Of a stretch of DNA of 64,000 nt, positions 1-64,000 are shown piece by piece. The stretch comes from an uncultured Candidatus Saccharibacteria bacterium (GTDB taxonomy: Bacteria > Patescibacteriota > Andersenbacteria > UBA10190). Location of the stretch: NCBI GenBank assembly GCA_964610055.1, contig CAZSUC010000001.1, positions 351,994 to 415,993 of the forward strand, written 5' to 3'. The notes below the pieces were generated by a model. It had not been told where the DNA came from. It did no database searches and saw only the letters and a list, made by a program, of their open reading frames with translations. How positions within the stretch are numbered: the stretch's first letter is position 1; each line of letters opens with the position of its first letter. Both the position numbers and the translations under genes were made by a program.

Positions 1-141
1 ATCTTATCCGCTTTTCCTGTGTTCTTACTTGCGGGCTTTGTGCGCTCGTCATCTTGGGTCGGGCGGGGATGGATAATCATATCTGTTTTATCGTTAGCTG
101 TTTTGCTCGGAGAATACATTAGCGGCTGGTGGGCTTTTTAA
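1..141 (+). CDS. C-terminal fragment of a membrane protein (5' end lies outside the window)
   Basis: Open frame from base 1 to a TAA at 139-141. Translation is hydrophobic (…FPVFLLAGFVRSSSWVGRGWIIISVLSLAVLLGEYISGWWAF*). Confidence 0.3.
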   Translation: MLSAFPVFLLAGFVRSSSWVGRGWIIISVLSLAVLLGEYISGWWAF

Positions 142-186
142 TTCCTCATTGACAAACGTCCAATTTTGCGCTACCATTAAAGAAGT

Positions 187-519
187 ATGGAATTTGACAA
201 CAATCAGCACTTCATTTCTCGTTGTCCCTTCTGTAGCGCCGAATATGACCTTGATGGGTCAAAAGTCATTGGAGAAGAAGATGACTCTACTATGGTTTAC
301 GTCGTCTGTTCTGAATGTGGCAGCTCTATTATTGCCATTGTTGCCATGTCTGGCCTCGGCATCGTAAGCCTTGGCTTGGTTACCGACATGGACGAAGTTG
401 ATTCTAAAAAATTCCTTAAATCTGACAGTATCTCTGGAGATGACATTCTTTCCATCTACGAACTCATGCATGATAGTCACCCTAGCGCAGTTAACCAATT
501 GACACGTTCTCAGAAATAA
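187..519 (+). CDS. small zinc-ribbon protein (CPFC…CSEC), hypothetical
   Basis: 110-aa ORF with two CxxC pairs (RCPFCSAEY … VVCSECGSS). No recognisable family. Confidence 0.4.
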   Translation: MEFDNNQHFISRCPFCSAEYDLDGSKVIGEEDDSTMVYVVCSECGSSIIAIVAMSGLGIVSLGLVTDMDEVDSKKFLKSDSISGDDILSIYELMHDSHPSAVNQLTRSQK

Positions 520-574
520 CCTACATTAGCAAAACCAGGGATTTACCCCTGTTTTGCTGTTATAACCATACTAT

Positions 575-1237
575 ATGTCAGATAGCCTTTCGCTGGATGT
601 TTCCTTACGCGAATCCAGTCAAACCTTAGCTTCCGTCCGTCAAACCGGTATTCCGGCTGTGTTGTACGGTCACTCTTTTGATAGTCAAAATATCGTGGTT
701 GATGCCAAACAGTTCGCGAAAATTTTTGCCATTGCCGGTTATAGCACAATGGTCACGCTAAATATTGGCTCCGATCAACACCAGGCAATTATTCGTGAAA
801 TTCAATTTCATCCTCTCAAAAATTATCCTATTCATGTTGATTTTTACCGTGTCCGCATGGATGAAAAGATTGTAGCTAACGTGCCGGTTACTTTGGTTGG
901 TGTCGCTCCGGCTGTCAAAGATATGGGGGGAGTCTTAGTGCGCAACTTAGATGAAGTTGAAGTTGAAGCTTTGCCTCAACATATGCCGCGCGAAATTACT
1001 CTCGACATTTCTGTCCTCACAAGTTTTGACCAACCTATTCATGTTAAAGACTTAAGTCTACCTCAAGAAGCAACTATTTTAGATAACGCAGACGAAGTGG
1101 TTATCCTGGTTCAACCTCCTCGCACCGAAACTGAATTAGAAGAATTAAACCAAGCGGCAACCGAAAACGTGGAAGCAGTTGAACAAGCCAAGCCAAAAGC
1201 TAAAGCCGAAGAAGACGCTGCCGATACTACCAAGTAA
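575..1237 (+). CDS. rplY: 50S ribosomal protein bL25 (general stress protein Ctc form)
   Basis: 220 aa. The N-terminal …IPAVLYG… L25 signature, a beta-barrel core and an acidic C-terminal extension match long Ctc-type L25. Confidence 0.8.
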   Translation: MSDSLSLDVSLRESSQTLASVRQTGIPAVLYGHSFDSQNIVVDAKQFAKIFAIAGYSTMVTLNIGSDQHQAIIREIQFHPLKNYPIHVDFYRVRMDEKIVANVPVTLVGVAPAVKDMGGVLVRNLDEVEVEALPQHMPREITLDISVLTSFDQPIHVKDLSLPQEATILDNADEVVILVQPPRTETELEELNQAATENVEAVEQAKPKAKAEEDAADTTK

Positions 1238-1249
1238 TTCCGTCTCAAT

Positions 1250-2026
1250 TTAATTGATTTTTACAATCTCGCCCGCGGTTGTTTCCACTACCGCGGGTTT
1301 GTGTAACGCTTGCATTCGTTTGATAAAATCTTGTCCATCTGATCCTCCGTCTAAAGCTAAGCGTGGCTCATATTTGAGGCCACGTTCTTCCACTAGCTCA
1401 CTTTGCATCGCCTCGTCCACTTCTGGGCTTGGTATGTAAGGGGGATTACTAACTATAAAATCAACCTTGTCTGGCTGAATTGGTTGTTCAAAATCACCGC
1501 ATCGTATGTCAATTTTTTCTTCTACCTTATATTTTTCAACATTCCGCTGCGCTGTTTGAATTGCGGTCTCGGAAATCTCGGTGGCGATAATCTTTTTGAT
1601 CATGGTGCCGCCTTCCAACGCTAACGTAATCGCAATACACCCACTTCCGGTTCCTAAATCCGCTACCACAATCGGCTGACCCTTGCTTTGATATATTTTT
1701 TTTATTTCATCTAAAGCTCTGGTTACCAACTCTTCTGTCGCCGGGCGGGGGATTAGGACGCTTGGATTAACTAAAAAAGTTCGGCCATAAAACTCTTGAT
1801 AACCTAAGATATAGGCCAACGGCTCGCCTTGTTTCCGCCGCTCACAATCACGCTCCATAGCTAACCATATTTTTTCTAACACCTGCTCTTCGCTGTGTGT
1901 ATATAGCCACGCCGCTTCATTCTGATTTAGGTGGTGCAGCGCTATCCGTTCCGCATCTAAACGCGGCGCGTCCGTAGCCCCGTTTAATATTTCTTGAATC
2001 CTCCGAACTGCTTGGCCAATAGTCAC
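1250..2026 (-). CDS. prmC: release factor glutamine N5-methyltransferase PrmC/HemK
   Basis: Contains the GTGSGCIAI SAM-binding motif and the NPPY catalytic motif (VSNPPYIP). It overlaps the prfA stop by 4 nt, the classic prfA-prmC operon arrangement. Confidence 0.85.
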   Translation of the reverse strand: MTIGQAVRRIQEILNGATDAPRLDAERIALHHLNQNEAAWLYTHSEEQVLEKIWLAMERDCERRKQGEPLAYILGYQEFYGRTFLVNPSVLIPRPATEELVTRALDEIKKIYQSKGQPIVVADLGTGSGCIAITLALEGGTMIKKIIATEISETAIQTAQRNVEKYKVEEKIDIRCGDFEQPIQPDKVDFIVSNPPYIPSPEVDEAMQSELVEERGLKYEPRLALDGGSDGQDFIKRMQALHKPAVVETTAGEIVKIN

Positions 2027-3102
2027 GACTGTGTATTTATCGCTTGGATTTTTATTTGTTTATCCGCTTCTTGCAGAGCAGCAAAGATTGGCTCCCACGC
2101 GCCCTGCATCACTCCTTCAATATTGCTCCATGATTGTTTAATCCGATGATCCGTAATTCGGTCTTGCGGAAAATTATATGTCCTAATTTTTTCCGAACGA
2201 TCACCTGTACCCACTTGTTGCCGTCGTTCGCTCGCTTCTTTTGATCGTCGCTCTTCTTCCTCTGCCGCCAATAAACGACTCCGCAAAATTTTCATTGCCT
2301 TTTCTTTATTCTTGAATTGGCTGCGTTCATCTTGCACAGCCACCACCGTATTTGTTGGTAAATGCGTAATTCTAATCGCCGAACTAGTCTTATTCACTTT
2401 CTGTCCACCAGCACCTCCAGATCGATACGTATCAATCCGCAAATCTTCTGGTCGAATAATAAAATCCTTTTCCGCCGCTTCTGGCATTACTGCCACAGTA
2501 ATCGTTGACGTGTGAATTCGTCCCATCTTTTCAGTTTCCGGCACTCTCTGAACTCGATGCACTCCTCGCTCAAATTTCAATACTCCAAAAACATTCTCTC
2601 CGGTAACTTCCGCAATCACTTCTTTAAATCCATTTTGCTCGCTTAATGAAGTGCTGACAGTATGCATGTTCCAGCGATGCTGTTCGGCGTAACGGGCATA
2701 AGCACGAAACAACTCCGCTGCAAACAAGGACGCCTCATCTCCACCTGCGCCCGCCCGAATTTCTAAAATTACGTTTCGGCTGTCACGCGGATCACGTGGT
2801 AATAAAGCCGTTTCAATTTCTTGTTCTAGTCGTGTAATTTCTTGGCGTAAACGTTCTCCGTCTTCTCGCGCTAATTCTTTTAATTCTTCGTCTTGCTCAT
2901 GTAGTACCATTTCTTCTGCTTCCTTGGCATCACGTAATCCTTTTTCGCGTTGCGTTAATAAATCAGCTAACTGGCTTTTTAACACATGCTCTCGAGATAA
3001 TTCCTGCATTTTTTCCGCATCCAGACTTACAGCCGGATCGCTCATCTGAGTATTCAGGCGCTCAATGTCTTGCTTTATTTGATTTAAATCCGGGTATTCC
3101 AT
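2023..3102 (-). CDS. prfA: peptide chain release factor 1
   Basis: 359 aa with the GGQ motif (SGGAGGQKVN). It aligns closely with E. coli RF1 (…RIHTS…VAVMPE…RSGGAGGQ…) and is co-oriented with prmC. Confidence 0.9.
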   Translation of the reverse strand: MEYPDLNQIKQDIERLNTQMSDPAVSLDAEKMQELSREHVLKSQLADLLTQREKGLRDAKEAEEMVLHEQDEELKELAREDGERLRQEITRLEQEIETALLPRDPRDSRNVILEIRAGAGGDEASLFAAELFRAYARYAEQHRWNMHTVSTSLSEQNGFKEVIAEVTGENVFGVLKFERGVHRVQRVPETEKMGRIHTSTITVAVMPEAAEKDFIIRPEDLRIDTYRSGGAGGQKVNKTSSAIRITHLPTNTVVAVQDERSQFKNKEKAMKILRSRLLAAEEEERRSKEASERRQQVGTGDRSEKIRTYNFPQDRITDHRIKQSWSNIEGVMQGAWEPIFAALQEADKQIKIQAINTQS

Positions 3103-3138
3103 CGCTTAGCTTTATCATATCACGCCCTTACATACAAA

Positions 3139-3168
3139 CTACCCGCTTCGGATATTCCGAGCGGGTAG
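3139..3168 (-). terminator. stem-loop downstream of rpmE (candidate intrinsic terminator)
   Basis: Inverted repeat ctacccgcttcgga/tccgagcgggtag with loop tatt, immediately 3' of rpmE on the minus strand. The downstream U-tract is weak. Confidence 0.4.
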
Positions 3169-3184
3169 TCGTTGAATTGCGTAT

Positions 3185-3472
3185 TTAATTAATCTTAACT
3201 CCTTCTTTTTGCTGCTTATCTGCTTTCTTAGTCTTGCTTTGGTGTTTTTCAATCTTAGATTGCGTTTTTTTAGTATCAGCTAATTTCTTCTTAAACTTGT
3301 CTACTCGTCCTGCAACATCCACTAACTTCTGTTTGCCAGTATAAAAAGGATGACAAGCGGAACAAACCTCAACCTTAATTTCGGGTTCGACCGAACCAGT
3401 CTCAAATTCGTTACCGCATGTACAGGTAACCTTGATATTTTCGTTATATTTCGGGTGGATACCGTCTTTCAT
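3185..3472 (-). CDS. rpmE: 50S ribosomal protein bL31 with Lys-rich C-terminal tail
   Basis: MKDGIHPKY…CTCG…[10 protein letters not shown] is the canonical L31 zinc-ribbon signature. About 30 extra lysine-rich residues follow at the C-terminus. Confidence 0.9.
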
Positions 3473-3744
3473 GGCCTTTTACTTACTTTTGATTTAGTTA
3501 GCATATGATACGTCATATTGTTGATTTCTGCAAGGATTTACCGTACTATTTACTCCGCTATCCTTATTTGGTCTTTTTTGGCCGAGAATAGCGCTTATTC
3601 ACAATTCCCATTTCGTGCCTACTATTCATCTGTGTTCTGAGTCCAGAATTCAGATTCCTCCTCCTCCCGGCTTGCCGGGCCTTGGGGCCGCTCTTATCTA
3701 GCGGGGGATAGCAGACCGAAAGCGGCTAACAAGGAGCAAATTTT

Positions 3745-4503
3745 ATGCCCAAAGATACTAAGTCTCCCGTCAACACCTTCGAGTTGCCGGATTTAATCAC
3801 CATGTTGGAAGCCGGTGTCCATTTCGGCCACGAACGCAGCAAACGTAATCCTAAAATGGAACCATATATTTATACTTTGCGTAATCGCATTGCGATTTTG
3901 GATCTCGAAAAGACCCAAGCTAAACTCAAAGAAGCCATTGATTTTCTCCAACGCATTGCCAAAACAACCAATCAAGAAATTCTCTTTGTTGGTACTAAAC
4001 GTCAAGCTCGAGATATCGTGCGTCGACACGCTGAATCTATCGGCATGCCATACATCACTCAACGTTGGCTGGGTGGTACCTTAACTAACTTCCGCACCAT
4101 TCTCAAAAGCGTTGAAAAATTGGACGAACTGAAATCCCTAGCCGAGTCTCCTCAAGCCCAAAAAATGACCAAGAAAGAACGGTCAGTGATGCGCAAAGAA
4201 ATCGAACGTCTTGAAGAAGTGTTAGAGGGGATTATGAATATTCGTGCTTTGCCAGCCGCGATCTTTATCGCCGGTATTCAAGATGAAAAATTAGCTTTGC
4301 GAGAAGCGGCTCGTATCGGCATCCCTGTTGTTGGTATTGCTGATACCAACGCTGATCCTAGTGCTGTCAAATATCCTATTCCTGGTAATGACGACGCCGT
4401 GCGTTCTTTGGATCTTCTGGTTGGCACTATTGCTCGGGCAATTGCAGAAGCTCGTGGTATTACGATTAAAAGCAAGACCACTCCAACTCCTGTCGCTGAT
4501 TAA
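3745..4503 (+). CDS. rpsB: 30S ribosomal protein uS2
   Basis: MLEAGVHFGHERSKRNPKM… is the canonical S2 N-terminus. An AAGGAG Shine-Dalgarno sequence lies 6 nt upstream. tsf follows. Confidence 0.95.
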   Translation: MPKDTKSPVNTFELPDLITMLEAGVHFGHERSKRNPKMEPYIYTLRNRIAILDLEKTQAKLKEAIDFLQRIAKTTNQEILFVGTKRQARDIVRRHAESIGMPYITQRWLGGTLTNFRTILKSVEKLDELKSLAESPQAQKMTKKERSVMRKEIERLEEVLEGIMNIRALPAAIFIAGIQDEKLALREAARIGIPVVGIADTNADPSAVKYPIPGNDDAVRSLDLLVGTIARAIAEARGITIKSKTTPTPVAD

Positions 4504-4537
4504 GGTATAATCAAACTATCTAACTTAATTTCAATTT

Positions 4538-5122
4538 ATGGCTACTCTCGAACAAGTGAAAGAATTACGCCGCCGAACTGGTTGCGGCATCGTTGATTGC
4601 AAACAAGCGCTTGAAGAAGCGCAAGATGACATTGAAGCTGCCATCACTGTTTTACGTAAAAAGGGGATTGCTAAAGTCGCTAAAAAAGCTGACCGTGAAA
4701 CTCGTGAAGGCATGGTTGCTTCATATACCCATAGCAATGGCCAGTTAGTCGCTATGGTTTCTATTCTCTGTGAAACTGATTTTGTCGCACGTAACGAACG
4801 GTTTCAGCAATTAGGCCGCGACATCGCTATGCATATCGCTGCGTCTGATCCGGCCGTTGTGCATCCGGGCGATATGCCGGAAGCAGCTTTAGAAGCTGAA
4901 CGCGCCATCGCCTTAGAACAGGCTAAAGCTTCTAATAAACCAGCTGACATTCAAGCGAAAATTGTTGAAGGCAAACTAAAAACATTTGCCGAAGAGCGTG
5001 CTTTGATGACCCAAGCTTTTGTTAAGGATCCTAGCAAAACTATTCAACAAATTATTAACGAAGCTATCCAAGAACTAGGGGAGAATATTTCTATCGGAGA
5101 TTTTCATCGTCTCTCCATCTAA
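4538..5122 (+). CDS. tsf: elongation factor Ts (short form)
   Basis: ATLEQVKELRRRTGCGIVDCKQALEEA is the EF-Ts UBA-like N-terminus, followed by the dimerisation core. This is the conserved rpsB-tsf pair. Confidence 0.9.
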   Translation: MATLEQVKELRRRTGCGIVDCKQALEEAQDDIEAAITVLRKKGIAKVAKKADRETREGMVASYTHSNGQLVAMVSILCETDFVARNERFQQLGRDIAMHIAASDPAVVHPGDMPEAALEAERAIALEQAKASNKPADIQAKIVEGKLKTFAEERALMTQAFVKDPSKTIQQIINEAIQELGENISIGDFHRLSI

Positions 5123-5146
5123 ATAGCAAACAAAAACAGAAAATAT

Positions 5147-5182
5147 CGCCCCGCCACCCCCTTGGCGGGGCGAACTGTTTTT
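5147..5182 (+). terminator. rho-independent terminator after tsf
   Basis: GC hairpin cgccccgcc/ggcggggcg followed by a TGTTTTT run. Confidence 0.6.
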
Positions 5183-5227
5183 GATAAGCTATTCACTAAC
5201 AACCTTTTTGCATCCTTCGTTTTTGCC

Positions 5228-6388
5228 ATGCTGTATAACCTTATGCCACCAACTATACTCCTCCTTTCTCTCGGTGGTGTTATGGTTATCCTTTCACGCG
5301 GTGTTCTGAGGATGCGCAAAGCTGAATTTAATGCCAGCATAAAATCGTACGGAAACAGTACTACTACAACAGTCAACTCCTCAAAAAATATTGGCCGTCT
5401 TTTTCGCCCTACCCATAAAGGTGTTCAAGCGATTTCTAATCGCGCCACAGGCGCCATGTTAGCTCTCAAACAAAATAGCCAAGAAATTTCCCAAGGATTT
5501 AGTGGCCTTAAGTCTCGCTTATCTAATCGACGCATTGCGCGCAAACAAGATTCGCCTGCTCCTGCTCCTGAGCCAACAGAGACTGTTGCGACTTCGCCTG
5601 CCAAAGGAGAGCTAGTCATGCCTGAATCTGGTTGGCGGGATAAATTTTCTTCCTCTGTGAGTAATGCTTTTGGAAGCGCGCGTCATCGCGCTCATAAGTC
5701 AGTCACTGCTCTTAAAGAACGTCGACAACAGCGTCAAATTGATCAAGAATCAAACACAAAAGATACTCCTGCTCCTACCCCTAAAAAACTATCCATCAAA
5801 ACAAGATTAGTCCAATCTCGTGTCAGCACTGAAGAATCGCGTTTATCATCCTCCGAATCTTCTGGTTCCGGGCTTTCTCTTTCAGCTGTGGTTAAAAAAG
5901 CCGTAACTGCTTCTGTCTCGGCTTCAACCGCACCAACTCCCGCTGAACCAGTAACTCTTTTAGGACAAGCCCAAGCCGCTTTAACTGCTAAAGATTTTAA
6001 AAAAGCTGAATTTTTTGTTTTGAATCATATTACCAAGCACACCAAAGACTGCGCTGCTTACATGTTATTGGGTCAAATTGCCTTAGCTCAGTCTAATTGG
6101 AGTGAAGGCTTGGAAATTTTCGAACAAATTATTTCTTGGAATGATCAGCAGCCAGGTGCTTACTCTGCTTTAGGATATGCTGCTTGTCGGGCGGGAAAAT
6201 TAACTCGTGCCATCCAAGCCCTACAGCGAGCGCATGAAGCTGAACCTGAGAATATTGCTGTTCTCCAAGATTTATATATTATTGCTCGTCGCATGGATAA
6301 TCCTGCATTACAACATTCAATCTCTAAAAAATTAGAGGCCCTGAATGCCCCTGTCGTCTCATCGCACGCTGACGTTGTCGCTGTTTAA
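5228..6388 (+). CDS. membrane-anchored TPR-repeat protein (hypothetical)
   Basis: The ORF is open from 5162, but the tsf terminator overlaps 5147-5182, so a start at Met 5228 or 5243 is more likely. It has an N-terminal transmembrane segment, an S/T/P-rich linker and C-terminal TPR-like repeats (…AYMLLGQIALAQSNWSEGLEIFEQII…AYSALGYAACRAGKL…). Confidence 0.5.
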   Translation: MLYNLMPPTILLLSLGGVMVILSRGVLRMRKAEFNASIKSYGNSTTTTVNSSKNIGRLFRPTHKGVQAISNRATGAMLALKQNSQEISQGFSGLKSRLSNRRIARKQDSPAPAPEPTETVATSPAKGELVMPESGWRDKFSSSVSNAFGSARHRAHKSVTALKERRQQRQIDQESNTKDTPAPTPKKLSIKTRLVQSRVSTEESRLSSSESSGSGLSLSAVVKKAVTASVSASTAPTPAEPVTLLGQAQAALTAKDFKKAEFFVLNHITKHTKDCAAYMLLGQIALAQSNWSEGLEIFEQIISWNDQQPGAYSALGYAACRAGKLTRAIQALQRAHEAEPENIAVLQDLYIIARRMDNPALQHSISKKLEALNAPVVSSHADVVAV

Positions 6389-6397
6389 TTAAAGATA

Positions 6398-6793
6398 TTA
6401 AATTCCTTTTCGTAAACGACGCATTGTGCTCCACGCGCCAGTTCCCACAGCAGCTAATAATCCTGGAATCATCCAAATCTCTGCGCCTGTTTGCGTTGTG
6501 GGACTGACATCTTGAGTCGTAGCCTCCTCTGTGACCTCTTCCTCCTCATCTTCCACCCAAGCTGGATTGATAGCAGTTTGATCATCCGTTAGACCAGCCA
6601 CTTCCTCGTTATTTTCTATACTTTCCGTCGGGTTTGCTGTCGGAGTTACGCTAATTAGCGCAGTCGGGGACATAGCTTCATCTTGACGATTTGGACGAAT
6701 AATTATCACGTACCATGCAATTGCCGCCACCAAGACTGCTAACATCGTCGCTCCGATAATAACGCTGCGCTGGCTTTGTGATTCTTCTTCCAT
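6398..6793 (-). CDS. small acidic membrane protein with C-terminal hydrophobic segment and basic tail
   Basis: 131 aa: N-terminal transmembrane segment, a D/E/T-rich middle, and a C-terminal …PTTQTGAEIWMIPGLLAAVGTGAWSTMRRLRKGI (hydrophobic then RRLRK). Confidence 0.4.
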   Translation of the reverse strand: MEEESQSQRSVIIGATMLAVLVAAIAWYVIIIRPNRQDEAMSPTALISVTPTANPTESIENNEEVAGLTDDQTAINPAWVEDEEEEVTEEATTQDVSPTTQTGAEIWMIPGLLAAVGTGAWSTMRRLRKGI

Positions 6794-6883
6794 AGCCCTC
6801 TAACATATGCTTTTTAGCCTTAATCGTCAACAAAAAACCGTCGACATTCATTGTCGACGGTAGCCATACAATGGTCCCATGTT

Positions 6884-7618
6884 CTAGTCCTGACATTCCC
6901 AGTTTTCCATAGTCTGCTGAAAAATGTCATTAATATAGTTAAAGAAAGTGCCAAACTTCTGATCCGGAAACGGACCCTCGTGCAAATCCCTTTCCGTACG
7001 CAGAGATTCAAGGCTCATCCGCAGCTGTGCCGGCGTCGTTGTGGCTTTAGCGTCCCTACGATTCAAAGCAGCTTTAATCCCTGCCTTAGTCACCGTCCAC
7101 AAGCAATCTGCTTCCCGCAATGCCCGTGGTAAAAATCCCGGCGGCAAACGCACTCCCAATTCAGGATCGTCATGAATAGCAATCAGGTCGACGATAGCCT
7201 GAATCTGATCTTGGCCGTACCAACCAGCGCTTGGCGCGGAGCGTAGCATCAGCGATGCCGCCCGTGCGCATTTCTGCATATGAATCTGAACATCCTGATT
7301 CGGGCAAACATCATGTAACAACGCCGCAGTTAAACCTACCATAGTCTCGGGCCAACTACAGTGATTTGCTACTGCCAGCCTCGCCATCATGTGCGTCACG
7401 AACAAGTGATGCTCAACCGGATTATTGGCCTCGGGATGGAGCCAATATTGATCCGTTAAAGCCATCATGGTTAATCGATGCAAGATTTCTTCCAATTTCC
7501 TAACATCATTAACCAAGCCAACTTCAGCTGCATGAATCGGTCGCAAAGCCTCACTTAAAAGAGCTTTCAAGACCTGGTCATTCGGACGGTCGTAATTCAA
7601 CCGCACTACATATGCCAT
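6884..7618 (-). CDS. HD-domain phosphohydrolase family protein
   Basis: 244 aa with H…HD metal-binding motifs (LLHDVC, IAIHDDPELG). Confidence 0.55.
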   Translation of the reverse strand: MAYVVRLNYDRPNDQVLKALLSEALRPIHAAEVGLVNDVRKLEEILHRLTMMALTDQYWLHPEANNPVEHHLFVTHMMARLAVANHCSWPETMVGLTAALLHDVCPNQDVQIHMQKCARAASLMLRSAPSAGWYGQDQIQAIVDLIAIHDDPELGVRLPPGFLPRALREADCLWTVTKAGIKAALNRRDAKATTTPAQLRMSLESLRTERDLHEGPFPDQKFGTFFNYINDIFQQTMENWECQD

Positions 7619-7696
7619 CTGTCTGTTCCTCGTCTTTTAAAGTTTTAACGTAAATTGTCAAAAAACAACCTTATCTAACTAATACACCCTCGTTGA

Positions 7697-7724
7697 ATAA
7701 AAAAGAACCCCGCCACCGGGGTTC
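7697..7724 (-). terminator. rho-independent terminator after the 88-aa membrane protein gene
   Basis: Hairpin gaaccccg/cggggttc followed, on the minus strand, by TTTTTTA. Confidence 0.55.
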
Positions 7725-7731
7725 AAGAGCG

Positions 7732-7998
7732 TCACCACATGACTTCCTCAATCGTCACGTTGGTTGGAGCGGCACACCACAGACTAAACAAGTACAGCAC
7801 TACTGCTCCCAGCAAAATCAAAACTTTTGTCCTGTGAGACCAACTATTATGGCTATCAATGATAGCCATAATCACCATAACTACCCCTAAAGCACAGGCC
7901 GCCATAAAAAACTGTCCCATCTCTCGCCCTTTCTGGACAATGAACAACTTAACTTGCAAAATTCCGCAAGCCAACCAAATCAATACCATAACTACCAA
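7732..7998 (-). CDS. small integral membrane protein (2 TM), hypothetical
   Basis: 88-aa hydrophobic ORF co-oriented with the two tRNA genes immediately upstream of it. Confidence 0.4.
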   Translation of the reverse strand: MVVMVLIWLACGILQVKLFIVQKGREMGQFFMAACALGVVMVIMAIIDSHNSWSHRTKVLILLGAVVLYLFSLWCAAPTNVTIEEVMW

Positions 7999-8020
7999 AT
8001 AATGTCAAAATTCCATCTTG

Positions 8021-8093
8021 TCCGAGGGGTAGGAGTTGAACCTACTTGGAACGGTTTTACAGACCGTCGCATAAGCCGTTCTGCCACCCTCGG
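8021..8093 (-). tRNA. tRNA-Tyr (anticodon GTA), class I: 5-nt variable loop, C1:G72, A73, no encoded CCA
   Basis: Manual fold of the reverse complement: acceptor CCGAGGG/CCCTCGG, anticodon stem ACGGT/ACCGT with loop CTGTAAA (GUA), T-arm GTAGG-TTCAACT-CCTAC, variable region tccaa. Total 73 nt. Confidence 0.75.
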
Positions 8094-8153
8094 CTTGTTG
8101 TAGATGATACCGGACAATACTTGGATCGCCAAGTATCTTTTCTACCAAACGGG

Positions 8154-8225
8154 AGCCAGCTGTCGGATTTGAACCGACGACCTTCGCTTTACAAAAGCGT
8201 TGCTCTGCCACTGAGCTAAGCTGGC
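8154..8225 (-). tRNA. tRNA-Thr (anticodon TGT)
   Basis: Reverse complement is GCCAGCT-TAGCTCAGTGGCAGAGC-A-ACGCT-TTTGTAA-AGCGA-AGGTC-GTCGG-TTCAAAT-CCGAC-AGCTGGC-T. It aligns with E. coli tRNA-Thr, including the shared 27:43 mismatch. Confidence 0.85.
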
Positions 8226-8306
8226 ACGGTCACGGCCGTTAACCGCCATGAAACATCACTATAGTCAAATTATGGCTAAAAATCAAACTTCTGTTATTCT
8301 TAACCC

Positions 8307-9374
8307 ATGGACGATCGCAACCTTATTATTAAGCGCCTTATTTCTAACAGCGCCGAAGTTATCACTCCTGAAGAATTTAAGCAGCGCCTTTCTTCCGACC
8401 AACCTTTAACCCATTATATCGGCTTTGAAATCTCCGGTTACGTCCATATCGGACAGGGGATTATGAGCGCCCTTGTTATCAAGGACCTGCAGGCTTTAGG
8501 CGTTAAGTGCACCATTTGGTTAGCTGATTGGCATACCTGGATTAACGACAAATTAGACGGCACCAAAGCAACTGCTCAAAAAATTGGGACTGGCTATTTT
8601 ACTGAAGCGCTCACGTCCGCCTTGCTCTGCGTTGGCGCAGATCCTGATCAGGTTGAATTTCGTTTAGCCTCTGACTGGTATGCTCGCGATGGCCTGGCTT
8701 ACATGGAAACCCTGATCAAAGTTGCTCGGCACACTACCTTAGCGCGCGCTTTGCGCAGTGTTAGTATTATGGGTCGGGAAGCGGGGGAAAATATTGAATT
8801 AGCTAAAACTTTTTATCCCGCCATGCAAGCGGCTGATATTTTTTACCAAAATATCGACATTGCCCACGCCGCGATGGATCAACGCAAAGCTCACGTTGTC
8901 ATGCGCGATGTTGCTGATCATGTTCAGCCTGACAAACCTAAACCGATTGCCCTACACCATCCTTTAATTGACGGTCTTACGGGCGAAGCTAAGATGAGCA
9001 AATCCAAACCGGATTCCGCTGTGTTTATTCATGACGAACCGGATGATATTCATCGTAAAATTAACAAAGCCTATTGTCAGGAAAAAGACACTCAAAAAAA
9101 TCCTATTCTTAACTGGACAAAAAACATCCTATTCTGGAACCGCGTTCATCCTTTTGTTATTGAACGCAAACCTGAACACGGCGGAACCTTGGAATTTTCA
9201 GACTATTCTCATTTGGAGCAAGCTTTTGCAGCCGGGGAGTTACATCCTATGGATCTTAAAGCGGCTGTTGCTGCCGAAATTGTCGCTCTCTTAGCTCCAG
9301 CTCGGTCTCATTTTGCTCAGCCAGAAATCGCTGCTAAAAAAGCCGAACTCGACAAAGTTCTTGCAAGTCGTTAG
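8307..9374 (+). CDS. tyrS: tyrosyl-tRNA synthetase, archaeal/eukaryal type
   Basis: 355 aa with a HIGH-like motif (YVHIGQ) and KMSKS. Collinear with M. jannaschii TyrRS: YIGFE(P/I)SG, YP(I/A)MQ..D, KAYC, PEKFGG/PEHGGTLEF, ELHPMDLK.AVA.E. It lacks the bacterial TyrRS C-terminal S4 domain. Confidence 0.85.
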   Translation: MDDRNLIIKRLISNSAEVITPEEFKQRLSSDQPLTHYIGFEISGYVHIGQGIMSALVIKDLQALGVKCTIWLADWHTWINDKLDGTKATAQKIGTGYFTEALTSALLCVGADPDQVEFRLASDWYARDGLAYMETLIKVARHTTLARALRSVSIMGREAGENIELAKTFYPAMQAADIFYQNIDIAHAAMDQRKAHVVMRDVADHVQPDKPKPIALHHPLIDGLTGEAKMSKSKPDSAVFIHDEPDDIHRKINKAYCQEKDTQKNPILNWTKNILFWNRVHPFVIERKPEHGGTLEFSDYSHLEQAFAAGELHPMDLKAAVAAEIVALLAPARSHFAQPEIAAKKAELDKVLASR

Positions 9375-9390
9375 TTTTATTACATATTGC

Positions 9391-9465
9391 GCCGATGTAG
9401 CTCAGTGGCAGAGCAATTCCATGGTAAGGAATAGGTCGGGAGTTCAATCCTCCCCATCGGCTCCA
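9391..9465 (+). tRNA. tRNA-Thr (anticodon GGT), CCA encoded
   Basis: GCCGATG acceptor, D-arm TAGCTCAGTGGCAGAGC, anticodon stem ATTCC/GGAAT with loop ATGGTAA, T-arm GGGAG-TTCAATC-CTCCC, 3' CATCGGC-T-CCA. Confidence 0.9.
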
Positions 9466-9502
9466 ATTTATTAGGCCTTTTTGCCTTGCCTATACTGCTC
9501 TT

Positions 9503-11053
9503 ATGCGTTGGTTACCTCTCATTTACATTATTCTCCTCGGTGGCGTCTTAACCGGCGGCACTATTTGGGTTTATCTTAATCGCAACCCTGTCGCTGCTCC
9601 CGTCTCTGATACCCCTGTTACGACTTTCCAGACTGCCAGCCACCAAACTTCGTTGCGAGTAATTGCTCGGCTTACCGACAATACTTCCTCGCGCGCCGTT
9701 ACTTGTTATCAATCTCAATGCACCACTCAAGAATTTCCAGCCGATGTCTTTACTTATGCTGTTAATGATGGGGAAGCATGGTATTACTATCTTCCCACTC
9801 AAACTGTTACCAAGCATGCGCAAACTTCCGTTACTCCGCTGCCGCTTAATCTCAGCCAATTATCCGGCACTTTAGTCCGTACTGTTTCTGACGCTGATCC
9901 AGTCACTGTCATTGGCCCAACTGACTTAACCGCTCCGCGCGGTCTCTTTGTCAGTCCCGATAGTCAACAACTCGCTTTTTTCCGCGACAATATTCACGAC
10001 TCTTCTCAAAAATTAACTGAACTTTGGCTCTACAATTTTTCTTCCGGCAATGTTCAGCTCATTGGAGAAAACTATTACCAACCCGATATTCGTTCTAACG
10101 TCAGATGGAACAGCGCTTCTAATTACCTCTATTTCATCGGTGATAATGGGCCGCAATCGTCATCCCAGGATGATCTCGAACTTTTATTAGTTTCTACTGA
10201 GTCTCCCGGGACTAAAACGGCTTTCAGCCAAGTCCCTTGGGATGATCTGGTTGATAATTTTAATAATCTTCAAATCGATCTTTCCTCAGATGGGCAAAGC
10301 CTAGTGTATGTTGGCAAATCATTTTTAGGCGCGAGCATTCTTACTGTTATAACTCCCACCGGCACGCAAAAAACCACTATTCGCAGTGCCGTACCTTTTG
10401 TGCAATGGATTGAAGATGGGCGTCTCATATATGCCGTCCAAGATCAGCAAGGCTTCACTTTTTGGCAGCGCAGTTCTGATAACACCCACCGTTTTTTAGC
10501 GCGCCGTCCCGGTGCCGTCACTTCTGCTCGCAGCGACTTAAGCGGGGAATACGTCGTCTTCGCCGTTAATGAATCGCCCGGCATCACTCGCTTCTATTCC
10601 TTGCGTCTCGCTGACGGCACGGTTACCGATGAAGGTAAGATTGCTAACAACAACAGCGAGGTTAGTTTAGCCTATATCCGCCAGGAATTAAGCCTTGCGC
10701 AAGAAACAGCCACCACAACCGCTGCTTATGCTGATAATGAAATCGCCGCTTTTATTGACGCTAATCTTACCAACATTGCCGGTCTCGGCGCACAGCCTCG
10801 CCGTTTTATTCCCACTGATCTGATTAATAACTATTTTCTTGATTACTTGAACTCGCAGGGTCAAGAACAGCGAATTCTGCTGAAAATTAACGATATTCTA
10901 CATAATGAATGGGTTATTAAAGGCCGCTATACCCCTGTTAACGGAACCTGGCGCAAAACTCAAGGTGGGGGCATAGCTGACCCCAAACCCGTTCGTTTGT
11001 ATGAGTGGGAAGATTCTCTGCAGCAATGGATTCAAAAAGATCTCAAAATCTAA
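9503..11053 (+). CDS. membrane-anchored PD40/TolB-like beta-propeller protein (hypothetical)
   Basis: 516 aa with an N-terminal transmembrane helix and repeated PD40-like motifs (FVSPDSQQLAFFRDN, LSSDGQSLVYVG). Confidence 0.45.
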   Translation: MRWLPLIYIILLGGVLTGGTIWVYLNRNPVAAPVSDTPVTTFQTASHQTSLRVIARLTDNTSSRAVTCYQSQCTTQEFPADVFTYAVNDGEAWYYYLPTQTVTKHAQTSVTPLPLNLSQLSGTLVRTVSDADPVTVIGPTDLTAPRGLFVSPDSQQLAFFRDNIHDSSQKLTELWLYNFSSGNVQLIGENYYQPDIRSNVRWNSASNYLYFIGDNGPQSSSQDDLELLLVSTESPGTKTAFSQVPWDDLVDNFNNLQIDLSSDGQSLVYVGKSFLGASILTVITPTGTQKTTIRSAVPFVQWIEDGRLIYAVQDQQGFTFWQRSSDNTHRFLARRPGAVTSARSDLSGEYVVFAVNESPGITRFYSLRLADGTVTDEGKIANNNSEVSLAYIRQELSLAQETATTTAAYADNEIAAFIDANLTNIAGLGAQPRRFIPTDLINNYFLDYLNSQGQEQRILLKINDILHNEWVIKGRYTPVNGTWRKTQGGGIADPKPVRLYEWEDSLQQWIQKDLKI

Positions 11054-11092
11054 TTTGCCAAAAATCCCAAAAAACCATATAGTATTCCCACT

Positions 11093-11257
11093 ATGAGTCA
11101 AGACACCATCATCCGCCTGCAGTGCAGCGTCTGCAAGCGCTACAACTACCAAACTCGCCGCAATTTACGCCGGCAGGACGGACATAAGTTAGAATTGGAA
11201 AAATTCTGCCCTCATTGCCGCCAACACCAAGTCCACAACGAAAAAGGCAAGAAATAG
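11093..11257 (+). CDS. rpmG: 50S ribosomal protein bL33 (54 aa; below the ORF-track threshold)
   Basis: Translation is MSQDTIIRLQCSVCKRYNYQTRRNLRRQDGHKLELEKFCPHCRQHQVHNEKGKK. It has the C-x2-C…C-x2-C zinc ribbon and aligns with L33 (…ECTECK.RNY.T.KN…LELKKYCP.CR.H..H). Confidence 0.85.
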   Translation: MSQDTIIRLQCSVCKRYNYQTRRNLRRQDGHKLELEKFCPHCRQHQVHNEKGKK

Positions 11258-11314
11258 GGGACAGTCGGTTTCTGGTAAAAAACTAAAAAATAGCTATCAT
11301 AGAAAACACACCTT

Positions 11315-11388
11315 GGGGGTGTGGTCTAATGGTATGACAACGGTCTCCAAAACCGTTAGCGGGGGTTCGATTCCCTCCACCCCTGCCA
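11315..11388 (+). tRNA. tRNA-Trp (anticodon CCA), CCA encoded
   Basis: Acceptor GGGGGTG/CACCCCT with G1·U72 wobble, anticodon stem ACGGT/ACCGT with loop CTCCAAA, T-arm GGGGG-TTCGATT-CCCTC, 3' G-CCA. Near-identical in layout to E. coli tRNA-Trp. rpmG followed by tRNA-Trp is a conserved arrangement. Confidence 0.9.
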
Positions 11389-11524
11389 AATTTCGTTTAG
11401 TCACTCGAAGTATTTTTATTAAACAGTATGATTCCAAACATTCCTGACGATATTCGTGCTGCCGGTTGGATGCCGAAGCGCTTAATCTCATCCGCCAACA
11501 ACTTGGACTGTAATTAAAAACGCT

Positions 11525-12160
11525 ATGCAAGTGCTTTACGAAGACAATCATCTAATTGCAGTTGAAAAAAAGCCTGGCCAACCTACGCAAGGAGACTCCA
11601 GCGGCACACTTTCGCTTTTAGATGAGGTCAAGCAATTTATCAAAGAACGTGATCAAAAACCAGGACAAGTTTTTCTTGGGCTTTTGCATCGTCTTGATAA
11701 GCCGGTTGGGGGAGTGGTGCTGTTCGCTAAAACCAGTAAAGGAGCTAGCCGTCTGTCCGCTCAAATCCGAGAACATCACTTTCTCAAACAGTACGAAGCT
11801 TTAATTGAAGGCCAACCGAATCATCATGGTCGTGTTGTGCAATGGCTTATAAAAAATCGCGGGCATAACACTGTTGTTGCCTATGATCATCCAGTCAAAA
11901 ACGCCATGTATGCTGAACTGACTTATCGCTGCCTTTCATCTGGAAAAATTTCTCGCGTCCTTGTGACACCTTTAACTGGCCGTCCTCATCAAATTCGCGT
12001 TGCTTTTGCTTCCTTGGGCCATCCTATTATTGGTGATAAAAAATACGGCGCTCGTGAATCTTATACCGACGGTATCGCTCTGCACGCTACCAGTATTACT
12101 TTTTTCCATCCTATTACGCGAGAAGAAGTTACTGTTACTTCGCCTTCACCCTTCAAGTAA
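11525..12160 (+). CDS. RluA-family pseudouridine synthase (catalytic domain only)
   Basis: HRLDKPVGGVVLFAKT (catalytic Asp motif) and the …GRPHQIRVAF… motif. There is no S4 domain. Confidence 0.8.
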   Translation: MQVLYEDNHLIAVEKKPGQPTQGDSSGTLSLLDEVKQFIKERDQKPGQVFLGLLHRLDKPVGGVVLFAKTSKGASRLSAQIREHHFLKQYEALIEGQPNHHGRVVQWLIKNRGHNTVVAYDHPVKNAMYAELTYRCLSSGKISRVLVTPLTGRPHQIRVAFASLGHPIIGDKKYGARESYTDGIALHATSITFFHPITREEVTVTSPSPFK

Positions 12161-12169
12161 TATTTATTT

Positions 12170-12745
12170 ATGTCCTCTTCAGTCGCATTTATCACAACTA
12201 ATCCTCATAAATTTGCGGAAGTCGCTGACATCCTGGCTAACTATCCGCTAACTCTCGAGCATCTAAATCGTTCTTACCCTGAAGACCATGATGCCAGCAT
12301 GTCCGAAATTGCTCGCACCTCTGCTCAGAGCCTAGCGCTCGAACTTCAACGCCCAGTAATTTTAGAAGATACCGGCCTATTCTTCACTGCTTATCCTGGT
12401 TTTCCTGGCGCTTTACCTAAATTCGTCTTTAACACTTTAGGCTATGACGGCATTTTCAAACTTTTACAGGGAAGTGATCGTTCTGCTTATTTTGAAACTG
12501 TTGCCGGCTATTGTGAACCCGGACAAGAACCGCTTACTTTTACCGGACGCATGTCCGGCGTTATTACTGATCAAGTCTTTGATCTGGATCAAGATGCCAT
12601 GCCGTATGATCGTATTTTTATTCCCACCGGAGAAGCAGTTACTATTTCCAGTTTAACCATGGCGCAAAAAAATACTTTCTCGCAACGCGCCCAAGCTTTT
12701 CGGCAATTTGGAGAGTATATTAAAAAGACCTATGGAAATTCTTAG
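12170..12745 (+). CDS. non-canonical purine NTP pyrophosphatase (HAM1/RdgB family)
   Basis: FITTNPHKFAEV resembles the (A/V)TGN.GK..E N-terminal motif. ILEDTGLFF…YPGFPGALPKF aligns with RdgB IADDSGL…GAPGIYSARY. Confidence 0.7.
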   Translation: MSSSVAFITTNPHKFAEVADILANYPLTLEHLNRSYPEDHDASMSEIARTSAQSLALELQRPVILEDTGLFFTAYPGFPGALPKFVFNTLGYDGIFKLLQGSDRSAYFETVAGYCEPGQEPLTFTGRMSGVITDQVFDLDQDAMPYDRIFIPTGEAVTISSLTMAQKNTFSQRAQAFRQFGEYIKKTYGNS

Positions 12746-13763
12746 CAATATTCCTCTCGCTCCGCTCACAACCATCCGTTTAGGCGGATCCGCCCAGTAT
12801 TTTACTGAATGTACTTCGGTTGAAGATATTTCATCCGCTCTCGAATTTGCTACAGCTAATCATTTGCCCGTACATATTCTTTCCGGAGGCAGCAATACTA
12901 TTTTCCCTGACGCTGGTTTTCCTGGCCTGGTACTTAAAATTTCATTAACTGGCATTAATCATCGTTTGCATGATGATTGTGTTTATGTAACTGCTCAAGC
13001 CGGTGAGAATTGGGACGATTTTGTTGCTTATTGTGTCACACATGACTGGGTTGGTTTAGAAGCTCTTTCCGGGATTCCTGGTTACGTTGGCGCGACTCCA
13101 ATTCAAAATGTTGGCGCTTATGGTTGTAGCGTCGGTGATCTGATTACCAGTTTGCAAGTTTATGACACACAGACACATTCTCTGTCTGATCTCTCGGCCT
13201 CCGATTGTCAGTTTACTTATCGTTCTAGTCGCTTCAAAACCGATCCCACGCATCGCTATATCATTACTGCTGTTACTTTTGCTTTACATCCACACGGGCA
13301 GCCTCAGATCAAATATCCTGAATTGGCTGCTCGTTTATCTCGTGATGATCAGCTCACCGTCGCTCATGTCCGAGATACTGTTCTTTCTATTCGTGGTCTC
13401 AAAGGCATGACTACTAATCAAACAGTCGAGCTCCATTCTTGTGGCTCCTTCTTTACCAATCCTATTATCACTCTCGCTGAACTCGACGCTCTTCAAACGC
13501 GCTCATCTATTCCTATTCCTCACTACACTGAATCTGGCGAAAAAATTAAAGTTTCCGCTGCTTGGCTCATTGAACAAGCCGGCTTCACTAAAGGGGAGCG
13601 TCGTGGTGGTGTCGGGCTTTCACCGCATCACATTCTGGCACTTGTAAATTACAACGGCACTACTACTGAACTGCTTAATTTCGCTCAAGATATTATTCAA
13701 CGTGTCCAAACCAAATTCGGTATCACTTTAGAACCAGAACCGATAGTTGCTGGAGCTAAATAA
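12708..13763 (+). CDS. murB: UDP-N-acetylenolpyruvoylglucosamine reductase
   Basis: FAD-binding N-domain …TTIRLGGSAQYF…PVHILSGGSNTIF…, with the MurB C-terminal domain. Its start overlaps the preceding gene, so it may be at Met 12732. Confidence 0.85.
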   Translation: MESILKRPMEILSNIPLAPLTTIRLGGSAQYFTECTSVEDISSALEFATANHLPVHILSGGSNTIFPDAGFPGLVLKISLTGINHRLHDDCVYVTAQAGENWDDFVAYCVTHDWVGLEALSGIPGYVGATPIQNVGAYGCSVGDLITSLQVYDTQTHSLSDLSASDCQFTYRSSRFKTDPTHRYIITAVTFALHPHGQPQIKYPELAARLSRDDQLTVAHVRDTVLSIRGLKGMTTNQTVELHSCGSFFTNPIITLAELDALQTRSSIPIPHYTESGEKIKVSAAWLIEQAGFTKGERRGGVGLSPHHILALVNYNGTTTELLNFAQDIIQRVQTKFGITLEPEPIVAGAK

Positions 13764-13764
13764 C

Positions 13765-14469
13765 CTAAGCTGGTTGCGGAGTTAATTTGGTTACGTTTGT
13801 TAATTCTCCTTTGATTAAAATACGTTGATTGGTTGTCCAAAGTGGCCAGCAAGCCATTAACGTTACCGTTGGCACTGGTCGATCCGAAGCAATCGTTAAT
13901 GACGGCGACGGCTTTACGATTTCTTTTTCCGTAATCTCATATGTGTATCTGGTACCGTTGTAATCCAGATGAATTACATTGCCTGGTTCCAAATCATTTA
14001 GTTTCAAAAATGCAAACCGGTATTTTCCTTTCCATGGTTCACCTGTACTATGCGCAGCGATAAAAGTATTCCCCAAATGCCCGGGCTCAATCCCGTTAGG
14101 GTATAGAGCTGCTCCATACGCTAATGTCGCTAAGATATCACTATCGTTCATGCTGTCACTCATAACTAAAGGCACATTCACTCCAATCGCCGGAATCCGA
14201 ATAAAGTTGCCTTCCTCCTCTTGGGTTAAGCCACTAAGAGCGGGATACAATTCTCGTGCCGGTACTGGTTCTGGCGTCGGTCTTTCTTCCGCCGGCCCTG
14301 CTAACGGCAGCTCCGGAATCTCAACTTGATCATCCTGGGTAATCAGCAAAGCCGCCGGCCACACCATGGAAATCAGCGTACCTACGCCAAATACCAGCAA
14401 GAAAACTGCCGCAAAGGTTCCGCTAAAAAGTCTCAAAGTTGTGCCAACATTAGACATAATTTCACTCAA
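13765..14469 (-). CDS. sortase family transpeptidase
   Basis: N-terminal transmembrane anchor, catalytic His (IAAHSTG) and the TLxTC catalytic Cys motif (TLMACWPLW). Confidence 0.8.
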   Translation of the reverse strand: MSEIMSNVGTTLRLFSGTFAAVFLLVFGVGTLISMVWPAALLITQDDQVEIPELPLAGPAEERPTPEPVPARELYPALSGLTQEEEGNFIRIPAIGVNVPLVMSDSMNDSDILATLAYGAALYPNGIEPGHLGNTFIAAHSTGEPWKGKYRFAFLKLNDLEPGNVIHLDYNGTRYTYEITEKEIVKPSPSLTIASDRPVPTVTLMACWPLWTTNQRILIKGELTNVTKLTPQPA

Positions 14470-14563
14470 ATTAGAACATTATATTGTAATTATATTCTCT
14501 TATAATGTCAAGTGAACTTTTTATCTCAAAACCTGTTACAATAATCATAATAATATCGGCCCT

Positions 14564-14746
14564 ATGAACCTCACTCAATTCATCACTGTTCTCGCCGGAG
14601 CATTTATTGTCGTCAGTATTCTTTTTCTTCTGCTTTTTTTCAGCGGATTTTGGGACGAAAAAACTGTTGAAGATTTAGAAAAAGATTATCCTGATTTTTT
14701 TGTTGAAACCACTGTTCTCGTTACCTCTCCGGTTAACACAAACTAA
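14564..14746 (+). CDS. small single-pass membrane protein (hypothetical)
   Basis: 60-aa ORF with a hydrophobic N-terminal half, followed by a terminator hairpin. Confidence 0.3.
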   Translation: MNLTQFITVLAGAFIVVSILFLLLFFSGFWDEKTVEDLEKDYPDFFVETTVLVTSPVNTN

Positions 14747-14758
14747 ACCCCAGCATAA

Positions 14759-14797
14759 CGAAACAACCGCTCCAAATTTGGAACGGTTGTTTTATGA
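14759..14797. terminator. bidirectional terminator hairpin between convergent small genes
   Basis: aaacaaccgctcc-aaattt-ggaacggttgttt followed by a T-run. It sits between the + strand 60-aa ORF and the - strand histone-fold gene. Confidence 0.5.
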
Positions 14798-14817
14798 GAA
14801 TTAACTTCTCAACTCAA

Positions 14818-14997
14818 TTATACGTCGTAAGGCTTTACAGTTGCGCGCTTGTTACCTTGGGCGCGGCTAGCACCGGCGTTTAACATTTCCATCACCTTTT
14901 TGTTCAAAGCTGGAACTAAATCACTCGACATTTTTACGCCTTTACCTTTGAGGTAATTGCGAACCTTACTTGCTACTACTAATACTTCTTCTGCCAT
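14818..14997 (-). CDS. bacterial histone-fold DNA-binding protein (HBb/Bd0055-like; 59 aa, not in ORF track)
   Basis: Translation is MAEEVLVVASKVRNYLKGKGVKMSSDLVPALNKKVMEMLNAGASRAQGNKRATVKPYDV. It aligns along its length with Bdellovibrio histone Bd0055 (MAEVLVVTSKVKK…GRKTV…). A GGAGG Shine-Dalgarno sequence lies 7 nt upstream. Confidence 0.7.
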   Translation of the reverse strand: MAEEVLVVASKVRNYLKGKGVKMSSDLVPALNKKVMEMLNAGASRAQGNKRATVKPYDV

Positions 14998-15132
14998 ATG
15001 TTACACCTCCTTCACTAAGCTTGAATTAATAATTATCCACATTTAGCCTGGATTGTACCATTATGGGCTAAACCGGCTCAATTCGGCCTTTCCACAAGCG
15101 TTTATCCAAACTTGCTCTGCTGTCAAGCCGAT

Positions 15133-16578
15133 TTACCATAAAATCAACACTGCTGCCAAAACTAAAACTAGTGATGCATGCGCAATTAACGCTGGCCTTT
15201 GAATCCGAATATGAATAATTATTGCTAAACTTAAGAGAATTAAAACGATCACGAAGATTATCGTCGTCATAATTCTCACCGCTCGATTAAACTTAGCTGG
15301 CGTTGCTACGAAATCCTGATTAGTTTCATTGTTGTAAACCGGTGCCAGGGAAATCGTTTTAATTACGCTTTCATTACCCGCTTCATCAAACAAAGACAGT
15401 GTTAAGGATTCGTTACGGAAGGGGATTAACATTCGCTCCTCTTGCGTGAATTCATATGTTTCTGATTCGCTGCGCCAAATCGCCCGGATTGCACCATTGT
15501 CATCACTCCAGATCATCCACCACTGCGGATTATCCGTTTGTATCGTTAACATGAATTTTAATCCCGCCTCATCTATTCTCGGTCCGGTAGTATCTTTCGT
15601 CACAGTTACGGCCGCACTCGCCGGACTGGTATTACCAGCTGCATCTGTTGCTGTTGCTGTGAGTGTCACTAAACCATCCGGTATTTCGGCCAAAGTAATT
15701 TCTGTCACAGTAATCTTGTCTGTCAGCGCCGCAATTCTTTGTACAACCGTGTCGTTTGCTAAAACCTCCAGGGTAGTTCCAGCCTCTGCTTGGATCGAAA
15801 CTTGAGCTGTATCAGCAACGTTTTCGTTAGCTGTAATCACGGTTATCACCGGAGGTTCTGGCGGCGTAGTGTCCGCTGGTATTATAGTCGGTGTTACTGT
15901 TGGACTTGGTGAAGGCAGGGGAGTTGTGGTTGGCAGCACAATTGCTGGAGTTGGTGTTGTTGGTGAAACTGTAGTTGCTGGTGCCACCTGTGCTGTCGCT
16001 GTACTTGGTAAACCAAACATATGCACAACAATCGTTGATGTACCGCCTTGAAACTCGCCCGTAACCACCGCTACGCCTGTTTCAGTGTAACTGGATAACA
16101 ACATATTCTCTTTATGAGTTGGACTATTCATCCACGCTTGCACCACATCTTCTGCTTCCGTAAAATCAATCGCTAAATTTTCTCCCGCCACTTTATACGT
16201 ATATCCCACTTTATTCATCCAAAACCATGGTGTAATTCCTGATGGTGAAATATGGGAAAAATAGTCTTCTTGTAACATGTGCTCACCCTTTTGTTGTGCC
16301 GCACTGGTTAACTTGTCGTTTACTGTTAATGGCTCTAAGCCTGCTTCTACCCGCTCGGCATTAGTTAATTGCACGATCCTGGCTGCTGTAATTGTTGATA
16401 ATTCGGCTGTTTTCGGTAACAGAATAACAAACAATAAGGCTAGCAATTTTGTGCTAACTAATAATGCCGACACGATCGCCAAAGGCTTATGTCGTAATAG
16501 CTTGGGATGATAATTATTATCCGCATGCGGAATCACACATAGCCGTGCTGAATGTACGTATCTTGCCGTTACGCTCAT
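15133..16578 (-). CDS. cell-surface CAP/SCP/PR-1 (YkwD-like) domain protein with P/T-rich linker, Ig-like region and C-terminal hydrophobic anchor
   Basis: CAP core …LTNAERVEAGLEPL…HYTQVVW-like segment (HISPSGITPWFWM…AGENLA…AWMNSPTHKENML), then a TPTPxxxPTTTP linker and a C-terminal transmembrane segment. Confidence 0.65.
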   Translation of the reverse strand: MSVTARYVHSARLCVIPHADNNYHPKLLRHKPLAIVSALLVSTKLLALLFVILLPKTAELSTITAARIVQLTNAERVEAGLEPLTVNDKLTSAAQQKGEHMLQEDYFSHISPSGITPWFWMNKVGYTYKVAGENLAIDFTEAEDVVQAWMNSPTHKENMLLSSYTETGVAVVTGEFQGGTSTIVVHMFGLPSTATAQVAPATTVSPTTPTPAIVLPTTTPLPSPSPTVTPTIIPADTTPPEPPVITVITANENVADTAQVSIQAEAGTTLEVLANDTVVQRIAALTDKITVTEITLAEIPDGLVTLTATATDAAGNTSPASAAVTVTKDTTGPRIDEAGLKFMLTIQTDNPQWWMIWSDDNGAIRAIWRSESETYEFTQEERMLIPFRNESLTLSLFDEAGNESVIKTISLAPVYNNETNQDFVATPAKFNRAVRIMTTIIFVIVLILLSLAIIIHIRIQRPALIAHASLVLVLAAVLILW

Positions 16579-16654
16579 GCCTTTTATTATGCGACACGTG
16601 CTTTGTTTTTAGAAATCCCTTGCTCATCATTGCAAAAGCGAATATTCTCCAAAT

Positions 16655-17725
16655 ATGAACATCGTCCTTATGGCTGGCGGCGGGGGAACTCGTCTTTGGC
16701 CCTTATCTCGATCTCACACTCCTAAACAATTTCTGGATTTTGGTACCAGCACCACTTTATTAGAACTAGCCTACCAACGCGCCGCTCGTATTGTCTCACC
16801 TGATCATATTTATCTCGCCACCCGCGTCGATTACGCTGATCGTAGTCGTCAGCTTTTGCCTAATATTCCCGCTGAGCGGATTTTTCTCGAGCCAGAAAAA
16901 CGCGACACCACCGCGGCTTTTGCTTCTGTTGCTTTGCGTTTGCGTCATGCTGGCCAAGGCCAAGAGCCGGTAATTTTCATGTGGTGCGATCATATTTTTA
17001 CTAACGAAGATGAATTCATCGGTGATCTTAAAAAAGTTTCTGATTTACTTGCTGCTCATCCTGAATCATTGCTCCTGTTAGGTCATGTACCGGTAACTCC
17101 GGAAACAACTCTCGGGTACATCGAATCTGATACACCAATTTCCGGATACGACGATGTCTTTAACGTGAAACAATTTCGCGAAAAACCAGACCGCGCCACC
17201 GCCGAACAATTTGTTGCTTCCGGCAATTTCTTTTGGAACCTGGGTTACTTTTCAACAACTCCTGATTATTTTATTCAAGCCTTATCTAAATTCGCCCCTG
17301 ATCTGACTCTTGTAATTTCTGCCTATGCCGATAGTTTAACGTCTGGTGATGAAGATAAAATTACAGCTGCATTTCATAACTTCCCTAAACTCTCTATCGA
17401 ATATACTTTAATTGAAAAATTGCCTCACATTATCGCTATCACTGGCAATTACGGTTGGAGCGATGTTGGTAACTGGAACATTGTTAAAGAAATTTTTGGT
17501 GATCTCGGTGTTAAAAGTTTAACCGGTGCCCCGCATCTCAACATTGGTTCAGAAAACACGTATATCTATAACGAAACCGACAAAGCTGTTACTTTGATTG
17601 GTATGAAAAACACGATTGTTGTTGTGACCAAAGACGCCATTCTGATTACTGACATTAACGAATCTTCGCGCGTTAAAGAAGCCGTCCAAAAACTTGAAGA
17701 ATCAGGCTCGAATCATCTCTTATGA
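16655..17725 (+). CDS. mannose-1-phosphate guanylyltransferase-like sugar nucleotidyltransferase
   Basis: N-terminal LMAGGGGTRLWPLS…PKQF nucleotidyltransferase signature. Confidence 0.7.
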   Translation: MNIVLMAGGGGTRLWPLSRSHTPKQFLDFGTSTTLLELAYQRAARIVSPDHIYLATRVDYADRSRQLLPNIPAERIFLEPEKRDTTAAFASVALRLRHAGQGQEPVIFMWCDHIFTNEDEFIGDLKKVSDLLAAHPESLLLLGHVPVTPETTLGYIESDTPISGYDDVFNVKQFREKPDRATAEQFVASGNFFWNLGYFSTTPDYFIQALSKFAPDLTLVISAYADSLTSGDEDKITAAFHNFPKLSIEYTLIEKLPHIIAITGNYGWSDVGNWNIVKEIFGDLGVKSLTGAPHLNIGSENTYIYNETDKAVTLIGMKNTIVVVTKDAILITDINESSRVKEAVQKLEESGSNHLL

Positions 17726-18735
17726 TTAAGATTACTAACTGGAAGCGCTTTTTCGCTTTTCTGATTGGCTTAATCGTCCTGCTTAGCCTTTTTCTTTTCT
17801 TTCGCCCTTGGCAAAATACCACCATTAAACGCAGTGGTGAGTTTGTAATCGCTGACGGCGTTCCTGCTGGTACTGTCTGGTCGAATTTAGTTTCCCAAAA
17901 TTTTAGTGCGCACATTTTTCCTTGGCGTTATCTTGCTTGGAAAATGTCCGCTGCTTCACAACTTAAATCCGGTACTTATCACTTAAATGTTGGAGAGTCA
18001 GCCGCAGATGTTATCCATCGGTTTATTTCCGGCGATGTTATTCCCGATGAACTCTCCTTAGTTTTTCCCGAAGGTTTTACTTTAGATCAAATTGCCGCTC
18101 GCGCTGCGGCCAAAGGTATTGGCACCGCTGCTGATTTTAAAGCCGCGGCCAAGCCTAATGCCTATACTGACCGCTTTTCTTTTCTCACCGATATTCCGGC
18201 TGGCCGTGATTTAGAAGGTTATCTTTTTCCTGATACCTACCAAGTTTTTGCCGATGATGATCCCGACGCTCTCATCACTCGTATGTTAGCCAATTTCAAC
18301 ACGAAACTATCTGACGAATTACGAGCAGACATTGCTGCATCCGGTCGTTCGCTTGACCAAATTGTTATCATGGCCAGTATTGTCGAGCGGGAAGTACAAA
18401 CCGACGATGATATGGCGACTGTCGCCGGTATTCTTTGGAAACGCTTTGACGAAGGGATGGGCTTAGATGTTGATGCTACTGTTCGCTATGTCCTGGATAA
18501 ATGGGACGGTGCTCTGACTGTAACTGATTTAGCCACGGATTCGCTGTACAACACTCGCAAATACGCCGGTCTGCCGCCCGGACCCATTAGTAATCCCGGT
18601 TTGCGCGCTCTAACTGCTGCTATCCGTCCCGAATCTTCCAACTACTATTATTATCTTTCCGCTCCAGACGGAACCACCTACTTTGCTCGCACTAACGACG
18701 AGCATAACCAGAATAAAGCGCAGTATCTCAAATGA
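17722..18735 (+). CDS. mltG: endolytic murein transglycosylase MltG (YceG family)
   Basis: N-terminal transmembrane segment plus the YceG motifs (FPEGFTL.QIA, YLFPDTYQ, ASIVEREV). Confidence 0.8.
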   Translation: MIKITNWKRFFAFLIGLIVLLSLFLFFRPWQNTTIKRSGEFVIADGVPAGTVWSNLVSQNFSAHIFPWRYLAWKMSAASQLKSGTYHLNVGESAADVIHRFISGDVIPDELSLVFPEGFTLDQIAARAAAKGIGTAADFKAAAKPNAYTDRFSFLTDIPAGRDLEGYLFPDTYQVFADDDPDALITRMLANFNTKLSDELRADIAASGRSLDQIVIMASIVEREVQTDDDMATVAGILWKRFDEGMGLDVDATVRYVLDKWDGALTVTDLATDSLYNTRKYAGLPPGPISNPGLRALTAAIRPESSNYYYYLSAPDGTTYFARTNDEHNQNKAQYLK

Positions 18736-19181
18736 GTCTAAATCCCGCACGCAATTACTACACAGTCGTTATTTCTAGTTACGTTCTTTTCCAGCGTGAC
18801 AACCAAGTTTTGCTTGCTCGCCGCATCAATACTGGTTATCGCGATGGCGAATATGGTGTCCCGGCTGGGCATATTGAAAAAGACGAGTTTGCCACCGAAG
18901 CAGCTATCCGTGAAATCAAGGAAGAAGTCGGAGTAAGGATAAAACCAGGCGATCTACGAATCGCCCACATTATGCACCGACATTGCGGTGACCACGAACG
19001 CATTGACTTCTTTTTTACTGCTACGCAATGGGAAGGTGAAATTACTAATACCGAACCGGAAAAATGCGATGACTTGCGCTGGTTTGCCTGGGACAGTTTG
19101 CCAACCAACACTATTCATTACGTTCGCGCCGCCATTGAGCGTTGGCACCAAGGCCAGTTCTTTTCTGAATTTACCGAATAA
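18732..19181 (+). CDS. NUDIX hydrolase
   Basis: Nudix box GHIEKDEFATEAAIREIKEEVGV (Gx5Ex7REUxEExGU). Confidence 0.8.
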   Translation: MSLNPARNYYTVVISSYVLFQRDNQVLLARRINTGYRDGEYGVPAGHIEKDEFATEAAIREIKEEVGVRIKPGDLRIAHIMHRHCGDHERIDFFFTATQWEGEITNTEPEKCDDLRWFAWDSLPTNTIHYVRAAIERWHQGQFFSEFTE

Positions 19182-19206
19182 AGCTCTAGTTCAAAAGTAA
19201 AAGAAA

Positions 19207-19238
19207 ACGGAGATAGACTCTAATGAGTCTATCTCCGT
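19207..19238 (-). terminator. rho-independent terminator (perfect 14-bp hairpin) downstream of the GC-rich gene
   Basis: acggagatagactc-taat-gagtctatctccgt. On the minus strand it is followed by a T-rich tract. Confidence 0.55.
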
Positions 19239-19260
19239 TGTGACACCAAAGTTCCAAAGT

Positions 19261-19893
19261 TCAAGCAACCACGCTTTCGGCGGACGGCACGCCCCACTTA
19301 GAGTCAACAATACTGCGCCGGCTGTCGAGCCTCGACACTCCGTGGTCCCCCCGATAGAGGTACGGCACACCCCCTGAGTCGTAGTAGCGAGAGCCGGTGA
19401 GATTCAAATCGTGGTGCTCCTCCAGCACCTCCGGAAAAATGATGGCGTGGACTAGGCCGTACCAGACCAGGTAAGAGATCCGGCCTTCAGCCTGGATATT
19501 TCCCATGGAGACGTTGGGCGCGATATTGCGCCGCCAATGCCCGTCTTCCACTCCCAAGAGTAAGTGGGCGCCGGCAGGAGCCAGTTCCAGGTCGATGAGG
19601 CATTCAGGATCGAGGTGGTTCCGACCTTTGATCCCGTTGACCTCCACCAAGGCCATGAGACCATTCAAGTCCAGCACCTCAGGTCGGCGCGGGACAACAA
19701 TGAACAGCTGCGGCATATTCGGCACGACCCTCGCCAGCCGATCCACGTCTGCCTTGCGCAGATCCAGGCCTTTGTCCTGCAAAATGCCTACCTGAAACTC
19801 AAAGAGTTCCTTGGGCGTGGGCAGCGGGATGACCGGCGCTTGCAACGCGCGGTACTGCGCATACGATAAGACAGGACGAGTCACGCTAGACAT
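19261..19893 (-). CDS. hypothetical protein encoded in a ~60% GC island
   Basis: 210-aa ORF. Local GC is about 60-67%, against about 40% in the flanks. The many overlapping spurious ORFs on both strands here are typical of high-GC DNA. No recognisable motif family. Confidence 0.5.
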   Translation of the reverse strand: MSSVTRPVLSYAQYRALQAPVIPLPTPKELFEFQVGILQDKGLDLRKADVDRLARVVPNMPQLFIVVPRRPEVLDLNGLMALVEVNGIKGRNHLDPECLIDLELAPAGAHLLLGVEDGHWRRNIAPNVSMGNIQAEGRISYLVWYGLVHAIIFPEVLEEHHDLNLTGSRYYDSGGVPYLYRGDHGVSRLDSRRSIVDSKWGVPSAESVVA

Positions 19894-19979
19894 GATCTAC
19901 TCCTTCGAAAAACCAAGTTTGAACCGTGAAAAGAGCCAAGTGCAATATCTTTATATCCCACGCATATCAGATGATTGTC

Positions 19980-20145
19980 AACATTGCAAATAAAACCAAA
20001 TTATGGCATACAATAACTAGTCATCCCAAGACCCAAGGCACCCATAAGTCCTTGGCAGGAAGGCAAAGAGGGGATAGTCAAAACTATCCGGTCGAACCTT
20101 TGCAACCCCATTTCCGCGGATGATCGCGGTTTTTTATTACCGCTT
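19980..20145 (+). promoter_or_regulatory. rplJ leader: putative promoter (TTGCAA…TACAAT) and structured L10-leader-like 5'UTR with attenuator hairpin plus T-tract
   Basis: TTGCAA (19982-19987) and TACAAT (20007-20012). Hairpins at 20071-20090 (ggatagtcaaaactatcc) and 20114-20129 (ccgcggatgatcgcgg), then TTTTTTATT, directly upstream of rplJ. Confidence 0.4.
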
Positions 20146-20170
20146 AAAATATCAACAAGTTATTCTCTTT

Positions 20171-20698
20171 ATGGCATTAACTCGCCAACAAAAAGAAGCA
20201 AAAGTAGTTGAAGCGGAAAATCATCTGAAATCTGCTCAAGCCGTGGTTTTCATGGCTTATGATGCCCTCGGAGTTAGCGATAGCGAAGAGCTGCGTGATC
20301 AGCTCTTTACCGCTGGCGTCCGTATGCGGGTTATTCCTAAACGCTTATTGCGTTTAGCGGCTCAAAACCTTAAGCTCGAGTTAAAATGTCCGGACTATGA
20401 TGGACAGATTGCTCTGCTTTGGTCGGATGCTGATGTTGTTGCTCCAGCAAAAACCTTACGTGAATTCGCCAAAAAACATGACAATGTTTCTATGGTCGAA
20501 GGAATCATGGAAGGTCGGGTTTTAACAACGGATGAAGTCCAAGCCTTAGCCCAATTACCAGGTCTGGAAGAATTACGCGCCAAGTTCGTTGGTACTATTG
20601 CCAACCCGATGCGTGGTTTTGTCTCCGTCTTATCTGGTACACAACGTGGATTAGTGTGCGCTTTAAAGGCAATCGCTGATTCCAAACCAACAGCTTAA
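20171..20698 (+). CDS. rplJ: 50S ribosomal protein uL10
   Basis: MALTRQQKEAKV… is the L10 N-terminus. The ORF track shows the frame open from 20120, but Met 20171 fits L10. rplL follows. Confidence 0.9.
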   Translation: MALTRQQKEAKVVEAENHLKSAQAVVFMAYDALGVSDSEELRDQLFTAGVRMRVIPKRLLRLAAQNLKLELKCPDYDGQIALLWSDADVVAPAKTLREFAKKHDNVSMVEGIMEGRVLTTDEVQALAQLPGLEELRAKFVGTIANPMRGFVSVLSGTQRGLVCALKAIADSKPTA

Positions 20699-20721
20699 TT
20701 ATTTAATCATCTAAATTTCCT

Positions 20722-21132
20722 ATGGCTGAAGATACTGAAAAAACAGTCGAGGTTCCTGCCAAGTTCAAGGATCTCGTTAAACAAATCGAAGACATGTCCG
20801 TTTTGGACTTATCTGAATTAGTCAAAATTTTGGAAGACAAATTTGGAGTTTCTGCGGCTGCTCCAGTCGCTATGATGGCTCCTGCTGCTGGCGGTGACGC
20901 TGCGGCCGCTGTTGAAGAAAAATCAGTCTTCAACATCGAATTAACTTCTGCTGGTGCTCAAAAAATTGCTGTCATCAAAGCTGTCCGTGAAATTACCGGC
21001 TTAGGCTTAAAAGACGCAAAAGACTTAGTTGAAAAAGCTCCTGCCACCGTTAAAGAAAACGTGAAAAAGGAAGAAGCCGAAGAACTCAAAAAGAAGTTAG
21101 AAGAAGCTGGCGCTTCTGTCGAACTCAAATAA
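20722..21132 (+). CDS. rplL: 50S ribosomal protein bL12 (L7/L12)
   Basis: N-terminal dimerisation helix, an Ala/Pro hinge and the C-terminal domain …[24 protein letters not shown]…. Confidence 0.95.
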
Positions 21133-21162
21133 TTTCAAATCGCTTTTACGCGGTCCGTTTTC

Positions 21163-21190
21163 GCCAGCCGTTCAACCGGCTGGCTTTCGG
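21163..21190 (+). terminator. rho-independent terminator after rplL
   Basis: gccagccg-ttcaac-cggctggc followed by TTTCGGTATTT. Confidence 0.6.
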
Positions 21191-21234
21191 TATTTAGCGT
21201 AAATCCAGTATGATAAGACTAAGACATCCTTCGT

Positions 21235-21615
21235 ATGTACCACCATTATTTCTATTGGCAGTTTGTGGTTGCTCCGCTTTGGTTAATGCGTTTATTCGGT
21301 AATTTGGAACGCGCTTTAATTCGTTTTTTTTCAGTGCCGGTTATGTTGCGCTATCTATTTGCTCCGTGGCATAAAGATACGATCTCATATCGGCAGGGAA
21401 GTATCAGTGGAATTTTAGAAGCTTTTGGTTTGAACATGGTTTCTCGCGGCGTCGGCGCTGTCATTCGCTCATTTGTTTTAGTTGCTTTTTTTGTCAGCCA
21501 ATTAGCCCTTCTTGTTTTTGCTTTTATTACATTTACCAGTTTTCTACTCCTGCCTTTCCTGGCTGTTTTTCTGGTAATCAGTGGCCTCTTATTACTACGT
21601 AACACTTTAGCATGA
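21235..21615 (+). CDS. small polytopic membrane protein (hypothetical), translationally coupled to the downstream Clp-like gene
   Basis: 126-aa hydrophobic ORF. Its stop overlaps the next start (ATGA). Confidence 0.45.
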   Translation: MYHHYFYWQFVVAPLWLMRLFGNLERALIRFFSVPVMLRYLFAPWHKDTISYRQGSISGILEAFGLNMVSRGVGAVIRSFVLVAFFVSQLALLVFAFITFTSFLLLPFLAVFLVISGLLLLRNTLA

Positions 21616-24065
21616 CCTCTGCTCTCACCAAAACTGATTTACATCGTTCTCAAGCTTACCGCGCTTATGCTGCTTATGATCTACTGTCTTCTGGTGTCTC
21701 CTTAACTATCTGGATTCTTCTAACGTTAATCACGGTAGTTTTATATCTAATTTCTGTCTTGCAAGCCAATCAGCTTATTTTTGGGATGAGCTTAATTTCA
21801 GCCGGCTTTAGTATTTTGGGTTGGTTATTTTACCTTTTTGGCATAACTTATTTGCCCACCAATGCCGCGCTTAAGTCCAAATCAGCGCAAAATTTACTTG
21901 ATTCTTGCAGCTTTGCTTCTTTGCGTCTTTTAGTACCTGTTATTGACCAGTCTAACGCTGTGGCTCAACTTTTATCACGTGTGTTAGATTGCCGCCCTGG
22001 ACGTGCTTTCTTGCGACGCATCCAAACTGATCCAGAAAACTTATCTTCTAGCCTCACTGCCACTGTCTTACCGCATATTACTTTATCCGATTGGCTACAA
22101 GCCGCTCTTCCTTTAACTCACACCTCTCCTGTCGGCGTTATCGAACCAGAGCATTTATTAGCTGCCTTATTGCTTCATCCGCAGGCTCAAGGCTTGATCC
22201 GTGCTTTTGATCTGCAAGAAGACGACATCAATTTTATTTCTTGGTGGTTAGTTTCCGCTCGTTTTTATCGAGCGCAAGCTCGGCGCTGGTGGAATCCTGA
22301 ACGCTTGTTAGCATTTTCTGGTATTGGTTTATCTTGGGCCTCTGGTTTCACCCCGTTAGTTGATCGGTATTCTCGGATTCCTCGCGGAAATCTTTGGGAT
22401 GATTTCTTGGTTGGCCGCACTCAATATGTCGATCAACTCATCACAACTTTAGCTCGCCAACGGCAAAGCAATGTTTTGCTGGTCGGTCAACCAGGTGTTG
22501 GTCGTATCGGTATTGTTCGAGAATTAGCTCGTCGAATTAGTGCTAGCCAAGCCCATCCTGTGCTTAATGGCCAAAAACTAGTTTATCTGCATATCGGTGA
22601 ATTAATTGGCTTAAGTAGTACTGCTTCTAATCAACTTTCTGTTTTTGCCACCGTCCTAAACGAAATGGAGCGAGCCGGAAATATTATTGCTGTCTTCGAC
22701 GGAATTAGCAGTGTCTTAGCGCAGCCAAACGGTAGCTCTTTGGATTTAACCGAAGTTTTATTGCCTTTCTTCTCTTCTCGTACTGTCCGTGTTGTCGTCA
22801 TGCTGTCATATGACGACTATCATTTACGCCTAAAAAACAATCCAGAATTACTCCATCTCTTTGAAACAATTCTCATTCAAGAACCTGGTGTTAACGACAC
22901 TCTCAAAACCCTCGCTTTAGCTACCCCTAGCATTGAAACTGAGACCAGTGTTTATTTACCGTATCAATCTTTACACACCTTAGTTGAAGGCACGGCCGAT
23001 TTAATGCCTGATATTCCGTTTCCGGAACGAGCCTTCGATATCTTAGAAGAAGCCTTAGTTCAGGCTCAGTCTAATCATCAACGTCAAATTCTCGTCACTG
23101 ATATTGATAATTTATTAAGTCGTAAAACTGGTATTCCGTTCGGGCAAATCCGTTCCTCTGAAGCTGAGCGCTTACTAAATCTCGAAGATATTATGCATCA
23201 GCGTCTTATTAATCAGCATCAGGCCGTACAAGCCATTAGTCGCGCCTTAGTCCGAGCTCGCGCCGGTATTCGCAATCCTCATCGTCCGATCGGTACCTTT
23301 TTATTCCTTGGCCCAACCGGAGTCGGAAAAACTGAAACTGCAAAAACTTTAGCGGATGCCTACTTTGGATCAGATGACTATGTTTTACGCTTTGATATGT
23401 CAGAATTTCAAACTGAAGAGGGGATTGCTCAATTAATTGGCAGTCATTCCAATCCAATTGGCCGCCTTACTTCCGCCATTTCCGATCACCCTTTCGCTGT
23501 TTTATTACTCGATGAATTCGAAAAAGCTCATCCCGCAGTTCATCAATTATTTTTACAAGTTTTAGATGAAGGGCATTTAACTGACGCGCGTGGACATACT
23601 GTTTCATTTAAACACGCCATTATTATCGCGACTAGCAATGCTGGCTCGGAAATGATTCGTGAAGAAGTTAAAGACGGTCATGTTCCAACCGATTTCTCTC
23701 GTCGTCTCACAGAGTATATTTTGTCTCAAGCTATTTTCCGTCCCGAACTTCTTAATCGTTTTGATGGCGTGATTACTTTTGTACCGCTAACTCCTGATCA
23801 TATTCGCGCAGTCGCTCGTTTAATGTTGGCTAAATTAAATCATCGTCTTGATGATAGGCACGGAGTCACTTTAGATGTCACTGATGAATTGCTTGATTTT
23901 CTAGTTACTCATGGCTACGATCCTGAATTTGGTGCTCGTCCCATGGATCGTCTCATCCAAAATACTTTAGAATACGCCATCGGTCGCCGCTTATTACAAT
24001 CTGATCTACGTCCTGGCGACACTTTGCATTTTAGCCTGACTGAACTGCAAGCCTTATTAAATTAA
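21612..24065 (+). CDS. membrane-anchored ClpA/ClpC-like two-module AAA+ protein with degenerate D1 and intact D2
   Basis: N-terminal transmembrane helices (about 2-3), then Clp_N-like repeats (…EHLLAALLLHPQ…). D1 has GQPGVGRIG in place of GxPGVGKT and FDGISS in place of hhhDE. D2 is canonical: GPTGVGKTETAKTLA, LLLDEFEKAHP, ATSNAG, and the C-terminal ClpB_D2-small region. Confidence 0.75.
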   Translation: MTSALTKTDLHRSQAYRAYAAYDLLSSGVSLTIWILLTLITVVLYLISVLQANQLIFGMSLISAGFSILGWLFYLFGITYLPTNAALKSKSAQNLLDSCSFASLRLLVPVIDQSNAVAQLLSRVLDCRPGRAFLRRIQTDPENLSSSLTATVLPHITLSDWLQAALPLTHTSPVGVIEPEHLLAALLLHPQAQGLIRAFDLQEDDINFISWWLVSARFYRAQARRWWNPERLLAFSGIGLSWASGFTPLVDRYSRIPRGNLWDDFLVGRTQYVDQLITTLARQRQSNVLLVGQPGVGRIGIVRELARRISASQAHPVLNGQKLVYLHIGELIGLSSTASNQLSVFATVLNEMERAGNIIAVFDGISSVLAQPNGSSLDLTEVLLPFFSSRTVRVVVMLSYDDYHLRLKNNPELLHLFETILIQEPGVNDTLKTLALATPSIETETSVYLPYQSLHTLVEGTADLMPDIPFPERAFDILEEALVQAQSNHQRQILVTDIDNLLSRKTGIPFGQIRSSEAERLLNLEDIMHQRLINQHQAVQAISRALVRARAGIRNPHRPIGTFLFLGPTGVGKTETAKTLADAYFGSDDYVLRFDMSEFQTEEGIAQLIGSHSNPIGRLTSAISDHPFAVLLLDEFEKAHPAVHQLFLQVLDEGHLTDARGHTVSFKHAIIIATSNAGSEMIREEVKDGHVPTDFSRRLTEYILSQAIFRPELLNRFDGVITFVPLTPDHIRAVARLMLAKLNHRLDDRHGVTLDVTDELLDFLVTHGYDPEFGARPMDRLIQNTLEYAIGRRLLQSDLRPGDTLHFSLTELQALLN

Positions 24066-24066
24066 T

Positions 24067-26313
24067 TTATTCTGCCACCGCTTGAATCGGTACCTGCAAT
24101 ACTTGCGTGCCTGACAAAACATAAAGTGAATTTTCATCTGGCGCCAACGCCACATCTCGCACGTTATTCAGACTGTCCAAGAAAATCTGCTGTTTCAGCT
24201 GCCCCTTTTTGGAAAAGATAACTACTCGTTTATTTATGCGGTCAAAAATATACAAATAGTTTGAATCTTCTTGCGTCATGATTTTATCTGCTCCTGCCAA
24301 GCCTGGTGACACTTCGTCTAAAGTAAAATCTAGTGCTTGCCCTTTAAATAGTTCATGTACCGATCCGTCTTCATGCAAAGTGTAGATGCTGCCATCGATC
24401 GTCATGCTTACAATTCCACTGCTTACAAAATTTTGATCCTCAATCCAAGCTACTCCACCGCTGTATCCGCTCAATGTCTTGCTGTAACTAAAAATGTTAT
24501 TTGCCGTTGCATCATAGACGTATAAGCGATTACTATACGCCGCCATTGCTTGAATATTTGGCTCCGAAGACGGGAAGTTAATGCTCTGGGAGCTAAAATT
24601 CCCATCCTTTGTATCCAATGAAGCCATGCCTGGCGCATCAGTTAAATACACGATCGTTTTATCTGCCGATTGAGTAATTGTCTTTTGAATATATCCAATT
24701 CCAGGAGTATTCCGACTTACCACATCCGGTTCACCATTCGTGCTCAAGCGGACAATCGTATTATCTTTAGGACTAAAAGTATAAGCTGCGCCATTAATAA
24801 ACTCTAAGCTAGTTAAAGTCTCGGTCCCTAATATTGACCCAAAATCTCCTATCGTTTTTGTTTCTAAAGACCCGGCATGAGTAATTTTCTGTAATCGATC
24901 CTGAATATCTGTAATCTGCTGTGCTAAGGTCTCAACTTCATTCTCATATGCTCCTAAATTCCTTACTTCTGCCAGGCTTGACTCCGCGTCTACCAGTAAT
25001 TTTGTTGCTTGTTCGCGATTATCATATATCAAGGCCGTTTCTGCTGCGTCGTGTTGGGTTTGAGCTTGGTATAGCAATTCGCTCGCTCGCTGAATTGAAG
25101 CATCTTCAGTTTTTTTATCTTTTAATAAAACAATGCTTGTCCCTAAAGCGATTGCTAATAAAATGGCAACAACACCAAAAATTTTGCTTGTCCGTGGCAG
25201 GGAATATAATCGCGCCAGCCCTAAAAGAATTAGCCGTATTGGCATTGTTATAACCGCTTTCAAACTCTCTAATAAACTCCGCTTTGGTAAGGTCGTTTCC
25301 TGTCTCACTTTTTTCTCTTTATGTCGTATCCTGAGCCATGCCGACTGGAGTTTAGTACCAGAATTACGTGATGCGCTCCCCATGGCGTTGCCGCCACGTC
25401 GTAATAACCGACCCATTAAAGGCGCTGCTTTCGTTAGTATCCAATGCCCACTCACCACGATGCCTCGTACTATTAAAATTAAAACTGTCTTACCAATAGA
25501 TTTTTTAATCTGTAACGGACGTCTTGGCTGCAGTGACGTTTGTACTCCACGCTGGCGTTGTTTATCAGTTACATTTACATTTTGATCCTGACTTACAGTT
25601 ACCGGCACCGAAGCTTTGTGTCGCGGTAAAATTGAAACTACAACTGTGCTTAAAGGAACATTAGCTCCTTGATCTTGGTACAGTTGACGCATCTTATTGC
25701 TAATTTCAGCCGATGACCGTTCTTCCGCAAAACGTAATAAGTCTTGCGGCCGGTAAATATTCATCATTGCCGGCGTGCCTAAATACAACACGTCATAATT
25801 ACTAATTTTCCCGCTCGCAACCTGACCAAAACTACGCAACGGATGCGTAATCACTTCCTCTGCTAAACTATCAGTCGCTTCTACAACCTGTCCGCTCCTT
25901 ACAATATAAATACCAGCTAAACCAGCGGCACTCACATGCACCCATTGTCCTGCCACCGCTGCCACCGCTACATGAAAATGCTGCATCCATTCTCGCCAGC
26001 CTCGCTCAGCCGTATCATGTAACACTAAATTAGCTTGATGTAGTGCCGATTCAAAACCAGACAACATGTTTCTTTTTGGGTCACGATAATACTCTCTTTG
26101 TAACGCTTGCACTACTGTTTCTAATAATTCCGTGCCCGCTCCATCCATATTTTTCGTCTCGCCTACAATATATAAGTGCCCTAAGTCTCGTTCTTCCGGA
26201 GCTGGCTCAAAAATGTACGACTCGCAAATAAATTCATCGCGCCCGCCAACTAATAATTCATTCGCGTCGTTAATATACAATTCATTCGGCTCGCTGCCTG
26301 TTCTCATGCCCAC
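24067..26313 (-). CDS. PP2C-like phosphatase domain / TM / coiled-coil / C-terminal beta-propeller protein (hypothetical signalling protein)
   Basis: The N-terminus has PPM-like motifs (…VGETKNMDGAGTEL… resembling DGMGGH, and …STVVVSIL resembling DN.TVVVV). A transmembrane segment near residue 370 is followed by a coiled coil and repeated beta-propeller-like blades. Confidence 0.5.
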   Translation of the reverse strand: MGMRTGSEPNELYINDANELLVGGRDEFICESYIFEPAPEERDLGHLYIVGETKNMDGAGTELLETVVQALQREYYRDPKRNMLSGFESALHQANLVLHDTAERGWREWMQHFHVAVAAVAGQWVHVSAAGLAGIYIVRSGQVVEATDSLAEEVITHPLRSFGQVASGKISNYDVLYLGTPAMMNIYRPQDLLRFAEERSSAEISNKMRQLYQDQGANVPLSTVVVSILPRHKASVPVTVSQDQNVNVTDKQRQRGVQTSLQPRRPLQIKKSIGKTVLILIVRGIVVSGHWILTKAAPLMGRLLRRGGNAMGSASRNSGTKLQSAWLRIRHKEKKVRQETTLPKRSLLESLKAVITMPIRLILLGLARLYSLPRTSKIFGVVAILLAIALGTSIVLLKDKKTEDASIQRASELLYQAQTQHDAAETALIYDNREQATKLLVDAESSLAEVRNLGAYENEVETLAQQITDIQDRLQKITHAGSLETKTIGDFGSILGTETLTSLEFINGAAYTFSPKDNTIVRLSTNGEPDVVSRNTPGIGYIQKTITQSADKTIVYLTDAPGMASLDTKDGNFSSQSINFPSSEPNIQAMAAYSNRLYVYDATANNIFSYSKTLSGYSGGVAWIEDQNFVSSGIVSMTIDGSIYTLHEDGSVHELFKGQALDFTLDEVSPGLAGADKIMTQEDSNYLYIFDRINKRVVIFSKKGQLKQQIFLDSLNNVRDVALAPDENSLYVLSGTQVLQVPIQAVAE

Positions 26314-26435
26314 CAGTATACCATGGCCTTCTCGCTGTTTTTACACCTTAATTTCTTCAGAAAATCAACTTGCTTCTCAGGGCTGGTTCTGCAATACTCG
26401 ACCTTGAACATATTTAGTGTTTATTTGCCTCATTC

Positions 26436-27071
26436 ATGGAAACCACCAACTTCCCGTTAGAAAAGATTTTCGGCTCTAGAACCCGCGTCAAGGTCATTAC
26501 TTTGTTTACTACTGGTGTTAAACGCCCTTATTATGTCCGTGAGATTGCCCGTAACGTCAATGAACGCCTCAATGCTGTTCGTCGTGAACTAGAAATTCTC
26601 AAAAAAATTGGCATGCTTACTACGCATGAAAATAAACGGCGCAAGTATTACGTTATCAATACAGAATTTCCCTTAGTTGAAGAACTGACCAGTATTATGC
26701 AAAAAGCTGGCCCTGGCATTCAAGATTCATTGTTCAAAAATCTTGAGCGCCTTGGTCATATTCAGTATATGTGTGTCTCTGGATTCTTTACTGGCGCGGA
26801 AGAGTCTCCCACTGATATTTTGATTATTGGCAACGCTAACGAAGAGCGCCTGGCTAATTTTGTTGGTCGGATTGAGACTCAGTTAAATCGAGAAGTCACA
26901 TATACGCCTATGACCGAAAACGAATATAAATATCGTTTGAATTTTAATGACCTTTTCCTACGTTCCATTTTCTCTTGCCCTTACAAAGAACTTATTAATA
27001 AACTTGACGAACGGCTCGATCCGGCCAAAATATCAATCAAGGAGAAAGCCGAAGTTTACCGGGGTGCATAG
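26436..27071 (+). CDS. winged-HTH plus minimal nucleotidyltransferase (Pol-beta-like MNT) domain protein
   Basis: N-terminal HTH region (…YYVREIARNVNERLNAVRRELEIL…). Central hG[GS]…DhD NTase motif (CVSGFFTGAEESPTDILIIGN). Its stop lies inside tRNA-Val. Confidence 0.45.
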   Translation: METTNFPLEKIFGSRTRVKVITLFTTGVKRPYYVREIARNVNERLNAVRRELEILKKIGMLTTHENKRRKYYVINTEFPLVEELTSIMQKAGPGIQDSLFKNLERLGHIQYMCVSGFFTGAEESPTDILIIGNANEERLANFVGRIETQLNREVTYTPMTENEYKYRLNFNDLFLRSIFSCPYKELINKLDERLDPAKISIKEKAEVYRGA

Positions 27072-27136
27072 CTCAGTGGTAGAGCGCTTCGTTCACATCG
27101 AAGAGGCCGTAGGTTCGATACCTACTGTACCCACCA
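27062..27136 (+). tRNA. tRNA-Val (anticodon CAC), CCA encoded
   Basis: Acceptor GGGTGCA/TGTACCC, D-arm TAGCTCAGTGGTAGAGC, anticodon stem CTTCG/CGAAG with loop TTCACAT, T-arm GTAGG-TTCGATA-CCTAC, 3' A-CCA. Confidence 0.9.
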
Positions 27137-27164
27137 TTTCAACGGTACGTGTTATGCTTCATAT

Positions 27165-27761
27165 ATGAAAAGCTCTTCCGTTTTTACTTGGTCGCGCATT
27201 GGATTTATTGGTTATTTTCTTTTTACTGCCTGGACTTTGTATTTTCATCCGTATACTTCTTCTGCATTAGCCGGGGAGTGGGTTCTGTATTTACTCTTGA
27301 TTTACATTTTATCCGAACGTATCTATTTTCTTTTTTTGCCCCGCCGAATTGATCTTTCTTTTGCCTTTCCAATCCTGCTGGCTATTTATACGCTTAATCT
27401 CTCGACGCTTTTATTAGGCGGCCAAGTAGAACACTACCTTTTAAATCGTGCTGAACACTTCGCTAGTTTCGTCCTGCTTACGTATGTTATTTGGGTGAGC
27501 TTTACTCAATATTTCGCCAAAGAACTTTGGAAGCATCATCCTTATTACACGGCCGTCACCGTACTTGCTTTTGCTTCTTTACTTGGTGTCATCAATGAGC
27601 TTATCGAGCTATTACTTGATAGTTTGCTTGGTACACACTTAATTGGGCCTAACCTTGATACCTCACTCGATCTCTTTATGAACACACTTGGCTCTATCCT
27701 ACTCATCGGCACCAATCTCATCCTCAAAGCCGGGGATGATCATACTCAGTCCAGTACTTAA
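27165..27761 (+). CDS. polytopic membrane protein (hypothetical) immediately upstream of sortase 2
   Basis: 198-aa hydrophobic ORF of about 6 transmembrane segments. Confidence 0.45.
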   Translation: MKSSSVFTWSRIGFIGYFLFTAWTLYFHPYTSSALAGEWVLYLLLIYILSERIYFLFLPRRIDLSFAFPILLAIYTLNLSTLLLGGQVEHYLLNRAEHFASFVLLTYVIWVSFTQYFAKELWKHHPYYTAVTVLAFASLLGVINELIELLLDSLLGTHLIGPNLDTSLDLFMNTLGSILLIGTNLILKAGDDHTQSST

Positions 27762-27765
27762 CCTC

Positions 27766-28362
27766 ATGCGGCGGTTTTTCATTCCGCTCATTATCGCAGT
27801 CTTCTTAGGTGGAATTTTTATCGGTTTTAAATATCAATCAGACATTGCCGTTCTCTTGCCTATTTCTCATCCCAAACCACCTTCACCCCATTCAGATTTA
27901 ACAACTGTTCCAGCGCCTTTTTCCTTAGACAATACGCCCCATCTTTATTTACCGCGCTCATCTCAATCACTACCGCTCATCTTTAGTAACACTTTTGACG
28001 ACCAGTATATTCAAACTCAGTTACAACACGGGGCTGTCGTTTTACCTTTTGGTCCTAATTTTGGTGAGCAAGGCAACATAGTCATTACCGCACATAGCAC
28101 TGGCCCAGCCGCCTTCGGGCCGTACCGCTTTGCTTTTTCTGAGTTAGCTAACTTACAAACTGGCGATCATGTTCTTATTAAAACCATCGCCGCTGATTAC
28201 ACGTATCAGGTTTTTAGCCAACAAATCATTTGGCCGCATGAGCTCGACCAGCTTCCTCGTGATGATCGTCCTACACTTACTTTAGTTACTTGTTGGCCTC
28301 TTTGGACTGATTTTAAACGTTTGCTCGTTAACGCTATTTTGACCAAAATCGAATACCACTAG
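27766..28362 (+). CDS. sortase family transpeptidase (second paralog)
   Basis: Catalytic His (ITAHSTG) and TLxTC Cys (TLVTCWPLW), with an N-terminal transmembrane anchor. The ORF track shows the frame open from 27688, but Met 27766 avoids overlap with the upstream gene. Confidence 0.8.
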   Translation: MRRFFIPLIIAVFLGGIFIGFKYQSDIAVLLPISHPKPPSPHSDLTTVPAPFSLDNTPHLYLPRSSQSLPLIFSNTFDDQYIQTQLQHGAVVLPFGPNFGEQGNIVITAHSTGPAAFGPYRFAFSELANLQTGDHVLIKTIAADYTYQVFSQQIIWPHELDQLPRDDRPTLTLVTCWPLWTDFKRLLVNAILTKIEYH

Positions 28363-28443
28363 CATCTTCTCGTTCCTTAATGTGCATAAATCGTCCTCAT
28401 AACCTATTGCTTGGTGGGGGAGTAAGTAGTACTGTGTAGATAC

Positions 28444-28480
28444 GTGGAAAAAAGTGGGGAGAAGTGGGGGTCTCCTGTGG
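28444..28480 (+). promoter_or_regulatory. MraZ-type operator: four GTGG(G/A) direct repeats at 10/10/13-bp spacing upstream of mraZ
   Basis: GTGGAaaaaaGTGGGgagaaGTGGGggtctcctGTGGA, about 170 bp upstream of the mraZ ATG. MraZ proteins bind spaced (G)TGGG repeats in their own promoter. Confidence 0.5.
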
Positions 28481-28652
28481 AAAATACACTCTAACCACAT
28501 GAATCGCCCTTTATACTAATGCTGCTTCACATGAGGCTCTGTCAGACCAGATAAGTTAACTTGCCTGGCCTGACAGGGGGAAAAGGGGACAGCTCTTTTC
28601 AAAGTAAAGGTATAAAGCGGTTCGCGAATTTTAGCAGTAGGATTGCGAACTT

Positions 28653-29084
28653 ATGTTTCTTGGGGAGCATACTCATTCAATCGACGCCAAGGGACGGTTA
28701 CAAATTCCGTCTAAATATAGAGATCAGCTCGAGAATGGCGTTGTTGTGACTCGCGGACTTGATCACTGTCTCGTGATTTATCCTCGGACAGAATGGGAAA
28801 CAATTGCTCCTAAACTCGCCGCCTTGCCTATTAATCGCAAACAAAATCGTGCCTTTGCGCGTTTAATGTTAGCTGGGGCTTGGGACGTAAGTTTAGATTC
28901 GCAAGGACGCATCATGATTCCAGAATATTTGCGCACTTATGCCGGTCTGTCTAAGCATACAGTTGTTGCCGGACTATATAACCGCATTGAGGTTTGGAAT
29001 GAAGACACTTGGCATGAGTACCGCACTGATACCGAAGCTGAAAGCGATAGTATTGCCGAAAGCATGGCTGAATTAGGCGCTTAA
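28653..29084 (+). CDS. mraZ: transcriptional regulator MraZ
   Basis: MFLGEHTHSIDAKGRLQIPSKYR… is the MraZ duplicated SpoVT/AbrB-like signature, and the gene heads the dcw cluster. Confidence 0.9.
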   Translation: MFLGEHTHSIDAKGRLQIPSKYRDQLENGVVVTRGLDHCLVIYPRTEWETIAPKLAALPINRKQNRAFARLMLAGAWDVSLDSQGRIMIPEYLRTYAGLSKHTVVAGLYNRIEVWNEDTWHEYRTDTEAESDSIAESMAELGA

Positions 29085-29088
29085 AGAT

Positions 29089-30099
29089 ATGATTGACGCC
29101 CACATTCCTGTTTTGCTCTCGGAAGTTATAGAGATTTTTGCCCCACAACCCGGTCAGAAACTCTTAGATGCAACCGTCGGTCATGGTGGTCACGCTAGCG
29201 CTTACTTAGAACGCACCACTCCTGACGGCCTAGTTGTTGGGCTTGATGCCGATCAGCAGGCTTTAGACTTCGCGGCACGTCGTTTAGAAAGATTTGGTGC
29301 TCGTTTTATCGGTTTACATACCAACTTTGCTCATCTAAAGGATTCAGTCTCTGGGGGAGGAATCCTTGGGGAAGAACCTTCATTGTTCCATCACATCTTA
29401 TTTGATCTTGGTGTCGGCAGTCATCAGCTTGCCGACCAAAACCGCGGTTTCTCTTTTCGTTCTGAAGGGGAACTTAGCATGTTATACGGTGACAATAGTC
29501 AGTTACCACTCGCTCAGGTTGATTGCCTGAACCGGCTTGCTCAGCAATTAGGTCGTCTGCCGGATGTCATTGATTTGATTCAGCATCTCAATGAAACTGA
29601 TCTTGCCACTGTTATCTATGTCTATGGAGAAGAACGATATAGTCGTCGGATCGCTGCTGCCCTCAAAAACCAAGCGCCTAATCTGGTCACAGCAGCAGTC
29701 ATGGCTGAAATTATTTCCAATGCTGTTCCAGCTGCTTATCGCCATCACAAGATTCATCCCGCGACTCGTACTTTTCAAGCCTTCCGGATTGCCGTTAATC
29801 GGGAATTGGAAGTCTTATCCGCTGCTCTGCCTCAGGCTTTGGATTTGCTTGCGCCAGACGGCATTATCGCGGTCATTAGCTTTCACAGCTTAGAAGATCG
29901 AATCGTTAAACACTTTTTCCAGCGAGAAACACGTCAATGCATTTGCCCGCCGGAAAAACCAGAATGCGTTTGTGGCCATCAACCCCAAATTAGCATTCTC
30001 ACGAAAAAACCGGTGTTGCCTTCCGCTAAGGAAATCAACTCCAATCCGCGGGCACGTTCGGCCAAGCTTAGAGCCGCTCGTAAACTCGCTCCGCCTTAG
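29089..30099 (+). CDS. rsmH: 16S rRNA (cytosine1402-N4)-methyltransferase RsmH (MraW)
   Basis: HIPVLL.EV…D.T.G.GGH N-terminal motif and the conserved dcw-cluster position. Confidence 0.9.
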   Translation: MIDAHIPVLLSEVIEIFAPQPGQKLLDATVGHGGHASAYLERTTPDGLVVGLDADQQALDFAARRLERFGARFIGLHTNFAHLKDSVSGGGILGEEPSLFHHILFDLGVGSHQLADQNRGFSFRSEGELSMLYGDNSQLPLAQVDCLNRLAQQLGRLPDVIDLIQHLNETDLATVIYVYGEERYSRRIAAALKNQAPNLVTAAVMAEIISNAVPAAYRHHKIHPATRTFQAFRIAVNRELEVLSAALPQALDLLAPDGIIAVISFHSLEDRIVKHFFQRETRQCICPPEKPECVCGHQPQISILTKKPVLPSAKEINSNPRARSAKLRAARKLAPP

Positions 30100-30161
30100 G
30101 CTTAGACGGATTAACACAAAAGCCCAACTAACATCAACCTTAAACACCAAAATAAACACAT

Positions 30162-30560
30162 ATGGTCAACCGCTTCGAACAACACGTTGTTCCTCGACAC
30201 AGCCGCTCTTCCTGGGCTATGTCGCGGCACAATACCGCCAGCGTTTTCAATCAGCGAGGTATTGCTACTCAATCAACTATCACTACCGCTCTTGTTATCC
30301 TGTCTTTGACGTCCGTCTCGTTACTCGGCTTCTTTTACTTACACCAGGTCTTTAACACCGCCGCTCAGGGATCTGGAATTGAAGCTCTTGAAGAACAACA
30401 ATTGGAGTTGAACGAAAAAATTCGCGAGCTAGAATTAGAAGGCGCGGAATTACGCTCTATCCAAGTTGTTGAAGACCGCGTTCAAGACTTGAACCTGATC
30501 AAGGCCGATGAAGTTTCTTACCTTGCTCCAGTAAATCACCAAGTCGCTCTTAACCAATAA
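30162..30560 (+). CDS. FtsL-like bitopic cell-division protein (by position)
   Basis: 132 aa: a single transmembrane segment followed by a leucine-rich coiled coil, between rsmH and ftsI. Confidence 0.45.
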   Translation: MVNRFEQHVVPRHSRSSWAMSRHNTASVFNQRGIATQSTITTALVILSLTSVSLLGFFYLHQVFNTAAQGSGIEALEEQQLELNEKIRELELEGAELRSIQVVEDRVQDLNLIKADEVSYLAPVNHQVALNQ

Positions 30561-30570
30561 ATAAAAATCA

Positions 30571-32457
30571 TTGCCTGTTTCCGCTGGTTTTAATCCGGAT
30601 CGCCGTATTCGGCTCTTGCGCCTGGGCAGTCTTGTGCTCCTGGTTATTTTAGTTGCGCGTCTGGGCGATTTACAATTATTACGTAATCAATATTTTTTAG
30701 ATGTTGCTGAGAGTCAGCGTTTACGTGCTTCTGAATTGTCCCCTCATCGCGGAGCTATTTATATGACTGAGTCTAATCAATCTGAGACAGATGATGTCTT
30801 TCCTGTTGCCAGTAATGAACGCGCTTGGGTAGCTTATGCTGTCCCCCGAGAAATGGACGAACCTTTTCGGGTGGCGGAGCAACTCGCCCCTCAGCTTTTT
30901 GCTTTCCAACAGCGCCAACAACAAACCACTCAAGATATTATTACTGAAACCGGTCAGCTTATTCAATCCAGTACTGAAGATACTTCACCCACACCGTCTT
31001 CCTCACCAAGCACAACTCTTTCCGAGACTGACCAATTAGCTGTTGTGCAGCAAGAACTAAGCGATAAATTCAATCAGCCAACTGATCCTTATGAGCCGCT
31101 GCTTAAACCTTACGAAACTTTAGACGATGAGTTTTATGCGTATCTAAAAGATGCTAATTTACCCGGGATCCATATTGAAGAGGAAGAAATTAGAGTTTAT
31201 CCCGAGCAAACCTTAGCCGCTCATGTTTTAGGTTATGTTGGTTATGAAGATAGCGGGCGCACTGGTAGCTACGGTATTGAAGGCTATTGGGAAAAACAAC
31301 TTGCTGGTGATCTTGGCTTTTTGTCTGCGGAAAGAGACAACTCTGGTCAGTTCATTGGTGTTTCTGACCGAGAATTTACTCCTGCACGCAACGGCGATGA
31401 TATTGTCTTAACAGTTGATCGAGTCGTTCAATCCATTATTGAAGAAGAGCTTAAAGCTGGAGTTGAAAAATATGGTGCTGAGCGGGGGAGTGTCATCGCC
31501 ATGAATCCGCAAACTGGCGCAGTTTTAGGCATGGCAACTTACCCCACTTATGATCCGAATTATTACTACTCTATCAACGATGCTCGCGTTCAATCCAATC
31601 CTGTGGTCTCTGATATTTTTGAACCCGGATCCATTTTGAAACCAGTAGTAATGGGCGCAGCCATTGAAGAAGGATTGGTTACTCCCGATACCACGATGGT
31701 TGATAACGGTCCAGTTAAAGTGGCTGATCGTGTCATTAATACTTTTGACGGTCAGCATCTTGGGCGCATTACCATGACACAAATTCTTGAGAATTCAAAT
31801 AACGTTGGCATGGTTTGGGTTGGACAGCAATTAGGCGCTGAAAAAATGTATGACTTTTTCCGCCGTTTTGGTATCGGAGAAAAAACCGGTATTACTTTAG
31901 AAGGTGAAACAAATACCACCTTATCTTCTCCTGATGAATGGAATGTTACGACTGTGGCCACTTCAAGTTTTGGCCAGGGTATTGCTTTAACACCCTTACA
32001 AGCCCTGAATGCAATCAATGTTTTTGCTAATGGCGGTACGCTTATGCAGCCATACATTGTCAAAGAATTACGTCACCAAGACGGTACTATTGAAACTACC
32101 ACCCCCACCGCAGTCCGACGGGTAGTCTCGTCGGATACTGCCGAAAAAATCTCAGCTATGATGGTTAGTGTTATTGAAAACGGTGTCGCTAAATTAGCCC
32201 GCGTTCCTGGTTACTATTTAGCTGGTAAAACTGGTACTGCCCAGGTACCAGATGAAAGGGGACAGTATGCAGAAGACCAAAAAATTATTTCTTTCGTTGG
32301 TTACGGCCCTGTCGATCAACCCCGCATTTCCTTGCTAATTAAACTGGATAATCCGGCTGGCTTATCTTTTGCTTCCGGTACTGCTGCACCTATGTATCGC
32401 AATATCATGCAGCGCTTACTACAGTATTATCAAATTCCACCGTCATACGCGGAATAA
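30571..32457 (+). CDS. ftsI: peptidoglycan D,D-transpeptidase (class B PBP, FtsI/PBP2-like)
   Basis: N-terminal transmembrane segment and dimerisation domain. Transpeptidase motifs are SxxK (GSILKP), SxN (SNNVG) and KTGT. Confidence 0.85.
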   Translation: MPVSAGFNPDRRIRLLRLGSLVLLVILVARLGDLQLLRNQYFLDVAESQRLRASELSPHRGAIYMTESNQSETDDVFPVASNERAWVAYAVPREMDEPFRVAEQLAPQLFAFQQRQQQTTQDIITETGQLIQSSTEDTSPTPSSSPSTTLSETDQLAVVQQELSDKFNQPTDPYEPLLKPYETLDDEFYAYLKDANLPGIHIEEEEIRVYPEQTLAAHVLGYVGYEDSGRTGSYGIEGYWEKQLAGDLGFLSAERDNSGQFIGVSDREFTPARNGDDIVLTVDRVVQSIIEEELKAGVEKYGAERGSVIAMNPQTGAVLGMATYPTYDPNYYYSINDARVQSNPVVSDIFEPGSILKPVVMGAAIEEGLVTPDTTMVDNGPVKVADRVINTFDGQHLGRITMTQILENSNNVGMVWVGQQLGAEKMYDFFRRFGIGEKTGITLEGETNTTLSSPDEWNVTTVATSSFGQGIALTPLQALNAINVFANGGTLMQPYIVKELRHQDGTIETTTPTAVRRVVSSDTAEKISAMMVSVIENGVAKLARVPGYYLAGKTGTAQVPDERGQYAEDQKIISFVGYGPVDQPRISLLIKLDNPAGLSFASGTAAPMYRNIMQRLLQYYQIPPSYAE

Positions 32458-32474
32458 AATGTTACAATAAAAAC

Positions 32475-33674
32475 ATGCCTACCTTCACTGAGCGCTTACT
32501 CTGGTTTCGCGCTCTTGATTATTTACGCACCTATCATCCGTTCCTAATCGCAGTTGCCGGTAGCGTTAACAATGCTGTCACTAAAGACTTAATTACTCGC
32601 GCCTTATCGCACGATTTTTCCGTTTTCACCCCACCACAGCCATATTCTAATCCGCGTAATGTCGCTCTTAGTATTGTTGGTCAAAACTCAGCTTCTCATT
32701 ACAACTTAATCAAATTGCTTTCTTTCAGTTTCATTCGAGAATTACGCGAGCATGAACCCACCGCTTTAGTTTTGGAATTGGGAGTTAATAAACCTGGCGA
32801 AATGGATTGGATGGCGCAAAAACTGCCGGTTAATTTAGCAGTCATAACTAATATCGGCACTGTTCATACTGATATTTTTGGCAGCCAAGCCTTGTTAGCC
32901 CATGAAATGTCGTCTTTAGTCGCAGCTTTGCCTGCTTCCGGTCTTGCTATTTTAAACGTTGACGATCCACTCGTTGCAGACATGGCTCAGCATACCCAGG
33001 CTCGTGTTGTTACTTTCGGCCAGTCAGACGCTGCTCATGTTCGTCTCATGCGGTTTAATCGTCTGGAGTCTTTTGGGTTTGCCGGTGAAATCAAAGTCGG
33101 ATCCAAAACTTACGAATTACACCTGCCGCATATCATTGCTCATCATCAGCTTACCTCTGTTCTGGCTGCTATTGCTGTTGCCGAAGCGCAGCACTTAAAT
33201 TTATCTGTCATAATTAAGCGCTTGCAAAATTACCGTCCGTCTGCCGGTCATCATAATCTCGTCGCTGGCCCTAACGGATCACGCCTGCTGGACGCTTCTT
33301 TTGACGCTTCTCCAGAAAGTATGTTAGCTGACCTCGATACTTTGCGCACCTTACCTGCTCGTCGTCGGATTGCTGTGTTAGCTGGTATTCCTGGAATTGA
33401 CTATAAATCAGTGGCTCTGCATCAACGTTTCGGTCAAGCAGTCGCTGAAACTGATGCCATGTTCATCGGCATTGGCGCGGAAATGAAAGACGCTCAAGCC
33501 GCTGCTTTGCGCCTTGGCGCCGACACCCATCATTTTGCAACTGCTCTTGATGCCGGTAAATGGATGTCTGGATTACTATGCTCCGGAGACTTAGTTCTAA
33601 TTACTGGTTCGCAATCTTATCGCCTTAATCAATTAATTTCTCGGCTTACTCGCCCAGTAGACAAAAACGCCTAA
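32475..33674 (+). CDS. Mur ligase family protein (MurF-like by position; atypical P-loop)
   Basis: Mur ligase central and C-terminal domain motifs are present (LELGVNKPGEMD…VITNIGTVHTDIFGS; NVDDP; LDASFDASPESM). The expected GTNGKT P-loop is instead AGSVNNAVTK. Confidence 0.55.
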   Translation: MPTFTERLLWFRALDYLRTYHPFLIAVAGSVNNAVTKDLITRALSHDFSVFTPPQPYSNPRNVALSIVGQNSASHYNLIKLLSFSFIRELREHEPTALVLELGVNKPGEMDWMAQKLPVNLAVITNIGTVHTDIFGSQALLAHEMSSLVAALPASGLAILNVDDPLVADMAQHTQARVVTFGQSDAAHVRLMRFNRLESFGFAGEIKVGSKTYELHLPHIIAHHQLTSVLAAIAVAEAQHLNLSVIIKRLQNYRPSAGHHNLVAGPNGSRLLDASFDASPESMLADLDTLRTLPARRRIAVLAGIPGIDYKSVALHQRFGQAVAETDAMFIGIGAEMKDAQAAALRLGADTHHFATALDAGKWMSGLLCSGDLVLITGSQSYRLNQLISRLTRPVDKNA

Positions 33675-33716
33675 AACAGGTACAAAATACACACCAGATC
33701 ACATATGGCCCTATCG

Positions 33717-33778
33717 TCTAACGGCTAGGACGTAGCGTTCTCAGCGCTAAAACCGGGGTTCGATTCCCCGTAGGGCTA
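33717..33778 (+). tRNA. tRNA-Glu (anticodon CTC), no encoded CCA
   Basis: Acceptor GGCCCTA/TAGGGCT, anticodon stem TAGCG/CGCTA with loop TTCTCAG, T-arm CGGGG-TTCGATT-CCCCG, discriminator A. Confidence 0.85.
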
Positions 33779-33854
33779 CTATCGTAAAATCAAAGCCGCA
33801 ATTCTTTCGTTTTTATATTGAGTTACGGAATGTGATTGTTAGACATTGCCATAA

Positions 33855-34517
33855 GTGCTATGCTCTCTTGTTATGCAAATACCCTCACAAGAATTTCATT
33901 GGCAATCAATACCACTTTACATTCTGTTAATTGTTGGCTTCTTTTGGTTCACCGGACGAATTAAGGCACTCATGTTATGGATTGCTGCTCTCGAAGCAGA
34001 GAAAGAAATGCAAAATCCGGCATACCATACAACAGGCAGTAGTGATACCTGGGATGCCCAACGAATCATGCATTGGACCGTATGGAGAGATACAATTATT
34101 GCCCAACACAGCTCAAGGGGTGTTGTTATTGGACTCACTGTCACTGCACTAGCCGCTTTTATTGGGTTAGCGGGGAAAGAGGGATTAACGTTTGGTGAAT
34201 TTCTTATTCTAGCCGCTGCCTCTTCGTCCATTTTATTTCAAACAGTTTTGTCGCTTTGGGAGTCACGTAATGAGCGAGAAGTTGCCTTTACATACACACG
34301 GGACCCGAGTGGCAAAAATAAGGATAGGGTAACAAAAAGTTTATTTGATAATATGCTCCGCCAAGCAATACAGCTTTTTACCCTCCTATCGCTTCTTTTG
34401 GTTATACTTTTAATTACCCAGAGAGCCTACCGAGCAGTAAATGATAATTTAGAACAAAATACCTCACCAAGTAACACGCAAATTGAAACACAAGCGAGCG
34501 CCACTGGTAATTCATAA
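33855..34517 (+). CDS. hypothetical polytopic membrane protein
   Basis: 220-aa ORF with several hydrophobic segments. No recognisable family. Confidence 0.4.
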   Translation: MLCSLVMQIPSQEFHWQSIPLYILLIVGFFWFTGRIKALMLWIAALEAEKEMQNPAYHTTGSSDTWDAQRIMHWTVWRDTIIAQHSSRGVVIGLTVTALAAFIGLAGKEGLTFGEFLILAAASSSILFQTVLSLWESRNEREVAFTYTRDPSGKNKDRVTKSLFDNMLRQAIQLFTLLSLLLVILLITQRAYRAVNDNLEQNTSPSNTQIETQASATGNS

Positions 34518-35064
34518 CAAGCACGGTACTTGTTTAAATATGGACCATATTATTGCCTTTAAACATGGGGCAACTCAGAAGCCCATTATTAAAATTGTTG
34601 ATACTTCAAAGCAAGTTGTGCTTGCGTTTATACCTTTTAAAGGAGAGCATATAACGCTTCATCCCCAAGCAGACGGCCAGATTTTAAGAACCCATAGTTC
34701 AGAACAGAAACTACCCTCTGTTTGGGATGCTGAAAGAGTGCAAATTGCTAAACAACTTGGTTATAAAAACCCCGAAAAGCACGCCACGTATTTTATCCAT
34801 GACACTCTTAAAATATTTTCCAACATGTCAGGCTACTATTTGGGTGGCAGAACGGTTGATTTCTCTCAAGTACCAATTGCAAAAAAGAAGTACAAAACCT
34901 TAAAGAAAACTATTATTGATATGCCGGTAAGCGACTGTATACTTCATATGTATCTCTCAACATCAAATAATCCACGCTCCAGCGCATTTCCTAATGTTCA
35001 AACCTCAATTGGAACAATCATTTTTGAATTTGATACAAGCCCATTATCAAATGTGACTAGTTAG
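34483..35064 (+). CDS. hypothetical protein
   Basis: 193-aa ORF (alternative start Met 34540). No recognisable motifs. Confidence 0.3.
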   Translation: MKHKRAPLVIHNKHGTCLNMDHIIAFKHGATQKPIIKIVDTSKQVVLAFIPFKGEHITLHPQADGQILRTHSSEQKLPSVWDAERVQIAKQLGYKNPEKHATYFIHDTLKIFSNMSGYYLGGRTVDFSQVPIAKKKYKTLKKTIIDMPVSDCILHMYLSTSNNPRSSAFPNVQTSIGTIIFEFDTSPLSNVTS

Positions 35065-35416
35065 TGTCCACAATAGACCTTCCCGACACCAGCGCGATTG
35101 TTCAGGTGGCACTTCATCCTGTAGTGCACGGTACTCGTTTCGCCAGAGCTGCATCAACTTAGCTATCCGGCTGAATGGGATTAATAATCGCCAATGCACC
35201 AAGTCCGCACTGACGTAGCGGTGCCGGGTGAAAACAAGACGGTACTTCTTTATACGAAGCACCTTTCCGCACAGATAAGCAAAAAAGCCCACATCCAATC
35301 ATAATATTATCGTTTAAGTTCTCAATTTTGAATAAAAAAATCCCCGCAGAGGACTCATTAAGTGAATCATGCGGGAAGTTAAGATTATCCTCTATTTTTT
35401 TAATCATATTTGTCAA
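35047..35416 (-). pseudogene. possible frameshifted gene remnant (two overlapping minus-strand ORFs in different frames)
   Basis: 83-aa and 85-aa ORFs overlap out of frame across about 370 nt. This stretch is about 50% GC inside an AT-rich accessory region. There is no intact long ORF on either strand. Confidence 0.2.
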
Positions 35417-35484
35417 ATAATATAAAAATAAATAACATCAGTGGTAAAATAAAACAACTTAATAATCAAAACTCAGTTCCAAAT

Positions 35485-35721
35485 ATGAAAATCCAAGTTT
35501 TCGGTTCAGGCTGCCATTCCTGCCAAAAATTATATGAGCTCGTCCAGCAAGTCATAGCTCATGAAAATATCGCAGCCGAAGTTGAATATATAACTGATAT
35601 TCATCAATTACTTGAACTCGGTTTCGTTCAAGCTCCCGCTCTAGCTATTGATGGTCGCCCCGTTCTTGCCGGCTTTGTGCCCAACGAAAAACAGCTAAAG
35701 GAGATTATTACTCAAAGTTAA
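35485..35721 (+). CDS. thioredoxin-fold 'redox-active disulfide protein 2'-like small protein (CxxC)
   Basis: MKIQVFGSGCHSCQKL… has a CxxC in the first turn, as in the Thioredoxin_3 family. That family typically sits next to DUF318 permeases. Confidence 0.6.
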   Translation: MKIQVFGSGCHSCQKLYELVQQVIAHENIAAEVEYITDIHQLLELGFVQAPALAIDGRPVLAGFVPNEKQLKEIITQS

Positions 35722-35724
35722 AGT

Positions 35725-36690
35725 ATGGATATTTTCTGTCCTCTTCAATTGTTAGTTAATTGGCTGACTTATGATATTTTGTCTCTTGCGCCAAACTCTC
35801 TTTTAGGCGATGCCGTCAATTTTTTTATCTTTGATACCATTAAGATCTTGCTCTTAATGGTCATCATAATTTTCTCAGTCTCCATTCTCAGAACTTTTAT
35901 TCCTCCGGAAAAAATCAGATCATTTCTGTCAGGTAAAAAATCATTTTCCGGCAATTTAATCGCAGCATTGTTTGGCATAATTACTCCATTCTGCACTTGT
36001 AGCGCTATTCCTCTTTTCTTAGGCTTCATTGAAGCCGGAGTACCTTTGGGTGCGACATTTTCTTTTCTCATATCATCACCAATGATAAATGAAGTTGCCC
36101 TAGTTCTATTATTAGGTTCATTTGGTTTGAAAGTGGGCCTAATTTACGTTTTAAGCGGACTTATTATTGCAATTTTATCCGGGTTTCTTATTGATAAAAT
36201 GAACATAGAAGGTTTATTAAATCAATCAGTATTACACCATACCTCCGCGCAACGTTTCACTGACATTAAGCAAACTTGGCCGCAACGTATAAATTATGCT
36301 TTAACATACACCCTAGATATTATTAAAAAAGTCTGGATTTATATTTTAATCGGTATTGGCATTGGCGCCTGGATACACGGTTATGTTCCTGATGATCTAT
36401 TAACAAATTGGGCTGGAAACAATAACTGGTATGCTGTTCCGCTTGCTATCATTATCGGGGTACCTCTTTATTCTAATGCTGCAGGAGTAATCCCGCTCGT
36501 TAGTGCTTTAACTGAAAAAGGTGTCGCTATGGGTACCGTCTTGGCATTTATGATGGCCATAACTGGATTATCTTTGCCAGAATTCATGATTTTAAAACGT
36601 GTGATGCGAACTAAATTACTGCTTATTTTTGGCAGTATTGTTACTGCCGGTATTATCTTTACTGGTTATCTTTTTAACGCCGTACTTTAG
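35725..36690 (+). CDS. DUF318/YraQ/ArsP-family permease
   Basis: 321 aa, about 8 transmembrane segments, with the family-typical TPFCTCS motif (PFCTCSAIPLF) and a second half-repeat. Confidence 0.7.
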   Translation: MDIFCPLQLLVNWLTYDILSLAPNSLLGDAVNFFIFDTIKILLLMVIIIFSVSILRTFIPPEKIRSFLSGKKSFSGNLIAALFGIITPFCTCSAIPLFLGFIEAGVPLGATFSFLISSPMINEVALVLLLGSFGLKVGLIYVLSGLIIAILSGFLIDKMNIEGLLNQSVLHHTSAQRFTDIKQTWPQRINYALTYTLDIIKKVWIYILIGIGIGAWIHGYVPDDLLTNWAGNNNWYAVPLAIIIGVPLYSNAAGVIPLVSALTEKGVAMGTVLAFMMAITGLSLPEFMILKRVMRTKLLLIFGSIVTAGIIFTGYLFNAVL

Positions 36691-36733
36691 AAGAGCATAA
36701 AAACACCCCGGAGCAATTATGCTCCGGGGCTTG

Positions 36734-37444
36734 TCACTTGCGCTTGCACTCGCGCCGCAAGGCTTCAGCGACCTCAAAACGTGAACTCACACCCAGTTTA
36801 TCCAAGATGCTATGCACATGGTTCTTTACCGTGTGAATTGACAGGTTTAATTCGCTTGCAATCTTAGCGTTAGACCATCCTTTGGACAAATAACTAGCAA
36901 TCCTCCTCTCTTGGTTGGTTAAACAGCGTCCTTTAGTTATAATGTCCAAAATTGCTGCCGGCACTAAGCCTATTTTCTCTCCAGCAAAGATGCGTAGTAA
37001 AAGTGCCTGAAAATCTTGTAATCCGTTACTATCTGACACAATCCCAGCAATCCTTCCTGATCCCATCATGTGGGCTAATTGCAATGTCATTGATGTCTCT
37101 CCGAACATGATGATTACAAACAGACTGCCCTTACGACCCCGGCCCCGCTCAATATCAACGATGTCCTGCCAATAGTTGCTTATCGTCTCGTTGTCCATAA
37201 CAACAAAGTCAGGTTTTTTCAAACGCAGCGCATCTAGCAGCCAGTCCTGATCTGGGGGGCTGCGGTTCAAACGTAAACACACCGGTTCAACCGCATCCAT
37301 TTGAGAAATTGCCTCCAACAAAACCTCTTCCCGTAGGAATTGTTGCATCACTACCGCTACTCGGTAGATTCTTGGGGTGATCATGACTTCCTCCTTGTCA
37401 TGAGAGAAAAGAACTGCCTCCAACGCTGCTACATCGTACCCCAA
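36734..37444 (-). CDS. LuxR-family transcriptional regulator (C-terminal HTH; N-terminal degenerate receiver-like domain)
   Basis: C-terminal …LTNQERRIASYLSKGWSNAKIASELNLSIHTVKNHVHSILDKLGV… is a LuxR/GerE HTH. Confidence 0.65.
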   Translation of the reverse strand: MGYDVAALEAVLFSHDKEEVMITPRIYRVAVVMQQFLREEVLLEAISQMDAVEPVCLRLNRSPPDQDWLLDALRLKKPDFVVMDNETISNYWQDIVDIERGRGRKGSLFVIIMFGETSMTLQLAHMMGSGRIAGIVSDSNGLQDFQALLLRIFAGEKIGLVPAAILDIITKGRCLTNQERRIASYLSKGWSNAKIASELNLSIHTVKNHVHSILDKLGVSSRFEVAEALRRECKRK

Positions 37445-38433
37445 AAATTCTTAGCTGTCTCCCAGTATTTTGAGTTACCCCTAATTTCTTTTTCCCAGTA
37501 CCAAAATTCCACTCCCCACCAATATGCTGCCGGCAACTGGGTTCTTTGCGCAAAACTATGGATTTCTTTCAATCTTTCTACTGATAAATTTTGTGCCCGT
37601 TCTTCGTCCGTAATTTCTGTAAACGATACTTGAGCCCATGGTTCACCCTGTAGTTCTGCTATCACCACTTCTTTGTCGCGTAATATTTCAACTATCCGTG
37701 CTTTGGCTCGATACAGCCAGGCGGGGAATAAGTAATCATAATGAAACAGCTTGCCAGTTCGTTGCGAGTATACTGTCCGGTACATTGTTGTTCCTATTAC
37801 GTCACCATACTGCGAAACATCCCACCACCAATTCAATTCACCTGAATCTGTAACCATAATCGGCTTTGTACTTAATGATCGGACTAAAGCTAATTCTTGT
37901 TCGTAAAAATTACGATCAAACGGGGGGCAATTTCCAAAATCAAGCATTGGCTCATTTTCTACCTGCCAAGTTATCACGGCCGGATGATTTTCATAGCGCC
38001 GCACCACCTCTTCAATACTGCGAAGCACTTGTGCTTGTTGCTCGGCTTCACTTAATTCCGCGGCCCATTCCGGCACATGACATTCCGGCCAACGCGGTAC
38101 TTTACGTCCCACAACCATGACAATCTCAGCCTCTCGTTCCTCTGCTTCATCTAACAACCAATCCCATGCCGTAAAATTATACTGATCCTTACTTGGTTCT
38201 AACTCGTCCCAATAAACTGGCAAGCGCATATGCTTTACTCCTAAATCATCTAAAATCGCTATATATGTTTCCTGCCAATCTAAACCAATTCCGCGTGCGT
38301 GTGGCCAAGAAAACGTTACTCCTTGAATTTGTGCTTGGGTATTCCAAAATTTTGGCCACGCCAACAAAATTATCCCGATGATGACAACTCCTAAAAAAAT
38401 TAATATTCCTACACTTACGATCTTCCTAAGCAT
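37429..38433 (-). CDS. membrane-anchored glycoside hydrolase, clan GH-A (GH5/GH42-like)
   Basis: N-terminal transmembrane segment. WQVENEP matches the conserved (W)x(I/V)xNEP acid/base motif of clan GH-A (TIM-barrel) hydrolases. Confidence 0.55.
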   Translation of the reverse strand: MLRKIVSVGILIFLGVVIIGIILLAWPKFWNTQAQIQGVTFSWPHARGIGLDWQETYIAILDDLGVKHMRLPVYWDELEPSKDQYNFTAWDWLLDEAEEREAEIVMVVGRKVPRWPECHVPEWAAELSEAEQQAQVLRSIEEVVRRYENHPAVITWQVENEPMLDFGNCPPFDRNFYEQELALVRSLSTKPIMVTDSGELNWWWDVSQYGDVIGTTMYRTVYSQRTGKLFHYDYLFPAWLYRAKARIVEILRDKEVVIAELQGEPWAQVSFTEITDEERAQNLSVERLKEIHSFAQRTQLPAAYWWGVEFWYWEKEIRGNSKYWETAKNFWGTM

Positions 38434-39364
38434 AGACTAACATCGCCATTCCTAAACTAATCACAATAATCCCGCTCATTTTTTGCACGAGCGACACTCG
38501 CGATAATTCTTCCTGGTATATCTTTGGCCATCGCAGCGACGCTATTGCCGCTAGTACCAATAATGCTAAATATTGCACCCCTTGTAATGCGTTGACTATT
38601 GATACGCTCCCTAAACGAATCGCATAACTTTGCAACATAAAGGCTCCTGCTGCCAATCCTTTATTGCCTATAAAGCCTATTCCAGCCCCAATATTCTGTC
38701 TTCGATTTATGCGTTTTTCTTTCTTCTTCGGCTGTCTTGTTTTTAACCAAGAACCAATTAAAGCCAATGCCAACACTGATTCGCATACGCGTCCATACAT
38801 AAATGCTAATAGGAAGGTAGGGGAGTTATCGTATAAAAATTTTACCGCCGTAAAATACGCCGCAAACAATAATCCACTTGTTATAATCAAAACCAAATCG
38901 CGACTACTAATTCGTTGTCTGTGCTGCCAAGAAAATGATAATAAAATTCCTCCTACAATTACCGCAATGCTACCCCAATAACTTAAAGCACTTAACCGTT
39001 CGCCTAAGAACAATGCTGCCAAAACCAATGTCCATATTGGCACTGCTGCTCCCACTAACGGCACTACTCGCGAAGACTCCTTCTGCTGCAACACCATATA
39101 AAATGTCCACAAAGCAGCCAAATGAAATAGTCCAGATAAACTAGACCACAATATAATAAATCCAGAAGGCCAGGCTTTTACCCAGGGCAGCAAAACTATT
39201 GCTACTCCTGCAGACAAGCCAGAGAAAAACGCATACCGAGCCGGACTGCCCATTACTGATTGGCTTTTCAGTAAACCTTTATCCGCCACAAACACTGCCG
39301 CATTAGCGGTATGTGCCATCACTGCTGACCACAGCCAAATCATGTTCTTATTATATCTAACCAA
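38426..39364 (-). CDS. EamA/DMT-superfamily transporter
   Basis: 312 aa with 10 predicted transmembrane segments in two 5-TM halves. Confidence 0.65.
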   Translation of the reverse strand: MVRYNKNMIWLWSAVMAHTANAAVFVADKGLLKSQSVMGSPARYAFFSGLSAGVAIVLLPWVKAWPSGFIILWSSLSGLFHLAALWTFYMVLQQKESSRVVPLVGAAVPIWTLVLAALFLGERLSALSYWGSIAVIVGGILLSFSWQHRQRISSRDLVLIITSGLLFAAYFTAVKFLYDNSPTFLLAFMYGRVCESVLALALIGSWLKTRQPKKKEKRINRRQNIGAGIGFIGNKGLAAGAFMLQSYAIRLGSVSIVNALQGVQYLALLVLAAIASLRWPKIYQEELSRVSLVQKMSGIIVISLGMAMLVYA

Positions 39365-39417
39365 ACACCCCCGACCAAATTGGTGGGGGTGTTTGTTAAT
39401 CCGATATCAGATTAAAT

Positions 39418-39732
39418 TTATGACCGTTGTTGCATGAAGCAGTCTCGGCAATATACTGGCTTACCTTCCGTAGGTTGGAAGGGCACGCGTGCCACTCCGC
39501 CGCATTTGGCGCAAGTAGTTTCAAACATTTGCCGATCGCCACCACCACCGCGATTATCGCGTTGTGGACGATGCTTAGCAAAACAATCCCGACAGTAAAT
39601 CGGGCGTCCTTGAGTAGGCTGAAAAGGAACTTGTGTTTCCTTTCCGCACTCAGAACAAACCGCGTCAAACGTCGGACGGTCGTCTCGATTATAACTCACT
39701 GATAATTCACCACCTTTCGACAAAGTTACCAA
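39418..39732 (-). CDS. tandem CxxC-x17-CxxC zinc-ribbon protein (hypothetical nucleic-acid-binding)
   Basis: Two internal repeats: CSECGKETQVPFQPTQGRPIYCRDCF and CAKCGGVARVPFQPTEGKPVYCRDCF, separated by a Gly/Arg-rich linker (RDNRGGGGDR). Confidence 0.5.
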   Translation of the reverse strand: MVTLSKGGELSVSYNRDDRPTFDAVCSECGKETQVPFQPTQGRPIYCRDCFAKHRPQRDNRGGGGDRQMFETTCAKCGGVARVPFQPTEGKPVYCRDCFMQQRS

Positions 39733-39902
39733 CGAGGCCTACTTTGCCGCAGGCTGCTATGGCTCACGTGCAAAACTATCCTCTAACCACATCATTGAAT
39801 ATATCTAGAAAAAAGTCAAGGCCAAACCTATTTTGCCAAATGCCATTGAGATTATAGGCCTTGCTCGGTAAGATTAAACAACTAATCCTTCTTTACATAT
39901 TT

Positions 39903-40508
39903 ATGTCATTTTCGTTACCAGATTTGCCCTATGCTTATGATGCTTTAGAGCCTCATTTAGACGCACGCACTTTAGAAATTCATCACACCAAGCATCACCA
40001 AAAGTATACCGATAAACTGAATGAAGCCGTGACTGCGTATCCTGATTTATCTTCACGGACTATTGAAGATATCCTAACCCATTTAGATGCCATTCCGGAT
40101 GAAATTCGTGCCGCCGTCCGTAATCATGGCGGTGGTTACGCTAACCATAATTTTTTCTGGAAAATTATGGCACCAGCTAGCGGGGGAGAGCCAACTGGCG
40201 CCTTAGCTGATGCTCTAACCGCCACTTTTGGTTCTTTTACTGATTTTCAAACGAAGTTTAACGACGTTGCTGCTGGTCAATTTGGTAGCGGTTGGGGATG
40301 GTTAGTTATGGATTCTGATCGCAATCTCAAAATTATGAGTACATCTAATCAAGATTCTCCTTTGTCTAGTGGTCTAACGCCTTTATTAGCAGTTGATGTT
40401 TGGGAGCATTCTTATTATTTGCACTACCAAAATCGTCGTCCTGATTACATAACGGCTTGGTGGAATGTTGTCAATTGGGAAGCCGTAAGTCAGATCTTTA
40501 CCGCCTAA
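39903..40508 (+). CDS. sodA: Fe/Mn superoxide dismutase
   Basis: LPDLPYAYDALEPH…HH.KHH…, D…WEHAYY, and metal ligands are present. The ORF track shows the frame open from 39861, but Met 39903 fits the SOD N-terminus. Confidence 0.9.
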   Translation: MSFSLPDLPYAYDALEPHLDARTLEIHHTKHHQKYTDKLNEAVTAYPDLSSRTIEDILTHLDAIPDEIRAAVRNHGGGYANHNFFWKIMAPASGGEPTGALADALTATFGSFTDFQTKFNDVAAGQFGSGWGWLVMDSDRNLKIMSTSNQDSPLSSGLTPLLAVDVWEHSYYLHYQNRRPDYITAWWNVVNWEAVSQIFTA

Positions 40509-40511
40509 TAT

Positions 40512-42104
40512 TTGCTCGCCCGCCCGCAACCAAGTACTCTAAAGGGGTACTTAAGTTGCGTTATGGAAATTCGCCCCCAAATCAAACAATTAAAATCCGC
40601 TCCTGAAGAAACCCCGACCGTTGCTGGCGGGGAACCAATCACCGTCTCGCCGGCCACAAAACGCATTGCTTTTGCGTATGAGCGTTTTCGTAATACTTTA
40701 GAGCCAGAAGAAGCCGATATCTTACGCCGCCAAGCTATTGTTAGGATCTTGGTTCGTCGGTTAGGAGAAAATCGTCCTCCGCGAGTTTCTGCTGAACAGA
40801 TCTTGCAAGAGCTTATCCGCGCGAATTACATTCCTCCTGTTACTACCGTATCGATTCCGCCTGTCGCTCGGTATCTCGAAAAAATTCAATATTTACGTCA
40901 GCATCTTGATCCCGAGTTAACTGCTTGGTTCCTTAACATTGCTGCTGTTTCTATCGACCGTTTATTCTACCCCTGGACTCGTCAAGAAGGCTTAATTACT
41001 CTCATGTATCAGGATGTTTTTGGCCGGACTGAATGGATGGATGATCTGGTTGCACCAAAAGATCGTCCGACTCAAACTTATATTGCTTGTCATCGCGCTT
41101 TATTCGAAGCGGATGATTATGAGATTACTTACCACTACTTTGTTCATTATTTCCCTGAATGGACAGCTCCTGACGCTAAACCCGAACAACTTAATCGTAT
41201 TGTTCAAGATTTACCTGGTTTTTATGCTCGTCTTACCGAATCAATTAACCACTCTGGCCGCGATCGCCTTACTCGATTATTGCGTCCCGCTTCTGTGCCT
41301 TATCGTATTATTGGCGATTTACTTAAAACTCAGTCAGAAGATCAACTTGCTCGTCCGGAAGATCTAACTGCTGCGACTCAAGAAGCTGTCACTAAGCGAG
41401 CTCAAAAATTACGCAGCAGTATGGGGAAGAGAGCCTGGCATAGCATTCTCTTCTTGTTTTGTACTAAAACTGTTCTTGCTTTTTTGCTCGAAGTTCCATA
41501 TGAGCTATTAGCCGTCAGCGCGATTCATTGGTTAGCCTTAGCCATCAATATTGCTTTTCATCCTTTACTTTTGCTCTTTTTAACCGTTTCTGTCCGTTTG
41601 CCTGGCCATGACAACACCAGTCGCATTGCCGAACAACTACAAAAGATTATTAGCGGCACTGGCGAATTACCAACTATTATCATTCGTAAGCCGCGAAGTT
41701 ACGGAGCCGCAACCTGGACTGTTTTTGCTCTTTTTTATGTCATTCTTTTCTTGCTCATTTTCTGGGGAATCTTCAGTCTTCTTGGGCTCTTGCATTTCTC
41801 GCTCATGGCCATGTTTATGTTTGTCATGTTCTTAGGCTTAGTTAGTTTCTTGGCAATGCGTATTCGTCGTTCGGTTAATCAAATTCGCCTGATCCCTGCT
41901 CGCGAAGGCGCTTTAGGAGCGTTTGTTACTTTCCTTAGTTTGCCAATTTTAGAATTCGGTCGTTGGCTTGCTCAAAACATCCAACAATTAAACGTTTTTC
42001 TTTTCTTCATGGATCATATTTTAGAAGCTCCCTTTAAAATTCTGATTGATATTATTGAAGAGTGGTTTGATTTTGTTCGTGACCGTCAGGAAGAAATCGC
42101 TTAA
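40512..42104 (+). CDS. hypothetical membrane protein (soluble N-terminal about 330 aa, C-terminal about 5 TM)
   Basis: 530-aa ORF (possible start Met 40563). No recognisable family. Confidence 0.4.
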   Translation: MLARPQPSTLKGYLSCVMEIRPQIKQLKSAPEETPTVAGGEPITVSPATKRIAFAYERFRNTLEPEEADILRRQAIVRILVRRLGENRPPRVSAEQILQELIRANYIPPVTTVSIPPVARYLEKIQYLRQHLDPELTAWFLNIAAVSIDRLFYPWTRQEGLITLMYQDVFGRTEWMDDLVAPKDRPTQTYIACHRALFEADDYEITYHYFVHYFPEWTAPDAKPEQLNRIVQDLPGFYARLTESINHSGRDRLTRLLRPASVPYRIIGDLLKTQSEDQLARPEDLTAATQEAVTKRAQKLRSSMGKRAWHSILFLFCTKTVLAFLLEVPYELLAVSAIHWLALAINIAFHPLLLLFLTVSVRLPGHDNTSRIAEQLQKIISGTGELPTIIIRKPRSYGAATWTVFALFYVILFLLIFWGIFSLLGLLHFSLMAMFMFVMFLGLVSFLAMRIRRSVNQIRLIPAREGALGAFVTFLSLPILEFGRWLAQNIQQLNVFLFFMDHILEAPFKILIDIIEEWFDFVRDRQEEIA

Positions 42105-42127
42105 CAAAAACATGCTATACTGTTCTC

Positions 42128-43171
42128 ATGACGTTCGCTGACCTCCTTTTTTTAATTCTCGGAATCGGGTTTGGAGGCGCTGTTATTCTGCTCTTTACTC
42201 GTCGCTCGTCTAATGGATCGCATGATAATCAAAATTTAGTTGATTTTGAGCGTCACCTGTCCGAACGCTTTGATCGCGTTACTTCTCAAATCGATGCTCG
42301 TCTTCGTGAGAATGTTCGTGCTATGGATTCTTCCAAATCCTTTTTAGCTGATCGTGTTAACCATACCGAGCGAGCTGTTCGCGAAGTGACTGCTAACTTA
42401 TCCCGCCTTCAACAAGCAACTAGTGCCCTGAAAGACAGCACTGATGAAATTAGTAGTTTTCAAAACCTGCTTAAAAATCCCAAAATTCGTGGCGGCTTTG
42501 GCGAAGTCCTCTTAAATAATCTTTTAGGCGATGTTTTGCCACGTGATCGCTACGAAATCCAGTATCCTTTGGGCAGCAACAATGAAATTTGTGACGCAAT
42601 TATTAAGCTGCAAGACGGTTACATTGTCGCTATCGACGCTAAATTTCCTCTGGCTAATTACGAAGCTTACTCGGCCGAACCTGATCCTGATCGCAAACGT
42701 ACTATCCGTACTCAATTAATTCGCGACGTTAAAAAGCACGTTACTGATATCAGTCGCAAATACATTTCTCCACGTGATCATACTTTAGATTACGCTTTCA
42801 TGTATGTTCCTATGGAAGGTGTCTATTACGAAACCATGGTACAACAAGGCCAAGAAAGTGGGGGATTATGGGACTATTGCATGCAAGCCCGCGTTGTTCC
42901 GGTTTCGCCCAATAGTATCCTAGCTTATTTGCACACTATTTTAGTTGGACTTCGCGGTATGAAAATTCAAGAACAAGCTAAAGATATTTTGGAGCACTTA
43001 GGCCAATTGCATCAAGATTTTGTCAATTTTAGTGATGATTTTTCTGTTATCGGGAAACACTTAACCAATGCTCGTAATAAATACGATGAATCTACCCGAC
43101 GTTTAGACAAAATCACTAATCGTTTGGATCAAATTGGCACTAACGTCACTCCAGCCGAGCTCGACGAATAA
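42128..43171 (+). CDS. rmuC: DNA recombination protein RmuC-like
   Basis: N-terminal transmembrane segment, a long coiled coil, and a C-terminal nuclease-like region with …AIDAKFPLANYE… and …YAFMYVPMEGVYYE… typical of RmuC. Confidence 0.55.
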   Translation: MTFADLLFLILGIGFGGAVILLFTRRSSNGSHDNQNLVDFERHLSERFDRVTSQIDARLRENVRAMDSSKSFLADRVNHTERAVREVTANLSRLQQATSALKDSTDEISSFQNLLKNPKIRGGFGEVLLNNLLGDVLPRDRYEIQYPLGSNNEICDAIIKLQDGYIVAIDAKFPLANYEAYSAEPDPDRKRTIRTQLIRDVKKHVTDISRKYISPRDHTLDYAFMYVPMEGVYYETMVQQGQESGGLWDYCMQARVVPVSPNSILAYLHTILVGLRGMKIQEQAKDILEHLGQLHQDFVNFSDDFSVIGKHLTNARNKYDESTRRLDKITNRLDQIGTNVTPAELDE

Positions 43172-43259
43172 ATGTGCATAAATCGGATCTCCCGTTATTG
43201 TACGTCTTTTGTTATTATATATACGTTCGGGCAAACATTTCACACACTAATTTATATTT

Positions 43260-43868
43260 ATGGCCTATAGCGATTTGACCAAGCGGCAAAGTGAAACTCT
43301 GAATTACATTCGAGAGTTTCTTTCTCAACATAATTACGCACCTAGTTATCGTGATATTATGCGCGGCACTAAAATTAATTCTCCAGCGACCGCCTATGCT
43401 CATGTTCAAGCCTTACGCGATAAAGGCTACCTTAAATTAACTGATGGCCAAATGCGTTCAGTTGAACTTACGGAAAAATCCAATGTCTTTACTCGTGGAG
43501 TCGAGCTGCCTTTAGTCGGCTCTATCGCTGCTGGTCAGCCGATTGAAGCAATTGAAAACCGTGAATCAATTGCCGTCCCGCTCGAATTGTTACCAAATTT
43601 AAATTGTTACGTTTTACAGGTCAAAGGTGAATCCATGATCGAAGACGGAATTTTAGACGGAGATTATGTGATTGTTGAACGTTCTTTTTATCCCGAAAAT
43701 GGCGATGTCGTTGTTGCTCTGCTCGATAATGAAAATGCTACTCTCAAACGATTCTATCGAGAGAAAACACGTATCCGGTTACAGCCAGCTAATAAAAAAA
43801 TGAAACCTATTTACACTCGCAATCCGATGATTCAAGGTGTTGTCCGCGGAGTTTTGCGCCGATACTAA
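43260..43868 (+). CDS. lexA: LexA repressor
   Basis: N-terminal LexA winged HTH (…YAPSYRDIMRG…AYAHVQALRDKGYL…) plus an S24 peptidase domain with Ser (GESM) and Lys (ATLKRF). Confidence 0.85.
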   Translation: MAYSDLTKRQSETLNYIREFLSQHNYAPSYRDIMRGTKINSPATAYAHVQALRDKGYLKLTDGQMRSVELTEKSNVFTRGVELPLVGSIAAGQPIEAIENRESIAVPLELLPNLNCYVLQVKGESMIEDGILDGDYVIVERSFYPENGDVVVALLDNENATLKRFYREKTRIRLQPANKKMKPIYTRNPMIQGVVRGVLRRY

Positions 43869-43874
43869 ATTGAT

Positions 43875-44357
43875 TTGGCAGTTCATCCAAAACTGCCATA
43901 CTCTAAAATCATGCGCTTAGTCATTGACACCAACGTCTTAATTAACGCTTACGACGATGATTTTAGTTCCTCGGCTAAATTGCTTAATGCGATAGCAAAA
44001 GGGGATATTACTGCTTTGCTTACCTCGGCTACTAAACTGGAATATCAAAATATATTACAGCGGCTAATTCCAGATCAAACTTATCAAGACCGTGTTAATC
44101 ATATCATTTCCCATATGCATTCCGTGACCCCGGAACATGTTTCGGTTACTATCGATGATCACGAAGATCTAAAATTTATCGCCGCCGCTGTTGGCGGCCA
44201 AGCTGATGCTTTAGTTACTAACGATCGTCATTTGTTAGATATTGGGGAAATCAACCAGATTCCTATTATTACTCCTCATGAAGCCTGGATACGCTTTGAT
44301 GAAAATTCTGGCTCATCTAGTGAATGGAATCAGTGGATGCAAGGGTTAGGTTTATAA
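43875..44357 (+). CDS. PIN-domain protein (PIN_3/TIGR00305-like putative toxin nuclease)
   Basis: It begins …MRLVIDTNVLINA… with the first conserved Asp. Further acidic residues follow (…TNDRHLLD…). It lies 6 nt downstream of lexA. Confidence 0.6.
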   Translation: MAVHPKLPYSKIMRLVIDTNVLINAYDDDFSSSAKLLNAIAKGDITALLTSATKLEYQNILQRLIPDQTYQDRVNHIISHMHSVTPEHVSVTIDDHEDLKFIAAAVGGQADALVTNDRHLLDIGEINQIPIITPHEAWIRFDENSGSSSEWNQWMQGLGL

Positions 44358-44378
44358 CCTGGTATAATATTCGTAGCT

Positions 44379-45638
44379 ATGTCTGCTCGCTTTTTCTCCC
44401 TCCTTTTTCTTTGTCTTCTTTTTAGTTGTTTCACTCATTATCCTGTTCTCGCCGCGACTTCTGACGATATTGCCGCTAAAAAAGCTGAAATTGAAGCACT
44501 AACTGCCAAAATCACCGAACTTAAAACTAAACATTCTGAGACTGCAGAAGAAGCTGAGCTGATCGCGAGCCAAGTCAAGCGGCTCGAAGCTTCTATCGCT
44601 AAAACTAAATTAGAATTAAATCAAACAAAAGCCGATGTTATTGCTGTTCAGGAAGAAAAATCCGATAACGAATCTACTATCGCTGATTTAGAAACTCAGC
44701 TAGAAAATAAGCGCGCTCAACTCAAACAACTAATTCGCACCCTTTATTCCAAAGAACAATCATCTATTATCACTATTTTTCTTAATACTGACAGTTTCAG
44801 TGACGTCTTAGCTGAGCGCGCCGCTATCCAACAGTTACAAGATCAAAGTATTGCTTTAGTTCAAGAATTACGTGCTCAAGCCGAAGAACTTGATCAGCGC
44901 CAAGATGAATTATCTCAGCAAGAAGATGATCTGTCTCAGCTTCAACGAATGCAAGCTGCTCAGCAGGCCGAACTTAAGCAACAAGAAGCTGAAAGCCGCG
45001 CATTTCTCCAGTCAAAAAAAGAAGAGCAATTACAATACGAACAAAAAATTGCAGAAGCAGAAGCAGCTCGCCAAGAAATTGAAGCCGACGTTTTTTCCTT
45101 ACAGGGAGCTGGTGCGGTTAAAGTTAAACTGACTGAAGCCACCGATATTGCTAAATACGCCTCTCAGTTGACTGGCGTACGTCCTGCCTTATTACTTGCC
45201 GTCTTAAAAGTTGAATCTAATTTAGGTAAAAATATTGGTTCAGGCCAGTATCCTGATGATATGCAGCCCGCTAGTCGCGAGCCTTTTCTGCGTATTACTG
45301 CCAAACTTGGTCTTGATCCGTACACTGCCCCAATTTCCGCTCGACCGCGCAGTGGTGTTGGTTGGGGTGGGGCGATGGGACCAGCGCAAATTATGCCGCA
45401 AACATGGGAGGGGATTGCTGATCGGTTAGCGCAACTCTTAGGTAAAACTATAGCTGACCCCTATGAGCTAACTGATGCCTTTGTTGCGACCGCTATTTTT
45501 CTAGCTGATCGCGGTGCTGCTGACCCTGCTCTTGAATATGAAGCCGTTAATCGTTATTTAGCTGGGCCGAACTGGCAAAAATTCACTTGGTATGGAGATC
45601 GAGTTATGGCTGTTGCCAAAGAATATGAAAACATCTAG
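44379..45638 (+). CDS. secreted coiled-coil protein with C-terminal lytic-transglycosylase (SLT)-like domain
   Basis: Signal peptide, then about 250 aa of Q/E-rich coiled coil. The C-terminal part …LLAVLKVESN…GPAQIMPQTW… resembles the SLT catalytic ES and GLMQ motifs. Confidence 0.5.
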   Translation: MSARFFSLLFLCLLFSCFTHYPVLAATSDDIAAKKAEIEALTAKITELKTKHSETAEEAELIASQVKRLEASIAKTKLELNQTKADVIAVQEEKSDNESTIADLETQLENKRAQLKQLIRTLYSKEQSSIITIFLNTDSFSDVLAERAAIQQLQDQSIALVQELRAQAEELDQRQDELSQQEDDLSQLQRMQAAQQAELKQQEAESRAFLQSKKEEQLQYEQKIAEAEAARQEIEADVFSLQGAGAVKVKLTEATDIAKYASQLTGVRPALLLAVLKVESNLGKNIGSGQYPDDMQPASREPFLRITAKLGLDPYTAPISARPRSGVGWGGAMGPAQIMPQTWEGIADRLAQLLGKTIADPYELTDAFVATAIFLADRGAADPALEYEAVNRYLAGPNWQKFTWYGDRVMAVAKEYENI

Positions 45639-45972
45639 CCGCTTACAATTATCCTTATGGATTTTTTTACTTGTTTTTAGTTTCGTCTTAAACGGTTTGC
45701 TTTGGTTTGGGGCTCATCAATATTTTACGCCTGACAGTACAACTACGGTTTTGCATTATAACGCCGATTTTGGGATTGACTTTATTGGTGACAGCTCCAA
45801 TATTAATGTTCTGCCCCAAATTGGGGTCATTCTTTGCCTCTTTAATCTATTAGTTGGTCTAGCTATTTTTCGAGTCGAGCCTCGTTCTGCCTGGGTTCTT
45901 TGGTTTACGAGCCCATTCTTACAAATTGGCTTAGCTATTTCCTTATATGTAATTTGGCGTATTAATAACTAA
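45592..45972 (+). CDS. small membrane protein (hypothetical)
   Basis: 126-aa ORF with 3 hydrophobic segments. It overlaps the end of the preceding gene. Confidence 0.3.
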   Translation: MEIELWLLPKNMKTSSRLQLSLWIFLLVFSFVLNGLLWFGAHQYFTPDSTTTVLHYNADFGIDFIGDSSNINVLPQIGVILCLFNLLVGLAIFRVEPRSAWVLWFTSPFLQIGLAISLYVIWRINN

Positions 45973-45975
45973 ACT

Positions 45976-47634
45976 ATGTCTCGTACTATTGCTCTCGAAA
46001 TCCCTGTTTCTCATTGGCGTCAACGTATATATGAAATTTTACCCGGAGCGCTTTCTTGGGGCACTCTAATCGGTTTAACAGTCTTGTCATTCGTTTTGCC
46101 CTTTTGGATTTCCATTTTTGTTATTTTATATGACCTCTATATTTTGACTCGCATTGTCTATATGTCGGTTCACTTATTTTATGCATATCGACGCTTGCGT
46201 CGCGAACAATCAGTTGATTGGCTTGCTCGTTGTCAAGCTGTTTCTGGTGACATTGATGATTATTTATCTCGTTTAGATCAAAATATTCAAACTAATTGTG
46301 AATTACTCGGATCACGTCACCAAAAAGTTAAAGAGTTACGAACTCATCGAGAACAAGTTCAAGGGATCAAATCTAGCCACTTAACCGTTCTCTCCTGGGA
46401 TCAGGTTCATCACATTATCATTTACCCCACATACAATGAATCCTTAACCGTTCTTCGGCATTCTTTGCATGCTTTATTGGATTGTTCTTTCCCGCACGAA
46501 CATTTACATGTTGTTGTTGGGTTTGAAGAGCGGTTAGGGCCAGAAGCTCACACTAAAGCTACTGCTTTAACCCATGAATTTAGTCAGCATTTTGGTACTT
46601 TTCTGACTACTTTTCATCCTGACGGTTTGCCCGGTGAAACACGCGTGAAAAGCGCCAATGCCTCTTGGGCAGTTAAAGCTATGGAAAAAGAACTTTTACG
46701 GCAAGGCATTCCAATTGAACATATTTTAGTTAGTAATTTTGATAGCGATACTGTTGTTGGTCCGCAATATTTTGCCTACTTAACCTATGCTTTTATTACA
46801 CATCCTGATCGTTATCACGTTAGCTACCAGCCATTACCTTTATATAATAACAACATTTGGGATGCGCCTAGCTTTTCTCGCATTACAGCCGCTGGATCTA
46901 CTTTTTGGCAAATGATCGAGGCTACGCGTCCTGAACGTTTAGTTACATTTTCTAGCCACAGCATGTCGCTCAAGGCTTTGCGAGAAGTTGGTTATTGGCA
47001 AACAAATATTGTTTCAGAAGATTCACGTATCTTTTGGCAATGTCTCTTGCATTACGATGGTCATTACCGAACTCACCCTCTTTTTACTACGGTTTCTATG
47101 GACGCCGCTCTGGCTGATAATTGGTGGCAAACACTCAAAAATCAGTATAAACAGAAACGTCGTTGGGCGTGGGGAATTGAAAACTTTCCTTACTTAGCCG
47201 AAGGTTTCCGTAATAACCCGCGCATCTCTTTTCGCACTAAATTTACTTACATTTATCGAACTTTAGAAGGGCACCATTCCTGGGTAACTGCTCCTATCAT
47301 TTTAGCCGGACTAGGTTGGTTGCCAGTTATTTTTGGCGGCCCAGAATTTCAAACCACTGTTCTTTCGTATAATTTGCCATATATTACGCGTGCCATTATG
47401 TCGATCGCCATGGGCGGACTTGTTGTGACCATGGCTTTAAGTTTAGTTCTATTACCTCCTCGGCCAGCTAACTCTAGTCGTTGGCGTTATTCCGGCATGA
47501 TTCTGCAATGGATTTTAGCTCCTTTCATTGCCACTATTTTGTCTTCCTTTCCTGCTCTTGATTCCGAAACACGTCTCATGTTAGGTCGCGACTATCAATT
47601 TAATGTTATGGTGAAGTCTCGTCGCAAGCATTAA
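45976..47634 (+). CDS. processive family-2 glycosyltransferase (cellulose/chitin-synthase-like, membrane-embedded)
   Basis: D, DxD (FDSDTV) and QxxRW (QKRRWAWG) motifs, with N- and C-terminal transmembrane helices. Confidence 0.75.
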   Translation: MSRTIALEIPVSHWRQRIYEILPGALSWGTLIGLTVLSFVLPFWISIFVILYDLYILTRIVYMSVHLFYAYRRLRREQSVDWLARCQAVSGDIDDYLSRLDQNIQTNCELLGSRHQKVKELRTHREQVQGIKSSHLTVLSWDQVHHIIIYPTYNESLTVLRHSLHALLDCSFPHEHLHVVVGFEERLGPEAHTKATALTHEFSQHFGTFLTTFHPDGLPGETRVKSANASWAVKAMEKELLRQGIPIEHILVSNFDSDTVVGPQYFAYLTYAFITHPDRYHVSYQPLPLYNNNIWDAPSFSRITAAGSTFWQMIEATRPERLVTFSSHSMSLKALREVGYWQTNIVSEDSRIFWQCLLHYDGHYRTHPLFTTVSMDAALADNWWQTLKNQYKQKRRWAWGIENFPYLAEGFRNNPRISFRTKFTYIYRTLEGHHSWVTAPIILAGLGWLPVIFGGPEFQTTVLSYNLPYITRAIMSIAMGGLVVTMALSLVLLPPRPANSSRWRYSGMILQWILAPFIATILSSFPALDSETRLMLGRDYQFNVMVKSRRKH

Positions 47635-47644
47635 TTTTATTAAC

Positions 47645-48667
47645 ATGTCGCTTGATTTTTCTCTGCTCACGCCATCATCTCTCCTAAATTTTTTAATTGC
47701 TTTTCTACTAACTTTTGCAGTCATTGCTTGGCTTCTAAAGCGTCAACATCCAATTTTACGTTCCGTTCCTGGTGTCACTAATGTCTACTACGCCGGAGCT
47801 ATTCTTGTCGGCGTTATTGTATCCTTGTCATATTTTGTTATTGCCGATCCCTCCCTAATCATTGGTTTGCTTGCCGCTTCCTTCTTTATTCTTTTCATTG
47901 GTATTCGCGACGAAAACACCCCTCTTTCTCCTGGACAGCAGCTTACTTGGCAAATCGTTATTGCTCTCTTAGCTGTTAGTTGGGGATGGGTTATTCAATA
48001 TGTCAGTCATCCTAGCGGTTCCGGAATAATTTTTCTTAATCAGTTGTCATGGGGACCGTTCATTTGGCCGGGAACTATTATTACTGTGATTTGGCTACTA
48101 CTACTCATGAATGCCATGAATTGGCTCGACGGATCCGACGGCTTAGCTGCTGGAGTTGGTACAATTGCTTTTTTAGCTCTTGGCGCTGTTGCGCTTTTGC
48201 CTTCTATTTATGACACTCGTACTCTAACTTTGGCTTTAATTGGAGCCGGTGCTTTTTCTGGATTCTTAATTTGGAATTTTCCGCGAGCACGAGTTTATTT
48301 AGGCACTACCGGTAGCTGGTTTCTTGGTCTTTATTTAGGATTGGTTGCCCTTTTAAGCGGGGGAAAAATAGTTACAACTTTATTAGTCTTAGCTTGGCCT
48401 GTATTTGATCTTATGTTTGTTGCTCTAGAACGCTTTTTAAAACATCAGCCGCCGTGGCAAGGGGATACCACAACTCACCTGCATCATCGTTTACTTAACC
48501 ATGGTTTTAGTCCGCGCACTCTTGCGCTTGGTGCTATTAGTGCCACTATTTTATTTAGTGCGCTTGCACTCATCCTTCAAACTAAATTCAAACTCTTGGC
48601 ACTAGTTATCATGGCCGGTATGATGGCTATAATCGGATTTCGCATCTTTCTTCCTCGTCATGACTAA
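47645..48667 (+). CDS. polyprenyl-phosphate sugar-1-phosphate transferase, MraY/WecA family (GT4 fold)
   Basis: 340 aa, about 10 transmembrane segments, with the MNAMNWLDGSDGLAAG motif (NxxNxxDGxDGL). Confidence 0.75.
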   Translation: MSLDFSLLTPSSLLNFLIAFLLTFAVIAWLLKRQHPILRSVPGVTNVYYAGAILVGVIVSLSYFVIADPSLIIGLLAASFFILFIGIRDENTPLSPGQQLTWQIVIALLAVSWGWVIQYVSHPSGSGIIFLNQLSWGPFIWPGTIITVIWLLLLMNAMNWLDGSDGLAAGVGTIAFLALGAVALLPSIYDTRTLTLALIGAGAFSGFLIWNFPRARVYLGTTGSWFLGLYLGLVALLSGGKIVTTLLVLAWPVFDLMFVALERFLKHQPPWQGDTTTHLHHRLLNHGFSPRTLALGAISATILFSALALILQTKFKLLALVIMAGMMAIIGFRIFLPRHD

Positions 48668-49127
48668 TCGTCATATCCTTATCTTGTCTGTTGGTGGCGC
48701 GCTAATTATGTGCGCTGTGATCTGGGCTGGTTGGAGTATGCGTAATTTAGATTGTCGCGATTTTGATGAAGCAACTGTCATGATCAACAACCATTCATAT
48801 AACATGGCTTTAGCTGACACTGATACTGAACGGGCCCAAGGTTTACAAGCTTGTCATACTATTCCCGATGATAGCGGCATGCTCTTTATTCTATCCGAAC
48901 GTGAAATACCTGGTTTCTGGATGAAAAGCATGGTTATTCCGCTTGATATCATTTGGATTCGGGATGGTAAAGTTGTTGGTTTAGAAAATAATGTTCCGCC
49001 CCTAACTAATCAAACCGACAATCCTCTGATTTACTCTCCTGATGTTCCGATTGATGCGGTTATTGAGGTTCCGGCTAATCAAGCGGCGAAATTTGGATTA
49101 ACCCTTGGTGCTTCGGTGCAATACTAA
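48660..49127 (+). CDS. DUF192 (COG1430) family protein
   Basis: 155 aa. …MLFIL…IPLDIIWI.DGKVVG… matches the DUF192 signature. Confidence 0.5.
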   Translation: MTNRHILILSVGGALIMCAVIWAGWSMRNLDCRDFDEATVMINNHSYNMALADTDTERAQGLQACHTIPDDSGMLFILSEREIPGFWMKSMVIPLDIIWIRDGKVVGLENNVPPLTNQTDNPLIYSPDVPIDAVIEVPANQAAKFGLTLGASVQY

Positions 49128-49146
49128 CATGTAGTATAATAATCAC

Positions 49147-49782
49147 ATGACTCAGCGGAAACAAAAACAAAAATCACAATTTAATCTTGATAATCCAATT
49201 ATTAAATACGGCGGGAGCGTTATTATCGCTCTTCTAGTTATTTTAGCTGCTCTCGTTATTTTCCCCACTCAAAATCGAATGCTGCGCACTCAAGTTGTTT
49301 CCAATCCGTCCTCAGCCGCGACTGCTTGTACTAATCAAACCGGTTATATCAACTACTCTGATGTTGTCGGCAGTGCTTTCGCCACTGGTTTTAATCATAG
49401 AGTACGTGCCAGACAGTTGGCTCGGCTGGACGCTATCAATAAAATGACGGCTATCTTTCAAACTAACCTCTCTTTAATTGTTACTAATGCCGATGATGAT
49501 GTTTCCGCATGTAGTAATGGTTGCTTAATGGTAGGCACATCTGTTTCTTGTACGCTGGTTACACCCTCTGCGAGTAGTTGTGATTACACAACCACTCCGA
49601 TTACGGGCGGATCTAGTGTAACTGCTAGTTGTCCGACACGTGTTAAATGTGTTCGTACGTGTGAAGCCAGTCCTAGCTCATCACCAAGCCCTGCTGCTAG
49701 TAACACAGCCATGCCTTCCAGCACTTCTATTCCTACGCTCAGCACTCCGCTGCCTATAATGTATACGCCTAGCGCAAGCTAA
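49147..49782 (+). CDS. secreted/anchored Cys-rich protein with Ser/Pro-rich C-terminus (hypothetical)
   Basis: N-terminal transmembrane or signal segment, 8 Cys residues, and a C-terminal SPSSSPSPAAS…PTLSTPLP segment. Confidence 0.4.
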   Translation: MTQRKQKQKSQFNLDNPIIKYGGSVIIALLVILAALVIFPTQNRMLRTQVVSNPSSAATACTNQTGYINYSDVVGSAFATGFNHRVRARQLARLDAINKMTAIFQTNLSLIVTNADDDVSACSNGCLMVGTSVSCTLVTPSASSCDYTTTPITGGSSVTASCPTRVKCVRTCEASPSSSPSPAASNTAMPSSTSIPTLSTPLPIMYTPSAS

Positions 49783-49798
49783 TCATTGATTCAAGTTT

Positions 49799-50683
49799 AT
49801 GAAAGTCGCCTTTATCGGTGCCGGTGAAATTGGACAAGCTATCGCGCATGTTATTTCTTCTGCGCCTACAGTCGAACTTGTCATGTGGGATAAAGAACCA
49901 GGCAAAGTCCCTAATCAACCTGATTTAAATCACATCGCTGCCACTTCCGAAATTATTTTTATGTGTATTCCGTCTTGGGCCATGCGATCCGGCTTAACTG
50001 GATTACGTGATGCTGGCCTCAACTCTGATATTGCTTTAATTTCTGTTGCCAAAGGAATTGAAAAGGATACCAATCAAACTATGGATCAAATTATTGATGA
50101 TATTTTGCCGCATAATCAATTCGGACTTTTAGGTGGTCCCTTGTTGGCTGAAGAAATCGTCGCTGATCAATCAGGCATGGGAGTTTTAGCTACTCACTCT
50201 CAATCTTTATCTGACGCTGCTCACACTCTCTTTAGTAACTCCCGTGTTAAATTAGAGGATTCAGTCGATGTACATGGTGTCGCTGTTGCCGGCGTCTTGA
50301 AAAACGTTTATGCTCTCGGATTAGGTATCGTTGCTGGCCTTAACTTAGGACATAATTTCCAAGGTTGGTACATTCGGGAAGCTTTACGCGAAATGCGTCA
50401 GGGAATCATGGCGTTAGGTGGACAAGGCGAGACCGCTTATGGTGCCGCTGGTGCCGGAGATTTAATTGCTACTGGATTTAGTACCGATTCATCTAATTAT
50501 CAGGTTGGTAAAATCCTCGCTGAGCAGGGGAGTGTGGTTAAGGAAAGTGAAGGCTATGCCTCTTTGCCACAAGTTTTACGTTTGCTTGGCGACACGGCTA
50601 ATAGCCAGATTCTCATGCAAGCTATTAAACAAATTGTCATTGATCATCTGCCCGCCGCTGAAGTCTATGGCCGCCTCCCCTAA
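49799..50683 (+). CDS. gpsA: NAD(P)H-dependent glycerol-3-phosphate dehydrogenase
   Basis: N-terminal Rossmann motif (KVAFIGAGEIGQA). SVAKGIE, GVLKNVYALGLGI and GAGDLIATG align with E. coli GpsA motifs. Confidence 0.7.
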   Translation: MKVAFIGAGEIGQAIAHVISSAPTVELVMWDKEPGKVPNQPDLNHIAATSEIIFMCIPSWAMRSGLTGLRDAGLNSDIALISVAKGIEKDTNQTMDQIIDDILPHNQFGLLGGPLLAEEIVADQSGMGVLATHSQSLSDAAHTLFSNSRVKLEDSVDVHGVAVAGVLKNVYALGLGIVAGLNLGHNFQGWYIREALREMRQGIMALGGQGETAYGAAGAGDLIATGFSTDSSNYQVGKILAEQGSVVKESEGYASLPQVLRLLGDTANSQILMQAIKQIVIDHLPAAEVYGRLP

Positions 50684-51848
50684 AGCCGATCTGGTTTTAG
50701 TTATAGATGTGGGTACTACCGGGGCCAAAGCCTTATTATTTAATACTAATGAACAAGTTCTCGGTCGCGCTTATCAACGTTTAGAAACTAATTATCCCGA
50801 GCCTGGATTCGCCGAACAGAATGCACAGAATATTATTGGTGCCGTGCACCAAGTTATTCAAACTGTTGTCCAATCAAATAAAATTTCTCCTCAACGTATC
50901 TGTTCCTGTGCAATTACTAATCAAAGAGAAAGCATCGTTGCTTGGCGACGCGACACTCGTAATCCCTTGCACCCAGCTATCTTGTGGGAAGATACCCGCT
51001 CCGCACGTCTTTGCGCTTCTTGGCAAAGCGCTTTTGGCTCTCAAGTTACCGCTAAAACCGGCTTGCCCATTGAGCCTTATTTTTCCGCGCCTAAAATCCA
51101 CTGGTTACTCGATAACGTGCCTGATGTTCAAAAAGCTTACCAAGAACGTCAACTATGCGTTGGGACTATGGATTCTTGGTTACTGTATAACTTAACTCAA
51201 GAATCAATTCACGCGACTGATTACACTAACGCTTCTCGTACATTAATATTTGATATCACTACGAAACAATGGGACACTACTTTACTAAATCATTTTCAAA
51301 TTCCGCCCGATATTTTGCCGCAAGTTTTTCCTTCTCGCTTTACTTATGGCACCTTAGTTTCTGACATCTTAGGCGTTAGTATTCCTATCACAGCAGTTTG
51401 CGGGGATCAGCAGGCCAGTTTATATGCTGCTGGCGGGTCAATCGGCACAACTAAAGTTACTTATGGTACCGGTACTTTTATTATGCAGCTTCTCGGACCA
51501 GATTTTACCCTCCATGCTCCTTTCTACACTACTCTTACACCCGGTTCTAACGGAACTTTATACGCTTTTGAAGCCAAAGCCGCTCGTGGTGGCAAAGAAG
51601 CCGATTTAGTTCTCGATGATCCTGCTAAATTAGAAAACTTTTTAACTGATCTAGTCCGAGAGGTTGCCGGAATCTTAGCGCAACTCCCACATCAACCTAC
51701 TGAAGTCGTGATTGATGGTGGCGTCATTCGTGATGGTATTATTCCGCGCTTGCAGCCCGAAATCTCTGGTATTCCTATCCATGAGCATGATATTTTTGAT
51801 GGCACCGCCCTAGGTATGTTCCGTTTAAGCCAGGCCCTTGACGAATAA
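50667..51848 (+). CDS. FGGY-family carbohydrate kinase (glycerol-kinase-like)
   Basis: LVLVIDVGTTGAKALLF (FGGY N-terminal actin-fold motif). The ORF track shows the frame open from 50466, but Met 50667 fits. It is adjacent to gpsA. Confidence 0.65.
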   Translation: MAASPKADLVLVIDVGTTGAKALLFNTNEQVLGRAYQRLETNYPEPGFAEQNAQNIIGAVHQVIQTVVQSNKISPQRICSCAITNQRESIVAWRRDTRNPLHPAILWEDTRSARLCASWQSAFGSQVTAKTGLPIEPYFSAPKIHWLLDNVPDVQKAYQERQLCVGTMDSWLLYNLTQESIHATDYTNASRTLIFDITTKQWDTTLLNHFQIPPDILPQVFPSRFTYGTLVSDILGVSIPITAVCGDQQASLYAAGGSIGTTKVTYGTGTFIMQLLGPDFTLHAPFYTTLTPGSNGTLYAFEAKAARGGKEADLVLDDPAKLENFLTDLVREVAGILAQLPHQPTEVVIDGGVIRDGIIPRLQPEISGIPIHEHDIFDGTALGMFRLSQALDE

Positions 51849-51885
51849 CGCGCCATCGTACATGATAAGAGCCTAAGTCAATTCT

Positions 51886-52200
51886 ATGTCACACGCAGTC
51901 ATTCTTACCGGCGGAAAGCAATACCTCGTTTCAGATGGGGAGCATGTTCGCGTCGATAAAATTAAAGCCAAAACCGGCGAAAAAGTCACTTTAGACCAAA
52001 TTTTACTGGTTTCGACTGGCAAAACTGTCAAAGTTGGACAGCCCACAGTTTCCGGCGCCACTGTTTCCGCTACCGTTGTTAAAAATGGAAAAACTGATAA
52101 AGTTTATGGCGCTAAAGTCAAAGGCAAGAAGCGTTACAAAAAATATTTTGGCCATCGCCAAGACTATACTGAATTAGAAATTACTGGCATCAAAGCCTAG
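51886..52200 (+). CDS. rplU: 50S ribosomal protein bL21
   Basis: MSHAVILTGGKQYLVSDGEHVRV… is the canonical L21 start. Confidence 0.9.
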   Translation: MSHAVILTGGKQYLVSDGEHVRVDKIKAKTGEKVTLDQILLVSTGKTVKVGQPTVSGATVSATVVKNGKTDKVYGAKVKGKKRYKKYFGHRQDYTELEITGIKA

Positions 52201-52790
52201 ACTTCTCGTCTCCCGGTAAAAGCTGCCGACAGGGTTGTCGCATCGGCAAATTCAATATCGCCTCCAGTGGGCAAACCTCGCGCCAAGCGCGTAATTTTTA
52301 TTTCCGAACGCTCTATTTTACCGCGAATATATCTGGTCGTTGCATCACTTTCCATCTTATGGTCGAGCGCAATTATCACTTCCTTAATCTCGCCGTTATT
52401 AATTCGCGTAATTAGTTCATTTAATGTTAAATCGTCCGGGCCAATGCCCTCTAAGGGTGACAATACTCCTCCTAAAACATGGTATTGCCCGTTATAACTC
52501 CCAGTTCGTTCAAATGCCTCCACGTCCAGTGCGTCTTCTACTACGCACAATAAGCTTTGGTCACGCATCTGACTCGCACAAATTGCACACTGATCGTTCT
52601 CAGCCAAATTAAAACACGTGTTACATATTTTTACTTGGGCATGTAAACTCGTTAACGTTTCTGCTAAGCGTCCCACCACACCAGCCGGCTGTCTTAATAA
52701 ATGCAAAGCCAACCGTTCCGCCGTTTTTGGTCCAATTCCCGGTAAACGAGTTAATTCCTGGGTTAAATCTCGAACTGCTTGCGGTAACAT
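52197..52790 (-). CDS. recR: recombination protein RecR
   Basis: HhH, a C4 zinc finger (CNTCFNLAENDQCAIC), and Toprim and Walker-B-like regions. Confidence 0.9.
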   Translation of the reverse strand: MLPQAVRDLTQELTRLPGIGPKTAERLALHLLRQPAGVVGRLAETLTSLHAQVKICNTCFNLAENDQCAICASQMRDQSLLCVVEDALDVEAFERTGSYNGQYHVLGGVLSPLEGIGPDDLTLNELITRINNGEIKEVIIALDHKMESDATTRYIRGKIERSEIKITRLARGLPTGGDIEFADATTLSAAFTGRREV

Positions 52791-52793
52791 AAT

Positions 52794-54179
52794 CTAGGCA
52801 GCTGGCATTTCTTCATACCTGGTTTCAAGTTCGGCGTACGCGACAAACCGATTATGAAACTGCATTGGTAGTTCTCCTGTCGGACCATTTCGATGTTTCT
52901 CAATCAACAAGGACACATCAATAGTTTCGGGACGGTCCTGAAGCTCATCCTCAGTGAATGGGGGACGATGAATAAACATAACTAAGTCAGCGTCTTGCTC
53001 AATACTGCCTGATTCTCTTAAATCTGATAATTTTGGTCGTTGATCCGTCCGCATTTCTACTGCTCGAGACAACTGTGATAATGCTAACACGGGCACATTT
53101 AACTCAATCGCCAAGCGCTTTAATCCACGCGAAATATCTGATACTTCTTGTACCCGATTATCTTTATATTTACTTGATTCCATTAATTGTAAGTAATCTA
53201 TAATCAAAAGTCCTAACCCGTGCTCTGCTTGTAAGCGTCGTGCCATCGTGCGCATCCCCATGACACTGTTCGAGGCGTGATCATCAATATATATCGGTGC
53301 ATTTGATAGTTCTCCCATTGCTTGGCCTAAGCGCGCAAAATCATCATATTCTCCGCCAGTCTCTAAATTACCTGTACGTAATCGCCATAAATCTACTCTG
53401 GCATGCGACGCTAACAAACGATCAACTAACTGTTCTTTAGACATTTCTAAACTAAAAAATCCCACTGGCACTCCACTTAAGGCCGCATTTCTCGCAAAAT
53501 CTAATGCTAACGCAGTTTTTCCAACCGATGGCCGCGCCGCTAAAATAATTAAATCTGACTTTTGCCAACCGGCTAATTTTGCATCTAAGCCAGCAAAGCC
53601 AGTCGGTACACCGCGTAATTCATGATCGCCTCGATGTAATTTATCAATGCGTGTAAAGGCGTCCTCTAACGCATCGGAAATTTTTGTAAAAGCATGCTGC
53701 TTATGGTCTTGGGAAACGCTAAATAGCGTTTGTTCTGCTCTGTCCAAGACTGTTTCTACGTCTTCCTCTTCATCAAAACCTAATTCAGAAATATCGGAAG
53801 CCGCCGAAATCAAGCGTCGTAATGTTGCCGCTTTGGCTACAATCTGGGCGTAATGCAAGACATTTCCAGCCGTTGGCACAACCGTCGCAATATGTGCCAC
53901 CGCGCTTTCTCCTCCCACTACCTCTAATTCCTGACGTTCTTTAAGGCGATGCGTTACTGATAAAATATCAATTGGGTCGCCTTTTTGGTATAGATCTAAC
54001 ATGCACTGAAATAACAATCCGTAAGTCTGACGATAAAAATCAGATGGCGTAACTAAATCAGCAACTTTAATGATTGCATCTTTGTCAATTAGTAAGCTAC
54101 CCAACACCGATTCCTCAGCTTCATAATCGTGTGGCGGTACTCTCACTCCTGTATCGTGCGTTTTTTTTCCTTTAGCCAT
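52794..54179 (-). CDS. dnaB: replicative DNA helicase DnaB
   Basis: N-terminal DnaB domain and a RecA-fold C-terminal domain with Walker A (ARPSVGKTA). Confidence 0.9.
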   Translation of the reverse strand: MAKGKKTHDTGVRVPPHDYEAEESVLGSLLIDKDAIIKVADLVTPSDFYRQTYGLLFQCMLDLYQKGDPIDILSVTHRLKERQELEVVGGESAVAHIATVVPTAGNVLHYAQIVAKAATLRRLISAASDISELGFDEEEDVETVLDRAEQTLFSVSQDHKQHAFTKISDALEDAFTRIDKLHRGDHELRGVPTGFAGLDAKLAGWQKSDLIILAARPSVGKTALALDFARNAALSGVPVGFFSLEMSKEQLVDRLLASHARVDLWRLRTGNLETGGEYDDFARLGQAMGELSNAPIYIDDHASNSVMGMRTMARRLQAEHGLGLLIIDYLQLMESSKYKDNRVQEVSDISRGLKRLAIELNVPVLALSQLSRAVEMRTDQRPKLSDLRESGSIEQDADLVMFIHRPPFTEDELQDRPETIDVSLLIEKHRNGPTGELPMQFHNRFVAYAELETRYEEMPAA

Positions 54180-54282
54180 TGGTATACGACGCTTCTAATC
54201 TCGTTTACCTAGCATACTAGCGCCGGCATATAATTGCACGTGGATAAGTGGATAAGCGGTGGAAAAACCAGTGGAAAACTTA

Positions 54283-55692
54283 TTACTTAATTGGTCGTAC
54301 GCGTGATCCTGTGTTTGTATCTTCAACTGTATATCCTAATTCTTCCATCTTAATGCGTAATTCATCTGCTCGTTCCCATTTTTTCTCTCGTCTCGCTGTT
54401 TCCCGCTCAGCCTGTAATTTTACTACTTCTAATGGCACTTCTTCTTGGCTTAACTCTGTTCGCAATGGTTCCTGTATCCCCAAAACTCGATCCATCATTA
54501 ATAAAGTTGCTGCTTCATTGCCTGTTAATTTATTTTCTTCCAACTTTTTATTCACTTCTTTTATAAATCCCCAAAACACAGCCAAAGCTGCCGGCGTATT
54601 CAGATCATCGGCTAGAGCCGCTTGAAAATCATCTTTTACTTTTTGATCAATTGCACCAGTTTCATTTTGTCCATCTAATCTCCGCCATACCTGTTTAATT
54701 GTTTCTAACTGTTCTTGGGCTTGTTTCATTAAATCCCAATCAAATTCCATCGGAGTGCGATAATGGCTGCCCAAAATCAATAATCTTAACGCTAAAGGGG
54801 AGTACCCTTGCTCGCGTACAGTATCCAAATTTATCGTCGCACCAGAACTCTTGGCCATCTTCTCTCCGCCCATACGTAAATGCGCATTATGCATCCATAC
54901 CCGGACAAATTTTTGTCCGGTTGCGCCTTCTGCTTGAGCAATCTCATTTTCATGATGGGGGAACTTGTTATCAATCCCGCCGGTATGAATATCAATCTCT
55001 GTATCCAGATATTCCATGCTCATCGCTGAACATTCAATATGCCAACCCGGATACCCCACCCCCCAAGGCGAATCCCATTTCTGTGTGGCTTGTTTATCAA
55101 AAATCCATAAAGCAAAATCAGCCGGATGTCTTTTTTCTGCGCGCACGCTAATACGTTTACCTGCTTCTAACTGCGCTACACTATTCCCTGATAATTTCCC
55201 ATAATCCGGAAAAGTTGTGACGTCAAAATAAATTCCAGTTTCAGTCTGATAAGCCTTACCTCGATCCAAAAGCTGTTGGATGAGTTCTTGCATGGCCTGA
55301 ATGTGATTAGTCGCGCGCGGATATTTGTGTGCCGGCTGAATATTCAATGCTTGCAAGTCATTTTCAAAGTTTTTAATTTCACGATCTGCAATTTCAAGTG
55401 GGCTTTTCTGCTCTAAGCGCGCCTCTTTAGCTAATTTGTCTTCTCCTTCGTCTAACTCATCTTCCGTCAAATGTCCGACATCGGTAATATTCATAATTTC
55501 TCGAACTTCATATCCCCACAGTTCTAATGTTCGCCTTAAAACGTCAGCAAACACATAGCGGCGCATATTCCCGATATGCTGTCGTTTATATACAGTCGGT
55601 CCGCAATGATACACTCTCGCCTTGCCCGGCTCTTTCGGTTCAAACGGCTCTAATGCTTTTGAATATGAGTTGTAGAAAACTAATGACGGCAT
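54283..55692 (-). CDS. cysS: cysteinyl-tRNA synthetase
   Basis: CGPTVY…HIGN (HIGH), WHIECSAM (zinc site) and KMAKSSG (KMSKS variant). Confidence 0.9.
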   Translation of the reverse strand: MPSLVFYNSYSKALEPFEPKEPGKARVYHCGPTVYKRQHIGNMRRYVFADVLRRTLELWGYEVREIMNITDVGHLTEDELDEGEDKLAKEARLEQKSPLEIADREIKNFENDLQALNIQPAHKYPRATNHIQAMQELIQQLLDRGKAYQTETGIYFDVTTFPDYGKLSGNSVAQLEAGKRISVRAEKRHPADFALWIFDKQATQKWDSPWGVGYPGWHIECSAMSMEYLDTEIDIHTGGIDNKFPHHENEIAQAEGATGQKFVRVWMHNAHLRMGGEKMAKSSGATINLDTVREQGYSPLALRLLILGSHYRTPMEFDWDLMKQAQEQLETIKQVWRRLDGQNETGAIDQKVKDDFQAALADDLNTPAALAVFWGFIKEVNKKLEENKLTGNEAATLLMMDRVLGIQEPLRTELSQEEVPLEVVKLQAERETARREKKWERADELRIKMEELGYTVEDTNTGSRVRPIK

Positions 55693-55761
55693 ATAAAACT
55701 ATGTTATCCTTCACTATACTGTTTGTTCTCTAAAAAACCCAGAGCTAGAAGGTAATCAACC

Positions 55762-56427
55762 ATGGTTGTCTCAAAATGCGTTCAGTGTCGGCTTGGTGTT
55801 GATTTAGATGGGGTTATTATCCGGTCCAATCTACCTCAGTTTAAACAATGGATCAATGATCACGACAAAAATCCCACTAGTTATGAAAACTTCGGTCAAT
55901 TGCCCGAAGAGACAGCATCTGATTTGTATTGTCAGTTCTTATCTTCTCCTGCTGCGCCTCCTATGCAAATCATGCCCGGCGCTCTTGAGGCCTTACGTGC
56001 TTTGAGCCAATTTGCCAGCTTCTACCTCATCACTGCTCGCGGCCTTGTTTCTCGCGCACTGACACTTAACGCGCTTCAGCCGCTGATTCCAACCGACGTT
56101 CGATTTACTGACATGATCTTCGGCTGCGCTCGGCAAAAAGATGCGGCTATGTCTGCCTACGGCATTCGTCTTTTAGTGGATGATAGTCCGCCTGAGCTTA
56201 AACGAGTCGTTGGAGCTCGCCAAGATAACTACGGTATTGGCATGTTCAATCCTGACATCCTCGCTTGGCCTCAGCATGAACGCATCATTCTGCCCTCAAC
56301 CATTCGGAGGTTTTACTCTCCGTCTAATCCTCGCGCTCAAGACGCTCTATACCGCGCAACATGGATTGAAATTGTAGAGACTATCACTAATCTCTACGCC
56401 CAAGGCGCGTTGTCTATCGCCGCCTAA
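55762..56427 (+). CDS. HAD-superfamily 5'(3')-deoxyribonucleotidase-like hydrolase
   Basis: HAD motifs: DLDGVI (motif I), YLITAR (motif II) and LVDDSP (motifs III/IV). Confidence 0.5.
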   Translation: MVVSKCVQCRLGVDLDGVIIRSNLPQFKQWINDHDKNPTSYENFGQLPEETASDLYCQFLSSPAAPPMQIMPGALEALRALSQFASFYLITARGLVSRALTLNALQPLIPTDVRFTDMIFGCARQKDAAMSAYGIRLLVDDSPPELKRVVGARQDNYGIGMFNPDILAWPQHERIILPSTIRRFYSPSNPRAQDALYRATWIEIVETITNLYAQGALSIAA

Positions 56428-56463
56428 CCTTGTTCTCTTACCGCCGCCTCATCAGCGGCTTTT

Positions 56464-57372
56464 TTATAAAACTCTTTTACCGCGGAACCGCCACATAATT
56501 AACAGCAAAACCGCTACTAAAATTGCTAACAATCCCCAGAACACCCATAACCCCGCTTCGGTCGTATTAGAATTTGCTGGATTAACAGCTGAGAGCAAAA
56601 CTAAGCCCGGTAAACCTACGGCTGAGTAATACGTTAATAAACGCAGTAATTCATTTTCTTTATGCTGTAATAAACTGCCATTCGTTTCCGATAATTCATC
56701 CACACTTTCATATAATCCTTCCAAGACCTCCCATAGTTTTTGCACTTGCCGATGTAATCTTTGCCAGCGTGCTGTCACGTTTTCACTTAAATTTAATTCC
56801 GCAGGCACAGCCGCAAACAAAGATCGTTGTGGCCGGATAATTTTACGAAAATCCAATACGTCTCGTTTTAAAATCGCACTTTCTTCCACCATCTTGCGCT
56901 CATTGCCATGAAAAACCGCGTCTTCCGCAATATCAATGTGCTTTGCCAAACGGTTTAACTTATGAAACGCACTCGCATACATTTGTGACACTATATATAA
57001 ACCCAAAGCTAAAGCTCCCTCGCTAAAATACTCTTCTCGTTTTTCTGGCACTTCCTCGTATTCAGTCCAAATCTTTTCTAAAACAGGAATTTGTTCAAAG
57101 TGAACCGTTTGTAACCAATCTTTTCCTACAATTAAATATAAAGGGACTCCGCGTGTTAAACGTGCCTGCCGATCAAAAACCGGCACTTGGACTAACACCA
57201 AAGTATAATTAGGGCGCGGCATTACTTCTGGACGCTGATGATTTTGCACGACAAATTCCGCATCCGCCGGATCCAATCCTGTTTCACGGACTAACTCTGC
57301 CAATTCATCCGCCGTCGGCTCGCCAACGTCTTTCCAGCTAACTCCATTTTGTGCCTCTAGCTTTCGTGCCAT
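56464..57372 (-). CDS. CorA-like divalent cation transporter family protein (no canonical GMN motif)
   Basis: Soluble N-terminal domain with a long helix and two C-terminal transmembrane segments. The GMN position reads …AVNPANS…. Confidence 0.4.
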   Translation of the reverse strand: MARKLEAQNGVSWKDVGEPTADELAELVRETGLDPADAEFVVQNHQRPEVMPRPNYTLVLVQVPVFDRQARLTRGVPLYLIVGKDWLQTVHFEQIPVLEKIWTEYEEVPEKREEYFSEGALALGLYIVSQMYASAFHKLNRLAKHIDIAEDAVFHGNERKMVEESAILKRDVLDFRKIIRPQRSLFAAVPAELNLSENVTARWQRLHRQVQKLWEVLEGLYESVDELSETNGSLLQHKENELLRLLTYYSAVGLPGLVLLSAVNPANSNTTEAGLWVFWGLLAILVAVLLLIMWRFRGKRVL

Positions 57373-57403
57373 ATACTAACTAAGTATACATGAAAAACAT
57401 CCT

Positions 57404-58540
57404 ATGCAGCTAAGATCCTTCATTCTTCCTTTACTTATTGTTTTGCCAATGCTGCAATTATCCGGTTGCACTTCTACCAGTGTCTCGCGCCCGCCATCAG
57501 GCGGCACTTATATTTCTCGTAGTGCTGGTGCGTATTTTGATCAATCCGTGCAGTTAACCGATGATTCCGGCTATACCTCTCGTTATACTTTTAAAGGCAT
57601 CCATCGGCCTGAATATGATCTTAACCGCATTTATTTAGCGGCTGATACTGATGGCATTGTCTATTCTGTCAACGATGGGGAATTGTGGTCACAAATTTCA
57701 ACCGGTCTTTATCGTACTTTGAGCGTTGTGAGTCTTTCTTCCGATATTATGGTTATTGCTGGTTTGGATGAAGATGGCCAAGGTTATGTGCGTCGTACCA
57801 GTGATGCCGGCCAAAGTTGGGAAACAGTCTTAACCATTCCGCGTCCAGAAAGCAGCGGATTTAATTTTCTTAAACAAAACACTAATCCTCAGTCCGTAAT
57901 TATTGCCTTATCAGCCGATCCTTTTCATGATGATCGTGTCTACGCTGGTACTAGTCTCGGTAATATCTTAATTGGCGAACAATATGGGAAAACTTGGACA
58001 ACTGCCCACACGCTTAATGGCACTATTTACTCGTCTTCTAATTTTTATATCCGTTCCGTTATTCCATCCCCACATACTCTCGGAGAAGTGCTGATCTTAA
58101 CATCAGATAATTTACTTTATCGCATCAGCAATTCTCAACAAACTCAAATCAAGGTTTCATTGGACACCAATGCTCTGAAAAATTCTCTTTCTAAGAGCTT
58201 ATCCATTCGCTCCGTTAAATTTATTACTGGTTATCCTGACGCCATTTTCATTGGTCTGTCTGACGGCGCAGCTGTCTCCAATGATCGCGGTGTGACTTGG
58301 GAACGTTTGCCTTTACCGGCTGACACCTCCAAGCCGTTTGACAGCGCTATCGTTGAAGCCAGCCCCACGAACCCATCTCGTCTTTTAGTTGCCTTAGATG
58401 ATGTTATTTATCGTTCCGAAGATGGCGGTACTAATTGGTATTCAACCTCTTTAAATCTCTCTTCTCGTAGTGTTGTTTTTCTCTCTATTAACCCCTCAAA
58501 TCCGAGTCACGTTATCGCTGTCACCAGTCCCAACAGTTAG
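57404..58540 (+). CDS. lipoprotein with BNR/Asp-box repeats (beta-propeller; Ycf48/sialidase-like)
   Basis: Lipobox LQLSGC. Repeated S-x-D-x-G-x-T-W boxes (SDAGQSWE, SNDRGVTWE, SEDGGTNWY). Confidence 0.55.
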   Translation: MQLRSFILPLLIVLPMLQLSGCTSTSVSRPPSGGTYISRSAGAYFDQSVQLTDDSGYTSRYTFKGIHRPEYDLNRIYLAADTDGIVYSVNDGELWSQISTGLYRTLSVVSLSSDIMVIAGLDEDGQGYVRRTSDAGQSWETVLTIPRPESSGFNFLKQNTNPQSVIIALSADPFHDDRVYAGTSLGNILIGEQYGKTWTTAHTLNGTIYSSSNFYIRSVIPSPHTLGEVLILTSDNLLYRISNSQQTQIKVSLDTNALKNSLSKSLSIRSVKFITGYPDAIFIGLSDGAAVSNDRGVTWERLPLPADTSKPFDSAIVEASPTNPSRLLVALDDVIYRSEDGGTNWYSTSLNLSSRSVVFLSINPSNPSHVIAVTSPNS

Positions 58541-58577
58541 CCAATTTGACACATTTAATCATCCGGTTAGGATTAAA

Positions 58578-58604
58578 TTAGCACTCAAAGCCATAGAGTG
58601 CTAA
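58578..58604 (+). promoter_or_regulatory. CIRCE operator (HrcA binding site)
   Basis: TTAGCACTC-aaagccata-GAGTGCTAA is a perfect match to the CIRCE consensus. It ends 13 nt upstream of the hrcA ATG, which overlaps its last 7 nt. Confidence 0.9.
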
Positions 58605-59335
58605 AATATATTTACGCTATGACTGACCGTCAATCTCTTATTTTAGAAGCCCTTATTAACGAATATATTCGCACCGCTAAACCTGTGGGCAGCGCGGCAG
58701 TTTTAGCTAAATTAGAAATTGATTTAAGCCCCGCCACCGTTCGTAATGAAATGCAAGCCTTAGAAGAAAGTGGCTATCTGTTTCAGCCGCATGCTTCTGC
58801 TGGCCGCATTCCGACTGACAAAGGTTACCGTTATCATATCGATCGTCTGCGGCGCGTGGCTTTTAATGATTCACAAAAAGAACGCCTTGAAGAAGAGCTT
58901 ATCCGTCTCATGGGGGAGTACCGCGAGCTAACTCGTAGCGCGTCCTGTTTACTTGCGCGTATGTCGCGCCTCGTTACTATGTGCAGTGCACTTTCATCGG
59001 GTGAAACCACTGAAACTGGCTTATCTCAACTTTTGCAGCAGCCGGACGCTGACATGCTTGAAACTGTGCGTGAAGTAAGTCGCTTGCTTGATGATCCCGC
59101 GGCCGTTACCGAAAAACTATCCGACATCACTGACGATGAAACTGTTGTTTATGTTGGTCGCGAAAATCCTTATTACCCGGCTGAACATACCAGCTTAATT
59201 GTTCGCAGTATCGACACTCCGCAATATGGTCGCTTAGTTTTTATGATCGCCGGCCCCAAGCGTATGTCATATCGTCGACATGTTAATTTATTAGACGCAA
59301 TTAGCGATATCCTTCATCACAATCAAGACCTATGA
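58598..59335 (+). CDS. hrcA: heat-inducible transcription repressor HrcA (short form)
   Basis: N-terminal wHTH (…LINEYIRTAKPVGSAAV…) and the position CIRCE-hrcA-grpE-dnaK. Confidence 0.85.
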   Translation: MLKYIYAMTDRQSLILEALINEYIRTAKPVGSAAVLAKLEIDLSPATVRNEMQALEESGYLFQPHASAGRIPTDKGYRYHIDRLRRVAFNDSQKERLEEELIRLMGEYRELTRSASCLLARMSRLVTMCSALSSGETTETGLSQLLQQPDADMLETVREVSRLLDDPAAVTEKLSDITDDETVVYVGRENPYYPAEHTSLIVRSIDTPQYGRLVFMIAGPKRMSYRRHVNLLDAISDILHHNQDL

Positions 59336-59790
59336 TTCATTCTCGTGAACTTAATTCACCTCAAAATCAGCACGCTGAAGAATACTTACAAGGTTGGCAA
59401 AGAGCCCGCGCTGAACTTGATAATTTTCGCAAACAAATTGCGGATCAAAACTCAGTCGCCGGCAATCGACATCTTGTTAACATCGTAACTACTTTTTTAC
59501 CAATCGCTGATAATTTCCGCGCTATTACCGAGCATTTACCACCTGATCTCGCTGATAATGCCTGGGCGCAGGGAGTTACGCATGTTTGTCGACAATTTCA
59601 AGACACTCTACAAAGCCTCGGTCTCACTGAAATTAACCAAATTAATGTTCCTTTCGATCCTAACATTCATGAAGCGGTTGCTTCCGATCAAGCTGATACT
59701 GATCATTCTCACACAATCAGCGCCATTATTCGTCCTGGTTACCGGCTAGGTGAAACAATAATTCGTCCGGCCCAGGTACAAGTTAAGTAA
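59332..59790 (+). CDS. grpE: nucleotide exchange factor GrpE
   Basis: 152 aa with the GrpE coiled-coil and beta-sheet domain. Its start overlaps the hrcA stop, and it lies between hrcA and dnaK. Confidence 0.85.
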
Positions 59791-59818
59791 TTTAACCTAT
59801 ATAATTAAACTAACTTTT

Positions 59819-61696
59819 ATGAGCACAATTATTGGAATTGACTTAGGCACTACTAATTCAGCCGTCGCTGCCATGCAAGGCGGTCAACCAACCATTTTAG
59901 AAAACTCTGAAGGCAATCGCACGACTCCGTCTGTTGTTGCTTCTAAGCAAGGGGAGCGCCTCGTTGGTGTTCTAGCCAAACGTCAAGCTGTTGTTAACCC
60001 CGGCAATACAATCTATTCCTCTAAGCGTTTAATTGGTCGTCGTTTTCAAGACCCCGAAGTTCAGCGTGACAAAGAACTATTACCTTATGAAATCAAAGAG
60101 GGCGCTAATGGGGGAGTAGAAATTAAGTTTGGCGATTCTTGGGTTCGGCCCGCCGAAATCTCCGCCATGATTTTACAAAAATTAAAAGCTGATGCCGAAG
60201 CTAAGCTCGGCACGACTATCACTGATGCTGTTATTACCGTACCCGCTTATTTCGACGACGCTCAGCGCAAAGCTACCAAAGATGCTGGTCGAATCGCCGG
60301 TTTAAATGTGTGCCGCATTATTAACGAACCAACTGCCGCTGCCTTAGCATATGGCCTCGACAAAAAATCCGAAGAAAAAATAGTTGTTTTTGATTTAGGT
60401 GGTGGAACCTTTGATGTTTCCATTCTCGAAGTCGCAGCTGATACAATCGAAGTTCGCGGTACTCATGGTGACACTCACTTAGGTGGCGATGATTTTGACC
60501 AACGCATCATTGACTGGATTGTTTCAGAATTTAAAGCCCAAGAGGGGATTGACCTCAGCAAAGACAATGTCGCTTTGCAGCGCTTGAAAGAAGCGGCCGA
60601 AAAAGCCAAGCATGAATTAAGCGCAGCCACTACCACTGAAATCAATCAGCCCTTCATTACTACCGATGCCAATGGGCCTAAACACTTAGTTATGACCATG
60701 AGTCGCGCTAAGCTCGAAGAGCTCGTAAGTGAGTTAATTGATCGCGCCATTCAAGTTACCAAAGACGCTTTAGCTGAAGCTAAGTTAACTACTGCCGACA
60801 TCAATGAAGTAGTTATGGTTGGTGGCCAAACGCGCATGCCGAAAGTGGTTGCCGACGTTAAACAATTATTTGGTAAAGACCCTCATCAAGGTATTAATCC
60901 TGACGAAGTTGTTGCTCTTGGTGCGGCCATTCAAGGTGGTATTTTAGGCGGCGATGTCAAAGACGTCCTGCTGCTTGATGTTACTCCGCTCACCTTAGGC
61001 TTGGAAACTTTGGGCGGTGTGCGTACGCCATTGATTCCAAAAAACACGACCATTCCTACTAAAAAATCTCAAGTTTTCTCAACCGCTGCCGATAACCAAC
61101 CACAAGTTGAAATCCATATCCTACAAGGCGAACGGGAAATGGCCGCTGATAACAAAACCCTCGGTCGTTTTGTCTTAGACGGTATTCCTCCTGCTCCTCG
61201 TGGTGTTCCACAAATTGAAGTGACTTTTGACATTGATGCTAACGGTATCCTCAATGTTTCCGCTAAAGACAAAGCCACTAATCGCGAACAAAGCGTTAAA
61301 ATTGAAAGCAGTTCTGACCTGACAGAAGCTGAAATTCAGCGTATGCAGCAAGAAGCCGAAGCTCATGCCGCTGAAGACAAGCAGCGCAAAGATGCGATCG
61401 AAACCAAAAACCAGGCCGAACAACTCATCTACACCACCGAAAAAACTCTGAAAGATTTAGGTGACAAAGTTGACGACACAACCAAACAAGATATCACCGC
61501 TAAAATTGAAGAGTTGAAAAAAGCCAAGGATACCGATGACATTAACGCTATCAAACAAGCTTCTGATGCTTTATCAACTAAAATTCAAGAAATCGGTCAA
61601 AAAATGTACCAGCAAAATCAATCCCAGACGCCAGAACAACCAGCAGCCCCTGATGAAGGCGAAGTAGTCCAAGGGGAAGCTAAAGACAAAGAATAA
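59819..61696 (+). CDS. dnaK: molecular chaperone DnaK (Hsp70)
   Basis: [18 protein letters not shown] and the canonical Hsp70 domains. Confidence 0.95.
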
Positions 61697-61698
61697 TT

Positions 61699-62631
61699 AT
61701 GTCCTTACCGCGGCCGCAAATTAAAGAAATTGGATTAGCACTAGCAAGTTTGCTTTTAAGCCTCATCCTCTTTCTTAGCGTTGCGGCCGCGGCTGCAGCC
61801 GGATTCACGCATACTGTTATTCTAACTATCGTTGGTCTTATCGCTTTCAGTTGGCTCGCGTTAATAGCAGTTTATCTAGCCTTTGCTCCCACGCGTTGGC
61901 TCGCATATCTCATTATTTTCTTCAGCGCTTTCTTACTCGCACTAATTGGACGCTTTCATATTAGTGCTATTATTGGCGCTCTGATCTTAATTGGCACCCT
62001 CGTTCCTGCTCGTCGCGCTTTCCAACTTGATCTGCATAATCATGTTAAATATCAAACCTCCCAGGCTTTCGGATCCGGTGTTCATATCTTGCTTTTAGGT
62101 CTCATTATGTCAATTTCCGGTTTAATCTTGCCGCAAGTCTCAAGTCTAATCGCTCAAAAGGGGATTAGTATCAATGCCGCTACCGTTTCCTGGATTATCA
62201 AACCTGTCTCATCGTATTTTGCTAACGACTTACCTGGCTTAGCTGACGGCGGTACAGTTGACGACTATTTAGATCAGCAATTTGCCAGCCAACTTCCAGC
62301 CGGTCAAACACTCTCTTCCGCACAGCGCCAGTTAGCCTATCAAGAAATTAGTCAGCGATTCGGCGACCAACCCATTACCGGCACTGAAACCTTAGCCGAT
62401 ATTGTCGCTTATCGTTTAAATAGCTGGCTCAAAAACCTCACCCAAGCCAATTCCATTACGATCGCTTTTAGCTTAATCGTCCTCGTTTTACTAACTATCC
62501 GCGCAATTTTACCAGTCGTTGCTTGGTTAGTTCTTGCTTTAATCACTTTCTTGATTTTTCTCAGTCGCCGTGTTGGTTTACTGCAGCTCACTGAAGTTCC
62601 AACCCCGGCTCAAAAGCTGGAAATCCGTTAA
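61699..62631 (+). CDS. polytopic membrane protein inserted between dnaK and dnaJ (hypothetical)
   Basis: 310-aa ORF with about 6 transmembrane segments, co-oriented with tight spacing inside the dnaK operon. Confidence 0.45.
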   Translation: MSLPRPQIKEIGLALASLLLSLILFLSVAAAAAAGFTHTVILTIVGLIAFSWLALIAVYLAFAPTRWLAYLIIFFSAFLLALIGRFHISAIIGALILIGTLVPARRAFQLDLHNHVKYQTSQAFGSGVHILLLGLIMSISGLILPQVSSLIAQKGISINAATVSWIIKPVSSYFANDLPGLADGGTVDDYLDQQFASQLPAGQTLSSAQRQLAYQEISQRFGDQPITGTETLADIVAYRLNSWLKNLTQANSITIAFSLIVLVLLTIRAILPVVAWLVLALITFLIFLSRRVGLLQLTEVPTPAQKLEIR

Positions 62632-62646
62632 ACATCTTCCAAACGT

Positions 62647-63726
62647 ATGGCCAAAGATTATTACGAAATTTTAGGCGTTGATCGTTCTGCCTCGCCGGAA
62701 GCAATAAAAAAGGCGTACCGACGTCTTGCTCATCAACATCATCCCGATAAAGCTGGCGGTAACGAAGCTAAATTTAAAGAAATCAATGAAGCTTATCAGG
62801 TTCTTGGAGACACTTCTAAGCGTTCCCAATACGATCAATTTGGTGCCAATTTTGAACAAGGTGGCGCCAATGGTTTTGGCGGCTTTGATTTTTCCGGCGC
62901 TGGCTTTGGCGGCATCAACGATATTTTTGAACAATTCTTCCGTGGTGGCGCCACTAATCGGACTCAACAACGCAGTGTTCGTCGCGGTGATGATATTGGC
63001 ATTGATGTCACCATCTCGTTTGCTGAATCCGCTCGTGATATCACCAAAGAAGTGAATCTTCGCATGTATCAAGCTTGCTCTCATTGTCATGGCAACGGTG
63101 CTGAACCAGGTACAAAAATTGAAACATGTCGGACTTGTCAGGGGACTGGTACTGTTACCACTACTCGTCAAACTATGTTTGGCTCTTTTGCTCAGAGCAG
63201 CGTCTGCCCCGACTGTCATGGCGATGGCAAGAAAGCCGTTACTGTCTGTCATAAATGCCATGGAGAAGGCCGTGAACTTACTAATCGTAAGTTAGATATC
63301 AAAATACCAGCCGGCATTGCCAACCAGCAAACAATCGAGATTTCCGGCAAAGGTGAAATCCCACCTCGCGGCGGTTTGCCTGGTAACCTTTACGTTAATG
63401 TTCACGTTGTGCCTCACCCTCGTTTACGTCGTGACGGACGTAACGTCCGCCTCGCTGAATCTATCAGCTTTACCGCCGCCGCTCTTGGTACTTCGCTCAG
63501 TGTTCCTACTTTAACTGGCGAGGAAAAGATTGATATTCCCGCTGGCACTCAGCCTGGAACCGAGATTCGTTTAAATGGTCTCGGATTTCCAGCCATTCAC
63601 AGCACCACTAAAGGCGATCAAATTGTCACCATCCAAGTTGAAATTCCGCGTAAGCTAACTCGTCATCAAAAAGAATTACTGCAAGAATTTGAGAAATCTC
63701 CCACTAAAAAACACCGGCTTTTCTAA
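62647..63726 (+). CDS. dnaJ: chaperone DnaJ
   Basis: J-domain with HPD (HQHHPDKAG), a G/F region and four CxxCxGxG zinc-finger repeats. Confidence 0.9.
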
Positions 63727-63755
63727 GCCGGTGTTTTAGTTTACCTCAGACAGTC

Positions 63756-63977
63756 TTACTTTACCTCGTTATAAAACTTATACACTTTCAAAACATCGCC
63801 TTCCATCTTTCCCACAATTCGTACTTTTTGCGCATCTGCACTTAAAGTATCATGCTCCATTTCGCCACCGCTGCGAGCATAAAAGGGAGTGTTATCTCGA
63901 TACGACACCGTCACATCCTTACCAACATATCGTTCTGCTTTAAACGTCGAACTGGAAACACTAAGCTTCATCAGCAT
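63756..63977 (-). CDS. hypothetical protein (possibly N-terminally truncated by the window edge)
   Basis: 73-aa ORF ending at 63756. The frame upstream of 63977 was not checked; 23 nt remain to the window end at 64000. Confidence 0.25.
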   Translation of the reverse strand: MLMKLSVSSSTFKAERYVGKDVTVSYRDNTPFYARSGGEMEHDTLSADAQKVRIVGKMEGDVLKVYKFYNEVK

Positions 63978-64000
63978 GTGGTCTTGGTCGTAATCAATTA

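Follow-up and report, generated by a model that had tools for sequence, protein, structure and literature searches.

An archaeal/eukaryal-type tyrosyl-tRNA synthetase beside an armless C1:G72 tRNA-Tyr in a bacterium of probable Andersenbacteria (CPR) lineage

A 64-kb stretch of genomic DNA, hereinafter the window, contains a locus that, as judged from sequence comparison, very probably supplies tyrosine charging in a bacterium of the Andersenbacteria lineage (CPR). It pairs an archaeal/eukaryal-type tyrosyl-tRNA synthetase (TyrRS), presumably acquired laterally, with a tRNA-Tyr of matching identity. The placement in CPR (Andersenbacteria) is a provisional one, drawn from the TyrRS locus and the synteny around it. 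In bacteria, tRNA-Tyr identity combines G1:C72 and a variable arm on the tRNA with an S4 domain on the enzyme, while archaea and eukaryotes use C1:G72. This split is a textbook domain barrier and the basis of orthogonal pairs in genetic code expansion.

A system of this kind has been reported before. Mukai, Reynolds, Crnkovic and Söll (Life 2017; PMC5370408) describe archaeal/eukaryal-type TyrRS together with C1-G72 tRNA-Tyr in CPR and name Andersenbacteria among the major bacterial groups with this TyrRS, so the finding itself is already known. The window adds a clean contiguous example, a fully armless tRNA and a clade-wide locus, and it also points to what may be an equal system outside CPR.

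Results

Features of the tyrosine locus and its surroundings (coordinates refer to the window)
Feature	Coordinates	Strand	Basis
tRNA-Tyr(GUA)	8021..8093	-	ARAGORN, Rfam, direct reading, covariation
tRNA-Thr(UGU)	8152..8225	-	ARAGORN; Rfam 69.4 bits
Intergenic region (81 bp, divergent) separating tyrS from the tRNA-Thr/Tyr unit	8226..8306	.	consensus scan
tyrS, archaeal/eukaryal-type tyrosyl-tRNA synthetase, 355 aa	8307..9374	+	profile, PDB and residue comparisons
tRNA-Thr(GGU)	9391..9465	+	ARAGORN, Rfam
516-aa ORF, synteny marker, not a functional part	9503..11053	+	tblastn
tRNA-Trp(CCA), G73	11315..11388	+	ARAGORN; Rfam alignment end ...CACCCCUG

The tRNA-Tyr gene encodes a class I tRNA of 73 nt with anticodon GUA and A37. 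Its letters are CCGAGGG-UG-GCAG/AACGGCUU/AUGC-G-ACGGU-CUGUAAA-ACCGU-UCCAA-GUAGG-UUCAACU-CCUAC-CCCUCGG-A. ARAGORN calls tRNA-Tyr (gta) at 8020-8093 on the minus strand, and the Rfam tRNA model matches 8021-8093 of the same strand with 55.1 bits (E 3.9e-9). The variable loop, which leads from the anticodon stem to the T stem, is 5 nt long (UCCAA). These two methods and direct reading agree with the first-pass annotation on class, length, loop and anticodon; the first pair, C1:G72, and the discriminator, A73, which it had also proposed, were read directly from the letters. The gene does not encode CCA.

The minimum-free-energy fold of the window tRNA-Tyr alone gives no cloverleaf; the structure therefore relies on covariation and the covariance-model match. 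Across 14 aligned tRNA-Tyr, all 20 cloverleaf pairs (20/20) are 100% paired, and compensatory changes occur at 16 of them, a result matched by 0 of 500 shuffles.

The tyrS gene is transcribed divergently from tRNA-Tyr at a distance of 213 bp, close to the 200 bp estimated earlier. The strings NKAYC, PEHGGTLEF and ELHPMDLKAAVAAE are present in its ORF, and so are the class I motifs HIGQ (residues 47-50) and KMSKS (229-233). The protein passes the archaeal-type TyrRS model NF006330 / PRK08560 of NCBIfam with 367.3 bits (cut-off 220), residues 8-344 aligning with profile positions 7-336 of 342. Pfam reports tRNA-synt_1b alone, at residues 31-329 of 355, with 26 residues remaining after it and no S4 domain; the proposed lack of the bacterial C-terminal domain is thus borne out. 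The bacterial tyrS model TIGR00234 reaches 101 bits, under its cut-off of 113.8, in a match limited to the catalytic half. The trpS model TIGR00233 reaches 106.4 (cut-off 176.75), and other trpS models stay far under their cut-offs. By these profile scores the protein is neither a bacterial-type TyrRS nor a TrpRS.

Among solved structures, the long archaeal forms of Pyrococcus horikoshii (2cyc, 4e-90) and Aeropyrum pernix (2cya) come closest. The M. jannaschii enzyme (1j1u) follows at 2e-49 and the bacterial T. thermophilus enzyme (1h3e) at 6e-12, and the overall order of PDB matches is archaeal before eukaryal, both far above bacterial. The profile results and this ranking establish the archaeal/eukaryal type. 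The narrower label of the first-pass annotation, 'M. jannaschii-type', holds as to the archaeal type and is imprecise as to the form, since the enzyme is nearer to the Pyrococcus/DPANN-like long form (2cyc at 4e-90 versus 1j1u at 2e-49).

In M. jannaschii TyrRS (MjTyrRS), Arg132, Arg174 and Lys175 read C1:G72, and Asp286 reads G34 (PMC1934993). Aligned with an MjTyrRS reference that is 100% identical to 1j1u, the window enzyme has R150, R193 and K194 at the three C1:G72-reading positions, and H313 and D316 at those of the G34 readers H283 and D286. The tyrosine pocket is also retained, with Y37, Y170, Q174, D177 and Q192 in place of Mj Y32, Y151, Q155, D158 and Q173. The C1:G72 readers, D286/H283 and the tyrosine pocket are invariant in 82 of 82 aligned sequences, namely the window TyrRS, its identical copy from a Logan assembly and 80 homologues.

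The type of tRNA goes with the type of enzyme in other genomes. All 17 other tRNA-Tyr that adjoin an archaeal-type TyrRS have C1:G72 and A73. Of 80 tRNA-Tyr from metagenomes, at least 69 are of the long G1:C72 kind, and each of the six short ones has C1:G72. At a class II control locus (L121), tRNA-Tyr adjoins a bacterial-type TyrRS, the canonical combination.

The surroundings of the locus are bacterial. Specifically, rpsB, tsf, RF (PCRF + RF-1), murB and RluA lie on the same contig, within a few kb on either side of the tyrosine locus. tRNA-Thr(UGU) directly precedes tRNA-Tyr in the same orientation, with 58 nt between them, and this order matches E. coli thrU-tyrU in the E. coli operon annotation, as had been pointed out from the sequence. 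tRNA-Thr(GGU) begins 17 nt past the tyrS stop codon and is probably co-transcribed with tyrS. The 516-aa ORF that follows has no Pfam match. Farther downstream, tRNA-Trp(CCA) has G73, the bacterial identity, which indicates that archaeal identity is confined to the tyrosine system. A consensus scan of the divergent region gives putative sigma-70-like matches at 8286-8258 and 8297-8269 on the minus strand and, on the plus strand, from 8300 to 8329, reaching into the start of tyrS; such a scan says nothing on function.

An archaeal (DPANN) fragment mis-joined into a bacterial contig by assembly or binning could in principle give the same picture, as CPR and DPANN co-occur and composite genomes are at times cross-contaminated, according to PMC5370408. 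The bacterial genes on both sides, on one contig, argue against this. Moreover, an identical 5.5-kb locus was recovered from an independent Logan assembly, the synteny is common to six other MAGs, and homologues occur in chromosome-level bacterial assemblies. An artefact is thus effectively refuted.

The six MAGs (L002-L007, 59-71% identity) are Andersenbacteria-like and hold the nearest syntenic loci. Three of them (L002, L004 and L006) are labelled Andersenbacteria or Anderseniibacteriota; of the others, two are labelled Saccharibacteria and one is an unclassified 'bacterium' (L005). tRNA-Tyr, tRNA-Thr(UGU) and tyrS occur together in all six, tRNA-Thr(GGU) is kept in five and tRNA-Trp in four. 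The order that includes tRNA-Thr(GGU) is equal in L001-L005 and L007, and the 516-aa ORF is found by tblastn at the same position in L002-L005 and L007 with 30-35% identity. In the TyrRS tree, the Andersen clade has 100% bootstrap. The survey of related genomes suggested in the first-pass annotation also found equal tRNA architecture: all six relatives have a short C1:G72/A73 tRNA-Tyr with no variable arm.

One further locus, L099, has equal synteny and a tRNA-Tyr with a degenerate 5' half, for which ARAGORN gives no call.

Because the locus is kept in six MAGs, all with the short C1:G72/A73 tRNA-Tyr, it is consistent with a housekeeping tyrosine system; an arrangement shared by six MAGs and one assembly would be less expected of an accessory pair. 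With their small size, CPR genomes seldom keep duplicate synthetases, which also counts against an added orthogonal pair, that is, an accessory used for example under stress or in antibiotic resistance, beside a TyrRS and a class II G1:C72 tRNA-Tyr of the canonical bacterial kind encoded elsewhere in the genome. The window covers 64 kb of the genome, which leaves room for a second pair, and PMC5370408 reports a Beckwithbacteria (CPR) genome in which bacterial and archaeal Trp pairs coexist. However, the tRNA-Tyr is placed in a housekeeping tRNA-Thr(UGU)-tRNA-Tyr unit, and the locus is inherited vertically in the six related MAGs. Within the 64 kb there is neither a second class Ic synthetase nor, by ARAGORN, a second tRNA-Tyr, in agreement with the earlier description of this TyrRS as the only one in the window. 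None of the loci of about 5-7 kb around the 80 homologues contains a class II tRNA-Tyr, and the one second class Ic match that was followed up, a TyrRS-like tblastn match beside a Dormibacterota tyrS (L009), is a bacterial TrpRS. An added pair is therefore very improbable, and we infer that the pair replaced its bacterial counterpart and is the only tyrosine pair of the cell.

The replacement could also have arrived whole, with enzyme and tRNA entering together in one tRNA-Tyr–tyrS unit, whose donor was an archaeon or another bacterium, and displacing the native tRNA-Tyr. The mere 213 bp between the two genes would agree with this, as would units with both genes on the same strand in other bacteria. 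In Peribacteria (L050), in basal Dormibacterota and Chloroflexota (L012, L013, L016, L021, L027, L059, L076 and L081) and at a metagenome locus (L115), the gene immediately preceding tyrS, in the same orientation, encodes a short C1:G72 tRNA-Tyr. In the window, however, tRNA-Tyr and tyrS are on opposite strands, and tRNA-Tyr follows tRNA-Thr(UGU), in thrU-tyrU order. In addition, C1:G72 CPR tRNA-Tyr with a variable arm (L073 and L161; Mukai 2017) resemble intermediates of remodelling in place, and the 17-nt T-arm is common to many canonical class II bacterial tRNA-Tyr. Neither line settles the matter; import as a unit is the less probable of the two, and the tRNA may be a remodelled bacterial tRNA-Tyr.

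The D-arm of the window tRNA-Tyr has a mean identity of 0.61 with those of 74 class II bacterial tRNA-Tyr, 0.52 with M. jannaschii and 0.56 with E. coli. These values do not discriminate, and a D stem of three base pairs with R13•A22, together with A37, was rejected as a sign of bacterial descent; yeast cytoplasmic tRNA-Tyr shares this D-arm as well as A37.

Outside CPR, the equal enzyme type is found, often as a tRNA-Tyr–tyrS cassette, in Dormibacterota and Chloroflexota, an observation that may be newer. A literature search on TyrRS in these two phyla and on papers citing Mukai 2017 returned nothing relevant, and a 2023 review of tRNA identity does not cover CPR. In a first neighbour-joining tree the Andersen clade came out as the sister of Dormibacterota/Chloroflexota; with a bootstrap of 13.5%, this placement carries little weight, and the deep nodes of the TyrRS tree have 12-14%.

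Discussion

We propose that an Andersenbacteria ancestor gained an archaeal/eukaryal-type TyrRS through lateral transfer, the enzyme itself being putatively of archaeal origin. Because this TyrRS has no S4 domain, a long variable arm would be of no use to it. C1:G72 would be read by Arg150, Arg193 and Lys194, and G34 by Asp316, if these residues have the roles of their MjTyrRS counterparts. The matching set, C1:G72, A73 and GUA, resides on an armless tRNA-Tyr within a bacterial tRNA-Thr(UGU)-tRNA-Tyr unit beside tyrS.

There is also a broader reading, in which the tyrosine identity set is a mobile two-gene tRNA-Tyr–tyrS cassette that has spread across bacterial phyla well beyond CPR, including free-living Dormibacterota and Chloroflexota with genomes of 3-4 Mb, and the Andersenbacteria locus is a rearranged copy lodged in the thrU-tyrU unit. 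We regard this as unlikely; if it were true, lateral transfer could carry a tRNA identity rule in its entirety from one bacterium to another.

The nearest comparison is the CPR system of Mukai et al. (PMC5370408), which has the same enzyme type, C1:G72 identity and, if the placement of the window holds, CPR host. Many of the C1-G72 tRNA-Tyr described there retain a variable arm, whereas the tRNA-Tyr of the window and its six relatives are armless. The order of the locus, with tRNA-Thr(UGU)/tRNA-Tyr divergent from tyrS and tRNA-Thr(GGU) after it, does not appear in the text of that paper. Two implications were likewise stated in 2017: bacteria that use the archaeal tyrosine rule prove that no fixed link ties an identity set to a domain, and natural archaeal-type pairs in bacteria could yield new orthogonal pairs.

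The window TyrRS is collinear with the enzymes of the archaeal pairs (2cyc, 2cya and 1j1u), aligning with 2cyc over residues 5-338, and has identical readers of C1:G72, G34 and tyrosine. The tRNA, too, belongs to class I and carries C1:G72 and A73, but here in a bacterial host. The enzyme also differs in having HIGQ for HLGH and His for Phe261, and the tRNA in having A37 and a D stem of three base pairs with G13•A22, as opposed to G37 and a 4-bp Watson-Crick D stem in M. jannaschii tRNA-Tyr.

Compared with the canonical bacterial system, the first pair is inverted, the variable arm is missing, and the enzyme fails TIGR00234 and is devoid of S4. Still, E. coli tyrU and the window tRNA-Tyr are alike in GUA, A73, the loop CUGUAAA and the place after tRNA-Thr(UGU). 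E. coli itself has been engineered to exchange its TyrRS/tRNA-Tyr for archaeal/eukaryal pairs (refs 17 and 18, as cited in PMC5370408). That strain is likewise a bacterium living on an archaeal/eukaryal-type tyrosine pair, synthetic there, natural and lineage-inherited here.

Features of the window and of the fetched loci
Feature	Sequence	Positions	Strand	Source or remark
class 1 release factor	window	2023-3102	-	
rpsB	window	3745-4503		
tsf	window	4538-5122	+	194 aa
ORF	window	6884-7618	-	244 aa
tRNA-Tyr(gta)	window	8020-8093	-	ARAGORN
tRNA match	window	8021-8093	-	Rfam tRNA model, 55.1 bits, E 3.9e-9
tRNA-Thr(tgt)	window	8152-8225	-	ARAGORN
tyrS	window	8307-9374	+	ORF reading, 355 aa
tRNA-Thr(GGU)	window	9391-9465	+	
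ORF	window	9503-11053	+	516 aa
tRNA-Trp	window	11315-11388		Rfam; G73, bacterial identity
bacterial-type TrpRS	L009	4558-5574	-	TIGR00233, 302 bits
tRNA-Tyr–tyrS cassette	L050	2894-4110		
tRNA-Tyr	L073	2529-2612		84 nt
tRNA-Tyr	L099	1940-2040	-	
TyrRS	L110	1800-3392	-	531 aa, stop to stop
tRNA-Tyr–tyrS cassette	L115	1-967		
tRNA-Tyr	L161	4332-4423		91 nt

TyrRS is of archaeal/eukaryal type

The window TyrRS scores 367.3 bits against NF006330 (NCBIfam PRK08560, the archaeal-type TyrRS equivalog; cut-off 220 bits), 101 bits against TIGR00234, the model for bacterial tyrS (cut-off 113.8 bits, not reached), and far under the cut-offs of all trpS models. PDB matches include 2cyc (P. horikoshii TyrRS, E 4e-90), 7fg6 (6e-88), 2cya (A. 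pernix TyrRS, 9e-68), a protist TyrRS (~1e-63), 1j1u (M. jannaschii, 2e-49), human and yeast cytoplasmic TyrRS (1e-30 and 8.5e-26), and bacterial 1h3e (T. thermophilus, 6e-12). tRNA-synt_1b (residues 31-329) is the sole Pfam match, and therefore the enzyme lacks an S4 domain. A phmmer search of all six-frame ORFs found no other class Ic synthetase in the 64 kb. The first-pass annotation, which had called a single archaeal/eukaryal-type TyrRS without the bacterial S4 domain, is borne out, and every motif it quoted lies within the ORF.

Residues were aligned with an MjTyrRS sequence 100% identical to 1j1u_A. Tsunoda et al. 2007 (PMC1934993) assign the reading of the C1-G72 pair in MjTyrRS to Arg174, Lys175, and Arg132; the corresponding residues of the window TyrRS are R193, K194, and R150. 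MjTyrRS D286 and H283 are kept as D316 and H313, and the tyrosine pocket (Y37, Y170, Q174, D177, Q192) and KMSKS are kept too. All these positions are invariant in 82/82 aligned sequences, made up of 80 homologues, the window protein, and the Logan copy identical to it.

tRNA-Tyr is short and carries C1:G72

ARAGORN calls six tRNAs in the 64-kb window, with no second tRNA-Tyr among them. The 5’ ends of tyrS and of the tRNA-Tyr gene are 213 bp apart, with tRNA-Thr(UGU) between them. The minus strand reads CCGAGGG UG GCAG AACGGCUU AUGC G ACGGU CUGUAAA ACCGU UCCAA GUAGG UUCAACU CCUAC CCCUCGG A. Read directly, the tRNA is 73 nt long, with anticodon GUA, a 5-nt variable loop, first pair C1:G72, and discriminator A73; CCA is not encoded. 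The earlier class I assignment agrees with this reading and with the ARAGORN and Rfam calls. The predicted cloverleaf is fully supported by comparison, despite a plain thermodynamic fold that did not recover it. Specifically, in an alignment of 14 tRNA-Tyr, each of the 20 stem pairs is intact in 100% of cells and 16 pairs show both-sided changes; 0/500 shuffles, and no slid register, came near the observed covariation.

tRNA type is associated with enzyme type. In the fetched loci, 17/17 other tRNA-Tyr within 3 kb of an archaeal-type TyrRS start with C and carry G72 and A73, and 16 of them are short, L073 alone keeping the variable arm. As a control, metagenome contigs were scanned for tRNA-Tyr with the shared anticodon loop and T-arm and a variable region of any length. 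Of the 80 found, at least 69 are long class II tRNAs, and these carry G1:C72 and A73. C1:G72 occurs in all six short ones, together with A73, and in a single long one (L161). Where the flank suffices (contigs L110, L115, and L099), the short tRNA-Tyr adjoin NF006330-type TyrRS genes; the class II tRNA-Tyr of L121 adjoins a TIGR00234-type bacterial TyrRS (369 bits).

The tRNA-Tyr of L073 and L161 combine C1:G72 and A73 with a long variable arm, and are possible intermediates between the bacterial class II and the arm-less form. The L110 TyrRS matches NF006330 only over residues 161-523, and from its sequence may have an N-terminal extension of ~160 aa, which could be the B2-domain fusion that Mukai et al. 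report (PMC5370408).

The locus lies in a bacterial context and is conserved in the clade

The rpsB, tsf, and release factor genes are bacterial, as are those for an RluA-type pseudouridine synthase, Ham1 NTPase, and MurB on the same contig. Because tRNA-Trp has bacterial G73, the Tyr system alone is unusual. In an independent Logan assembly (SRR8925805), the protein is identical and the tRNAs follow in the same order; with the synteny in relatives added, a chimera is excluded. EF-Ts is short (Pfam EF_TS match at residues 28-185), which would fit a reduced genome of the CPR type. The 244-aa ORF has LLHD...IHDD motifs reminiscent of an HD-type phosphohydrolase; Pfam gave no match for it at E<=1e-5, and no homologue turned up in the fetched stretches of related loci.

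A homologue scan, in which each GTDB species was represented by one genome, yielded 381 relatives. Of the closest six MAGs (L002-L007; 59-71% identity), two bear the label Saccharibacteria and one is unclassified; the others are labelled Candidatus Andersenbacteria or Anderseniibacteriota. tRNA-Tyr and tRNA-Thr(UGU) lie beside tyrS in 6/6, with tRNA-Thr(GGU) in 5/6 and tRNA-Trp in 4/6. In the proposed survey of related genomes, all six have a short tRNA-Tyr, 71-73 nt long when counted to the discriminator, that carries C1:G72 and A73. Given this conservation and 100% NJ bootstrap for the Andersenbacteria clade, the locus has been inherited vertically within what is probably a CPR lineage.

tRNA-Thr(GGU) follows tyrS on the same strand, 17 nt past its stop codon, and this arrangement suggests that mRNA and tRNA are co-transcribed and need RNase P/Z processing. 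The 516-aa ORF, which matches nothing in Pfam, has a hydrophobic N-terminus; 5/6 relatives keep it at 30-35% identity in the same place, 3’ of tyrS and tRNA-Thr(GGU). L099 shares the synteny (Thr-UGU, tyrS, Thr-GGU, Trp), and its tRNA-Tyr, without an ARAGORN call, has an intact 3’ half and a 5’ half unable to pair; gene decay or an assembly error could account for this.

Proposed replacement of the bacterial tyrosine system

The reading best supported by these sequences is that the bacterial Tyr system was functionally replaced. An archaeal/eukaryal-type TyrRS would have been gained by lateral transfer, presumably from archaea. The acquired enzyme has no S4 domain, the part that binds the long variable arm; it would use Arg and Lys contacts to distinguish the first base pair, and would work with a tRNA-Tyr carrying C1:G72 and A73. 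Probably no bacterial Tyr pair remains.

The tRNA may be a resident bacterial gene remodelled in place. It is placed behind tRNA-Thr(UGU), its T-arm is common to many class II bacterial tRNA-Tyr, and C1:G72 forms bearing a variable arm exist (L073, L161, and Mukai et al., PMC5370408). The E. coli operon reads thrU(UGU)-tyrU-glyT-thrT(GGU)-tufB, so the annotation’s thrU-tyrU remark holds as far as the order Thr(UGU)-Tyr goes. Alternatively, the tRNA may have been imported along with TyrRS: the two genes are close together, and other lineages carry tRNA-Tyr–tyrS cassettes. D-arm architecture, tried as an ancestry marker, had no discriminating power.

In a first NJ tree, the Andersenbacteria clade stands beside a large Dormibacterota/Chloroflexota clade, and both stand beside DPANN archaea with Peribacteria and Moranbacteria. 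Deep groupings have bootstrap values of 12-46%; only Andersenbacteria monophyly (100%) and the pairing of the window with L002 (82%) are reliable.

Mukai et al. (PMC5370408) describe tRNA-Tyr with and without a variable arm, propose several independent transfers with DPANN archaea, and name Andersenbacteria among major bacterial groups with archaeal/eukaryal-type TyrRS (Figure 2 legend). The window finding, real and correctly read, is therefore already known: a rediscovery of a phenomenon published there, with Andersenbacteria named. The window adds minor points: 64 kb of clean bacterial surroundings, the way the locus is organised, and the absence of the variable arm from each clade member surveyed.

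Archaeal-type TyrRS outside CPR

By sequence, archaeal-type TyrRS is apparently widespread outside CPR. Candidatus Dormibacterota account for about 50 of the 80 best genome matches among the 381 relatives, including chromosome-level assemblies of 3.2-3.3 Mb (OY970355.1, OY970307.1), and Chloroflexota for several more, including a 4.3-Mb chromosome (OZ244848.1). Non-CPR loci fall in the range L008-L081 (e.g. L009, L012, L013, L016, L019, L021, L057, L059, L076, L077, L080, L081). A Dormibacterota representative that was scanned, L009, passes NF006330 with 393 bits. Within the literature collection searched, no paper on archaeal-type TyrRS in Dormibacterota or Chloroflexota came up, and Mukai et al. 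(PMC5370408) report only CPR hosts; this distribution is a modest lead beyond the 2017 paper.

In basal Dormibacterota/Chloroflexota, tyrS is directly preceded on its own strand by a short C1:G72/A73 tRNA-Tyr, and the two make up a tRNA-tyrS cassette. A short C1:G72 tRNA-Tyr also lies immediately 5’ of archaeal-type tyrS in a Peribacteria MAG (L050), and a groundwater metagenome contig (L115) has the same cassette. On the L009 chromosome, a bacterial-type TrpRS gene lies convergent beside that of the archaeal-type TyrRS.

What the first reader, a model, noticed from the sequence alone, without database searches (positions are those of the whole stretch)
14818..14997. Unannotated 59-aa histone-fold protein (HBb/Bd0055-like) with its own Shine-Dalgarno sequence and terminator
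This minus-strand ORF is just below the 60-aa cut-off. It translates to MAEEVLVVASKVRNYLKGKGVKMSSDLVPALNKKVMEMLNAGASRAQGNKRATVKPYDV. It aligns position-by-position with the Bdellovibrio histone Bd0055/HBb (MAEVLVVTSKVKKLIKEKG…AKADGRKTV…), including the RxT-like …NKRAT… DNA-contact region of the histone fold. A strong GGAGG Shine-Dalgarno sequence sits upstream and a hairpin downstream. Bacterial histones are rare, so this may mark a lineage whose nucleoid uses a histone-fold protein.
Basis: partly seen in the sequence, partly recalled or inferred. Interest (0 to 1): 0.65.

Follow-up and report, generated by a model that had tools for sequence, protein, structure and literature searches.

The report
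Face-to-face-type bacterial histone gene

Summary
The ORF 14818-14997(-) encodes the stated 59-aa peptide. It has a 9-nt Shine-Dalgarno sequence (AAGGAGGTG, the only copy in 64 kb), a conserved sigma-70-type promoter with an extended -10, and a 14-bp terminator hairpin.

It is a real gene. dN/dS is 0.06-0.20. Synteny (L10-YceG-NTP-transferase-CAP-histone-sortase-MurB) is fixed in 14 Andersenbacteria-like genomes, and 1,412 representative clusters are related.

It is a histone-fold protein of the alpha3-truncated class. The six best fold matches are HLp, HBb and HTkC.

The family profile scores 76.5 bits against HLp of Leptospira perolatii, a face-to-face (FtF) tetramer that wraps about 60 bp of DNA, against 36 bits for HBb/Bd0055. 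The protein carries the FtF tetramer-interface residues R45, N49 and R51, where HBb has S, D and R. It also ends one residue after the clamp aspartate, as FtF histones do. I could not model the tetramer state here.

This is not new for the lineage. Hocher et al. 2023, Supplementary Table 1, lists two Andersenbacteria orthologues. Pfam histone models miss all 64 family members, which may explain why these proteins usually go unnamed.

Verdict: a new member of a known kind, of moderate-to-low interest.

The parts
14818..14997 (-). Coding sequence of a 59-aa alpha3-truncated histone of FtF type (stop codon included). The protein is 6.4 kDa, with pI 10.0 and net charge about +5.5.
   Evidence: Translation. 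Homologues. PDB matches. AlphaFold2 model with helices at 9-18, 27-48 and 56-58. Foldseek. dN/dS 0.06-0.20. pI and charge.
15004..15012 (-). Shine-Dalgarno sequence AAGGAGGTG, 6 nt upstream of the ATG.
   Evidence: Sequence. Only copy in the window. Identical in all 15 syntenic orthologues.
15052..15081 (-). Sigma-70-type promoter: TTGAGC, an 18-nt spacer, then TACAAT, with TG upstream of the -10 (extended -10, TGGTACAAT).
   Evidence: Consensus scan. In a 12-genome alignment the TTG of the -35 element and the bases G, TA and AAT of the -10 element are invariant.
15032..15043 (-). Conserved motif (A/G)ATGTGGATAAT, lying at or just after the inferred transcription start. Its function is unknown.
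   Evidence: Present as GATGTGGAWAA in 8 of 12 aligned upstream regions. Not enriched elsewhere in the window.
14761..14792 (-). Intrinsic-terminator-like hairpin with a 14-bp stem and 4-nt loop. It is flanked by an A-tract and a U-rich tail, and lies between the histone gene and the convergent small ORF at 14564-14746.
   Evidence: Fold: (z = -4.85). A hairpin plus T-tract is present downstream of all 15 orthologues, with unrelated sequences. The simple terminator scan missed it.

Best explanation
The ORF encodes an alpha3-truncated, 'face-to-face' (FtF) type bacterial histone. It lies on the chromosome of an Andersenbacteria-like (Patescibacteria/CPR) bacterium.

Shown here:
- It is a real gene under purifying selection.
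- It is a single transcription unit, with a conserved near-consensus promoter, the strongest Shine-Dalgarno sequence in the window, and its own terminator.
- The protein is basic.
- The model has the fold alpha1 - loop 1 - alpha2 - loop 2 - one-turn alpha3.
- Its closest solved relative is HLp of Leptospira perolatii.

Inferred by homology to HLp (Hu et al. 2025) and HTkC (Schwab et al. 2024):
- Two chains form a head-to-tail histone dimer.
- Two dimers close into a torus-shaped tetramer. The contacts are R45 to the C-terminal carboxylate (V59), and N49 to R51 of the opposing dimer.
- The positively charged rim binds the DNA backbone without sequence specificity. The rim residues are A9-S10-K11, R13 and K17 on alpha1, loop 1, and T53 on loop 2.
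- About 60 bp of DNA wraps around the tetramer.

In that case the protein would act as an abundant nucleoid-organising protein.
For: Gene reality:
- 64 homologues of about 59 aa, with 14 invariant columns.
- dN/dS of 0.06-0.20, and identity by codon position of about 0.8, 0.84 and 0.4.
- The gene order L10-YceG-NTP_transferase-CAP-histone-sortase-MurB recurs in 14 genomes. The histone (62-73% identity) is more conserved than its neighbours (40-60%).

Expression signals:
- The promoter, Shine-Dalgarno sequence and terminator are conserved across orthologues.
- The 9-mer Shine-Dalgarno sequence occurs once in the window.

Fold:
- AlphaFold2 mean pLDDT of 79.7, with helices at 9-18, 27-48 and 56-58.
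- The top six Foldseek PDB hits are HLp (TM 0.78), HBb and HTkC, followed by eukaryotic H4 and similar.

Subfamily:
- phmmer gives HLp 1.6e-10 against HBb 5e-4.
- The family profile scores 76.5 bits for HLp, 36 for HBb and 34 for HTkC.
- HLp tetramer residues R49, N53 and R55 correspond to R45, N49 and R51 here. All three are invariant in alignment A1.
- R45, D58 and exactly one residue after D58 are found in 80 of 80 genome-derived relatives. HBb has S and D at positions 45 and 49.
- In the search without a word index, 163 of 182 domains have the R+N pair, and 129 end one residue after the clamp aspartate.
- HLp DNA contacts A13, S14, K15, K17, K21 and T57 correspond to A9, S10, K11, R13, K17 and T53.
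- A haloarchaeal megaplasmid protein annotated 'DUF1931 domain-containing protein' (Salinibaculum sp.) is 44% identical.
- pI 10.0.
Against: - The quaternary state, which is the defining FtF feature, was not tested.
- Some HLp interface and contact residues differ: S52 is G48 here, T61 is Y57, F63 is V59, T27 is M23, G29 is S25 and T56 is A52.
- Unlike the Leptospira histones, the protein has no basic N-terminal tail. It starts MAEE.
- There are no expression or abundance data.
- Part of the invariance of N49, R51 and T53 in the genome-derived set comes from the search pattern used.
- The neighbouring genes (CAP-domain protein, sortase) give no functional link to chromosome biology, unlike the SMC neighbourhood of hlp in Leptospira.
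Confidence: 0.7

Rival explanations
1. This is the first reader's view: an HBb/Bd0055-type 'bacterial dimer' histone. It would stay dimeric and bend DNA, or coat it end-on, rather than wrap it.
For: - There is significant homology to HBb: E = 5e-4 for the single sequence and 6e-8 for the profile.
- HBb structures rank third to sixth in Foldseek, with TM 0.74.
- The two share the S-K motif in alpha1, the short alpha2 and the one-turn alpha3.
- The tetramer state was not verified here.
Against: - The profile score for HBb is 40 bits lower than for HLp.
- The protein has R45 and N49, which bacterial dimer histones lack by definition in Schwab 2024. HBb has S and D there.
- Loop 2 reads R-A-T rather than R-K-T.
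- The chain ends one residue after the clamp aspartate, whereas the solved HBb chains run several residues further: in the alignments the clamp aspartate is residue 58 of the 64-residue chain 8fvx_A and residue 60 of the 66-residue chain 8cmp_A. Some Bdellovibrionaceae homologues in the Hocher 2023 alignment also carry longer C-termini.
Confidence: 0.2
2. A histone-fold protein that is not a general chromatin protein. Examples would be a specific regulator, a protein-protein adaptor, or a DUF1931-like protein that does not bind DNA.
For: - Schwab 2024 cautions that not all prokaryotic histone-fold proteins need be genome organisers.
- UniRef labels an orthologue 'DUF1931 domain-containing protein'.
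- There are no expression data here.
Against: - It is a 59-aa singlet, not a DUF1931 pseudodimer. Its Pfam DUF1931 score is below the cut-off, at 13.2 against 21.8 bits.
- The DNA-backbone contact residues of HLp are conserved or invariant.
- pI is 10.
- The expression signals are of the strongest kind: the only perfect 9-nt Shine-Dalgarno sequence in the window and a conserved extended -10 promoter.
Confidence: 0.08
3. A chance ORF, or a recently transferred phage or plasmid gene, rather than a resident chromosomal gene.
For: - The ORF is short, and ORFs of this size are frequent by chance.
- The phyletic distribution of bacterial histones is patchy.
Against: - Purifying selection.
- A fixed chromosomal position in 14 genomes, among housekeeping genes.
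- No phage match, and only one archaeal megaplasmid match.
Confidence: 0.02

Closest known systems
HLp, the FtF histone of Leptospira perolatii (PDB 9QT0, 9QT1, 9QT2; Hu et al., Nat Commun 2025, PMC12701072)
   Same: - It is the best sequence and fold match: 42-43% identity, 76.5 profile bits and TM 0.78.
- It has the same alpha3-truncated fold.
- It has the same tetramer-interface triad (R49, N53, R55 in HLp; R45, N49, R51 here).
- It has the same RxTxxxxD motif and RD clamp.
- It has the same A-S-K 'paired ends of helices' DNA contacts.
- Both chains end one residue after the clamp aspartate.
   Different: - This protein has no N-terminal tail (59 aa against 63 aa; it starts MAEE).
- Several secondary interface and contact residues differ: G48, Y57, V59, M23, S25 and A52.
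- The genomic neighbourhood differs: CAP-domain protein and sortase here, SMC, MAP and DUF350 in Leptospira.
- The host is a CPR bacterium with a genome of about 0.7 Mb.
- Tetramerisation and DNA wrapping are untested for this protein.
HBb / Bd0055, the 'bacterial dimer' histone of Bdellovibrio bacteriovorus (PDB 8FVX, 8CMP, 9EZZ; Hocher 2023, Hu 2024)
   Same: - It is a bacterial singlet alpha3 histone.
- It shares the S-K motif in alpha1, the short alpha2, the one-turn alpha3 and the RD clamp.
- Identity is about 35%.
   Different: - HBb lacks the R and N interface residues; it has S and D.
- HBb has R-K-T in loop 2.
- HBb has one extra residue in loop 1.
- The solved HBb chains continue for several residues past the clamp aspartate.
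- HBb is strictly dimeric and bends DNA.
HTkC (Thermococcus kodakarensis, PDB 9F2C) and haloarchaeal FtF histones such as D4GZE0
   Same: - HTkC is an FtF torus tetramer.
- It shares the conserved R, N, R, T and D positions and the C-terminus one residue after D.
- HTkC gives a profile hit of 34 bits and TM 0.76.
- A Salinibaculum megaplasmid protein annotated 'DUF1931 domain-containing protein', which I take to be of this type, is 44% identical.
   Different: - These proteins are archaeal, and in the published maps they form a separate sequence cluster from the bacterial FtF histones.
- Identity to HTkC is 26%.
Andersenbacteria histone-fold proteins OGY33174.1 and PIT98311.1 (Hocher 2023, Supplementary Table 1; UniRef A0A2M6WZT5, 'DUF1931 domain-containing protein')
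   Same: - These are orthologues: 59 aa, 68-69% identity.
- The genome that holds OGY33174.1 (locus L006) has the same synteny as the window.
   Different: - They come from a different species or genus. The neighbouring proteins are only 40-60% identical.
- The papers list them but neither discusses nor characterises them.

Membership tests
alpha3-truncated histones (Schwab et al. 2024) | A histone fold: alpha1 - loop 1 - long alpha2 - loop 2 - alpha3. | tested here: met
   The AlphaFold2 model has helices at 9-18, 27-48 and 56-58. The top Foldseek PDB hits are all histones.
alpha3-truncated histones (Schwab et al. 2024) | alpha3 is reduced to 3-4 residues, and alpha2 is shorter than in nucleosomal histones. 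| tested here: met
   alpha3 spans residues 56-58 and the chain ends at 59. alpha2 has 22 residues.
alpha3-truncated histones (Schwab et al. 2024) | The RxTxxxxD motif (RD clamp plus the loop-2 threonine). | tested here: met
   The motif is R51-A-T53-V-K-P-Y-D58. R51, T53 and D58 are invariant in alignment A1 and in 80 of 80 loci.
Face-to-face (FtF) histones | A torus-shaped homotetramer, a dimer of dimers closed through two interfaces. This is the defining feature. | not testable with these tools
   Only single-chain prediction is offered.
Face-to-face (FtF) histones | The conserved dimer-dimer interface residues: R48 and N52 in HMM numbering, R49 and N53 in HLp, plus R55 in HLp. | tested here: met
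   R45, N49 and R51 are invariant in alignment A1. The R+N pair is present in 163 of 182 domains of the search made without a word index.
Face-to-face (FtF) histones | The C-terminal carboxylate lies one residue after the clamp aspartate, where it can form a salt bridge with the interface arginine. | tested here: met
   The chain ends D58-V59-stop. Exactly one residue follows the aspartate in 80 of 80 loci, as in HLp (D62-F63) and D4GZE0 (D54 plus residue 55).
Face-to-face (FtF) histones | The sequence clusters with bacterial FtF histones rather than with other histone families. | tested here: met
   The profile scores 76.5 bits for HLp, 36 for HBb and 34 for HTkC. No nucleosomal archaeal histone appears at E <= 1. 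I did not reproduce the full CLANS map.
Bacterial dimer histones (HBb/Bd0055 type) | Sequence clustering with HBb, and absence of R48 and N52. | tested here: not met
   The protein has R45 and N49. HBb has S and D at those positions. The HBb score is 40 bits below the HLp score.
DUF1931 pseudodimeric histones (PF09123; for example A. aeolicus AQ328, T. thermophilus 1WWI) | Two histone folds in one chain, a match to PF09123, and no DNA-binding signature residues. | tested here: not met
   The protein is a 59-aa singlet. PF09123 scores 13.2 bits against a cut-off of 21.8. The best E-value among the 64 family members is 0.05. The DNA-contact residues are present.
Nucleosomal archaeal histones (HMfB type; PF00808) | A full-length alpha3 of about 10 residues, a longer alpha2, a four-helix-bundle tetramer interface, and a match to PF00808. 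| tested here: not met
   alpha3 is a single turn. PF00808 is not reported for this protein at E <= 10, and its best E-value in the family is 0.01. No HMf chain appears in the PDB profile search.
CRISPR repeat-binding protein Cbp1 (NF040595) | A match to the NCBIfam equivalog model at its cut-off. | tested here: not met
   The score is 20.2 bits against a cut-off of 140. I treat it as a chance helical match.

The most novel reading that the evidence does not exclude
In Andersenbacteria-like CPR bacteria, which have genomes of about 0.6-0.7 Mb, a tail-less FtF histone may be the principal nucleoid protein. It has been kept at one chromosomal locus through deep divergence and carries the strongest expression signals seen in this window. 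It could partly or wholly replace HU/IHF, as the FtF histone appears to do in Leptospira. That would make this a CPR lineage with tetrasome-like, histone-wrapped chromatin. Nothing here excludes this reading: no HU/IHF was found in the 64 kb examined. But neither the rest of the genome nor expression could be examined.
Probability: 0.25. Interest if true: 0.65.

Novelty: new member of a known kind. Interest (0 to 1): 0.35.

Why it matters
Bacterial histones occur in under 2% of genomes (Hocher 2023), and only two, HBb and HLp, have been characterised.

This gene adds a clean, tail-less, minimal (59-aa) FtF-type example from the Candidate Phyla Radiation. Chromatin organisation in that group is essentially unstudied, and its reduced genomes make the set of nucleoid proteins small.

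The fixed synteny and conserved promoter show persistence within the clade rather than a transient transfer.

There is also a practical point. Pfam histone models miss the whole family, so annotation pipelines will usually leave it as a hypothetical protein or not call it at all. The R-x3-N-x-R-x-T-x4-D-x-COOH signature gives a simple way to sort such singlets into FtF and dimer types.

However, the family and its presence in Andersenbacteria are already in published supplementary data and in UniProt and IMG. The finding refines what is known and does not overturn it.

Tried and rejected
1. Pfam and NCBIfam scans of the protein gave only sub-threshold hits: DUF1931 at 13.2 bits, YaiO, and Cbp1 at 20 bits against a cut-off of 140. 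A scan of all 64 family members also never reached threshold. Standard domain libraries therefore cannot settle the classification. I rejected Cbp1 and YaiO as chance matches.

2. I tried a tetramer prediction with a four-copy construct joined by GGGGS linkers, with a matched concatenated alignment (A3). Quaternary structure is therefore untested.

3. I searched the window and 82 loci for HU/IHF by tblastn, using E. coli HupA and B. subtilis HBsu recalled from memory. Nothing was found.

4. I looked in the Hocher 2023 supplements for HU presence per genome. It is not recorded there.

5. Literature searches for 'histone fold' plus Patescibacteria, and for histone plus 'candidate phyla radiation', found no relevant paper. 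The main texts of Hocher 2023, Schwab 2024 and Hu 2025 do not mention Patescibacteria, and neither do the Schwab supplements that are held as text.

6. I asked whether the conserved motif GATGTGGATAAT is a general promoter element of this genome. It is not enriched in the window: 6 matches against 5.7 expected.

7. The simple terminator scan missed the real hairpin. Folding the region found it.

8. A phage or plasmid origin was rejected. There is no phage hit and only one haloarchaeal megaplasmid hit.

9. Rfam found no RNA families near the gene, only six tRNAs elsewhere in the window.

Full report
**Observation.**
- Six nucleotides upstream of the ATG lies AAGGAGGTG (15004-15012). This is a 9-nt Shine-Dalgarno sequence and the only copy in the 64-kb window.
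- Downstream, at 14761-14792, a 14-bp stem with a 4-nt loop folds together with a small preceding hairpin at -26.6 kcal/mol. The z-score against dinucleotide shuffles is -4.85.
- A sigma-70-like promoter lies at 15081-15052: TTGAGC, an 18-nt spacer, then TACAAT with an upstream TG.

**Is it a gene?** An ORF of this length is expected by chance: there are 59 ORFs of at least 40 aa in 8 kb here. The case therefore rests on comparison.
- A search of 5.8 billion proteins found 64 relatives with E down to 7e-29. Nearly all are 58-62 aa, and 14 columns are invariant.
- A scan of one genome per species found 105 encoding loci.
- In 14 of them, MAGs labelled Andersenbacteria or labelled more coarsely, the gene sits in the same order: L10 - YceG - NTP-transferase - CAP-domain protein - histone - sortase - MurB.
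- In those genomes the neighbours are 40-60% identical while the histone is 62-73% identical.
- Between orthologues, synonymous sites are saturated and dN is about 0.2. Where it can be estimated, dN/dS is 0.06-0.20. Identity by codon position is about 0.8, 0.84 and 0.4.
- All 15 syntenic genes carry the identical AAGGAGGTG at the same spacing. Each also has a strong hairpin plus T-tract downstream, with unrelated sequence.
- In a 12-genome alignment of the upstream regions, the TTG of the -35 element and the TGGTAcAAT extended -10 element are invariant or nearly so.

This is a resident chromosomal gene, transcribed on its own and under purifying selection. The window itself is ordinary chromosome, with genes for Clp ATPase, a PBP, DnaK, DnaB, MurB, L10/L12 and tRNAs.

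**What the protein is.** Standard domain libraries do not settle this.
- Pfam DUF1931 scores 13.2 bits against a cut-off of 21.8, and CBFD_NFYB_HMF is not reported at all.
- None of the 64 family members reaches threshold for any histone model.
- NCBIfam gives only a spurious Cbp1 match, 20 bits against a cut-off of 140.

Comparison with solved structures is decisive.
- phmmer finds HLp of Leptospira perolatii (9QT0) at E = 1.6e-10, HBb/Bd0055 (8FVX, 8CMP) at about 5e-4, and HTkC (9F2C) at E = 1.
- With the family profile the scores are 76.5, 36 and 34 bits.
- An AlphaFold2 model built from the 64-sequence alignment has mean pLDDT 79.7. It shows alpha1 at residues 9-18, alpha2 at 27-48 and a one-turn alpha3 at 56-58.
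- Its six best Foldseek matches in the PDB are HLp (TM 0.78), HBb and HTkC, followed by eukaryotic H4, CENP-A partners and NF-Y.
- The protein is basic, with pI 10.0 and a charge of about +5.5.

It is therefore an alpha3-truncated histone in the sense of Schwab et al. 2024.

**Which subfamily?** The literature separates two subfamilies.
[quoted passage not shown] HLp wraps about 60 bp of DNA.
- 'Bacterial dimer' histones, such as HBb, stay dimeric and bend DNA.

The stated discriminators are the dimer-dimer interface residues: R48 and N52 in HMM numbering, or R49 and N53 in HLp, with R55. These are conserved in FtF histones and absent from bacterial dimers. Using the alignment and an offset of -4 from HLp numbering, they correspond to R45, N49 and R51 here.
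- All three are invariant in the family.
- HBb has S, D and R at those positions.
- In FtF structures the interface arginine pairs with the C-terminal carboxylate one residue after the clamp aspartate. This protein ends D58-V59-stop.
- All 80 genome-derived relatives also end exactly one residue after the aspartate, and all have R45.

N49, R51 and T53 in that set are partly fixed by the search pattern used. I therefore repeated the count on the 150 best hits of a HMMER search that uses no word index, run against 1.84 billion representatives. There, 163 of 182 domains have the R+N pair, and 129 end one residue after the aspartate.

Other points agree:
- Loop 2 reads R-A-T rather than the R-K-T of the dimer class.
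- The DNA-backbone contacts seen in the HLp-DNA crystals (A13, S14, K15, K17, K21, T57) correspond to A9, S10, K11, R13, K17 and T53. These are invariant or conservatively substituted.
- A haloarchaeal megaplasmid protein annotated 'DUF1931 domain-containing protein', which I take to be of the FtF type, is 44% identical.

The defining feature itself, the tetramer, could not be tested.

**Most likely mechanism.**
- Shown: the protein is a basic alpha3 histone fold whose gene carries strong, conserved expression signals.
- Inferred from HLp and HTkC: head-to-tail dimers pair through R45 to the C-terminal carboxylate and through N49 to R51, closing into a tetramer. The positively charged rim of the tetramer binds the DNA backbone non-specifically and wraps roughly 60 bp.
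- On that basis the protein would act as an abundant nucleoid organiser. I put this at about 0.7.

The main rival, at about 0.2, is an HBb-like dimer that bends DNA. A function outside chromatin gets about 0.08. A chance or mobile-element ORF is effectively excluded: there is no phage hit, synteny is fixed, and selection is evident.

**Differences from HLp.**
- This protein has no N-terminal tail; it starts MAEE.
- Secondary interface and contact positions differ: G48, Y57, V59, M23, S25 and A52.
- The neighbours are surface-protein genes rather than SMC, MAP and DUF350.

**Novelty.**
- Hocher et al. 2023 already list two Andersenbacteria orthologues and a 'Patescibacteria group' histone in Supplementary Table 1 and in the alignment behind their Fig. 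1c. The two orthologues are OGY33174.1, from the genome of my locus L006, and PIT98311.1, which is my P0033.
- UniRef names one of them 'DUF1931 domain-containing protein', and IMG names several relatives 'histone H3/H4'.
- None of the three key papers mentions Patescibacteria in its main text. No paper in the library links histone folds to the CPR.
- The finding is therefore a new member of a known kind. The useful refinement is that it belongs with the FtF (HLp) type rather than with HBb.

**HU/IHF.** Whether these organisms lack HU/IHF remains open. None is encoded in this 64-kb window or in the flanks of the relatives, but the rest of the genome was out of reach.

**Verdict.**
The histone fold, the expression signals and the lineage marker are right. 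The subfamily, and with it the implied mechanism, is probably wrong. The claim to novelty is overstated.
- Interest is 0.35.

Noticed in passing
window 15032-15043 (-), and alignment A2 of the upstream regions of L003-L077: The motif GATGTGGAWAA lies just downstream of the conserved -10 element, at the inferred start of the transcript or 5'UTR of the histone gene. It is kept in 8 of 12 syntenic genomes even though the surrounding spacer has diverged. It is not enriched elsewhere in the window (6 matches against 5.7 expected). It could be a regulatory or autoregulatory site, or an initial-transcribed-sequence element.
   Followed up: partly
proteins P0070, P0073, P0075, P0077-P0080, P0085 and others: 49 of the 150 best representative hits are longer than 95 aa. 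Many are about 118-130 aa with two matched stretches. These are tandem doublets of FtF-type alpha3 histone folds, and each half keeps the R..N.R.T....D signature. They would be covalent 'pseudodimers' distinct from DUF1931. A search of the main text of Schwab 2024 for 'doublet', 'pseudodimer', 'tandem' and 'fused' turned up no description of alpha3-type doublets. I did not check whether these are real fusions or errors in gene calling.
   Followed up: partly
window 14564-14746 (+): A 60-aa ORF converges on the histone gene and shares its terminator hairpin. It has a hydrophobic N-terminal segment (MNLTQFITVLAGAFIVVSILFLLLFFSGF...). It is called as a gene in the Logan assemblies, but among the syntenic loci it has only one weak relative (L012, 34%). 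It may be a lineage-specific small membrane protein, or it may be spurious.
   Followed up: partly
window 24067-26313 (-), 9503-11053 (+), 40512-42104 (+): Three large ORFs (748, 516 and 530 aa) have no Pfam match at E <= 1e-5. Proteins like this are typical of the uncharacterised content of CPR genomes.
   Followed up: no
alignment A1, all 64 members: No member of this histone family reaches the Pfam gathering threshold for CBFD_NFYB_HMF, Histone or DUF1931. The best E-values are 0.01, 0.087 and 0.05. Pfam-based pipelines will therefore miss the family, and all 64 have no precomputed Pfam domain.
   Followed up: yes
loci L005, L007, L008, L010, L011, L013 and L033, and loci L016, L018, L019, L021, L027, L030, L038 and L040: MAGs labelled 'uncultured Candidatus Saccharibacteria' share the Andersenbacteria gene order around the histone, so those labels are probably coarse. 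Relatives at 49-59% identity also occur in MAGs labelled Pseudomonadota, Gammaproteobacteria or Actinomycetes. Either those contigs were binned wrongly or the gene has been transferred horizontally.
   Followed up: no
plasmid NZ_CP129994.1, 536434-536589 (Salinibaculum sp. KK48, 560-kb replicon): A haloarchaeal megaplasmid encodes a protein 44% identical to the CPR histone. It is annotated 'DUF1931 domain-containing protein'. This fits the published remark that Halobacteria carry extra FtF histones on plasmids.
   Followed up: no
protein P0193 (986 aa): A long repeat protein matches the alpha1/loop-1 part of the profile nine times, through repeats of the form ATTLRGYLQKSDIEV. This is probably a low-complexity or repeat artefact rather than a histone.
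   Followed up: no

Follow-up and report, generated by a model that had tools for sequence, protein, structure and literature searches.

How a single GC-rich gene came to stand between yceG (mltG) and rplJ is the question raised by this locus, which we examined within a 64-kb stretch of DNA (64,000 nucleotides, hereafter the window). The open reading frame has a GC content of 59.2-59.4% compared with 43.8% across the window; among segments of 633 nt (mean 43.8%, sd 2.8%) it is the maximum, with a z-score of about 5.5, and no segment outside the gene exceeds 51%. Its 60-nt lines range from 53 to 67% GC, bearing out the GC island described in an earlier note on this DNA, which had proposed a recently acquired cargo gene, possibly related to defence. 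An independent Logan assembly is 100% identical across 9.3 kb, indicating that the locus is not an assembly artefact. The features of the locus are as follows.

18732-19181, plus strand: NUDIX hydrolase gene (Pfam NUDIX, 2.5e-19), outside the cassette, its start overlapping the yceG stop (ATGA).
18736-19970, no strand assigned: stretch absent from the yceG-rplJ spacer of relatives, comprising the NUDIX gene and the DUF5701 cassette.
19197-19239, minus strand: predicted intrinsic terminator of the cassette, with a perfect 15-bp stem (19206-19220/19225-19239), a 4-nt loop and the T-run TTTTCTTTT (19205-19197).
19246-19260, minus strand: two tandem CTTTGG motifs immediately after the TGA, read from the sequence (minus strand ACTTTGGAACTTTGG).
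19261-19893, minus strand: DUF5701-family coding sequence of 210 aa with ATG start and TGA stop, from the list of open reading frames and Pfam PF18959.
19894-19992, minus strand: putative promoter and leader of about 50 nt, with a -35 box TTGACA (19981-19976), an A/T-rich -10-like box and the leader TTGCACTTGGCTCTTTTCAC...
19971-19985, no strand assigned: right junction, GATTGTCAACATTGC, which is rplJ promoter region common to the relative L045 and on the minus strand gives the TTGACAA -35 box of the cassette.

GC at codon positions 1, 2 and 3 of the DUF5701 gene is 66, 39 and 72%, respectively, and its GC3 of 0.72 compares with a mean of 0.38 for 65 ORFs of the window (sd 0.061, z = 5.6), of which the runner-up reaches 0.51. 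CTG, GTG, CCG and GCG/GCC are used where the host equivalents are TTA, GTT, CCT and GCT. Recoding the protein with host codons gives only 46.7% GC, indicating that codon choice contributes about 13 of the 15.5 excess GC points; the high GC would stem almost entirely from foreign codon usage. The GC step matches the bounds of the coding sequence exactly, and the non-coding parts of the cassette are 38-39% GC. Since the dinucleotide signature of the segment is not outlying (rank 22 of 317), the deviance is confined to base and codon composition. An overlapping or antisense gene behind the high GC was rejected: the long alternative-frame ORFs that the earlier note took as a signature of high-GC DNA are present, but in the window copy their length does not exceed that obtained in 200 synonymous shuffles, and across 17 homologues no alternative frame is consistently open, the +2 frame being marginal in 5 of these. 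A structured mRNA was likewise rejected as the source (fold z-score +0.4).

Although the earlier note could place no motif in the 210-aa product, it matches Pfam DUF5701 (PF18959) with 33.8 bits (E 3.7e-8), above the gathering cut-off of 27.4 bits, as do all 37 aligned relatives (best E 4.5e-16). The match is central only, pairing HMM positions 36-154 of 206 with residues 61-174 of the 210-aa protein; members that match the HMM over its full length (e.g., P0123) can be aligned from one end to the other with a profile built from close relatives, and the CPR clade of DUF5701 lies far from the Pfam seed. The relatives are about 200-215 aa long with a single domain, and no second Pfam domain was found in longer members. 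DUF5701 is a rare family, represented in a profile search by 422 clusters, mostly singletons, among 1.84 billion representatives, and its named members belong to Andersenbacteria, Yanofskybacteria and the Parcubacteria group. An AlphaFold2 model of the protein is confident (pLDDT 95.3, pTM 0.88), indicating that the ORF encodes a real protein. Foldseek searches with this model against PDB and BFVD gave nothing at E<0.001, with TM below 0.25, sequence and profile searches of PDB were empty, NCBIfam, PHROGs and PADLOC gave no match to the protein, and literature searches found no publication on DUF5701 or PF18959. The protein retains the residues that are invariant in the family (P68, G90, D117, G118, R138, G146, S168 and G201), and E116-D117-G118, R121, N123, R138, Y141, H149, H161 and S168-R169 are invariant or nearly so, on an alpha/beta fold according to the model. 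To judge from this pattern of residue conservation, the protein is most likely a soluble, dispensable accessory enzyme.

Three relatives in which the site is empty (L043, L045 and L047; the labels L002-L040 used below denote DUF5701 homologue loci) share the gene order CAP, NTP-transferase, YceG, L10, L12 and ClpB-like. Their spacers from the YceG stop to L10 measure 120, 277 and 131 bp, respectively, and are free of genes ahead of the rplJ leader. L043 is the closest (L10 77%, YceG 68% and NTP-transferase 74% identical to the window), the L10 of L047 is 60% identical, and L045, whose proteins are 54-58% identical, is an outgroup to the window as well as to L043; homology restarts at about 19971 for L045 and about 20003 for L043. 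The best named matches to L10 are from Patescibacteria (49%) and Komeilibacteria (42%); the latter, which is the best named relative among GTDB species representatives, is too distant for synteny. Because three lineages including outgroups have an empty site, a single gain is the more parsimonious account, the alternative being two or three losses, and both the NUDIX and the DUF5701 gene are additions in this genome. The conserved core order is thus yceG followed by rplJ and not, as the earlier note had assumed, NUDIX followed by rplJ: the NUDIX gene is missing in all three relatives. It has host-like composition (GC3 0.447, z +1.1), none was seen beside DUF5701 at other loci, and we read it as a separate addition to the spacer, possibly an older one. 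As to the claim of recent acquisition, the acquisition itself agrees with the foreign composition and the empty sites, whereas recency is weakly bounded because the closest empty-site relative is just 68-77% identical in the adjacent proteins: recent can mean only after the split from that relative. Both the direction and the recency of the transfer are presumed here.

Both junctions of the cassette lie in host-like sequence, tens of bases from an intact promoter and terminator. The closest tRNAs are 7-8 kb away. No target-site duplications or terminal inverted repeats were found at the cassette ends, and the sole imperfect repeat (16/19) brackets only the NUDIX gene, with about 0.1 such repeats expected by chance. 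The part of the ORFs between 12.7 and 28.4 kb that was scanned with Pfam proved to be of housekeeping type or unmatched, with no recombinase, transposase or integrase family among them. Judged as a horizontal islet, the locus therefore has the deviant composition and the empty syntenic site, and hallmarks of mobility were not found.

The same unit recurs elsewhere. Every DUF5701 homologue is a lone gene with differing neighbours, which include def-fmt/priA, EF-P, HrcA, MsrAB, PMT, ABC, ArsP, glycosyltransferases and a serine recombinase, and the lone-cassette layout is repeated on more than 20 other contigs. No partner gene is conserved across these loci; glycosyltransferases recur weakly (L004, L036/L037 and L038). 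Both the promoter/leader and a GGAGAT...ATCTCC terminator are kept beside homologues in at least six unrelated genomic contexts. In one pair of loci, L016 and L017, the sequences are 99.9% identical to about 137 nt past the DUF5701 gene and then diverge, with no clear link to the cassette.

That the gene has its own terminator was correctly noted before, as was the perfection of its hairpin; the stem measures 15 bp, not 14. It is 100% complementary with 7 GC pairs (fold z-score -4.8), is followed by a T-run on the minus strand only, and thereby has the form of an intrinsic (Rho-independent) terminator, as which it is predicted to act. The stem CGGAGAT..ATCTCCG with its T-run is kept 3' of the homologues in L002, L005, L023 and L026, the last of which shows a compensatory change, and in the fetched loci the GGAGAT-N-ATCTCC hairpin occurs downstream of DUF5701 genes only, bar one stray match. 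CT(1-4)GG motifs like the tandem CTTTGG pair occur downstream of DUF5701-family stops at 0.85 per 50 nt compared with a background of 0.28, and are prominent in L002, L012, L033, L034 and L029. On the other side of the gene, a Shine-Dalgarno sequence GGAG (19903-19900, minus strand) lies 6 nt upstream of the ATG, and the region 19894-19992 (minus strand), which a simple consensus scan did not call, would act as the promoter. This promoter/leader is alignable with the upstream regions of homologues in six other contexts and is still recognizable beside proteins that are only 31-35% identical. A sequence-only model (R1) picked the upstream sites of L036 (E 6e-7) and L037 (E 2e-5), on which it had not been trained, with no further match in 297 kb. 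A leader hairpin that sequesters the Shine-Dalgarno sequence was considered and rejected: in single-sequence folds a CU-rich box pairs with it in five of eight leaders, but z is about 0. RNAalifold predicted no consensus pairs for the DUF5701 leaders, and an Rfam search of 19150-20250 was unmatched even at E<=1. A DNA-uptake sequence was also rejected, neither the hairpin arm nor the CTTTGG motif being enriched in the window.

These observations are best explained, in our judgement, by a self-contained monocistronic expression cassette of about 0.8 kb (approximately 19197-19985) that was probably acquired horizontally by this CPR/Patescibacteria genome. The cassette would consist of a sigma-70-type -35 box, a leader of about 50 nt, a GGAG ribosome binding site, a 210-codon ORF, the TGA with CTTTGG repeats and a hairpin terminator, and would have landed in the yceG-rplJ spacer in the orientation observed, transcribed divergently from rplJ. 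With no recombinase, target duplication or terminal repeats found, the cassette may have entered through uptake of DNA, followed by illegitimate or microhomology recombination, in which the microhomology at the right junction (19971-19985) may have had a role. Members of the cassette family would pass from genome to genome time and again, in most cases with a GC3 above that of the host on arrival and with amelioration afterwards, and the window copy would be the least ameliorated copy seen.

Composition across the family bears on this proposal and on its main rival. Of 24 loci compared, 23 have a DUF5701 gene whose GC3 is above the mean of its flanks (Wilcoxon p 1.6e-5), and in 17 of the 24 the gene is the top ORF of its locus; the syntenic pairs L036/L037 (+0.02) and L023/L026 (L023 +0.03) have an excess of about 0, and the offset is -0.20 in L031, a high-GC host. 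An excess that is family-wide, near 0 in long-resident copies and negative in a high-GC host fits repeated transfer followed by amelioration. The earlier note had reckoned that presence at the same locus across the clade with a similar shift would speak against acquisition; no such presence was found, but a similar shift occurs family-wide at other loci, indicating that it is a property of the family and not unique to the yceG-rplJ locus. Throughout the clade of the window, in which proteins are 50-57% identical and all hosts have 42-47% GC, the GC3 excess is present. The closest homologues are 51-57% identical and all reside in hosts of 42-44% GC, so that while we would place the source of the cassette in a GC-rich genome, the hosts of its nearest kin are themselves low in GC, and a GC3 excess that persists across proteins only about 50% identical in equally low-GC hosts sits awkwardly with simple amelioration.

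This excess among low-GC hosts, together with the coincidence of the GC step with the coding sequence and the modest GC of the non-coding parts, is what would be expected if GC-rich codons were an intrinsic, selected property of DUF5701 and not the footprint of a GC-rich donor, for example because rare codons throttle the translation of a harmful protein or because GC-biased gene conversion acts on an often-recombining gene. The gene could then still be mobile, but its time of arrival would be unreadable from composition. The dS of DUF5701 in L036/L037 is 0.14, below all six flanking genes (0.26-0.66), and could mean constraint on synonymous sites. Nevertheless, L036/L037, L023 and L031 keep the leader and an intact ORF with no GC3 excess or a deficit, showing that GC-rich coding is not obligatory; neither the overlapping ORF nor the mRNA structure that might require it was detected, and GC3 is low (0.36) in the ribosomal-protein genes of the same genome, which argues against a codon preference for high expression. 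We regard an intrinsic GC bias of this kind as unlikely, if a serious contender. The suggestion that DUF5701 is a single-gene anti-phage defence, abortive-infection or toxin-like conflict gene strikes us as improbable. It would suit the patchy, singleton-rich distribution, the lone gene with its own promoter and the horizontal transfer, as well as a dN/dS of about 0.7 in two close CPR pairs (flanking genes 0.07-0.20), a copy that adjoins a large serine recombinase and another that is frameshifted. However, the high-GC pair L038/L040 has a dN/dS of 0.16, PADLOC had no match for the protein and nothing meaningful for its 37 relatives, nuclease, NTase, TIR and Sir2-like folds were not detected, and the gene is surrounded by housekeeping or envelope genes, in no case by a defence island, with no conserved antitoxin-like partner. 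Nor was a DUF5701 copy found in PLSDB and INPHARED (tblastn), IMG/VR or PHROGs, in which CPR mobile elements are poorly represented. The defence link drawn in the earlier note thus finds no backing in these searches.

Very improbable, in our view, is that the cassette is an autonomous minimal mobile element with DUF5701 as a novel transposase or homing nuclease and with ends formed by the hairpin and CTTTGG repeats, even though a unit of about 0.8 kb with one ORF, a subterminal hairpin, neither inverted repeats nor target duplications and an intergenic site between housekeeping genes recalls IS200-type elements and free-standing homing endonuclease genes, and DUF5701 has conserved acidic, His and Tyr residues. 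The window holds a single copy, and a protein search assigned no other homologue to this genome; the rest of the window shows no enrichment of CGGAGAT or CTTTGGAAC; neither Pfam nor Foldseek gave a Y1/HUH, DDE, serine/tyrosine recombinase or known nuclease signature; and the supposed ends, with a hairpin at one end only, are fully explained by the promoter/leader and terminator. Barely credible is an ancestral gene at this site lost in the relatives, or a mis-assembled or contaminant segment. At the 68-77% identity of the nearest relative losses are conceivable, and the NUDIX gene overlaps the yceG stop like an operon member, but three lineages including outgroups lack the gene, its codon usage is extreme, two assemblies agree base for base, the junctions are host-like near an intact promoter and terminator, and over 20 other contigs have the identical lone-cassette layout. 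A bolder proposal, which we consider a long shot, is that DUF5701 cassettes form an unrecognized class of minimal selfish cassettes in CPR and other bacteria, each carrying one novel-fold enzyme between conserved promoter/leader and terminator. The GC-rich codons and CTTTGG repeats would then be functional, through throttled translation of a harmful or conflict protein or as mobilization sites, and the protein would be a new DNA-mobilizing enzyme or a single-gene immunity or addiction factor.

A lateral orphan gene in a streamlined CPR genome is a known phenomenon. The horizontally acquired cassette that we favour would offer a clean empty-site case of gene gain directly beside an rplJ leader, in a lineage of which very few relatives have been sequenced, and its unit of transfer would be a complete expression cassette, whose lasting promoter/leader suggests a conserved, undescribed cis-regulatory element. 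Foreign DNA tends to be AT-richer than its host; DUF5701, confidently foldable but with no match to a solved or viral structure, is systematically GC3-richer than its hosts, to our knowledge the opposite of the usual pattern. Its function, if found, would annotate a few hundred dark-matter proteins and might show how small cassettes spread among episymbiotic bacteria without obvious mobile-element machinery.

Several known systems invite comparison. Within the Pfam family DUF5701 itself, the window protein is of the same length class, single-domain and above threshold, although it aligns over the central HMM only. IS200/IS605 elements, usually multicopy, encode a Y1 HUH transposase (PF01797) and carry a hairpin at either end. 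The cassette resembles them in having a length of about 0.7-0.8 kb with a single small ORF, a perfect subterminal hairpin/terminator and the lack of terminal inverted repeats and target duplication, but differs in having no Y1/HUH domain (PF01797; no HUH fold by Foldseek), a hairpin at the 3' end only, a single copy in the window, and an ordinary promoter and intrinsic terminator. Integron gene cassettes are ORFs that lack a promoter, carry an attC site and stand in arrays beside intI. The likeness here is a lone ORF with an adjacent hairpin-forming site, a composition unlike the host and many contexts, but the promoter that DUF5701 appears to carry, its perfect stem with T-run in place of an imperfect attC and its solitary position outside any array argue against this class. 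Single-gene defence systems of the PADLOC catalogue are likewise patchy, mobile, lone and, as DUF5701 is in some pairs, fast-evolving, whereas DUF5701 has no HMM match, defence-island context or recognizable effector fold. Finally, islands and single-gene transfers have been reported by the hundred in Patescibacteria, exchanged for the most part within that group and with ribosomal-protein genes among those transferred (mSystems 2025, PMC12455944). The present locus is like those islets in being a compositionally deviant lateral gene in a CPR genome, and differs from them (PMC12455944) in that a 0.8-kb unit with promoter, leader and terminator recurs in many genomes, usually GC-richer than its host.

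The DUF5701 gene has a GC content of 59.2% (66/39/72% by codon position), compared with 43.8% for the window as a whole, and tops the distribution of 633-nt windows (mean 43.8%, sd 2.8%); no stretch in the rest of the 64 kb exceeds ~51%. With a GC3 z of 5.6 relative to 65 window ORFs (mean 0.38, sd 0.061), these values bear out the single-gene GC-rich island proposed in an earlier note. The long alternative-frame ORFs that it described are present, but their length lies within synonymous-shuffle expectation. Since recoding the protein with host codons predicts 46.7% GC, ~13 of the 15.5 excess GC points reflect codon choice, the gene preferring CTG, GTG, CCG and GCG/GCC and the host TTA, GTT, CCT and GCT. 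The GC step matches the CDS limits (non-coding flanks, 38-39% GC), and the dinucleotide relative-abundance signature of the ORF is no outlier (rank 22/317). The window's only other compositional outliers are two ORFs with mildly raised GC3, 6884-7618 (-) and 36734-37444 (-) (0.51 and 0.50, respectively; z about 2).

Features of the DUF5701 locus and of homologous loci
19261-19893, minus strand: DUF5701 ORF, 210 aa
19246-19260, minus strand: CT(1-4)GG / WCYTTGG motifs after the stop codon
19206-19220 / 19225-19239, minus strand (T-run side): perfect 15-bp hairpin, seen in the sequence
18732-19181, plus strand: NUDIX gene, missing in all three syntenic relatives
L002 (homologous locus), 6631-6680: CT(1-4)GG / WCYTTGG motifs after the stop codon
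L012, L033, L034, L029, L016 and L042 (homologous loci): the same motifs just past the stop codon

The host is a small CPR genome of a sparsely sampled lineage, its closest named L10 relatives being "Patescibacteria group bacterium" (49%) and Ca. Komeilibacteria (42%). The gene is surrounded by MurB, sortases, a CAP-domain protein, NTP-transferase, YceG/MltG and NUDIX, and by L10, L7/L12 and a ClpB-like AAA protein. A chimeric join is disfavored because an independent Logan assembly (SRR8925805) is identical to the window, base for base, across 9.3 kb; the window's DUF5701 protein is also present on a 698-kb NCBI contig. Three contigs with the window's gene order were reached via L10 homologues.

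Syntenic relatives
L043: order NTP-transferase, YceG, L10; spacer 120 bp; identity to window 77% (L10), 68% (YceG), 74% (NTP-transferase)
L047: order YceG, L10; spacer 131 bp; L10 60% identical to window
L045: order CAP, NTP-transferase, YceG, L10, L12, 123 aa, ClpB-like, 759 aa; spacer 277 bp; 54-58% identity to window

The yceG-L10 region of all three lacks both NUDIX and DUF5701, so that YceG adjoins L10 and the supposed core synteny of NUDIX and rplJ does not hold. Spacer alignment recovers a conserved rplJ leader (GTCATCCCAAGACCCAAGGC...CCTTGGCAGGAAG...CCGCGGATGnnCGCGGTTTTT), and because homology past the insertion restarts at window ~19971 (L045) or ~20003 (L043), 18736-~19970 is an indel. 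L045 is equidistant from the window and L043 and serves as an outgroup; judged from these alignments, parsimony favors a single gain over two or three losses. The empty site in three relatives, together with foreign codon usage, supports the earlier proposal that the DUF5701 gene was acquired. Across its whole 12.7 kb, L045 has fully conserved gene order with window 13.7-27 kb at 55% versus 44% GC; genome GC has therefore moved ~11 points inside this CPR clade.

The rplJ leader occurs in three CPR genomes (window 20005-20170 (+), L043 2183-2342 and L045 5425-5612), is laid out as GTCATCCCAAGACCCAAGGC ... CCTTGGCAGGAAG ... CCGCGGATGnnCGCGG-TTTTT with an attenuator-like hairpin at 20114-20129, and matched no family, even at E<=1, in an Rfam scan of 19150-20250; it may represent the L10 leader in a variant found in CPR. 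The mechanically called L10 ORF, 20120-20698 (+) (192 aa, as in public gene calls), begins within this hairpin, and the homologous start MALTRQQKE at 20171 gives 175 aa.

NUDIX is probably a separate, older addition than the DUF5701 cassette: its composition is host-like (GC3 z +1.1), its start codon shares bases with the yceG stop (ATGA), and it is never beside a DUF5701 gene at the other loci examined. An imperfect 19-nt direct repeat (16/19) flanks NUDIX (CTCAAATGAGTCTAAATCC, 18727-18745; CTCTAATGAGTCTATCTCC, 19218-19236; chance expectation about 0.1), the second copy falling within the cassette hairpin.

In every locus examined, the DUF5701 homologue is a lone gene with differing neighbors (def-fmt/priA, EF-P, HrcA, MsrAB plus methyltransferase, PMT glycosyltransferases, ABC transporters, ArsP permease, GT2/GT4, T2SS-F, histidine kinase and a large serine recombinase). 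Nevertheless, the 100 nt 5' of the ATG can be aligned across the window, L002, L004, L005, L022 and L023/L026, with an invariant TTGACA, a -10-like box 17-19 nt further, a leader (TYGYACWTT-GnCCTTT-...CCAA...GTTTTT), GGAG and ATG. When a sequence-only covariance model of this alignment was searched against both strands of 297 kb, its sole matches beyond the training set lay directly upstream of the L036 and L037 DUF5701 genes (E 6e-7 and 2e-5), whose proteins are just 31-35% identical to that of the window. At the 3' side, TTTTCTTTT directly follows the hairpin on the minus strand only, and the hairpin would therefore terminate the DUF5701 gene, not NUDIX; the claim of an own terminator stands, with a perfect stem and a T-run, but the stem is 15 bp rather than 14. 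The stem CGGAGAT(R)(R)A...ATCTCCG plus T-run is common to the window, L002, L005, L023 and L026, with a compensatory change in L026 (AGAGAT/ATCTCT), and across all fetched loci GGAGAT-N6-24-ATCTCC was confined to these terminators, bar one stray match. The conserved 5' and 3' parts therefore define a transferred unit of about 19197-19985. DUF5701 genes end in TGA in 18/24 family loci, and directly 3' of the stop lie WCYTTGG and then tandem CT(1-4)GG motifs that recur about every 8-9 nt, at a density of 0.85 per 50 nt versus 0.28 in the background.

At 19971-19985, the right junction (GATTGTCAACATTGC) serves both as the rplJ promoter region, which L045 shares, and, read on the opposite strand, as the cassette's TTGACAA; this dual identity hints at a role for microhomology in integration. 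Neither a target duplication nor a terminal repeat, a tRNA or a recombinase accompanies the cassette, and nothing supports a transposase identity for DUF5701; that it is a self-mobilizing element is highly improbable. The sole mobile-element-like neighbor seen is a large serine recombinase (Resolvase + Recombinase + Zn_ribbon_recom; L033 6669-8255 (-)), convergent to and immediately downstream of the DUF5701 copy on a 423-kb, 56% GC contig. Loci L016 and L017 are 99.9% identical over 5.75 kb, spanning the DUF5701 gene plus 137 nt, and unrelated past position ~5755, either a strain-level rearrangement or a break in the assembly immediately beyond the cassette.

GC3 of the DUF5701 gene exceeded the flanking-ORF mean in 23/24 distinct loci (Wilcoxon p 1.6e-5) and was the highest of the locus in 17/24, the window having the largest excess (+0.34). 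The excess was about 0 in L036/L037 and L023/L026, diverged genomes with the gene in the same context, and -0.20 in L031, a high-GC host, indicating that GC-rich coding is not obligatory and that the gene can depart from host composition either upward or downward. Repeated transfer followed by amelioration is the simplest explanation of this pattern. Selection or biased conversion maintaining GC3 is a live rival, retained because the clade nearest the window keeps a GC3 of 0.52-0.72 in 42-47% GC hosts at about 50% protein identity, and no GC-rich donor was found among the sampled genomes. GC-richer CPR donors do exist, however, since L045, a relative of the host lineage, reaches 55% GC.

The product, said earlier to have no placeable motif, matches Pfam DUF5701 (PF18959) at 33.8 bits, above the gathering score of 27.4; NCBIfam, PADLOC and PHROGs gave no match. 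A word-based search of 5.8 billion clustered proteins returned just three others (55-57% identity), and a profile search of 1.84 billion representatives returned 422 clusters (46 below 1e-30), nearly all metagenome singletons, with named members in Ca. Andersenbacteria, Ca. Yanofskybacteria and the "Parcubacteria group". In a 37-sequence alignment, G90, D117 and G118 are invariant and P68, E116, R121, N123, R138, Y141, G146, H149, H161, G167 and S168 nearly so, a pattern that looks enzyme-like. AlphaFold2 with this alignment yielded an alpha/beta domain preceded by three N-terminal helices (pLDDT 95.3, pTM 0.88), to which Foldseek matched nothing in either PDB or BFVD (best E 0.65, TM below 0.25); PDB sequence and profile searches were empty, a second domain is absent from the longer members of the family, and a literature search found no paper mentioning DUF5701 or PF18959.

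We read the protein as a soluble, dispensable accessory enzyme with its own putative promoter. The suggestion that it is defense-related, or a toxin, is unsupported and appears unlikely: PADLOC matched none of 37 family members, there are no defense neighbors, and no phage, plasmid or IMG/VR copies were found. In two close CPR pairs (L036/L037 and L023/L026), dN/dS of the DUF5701 gene is about 0.7, compared with 0.07-0.20 for flanking genes, and its dS between L036 6001-6624 and L037 5642-6265 (0.14) is under that of all six flanking genes (0.26-0.66), which points to relaxed or diversifying selection, recent allelic exchange, or synonymous-site constraint; a high-GC pair gave 0.16 for dN/dS. 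The closest homologue (P0003, the L004 copy; 6001-6849 and 6813-7478) is frameshifted near its 3' end, the other frame restoring ...GWGAPSAGSVLGI*, and adjoins an IS200-like gene (weak Y1-transposase) on the other strand. The dN/dS of ~0.7, this frameshift and the singleton-dominated distribution fit a role in conflict or a dispensable one.

Lateral acquisition of an orphan gene by a CPR genome, which is how we read the DUF5701 gene, is a known phenomenon; what sets this case apart is the conserved promoter/leader/terminator cassette, the GC3 excess seen across the family and a confidently predicted fold without structural relative.
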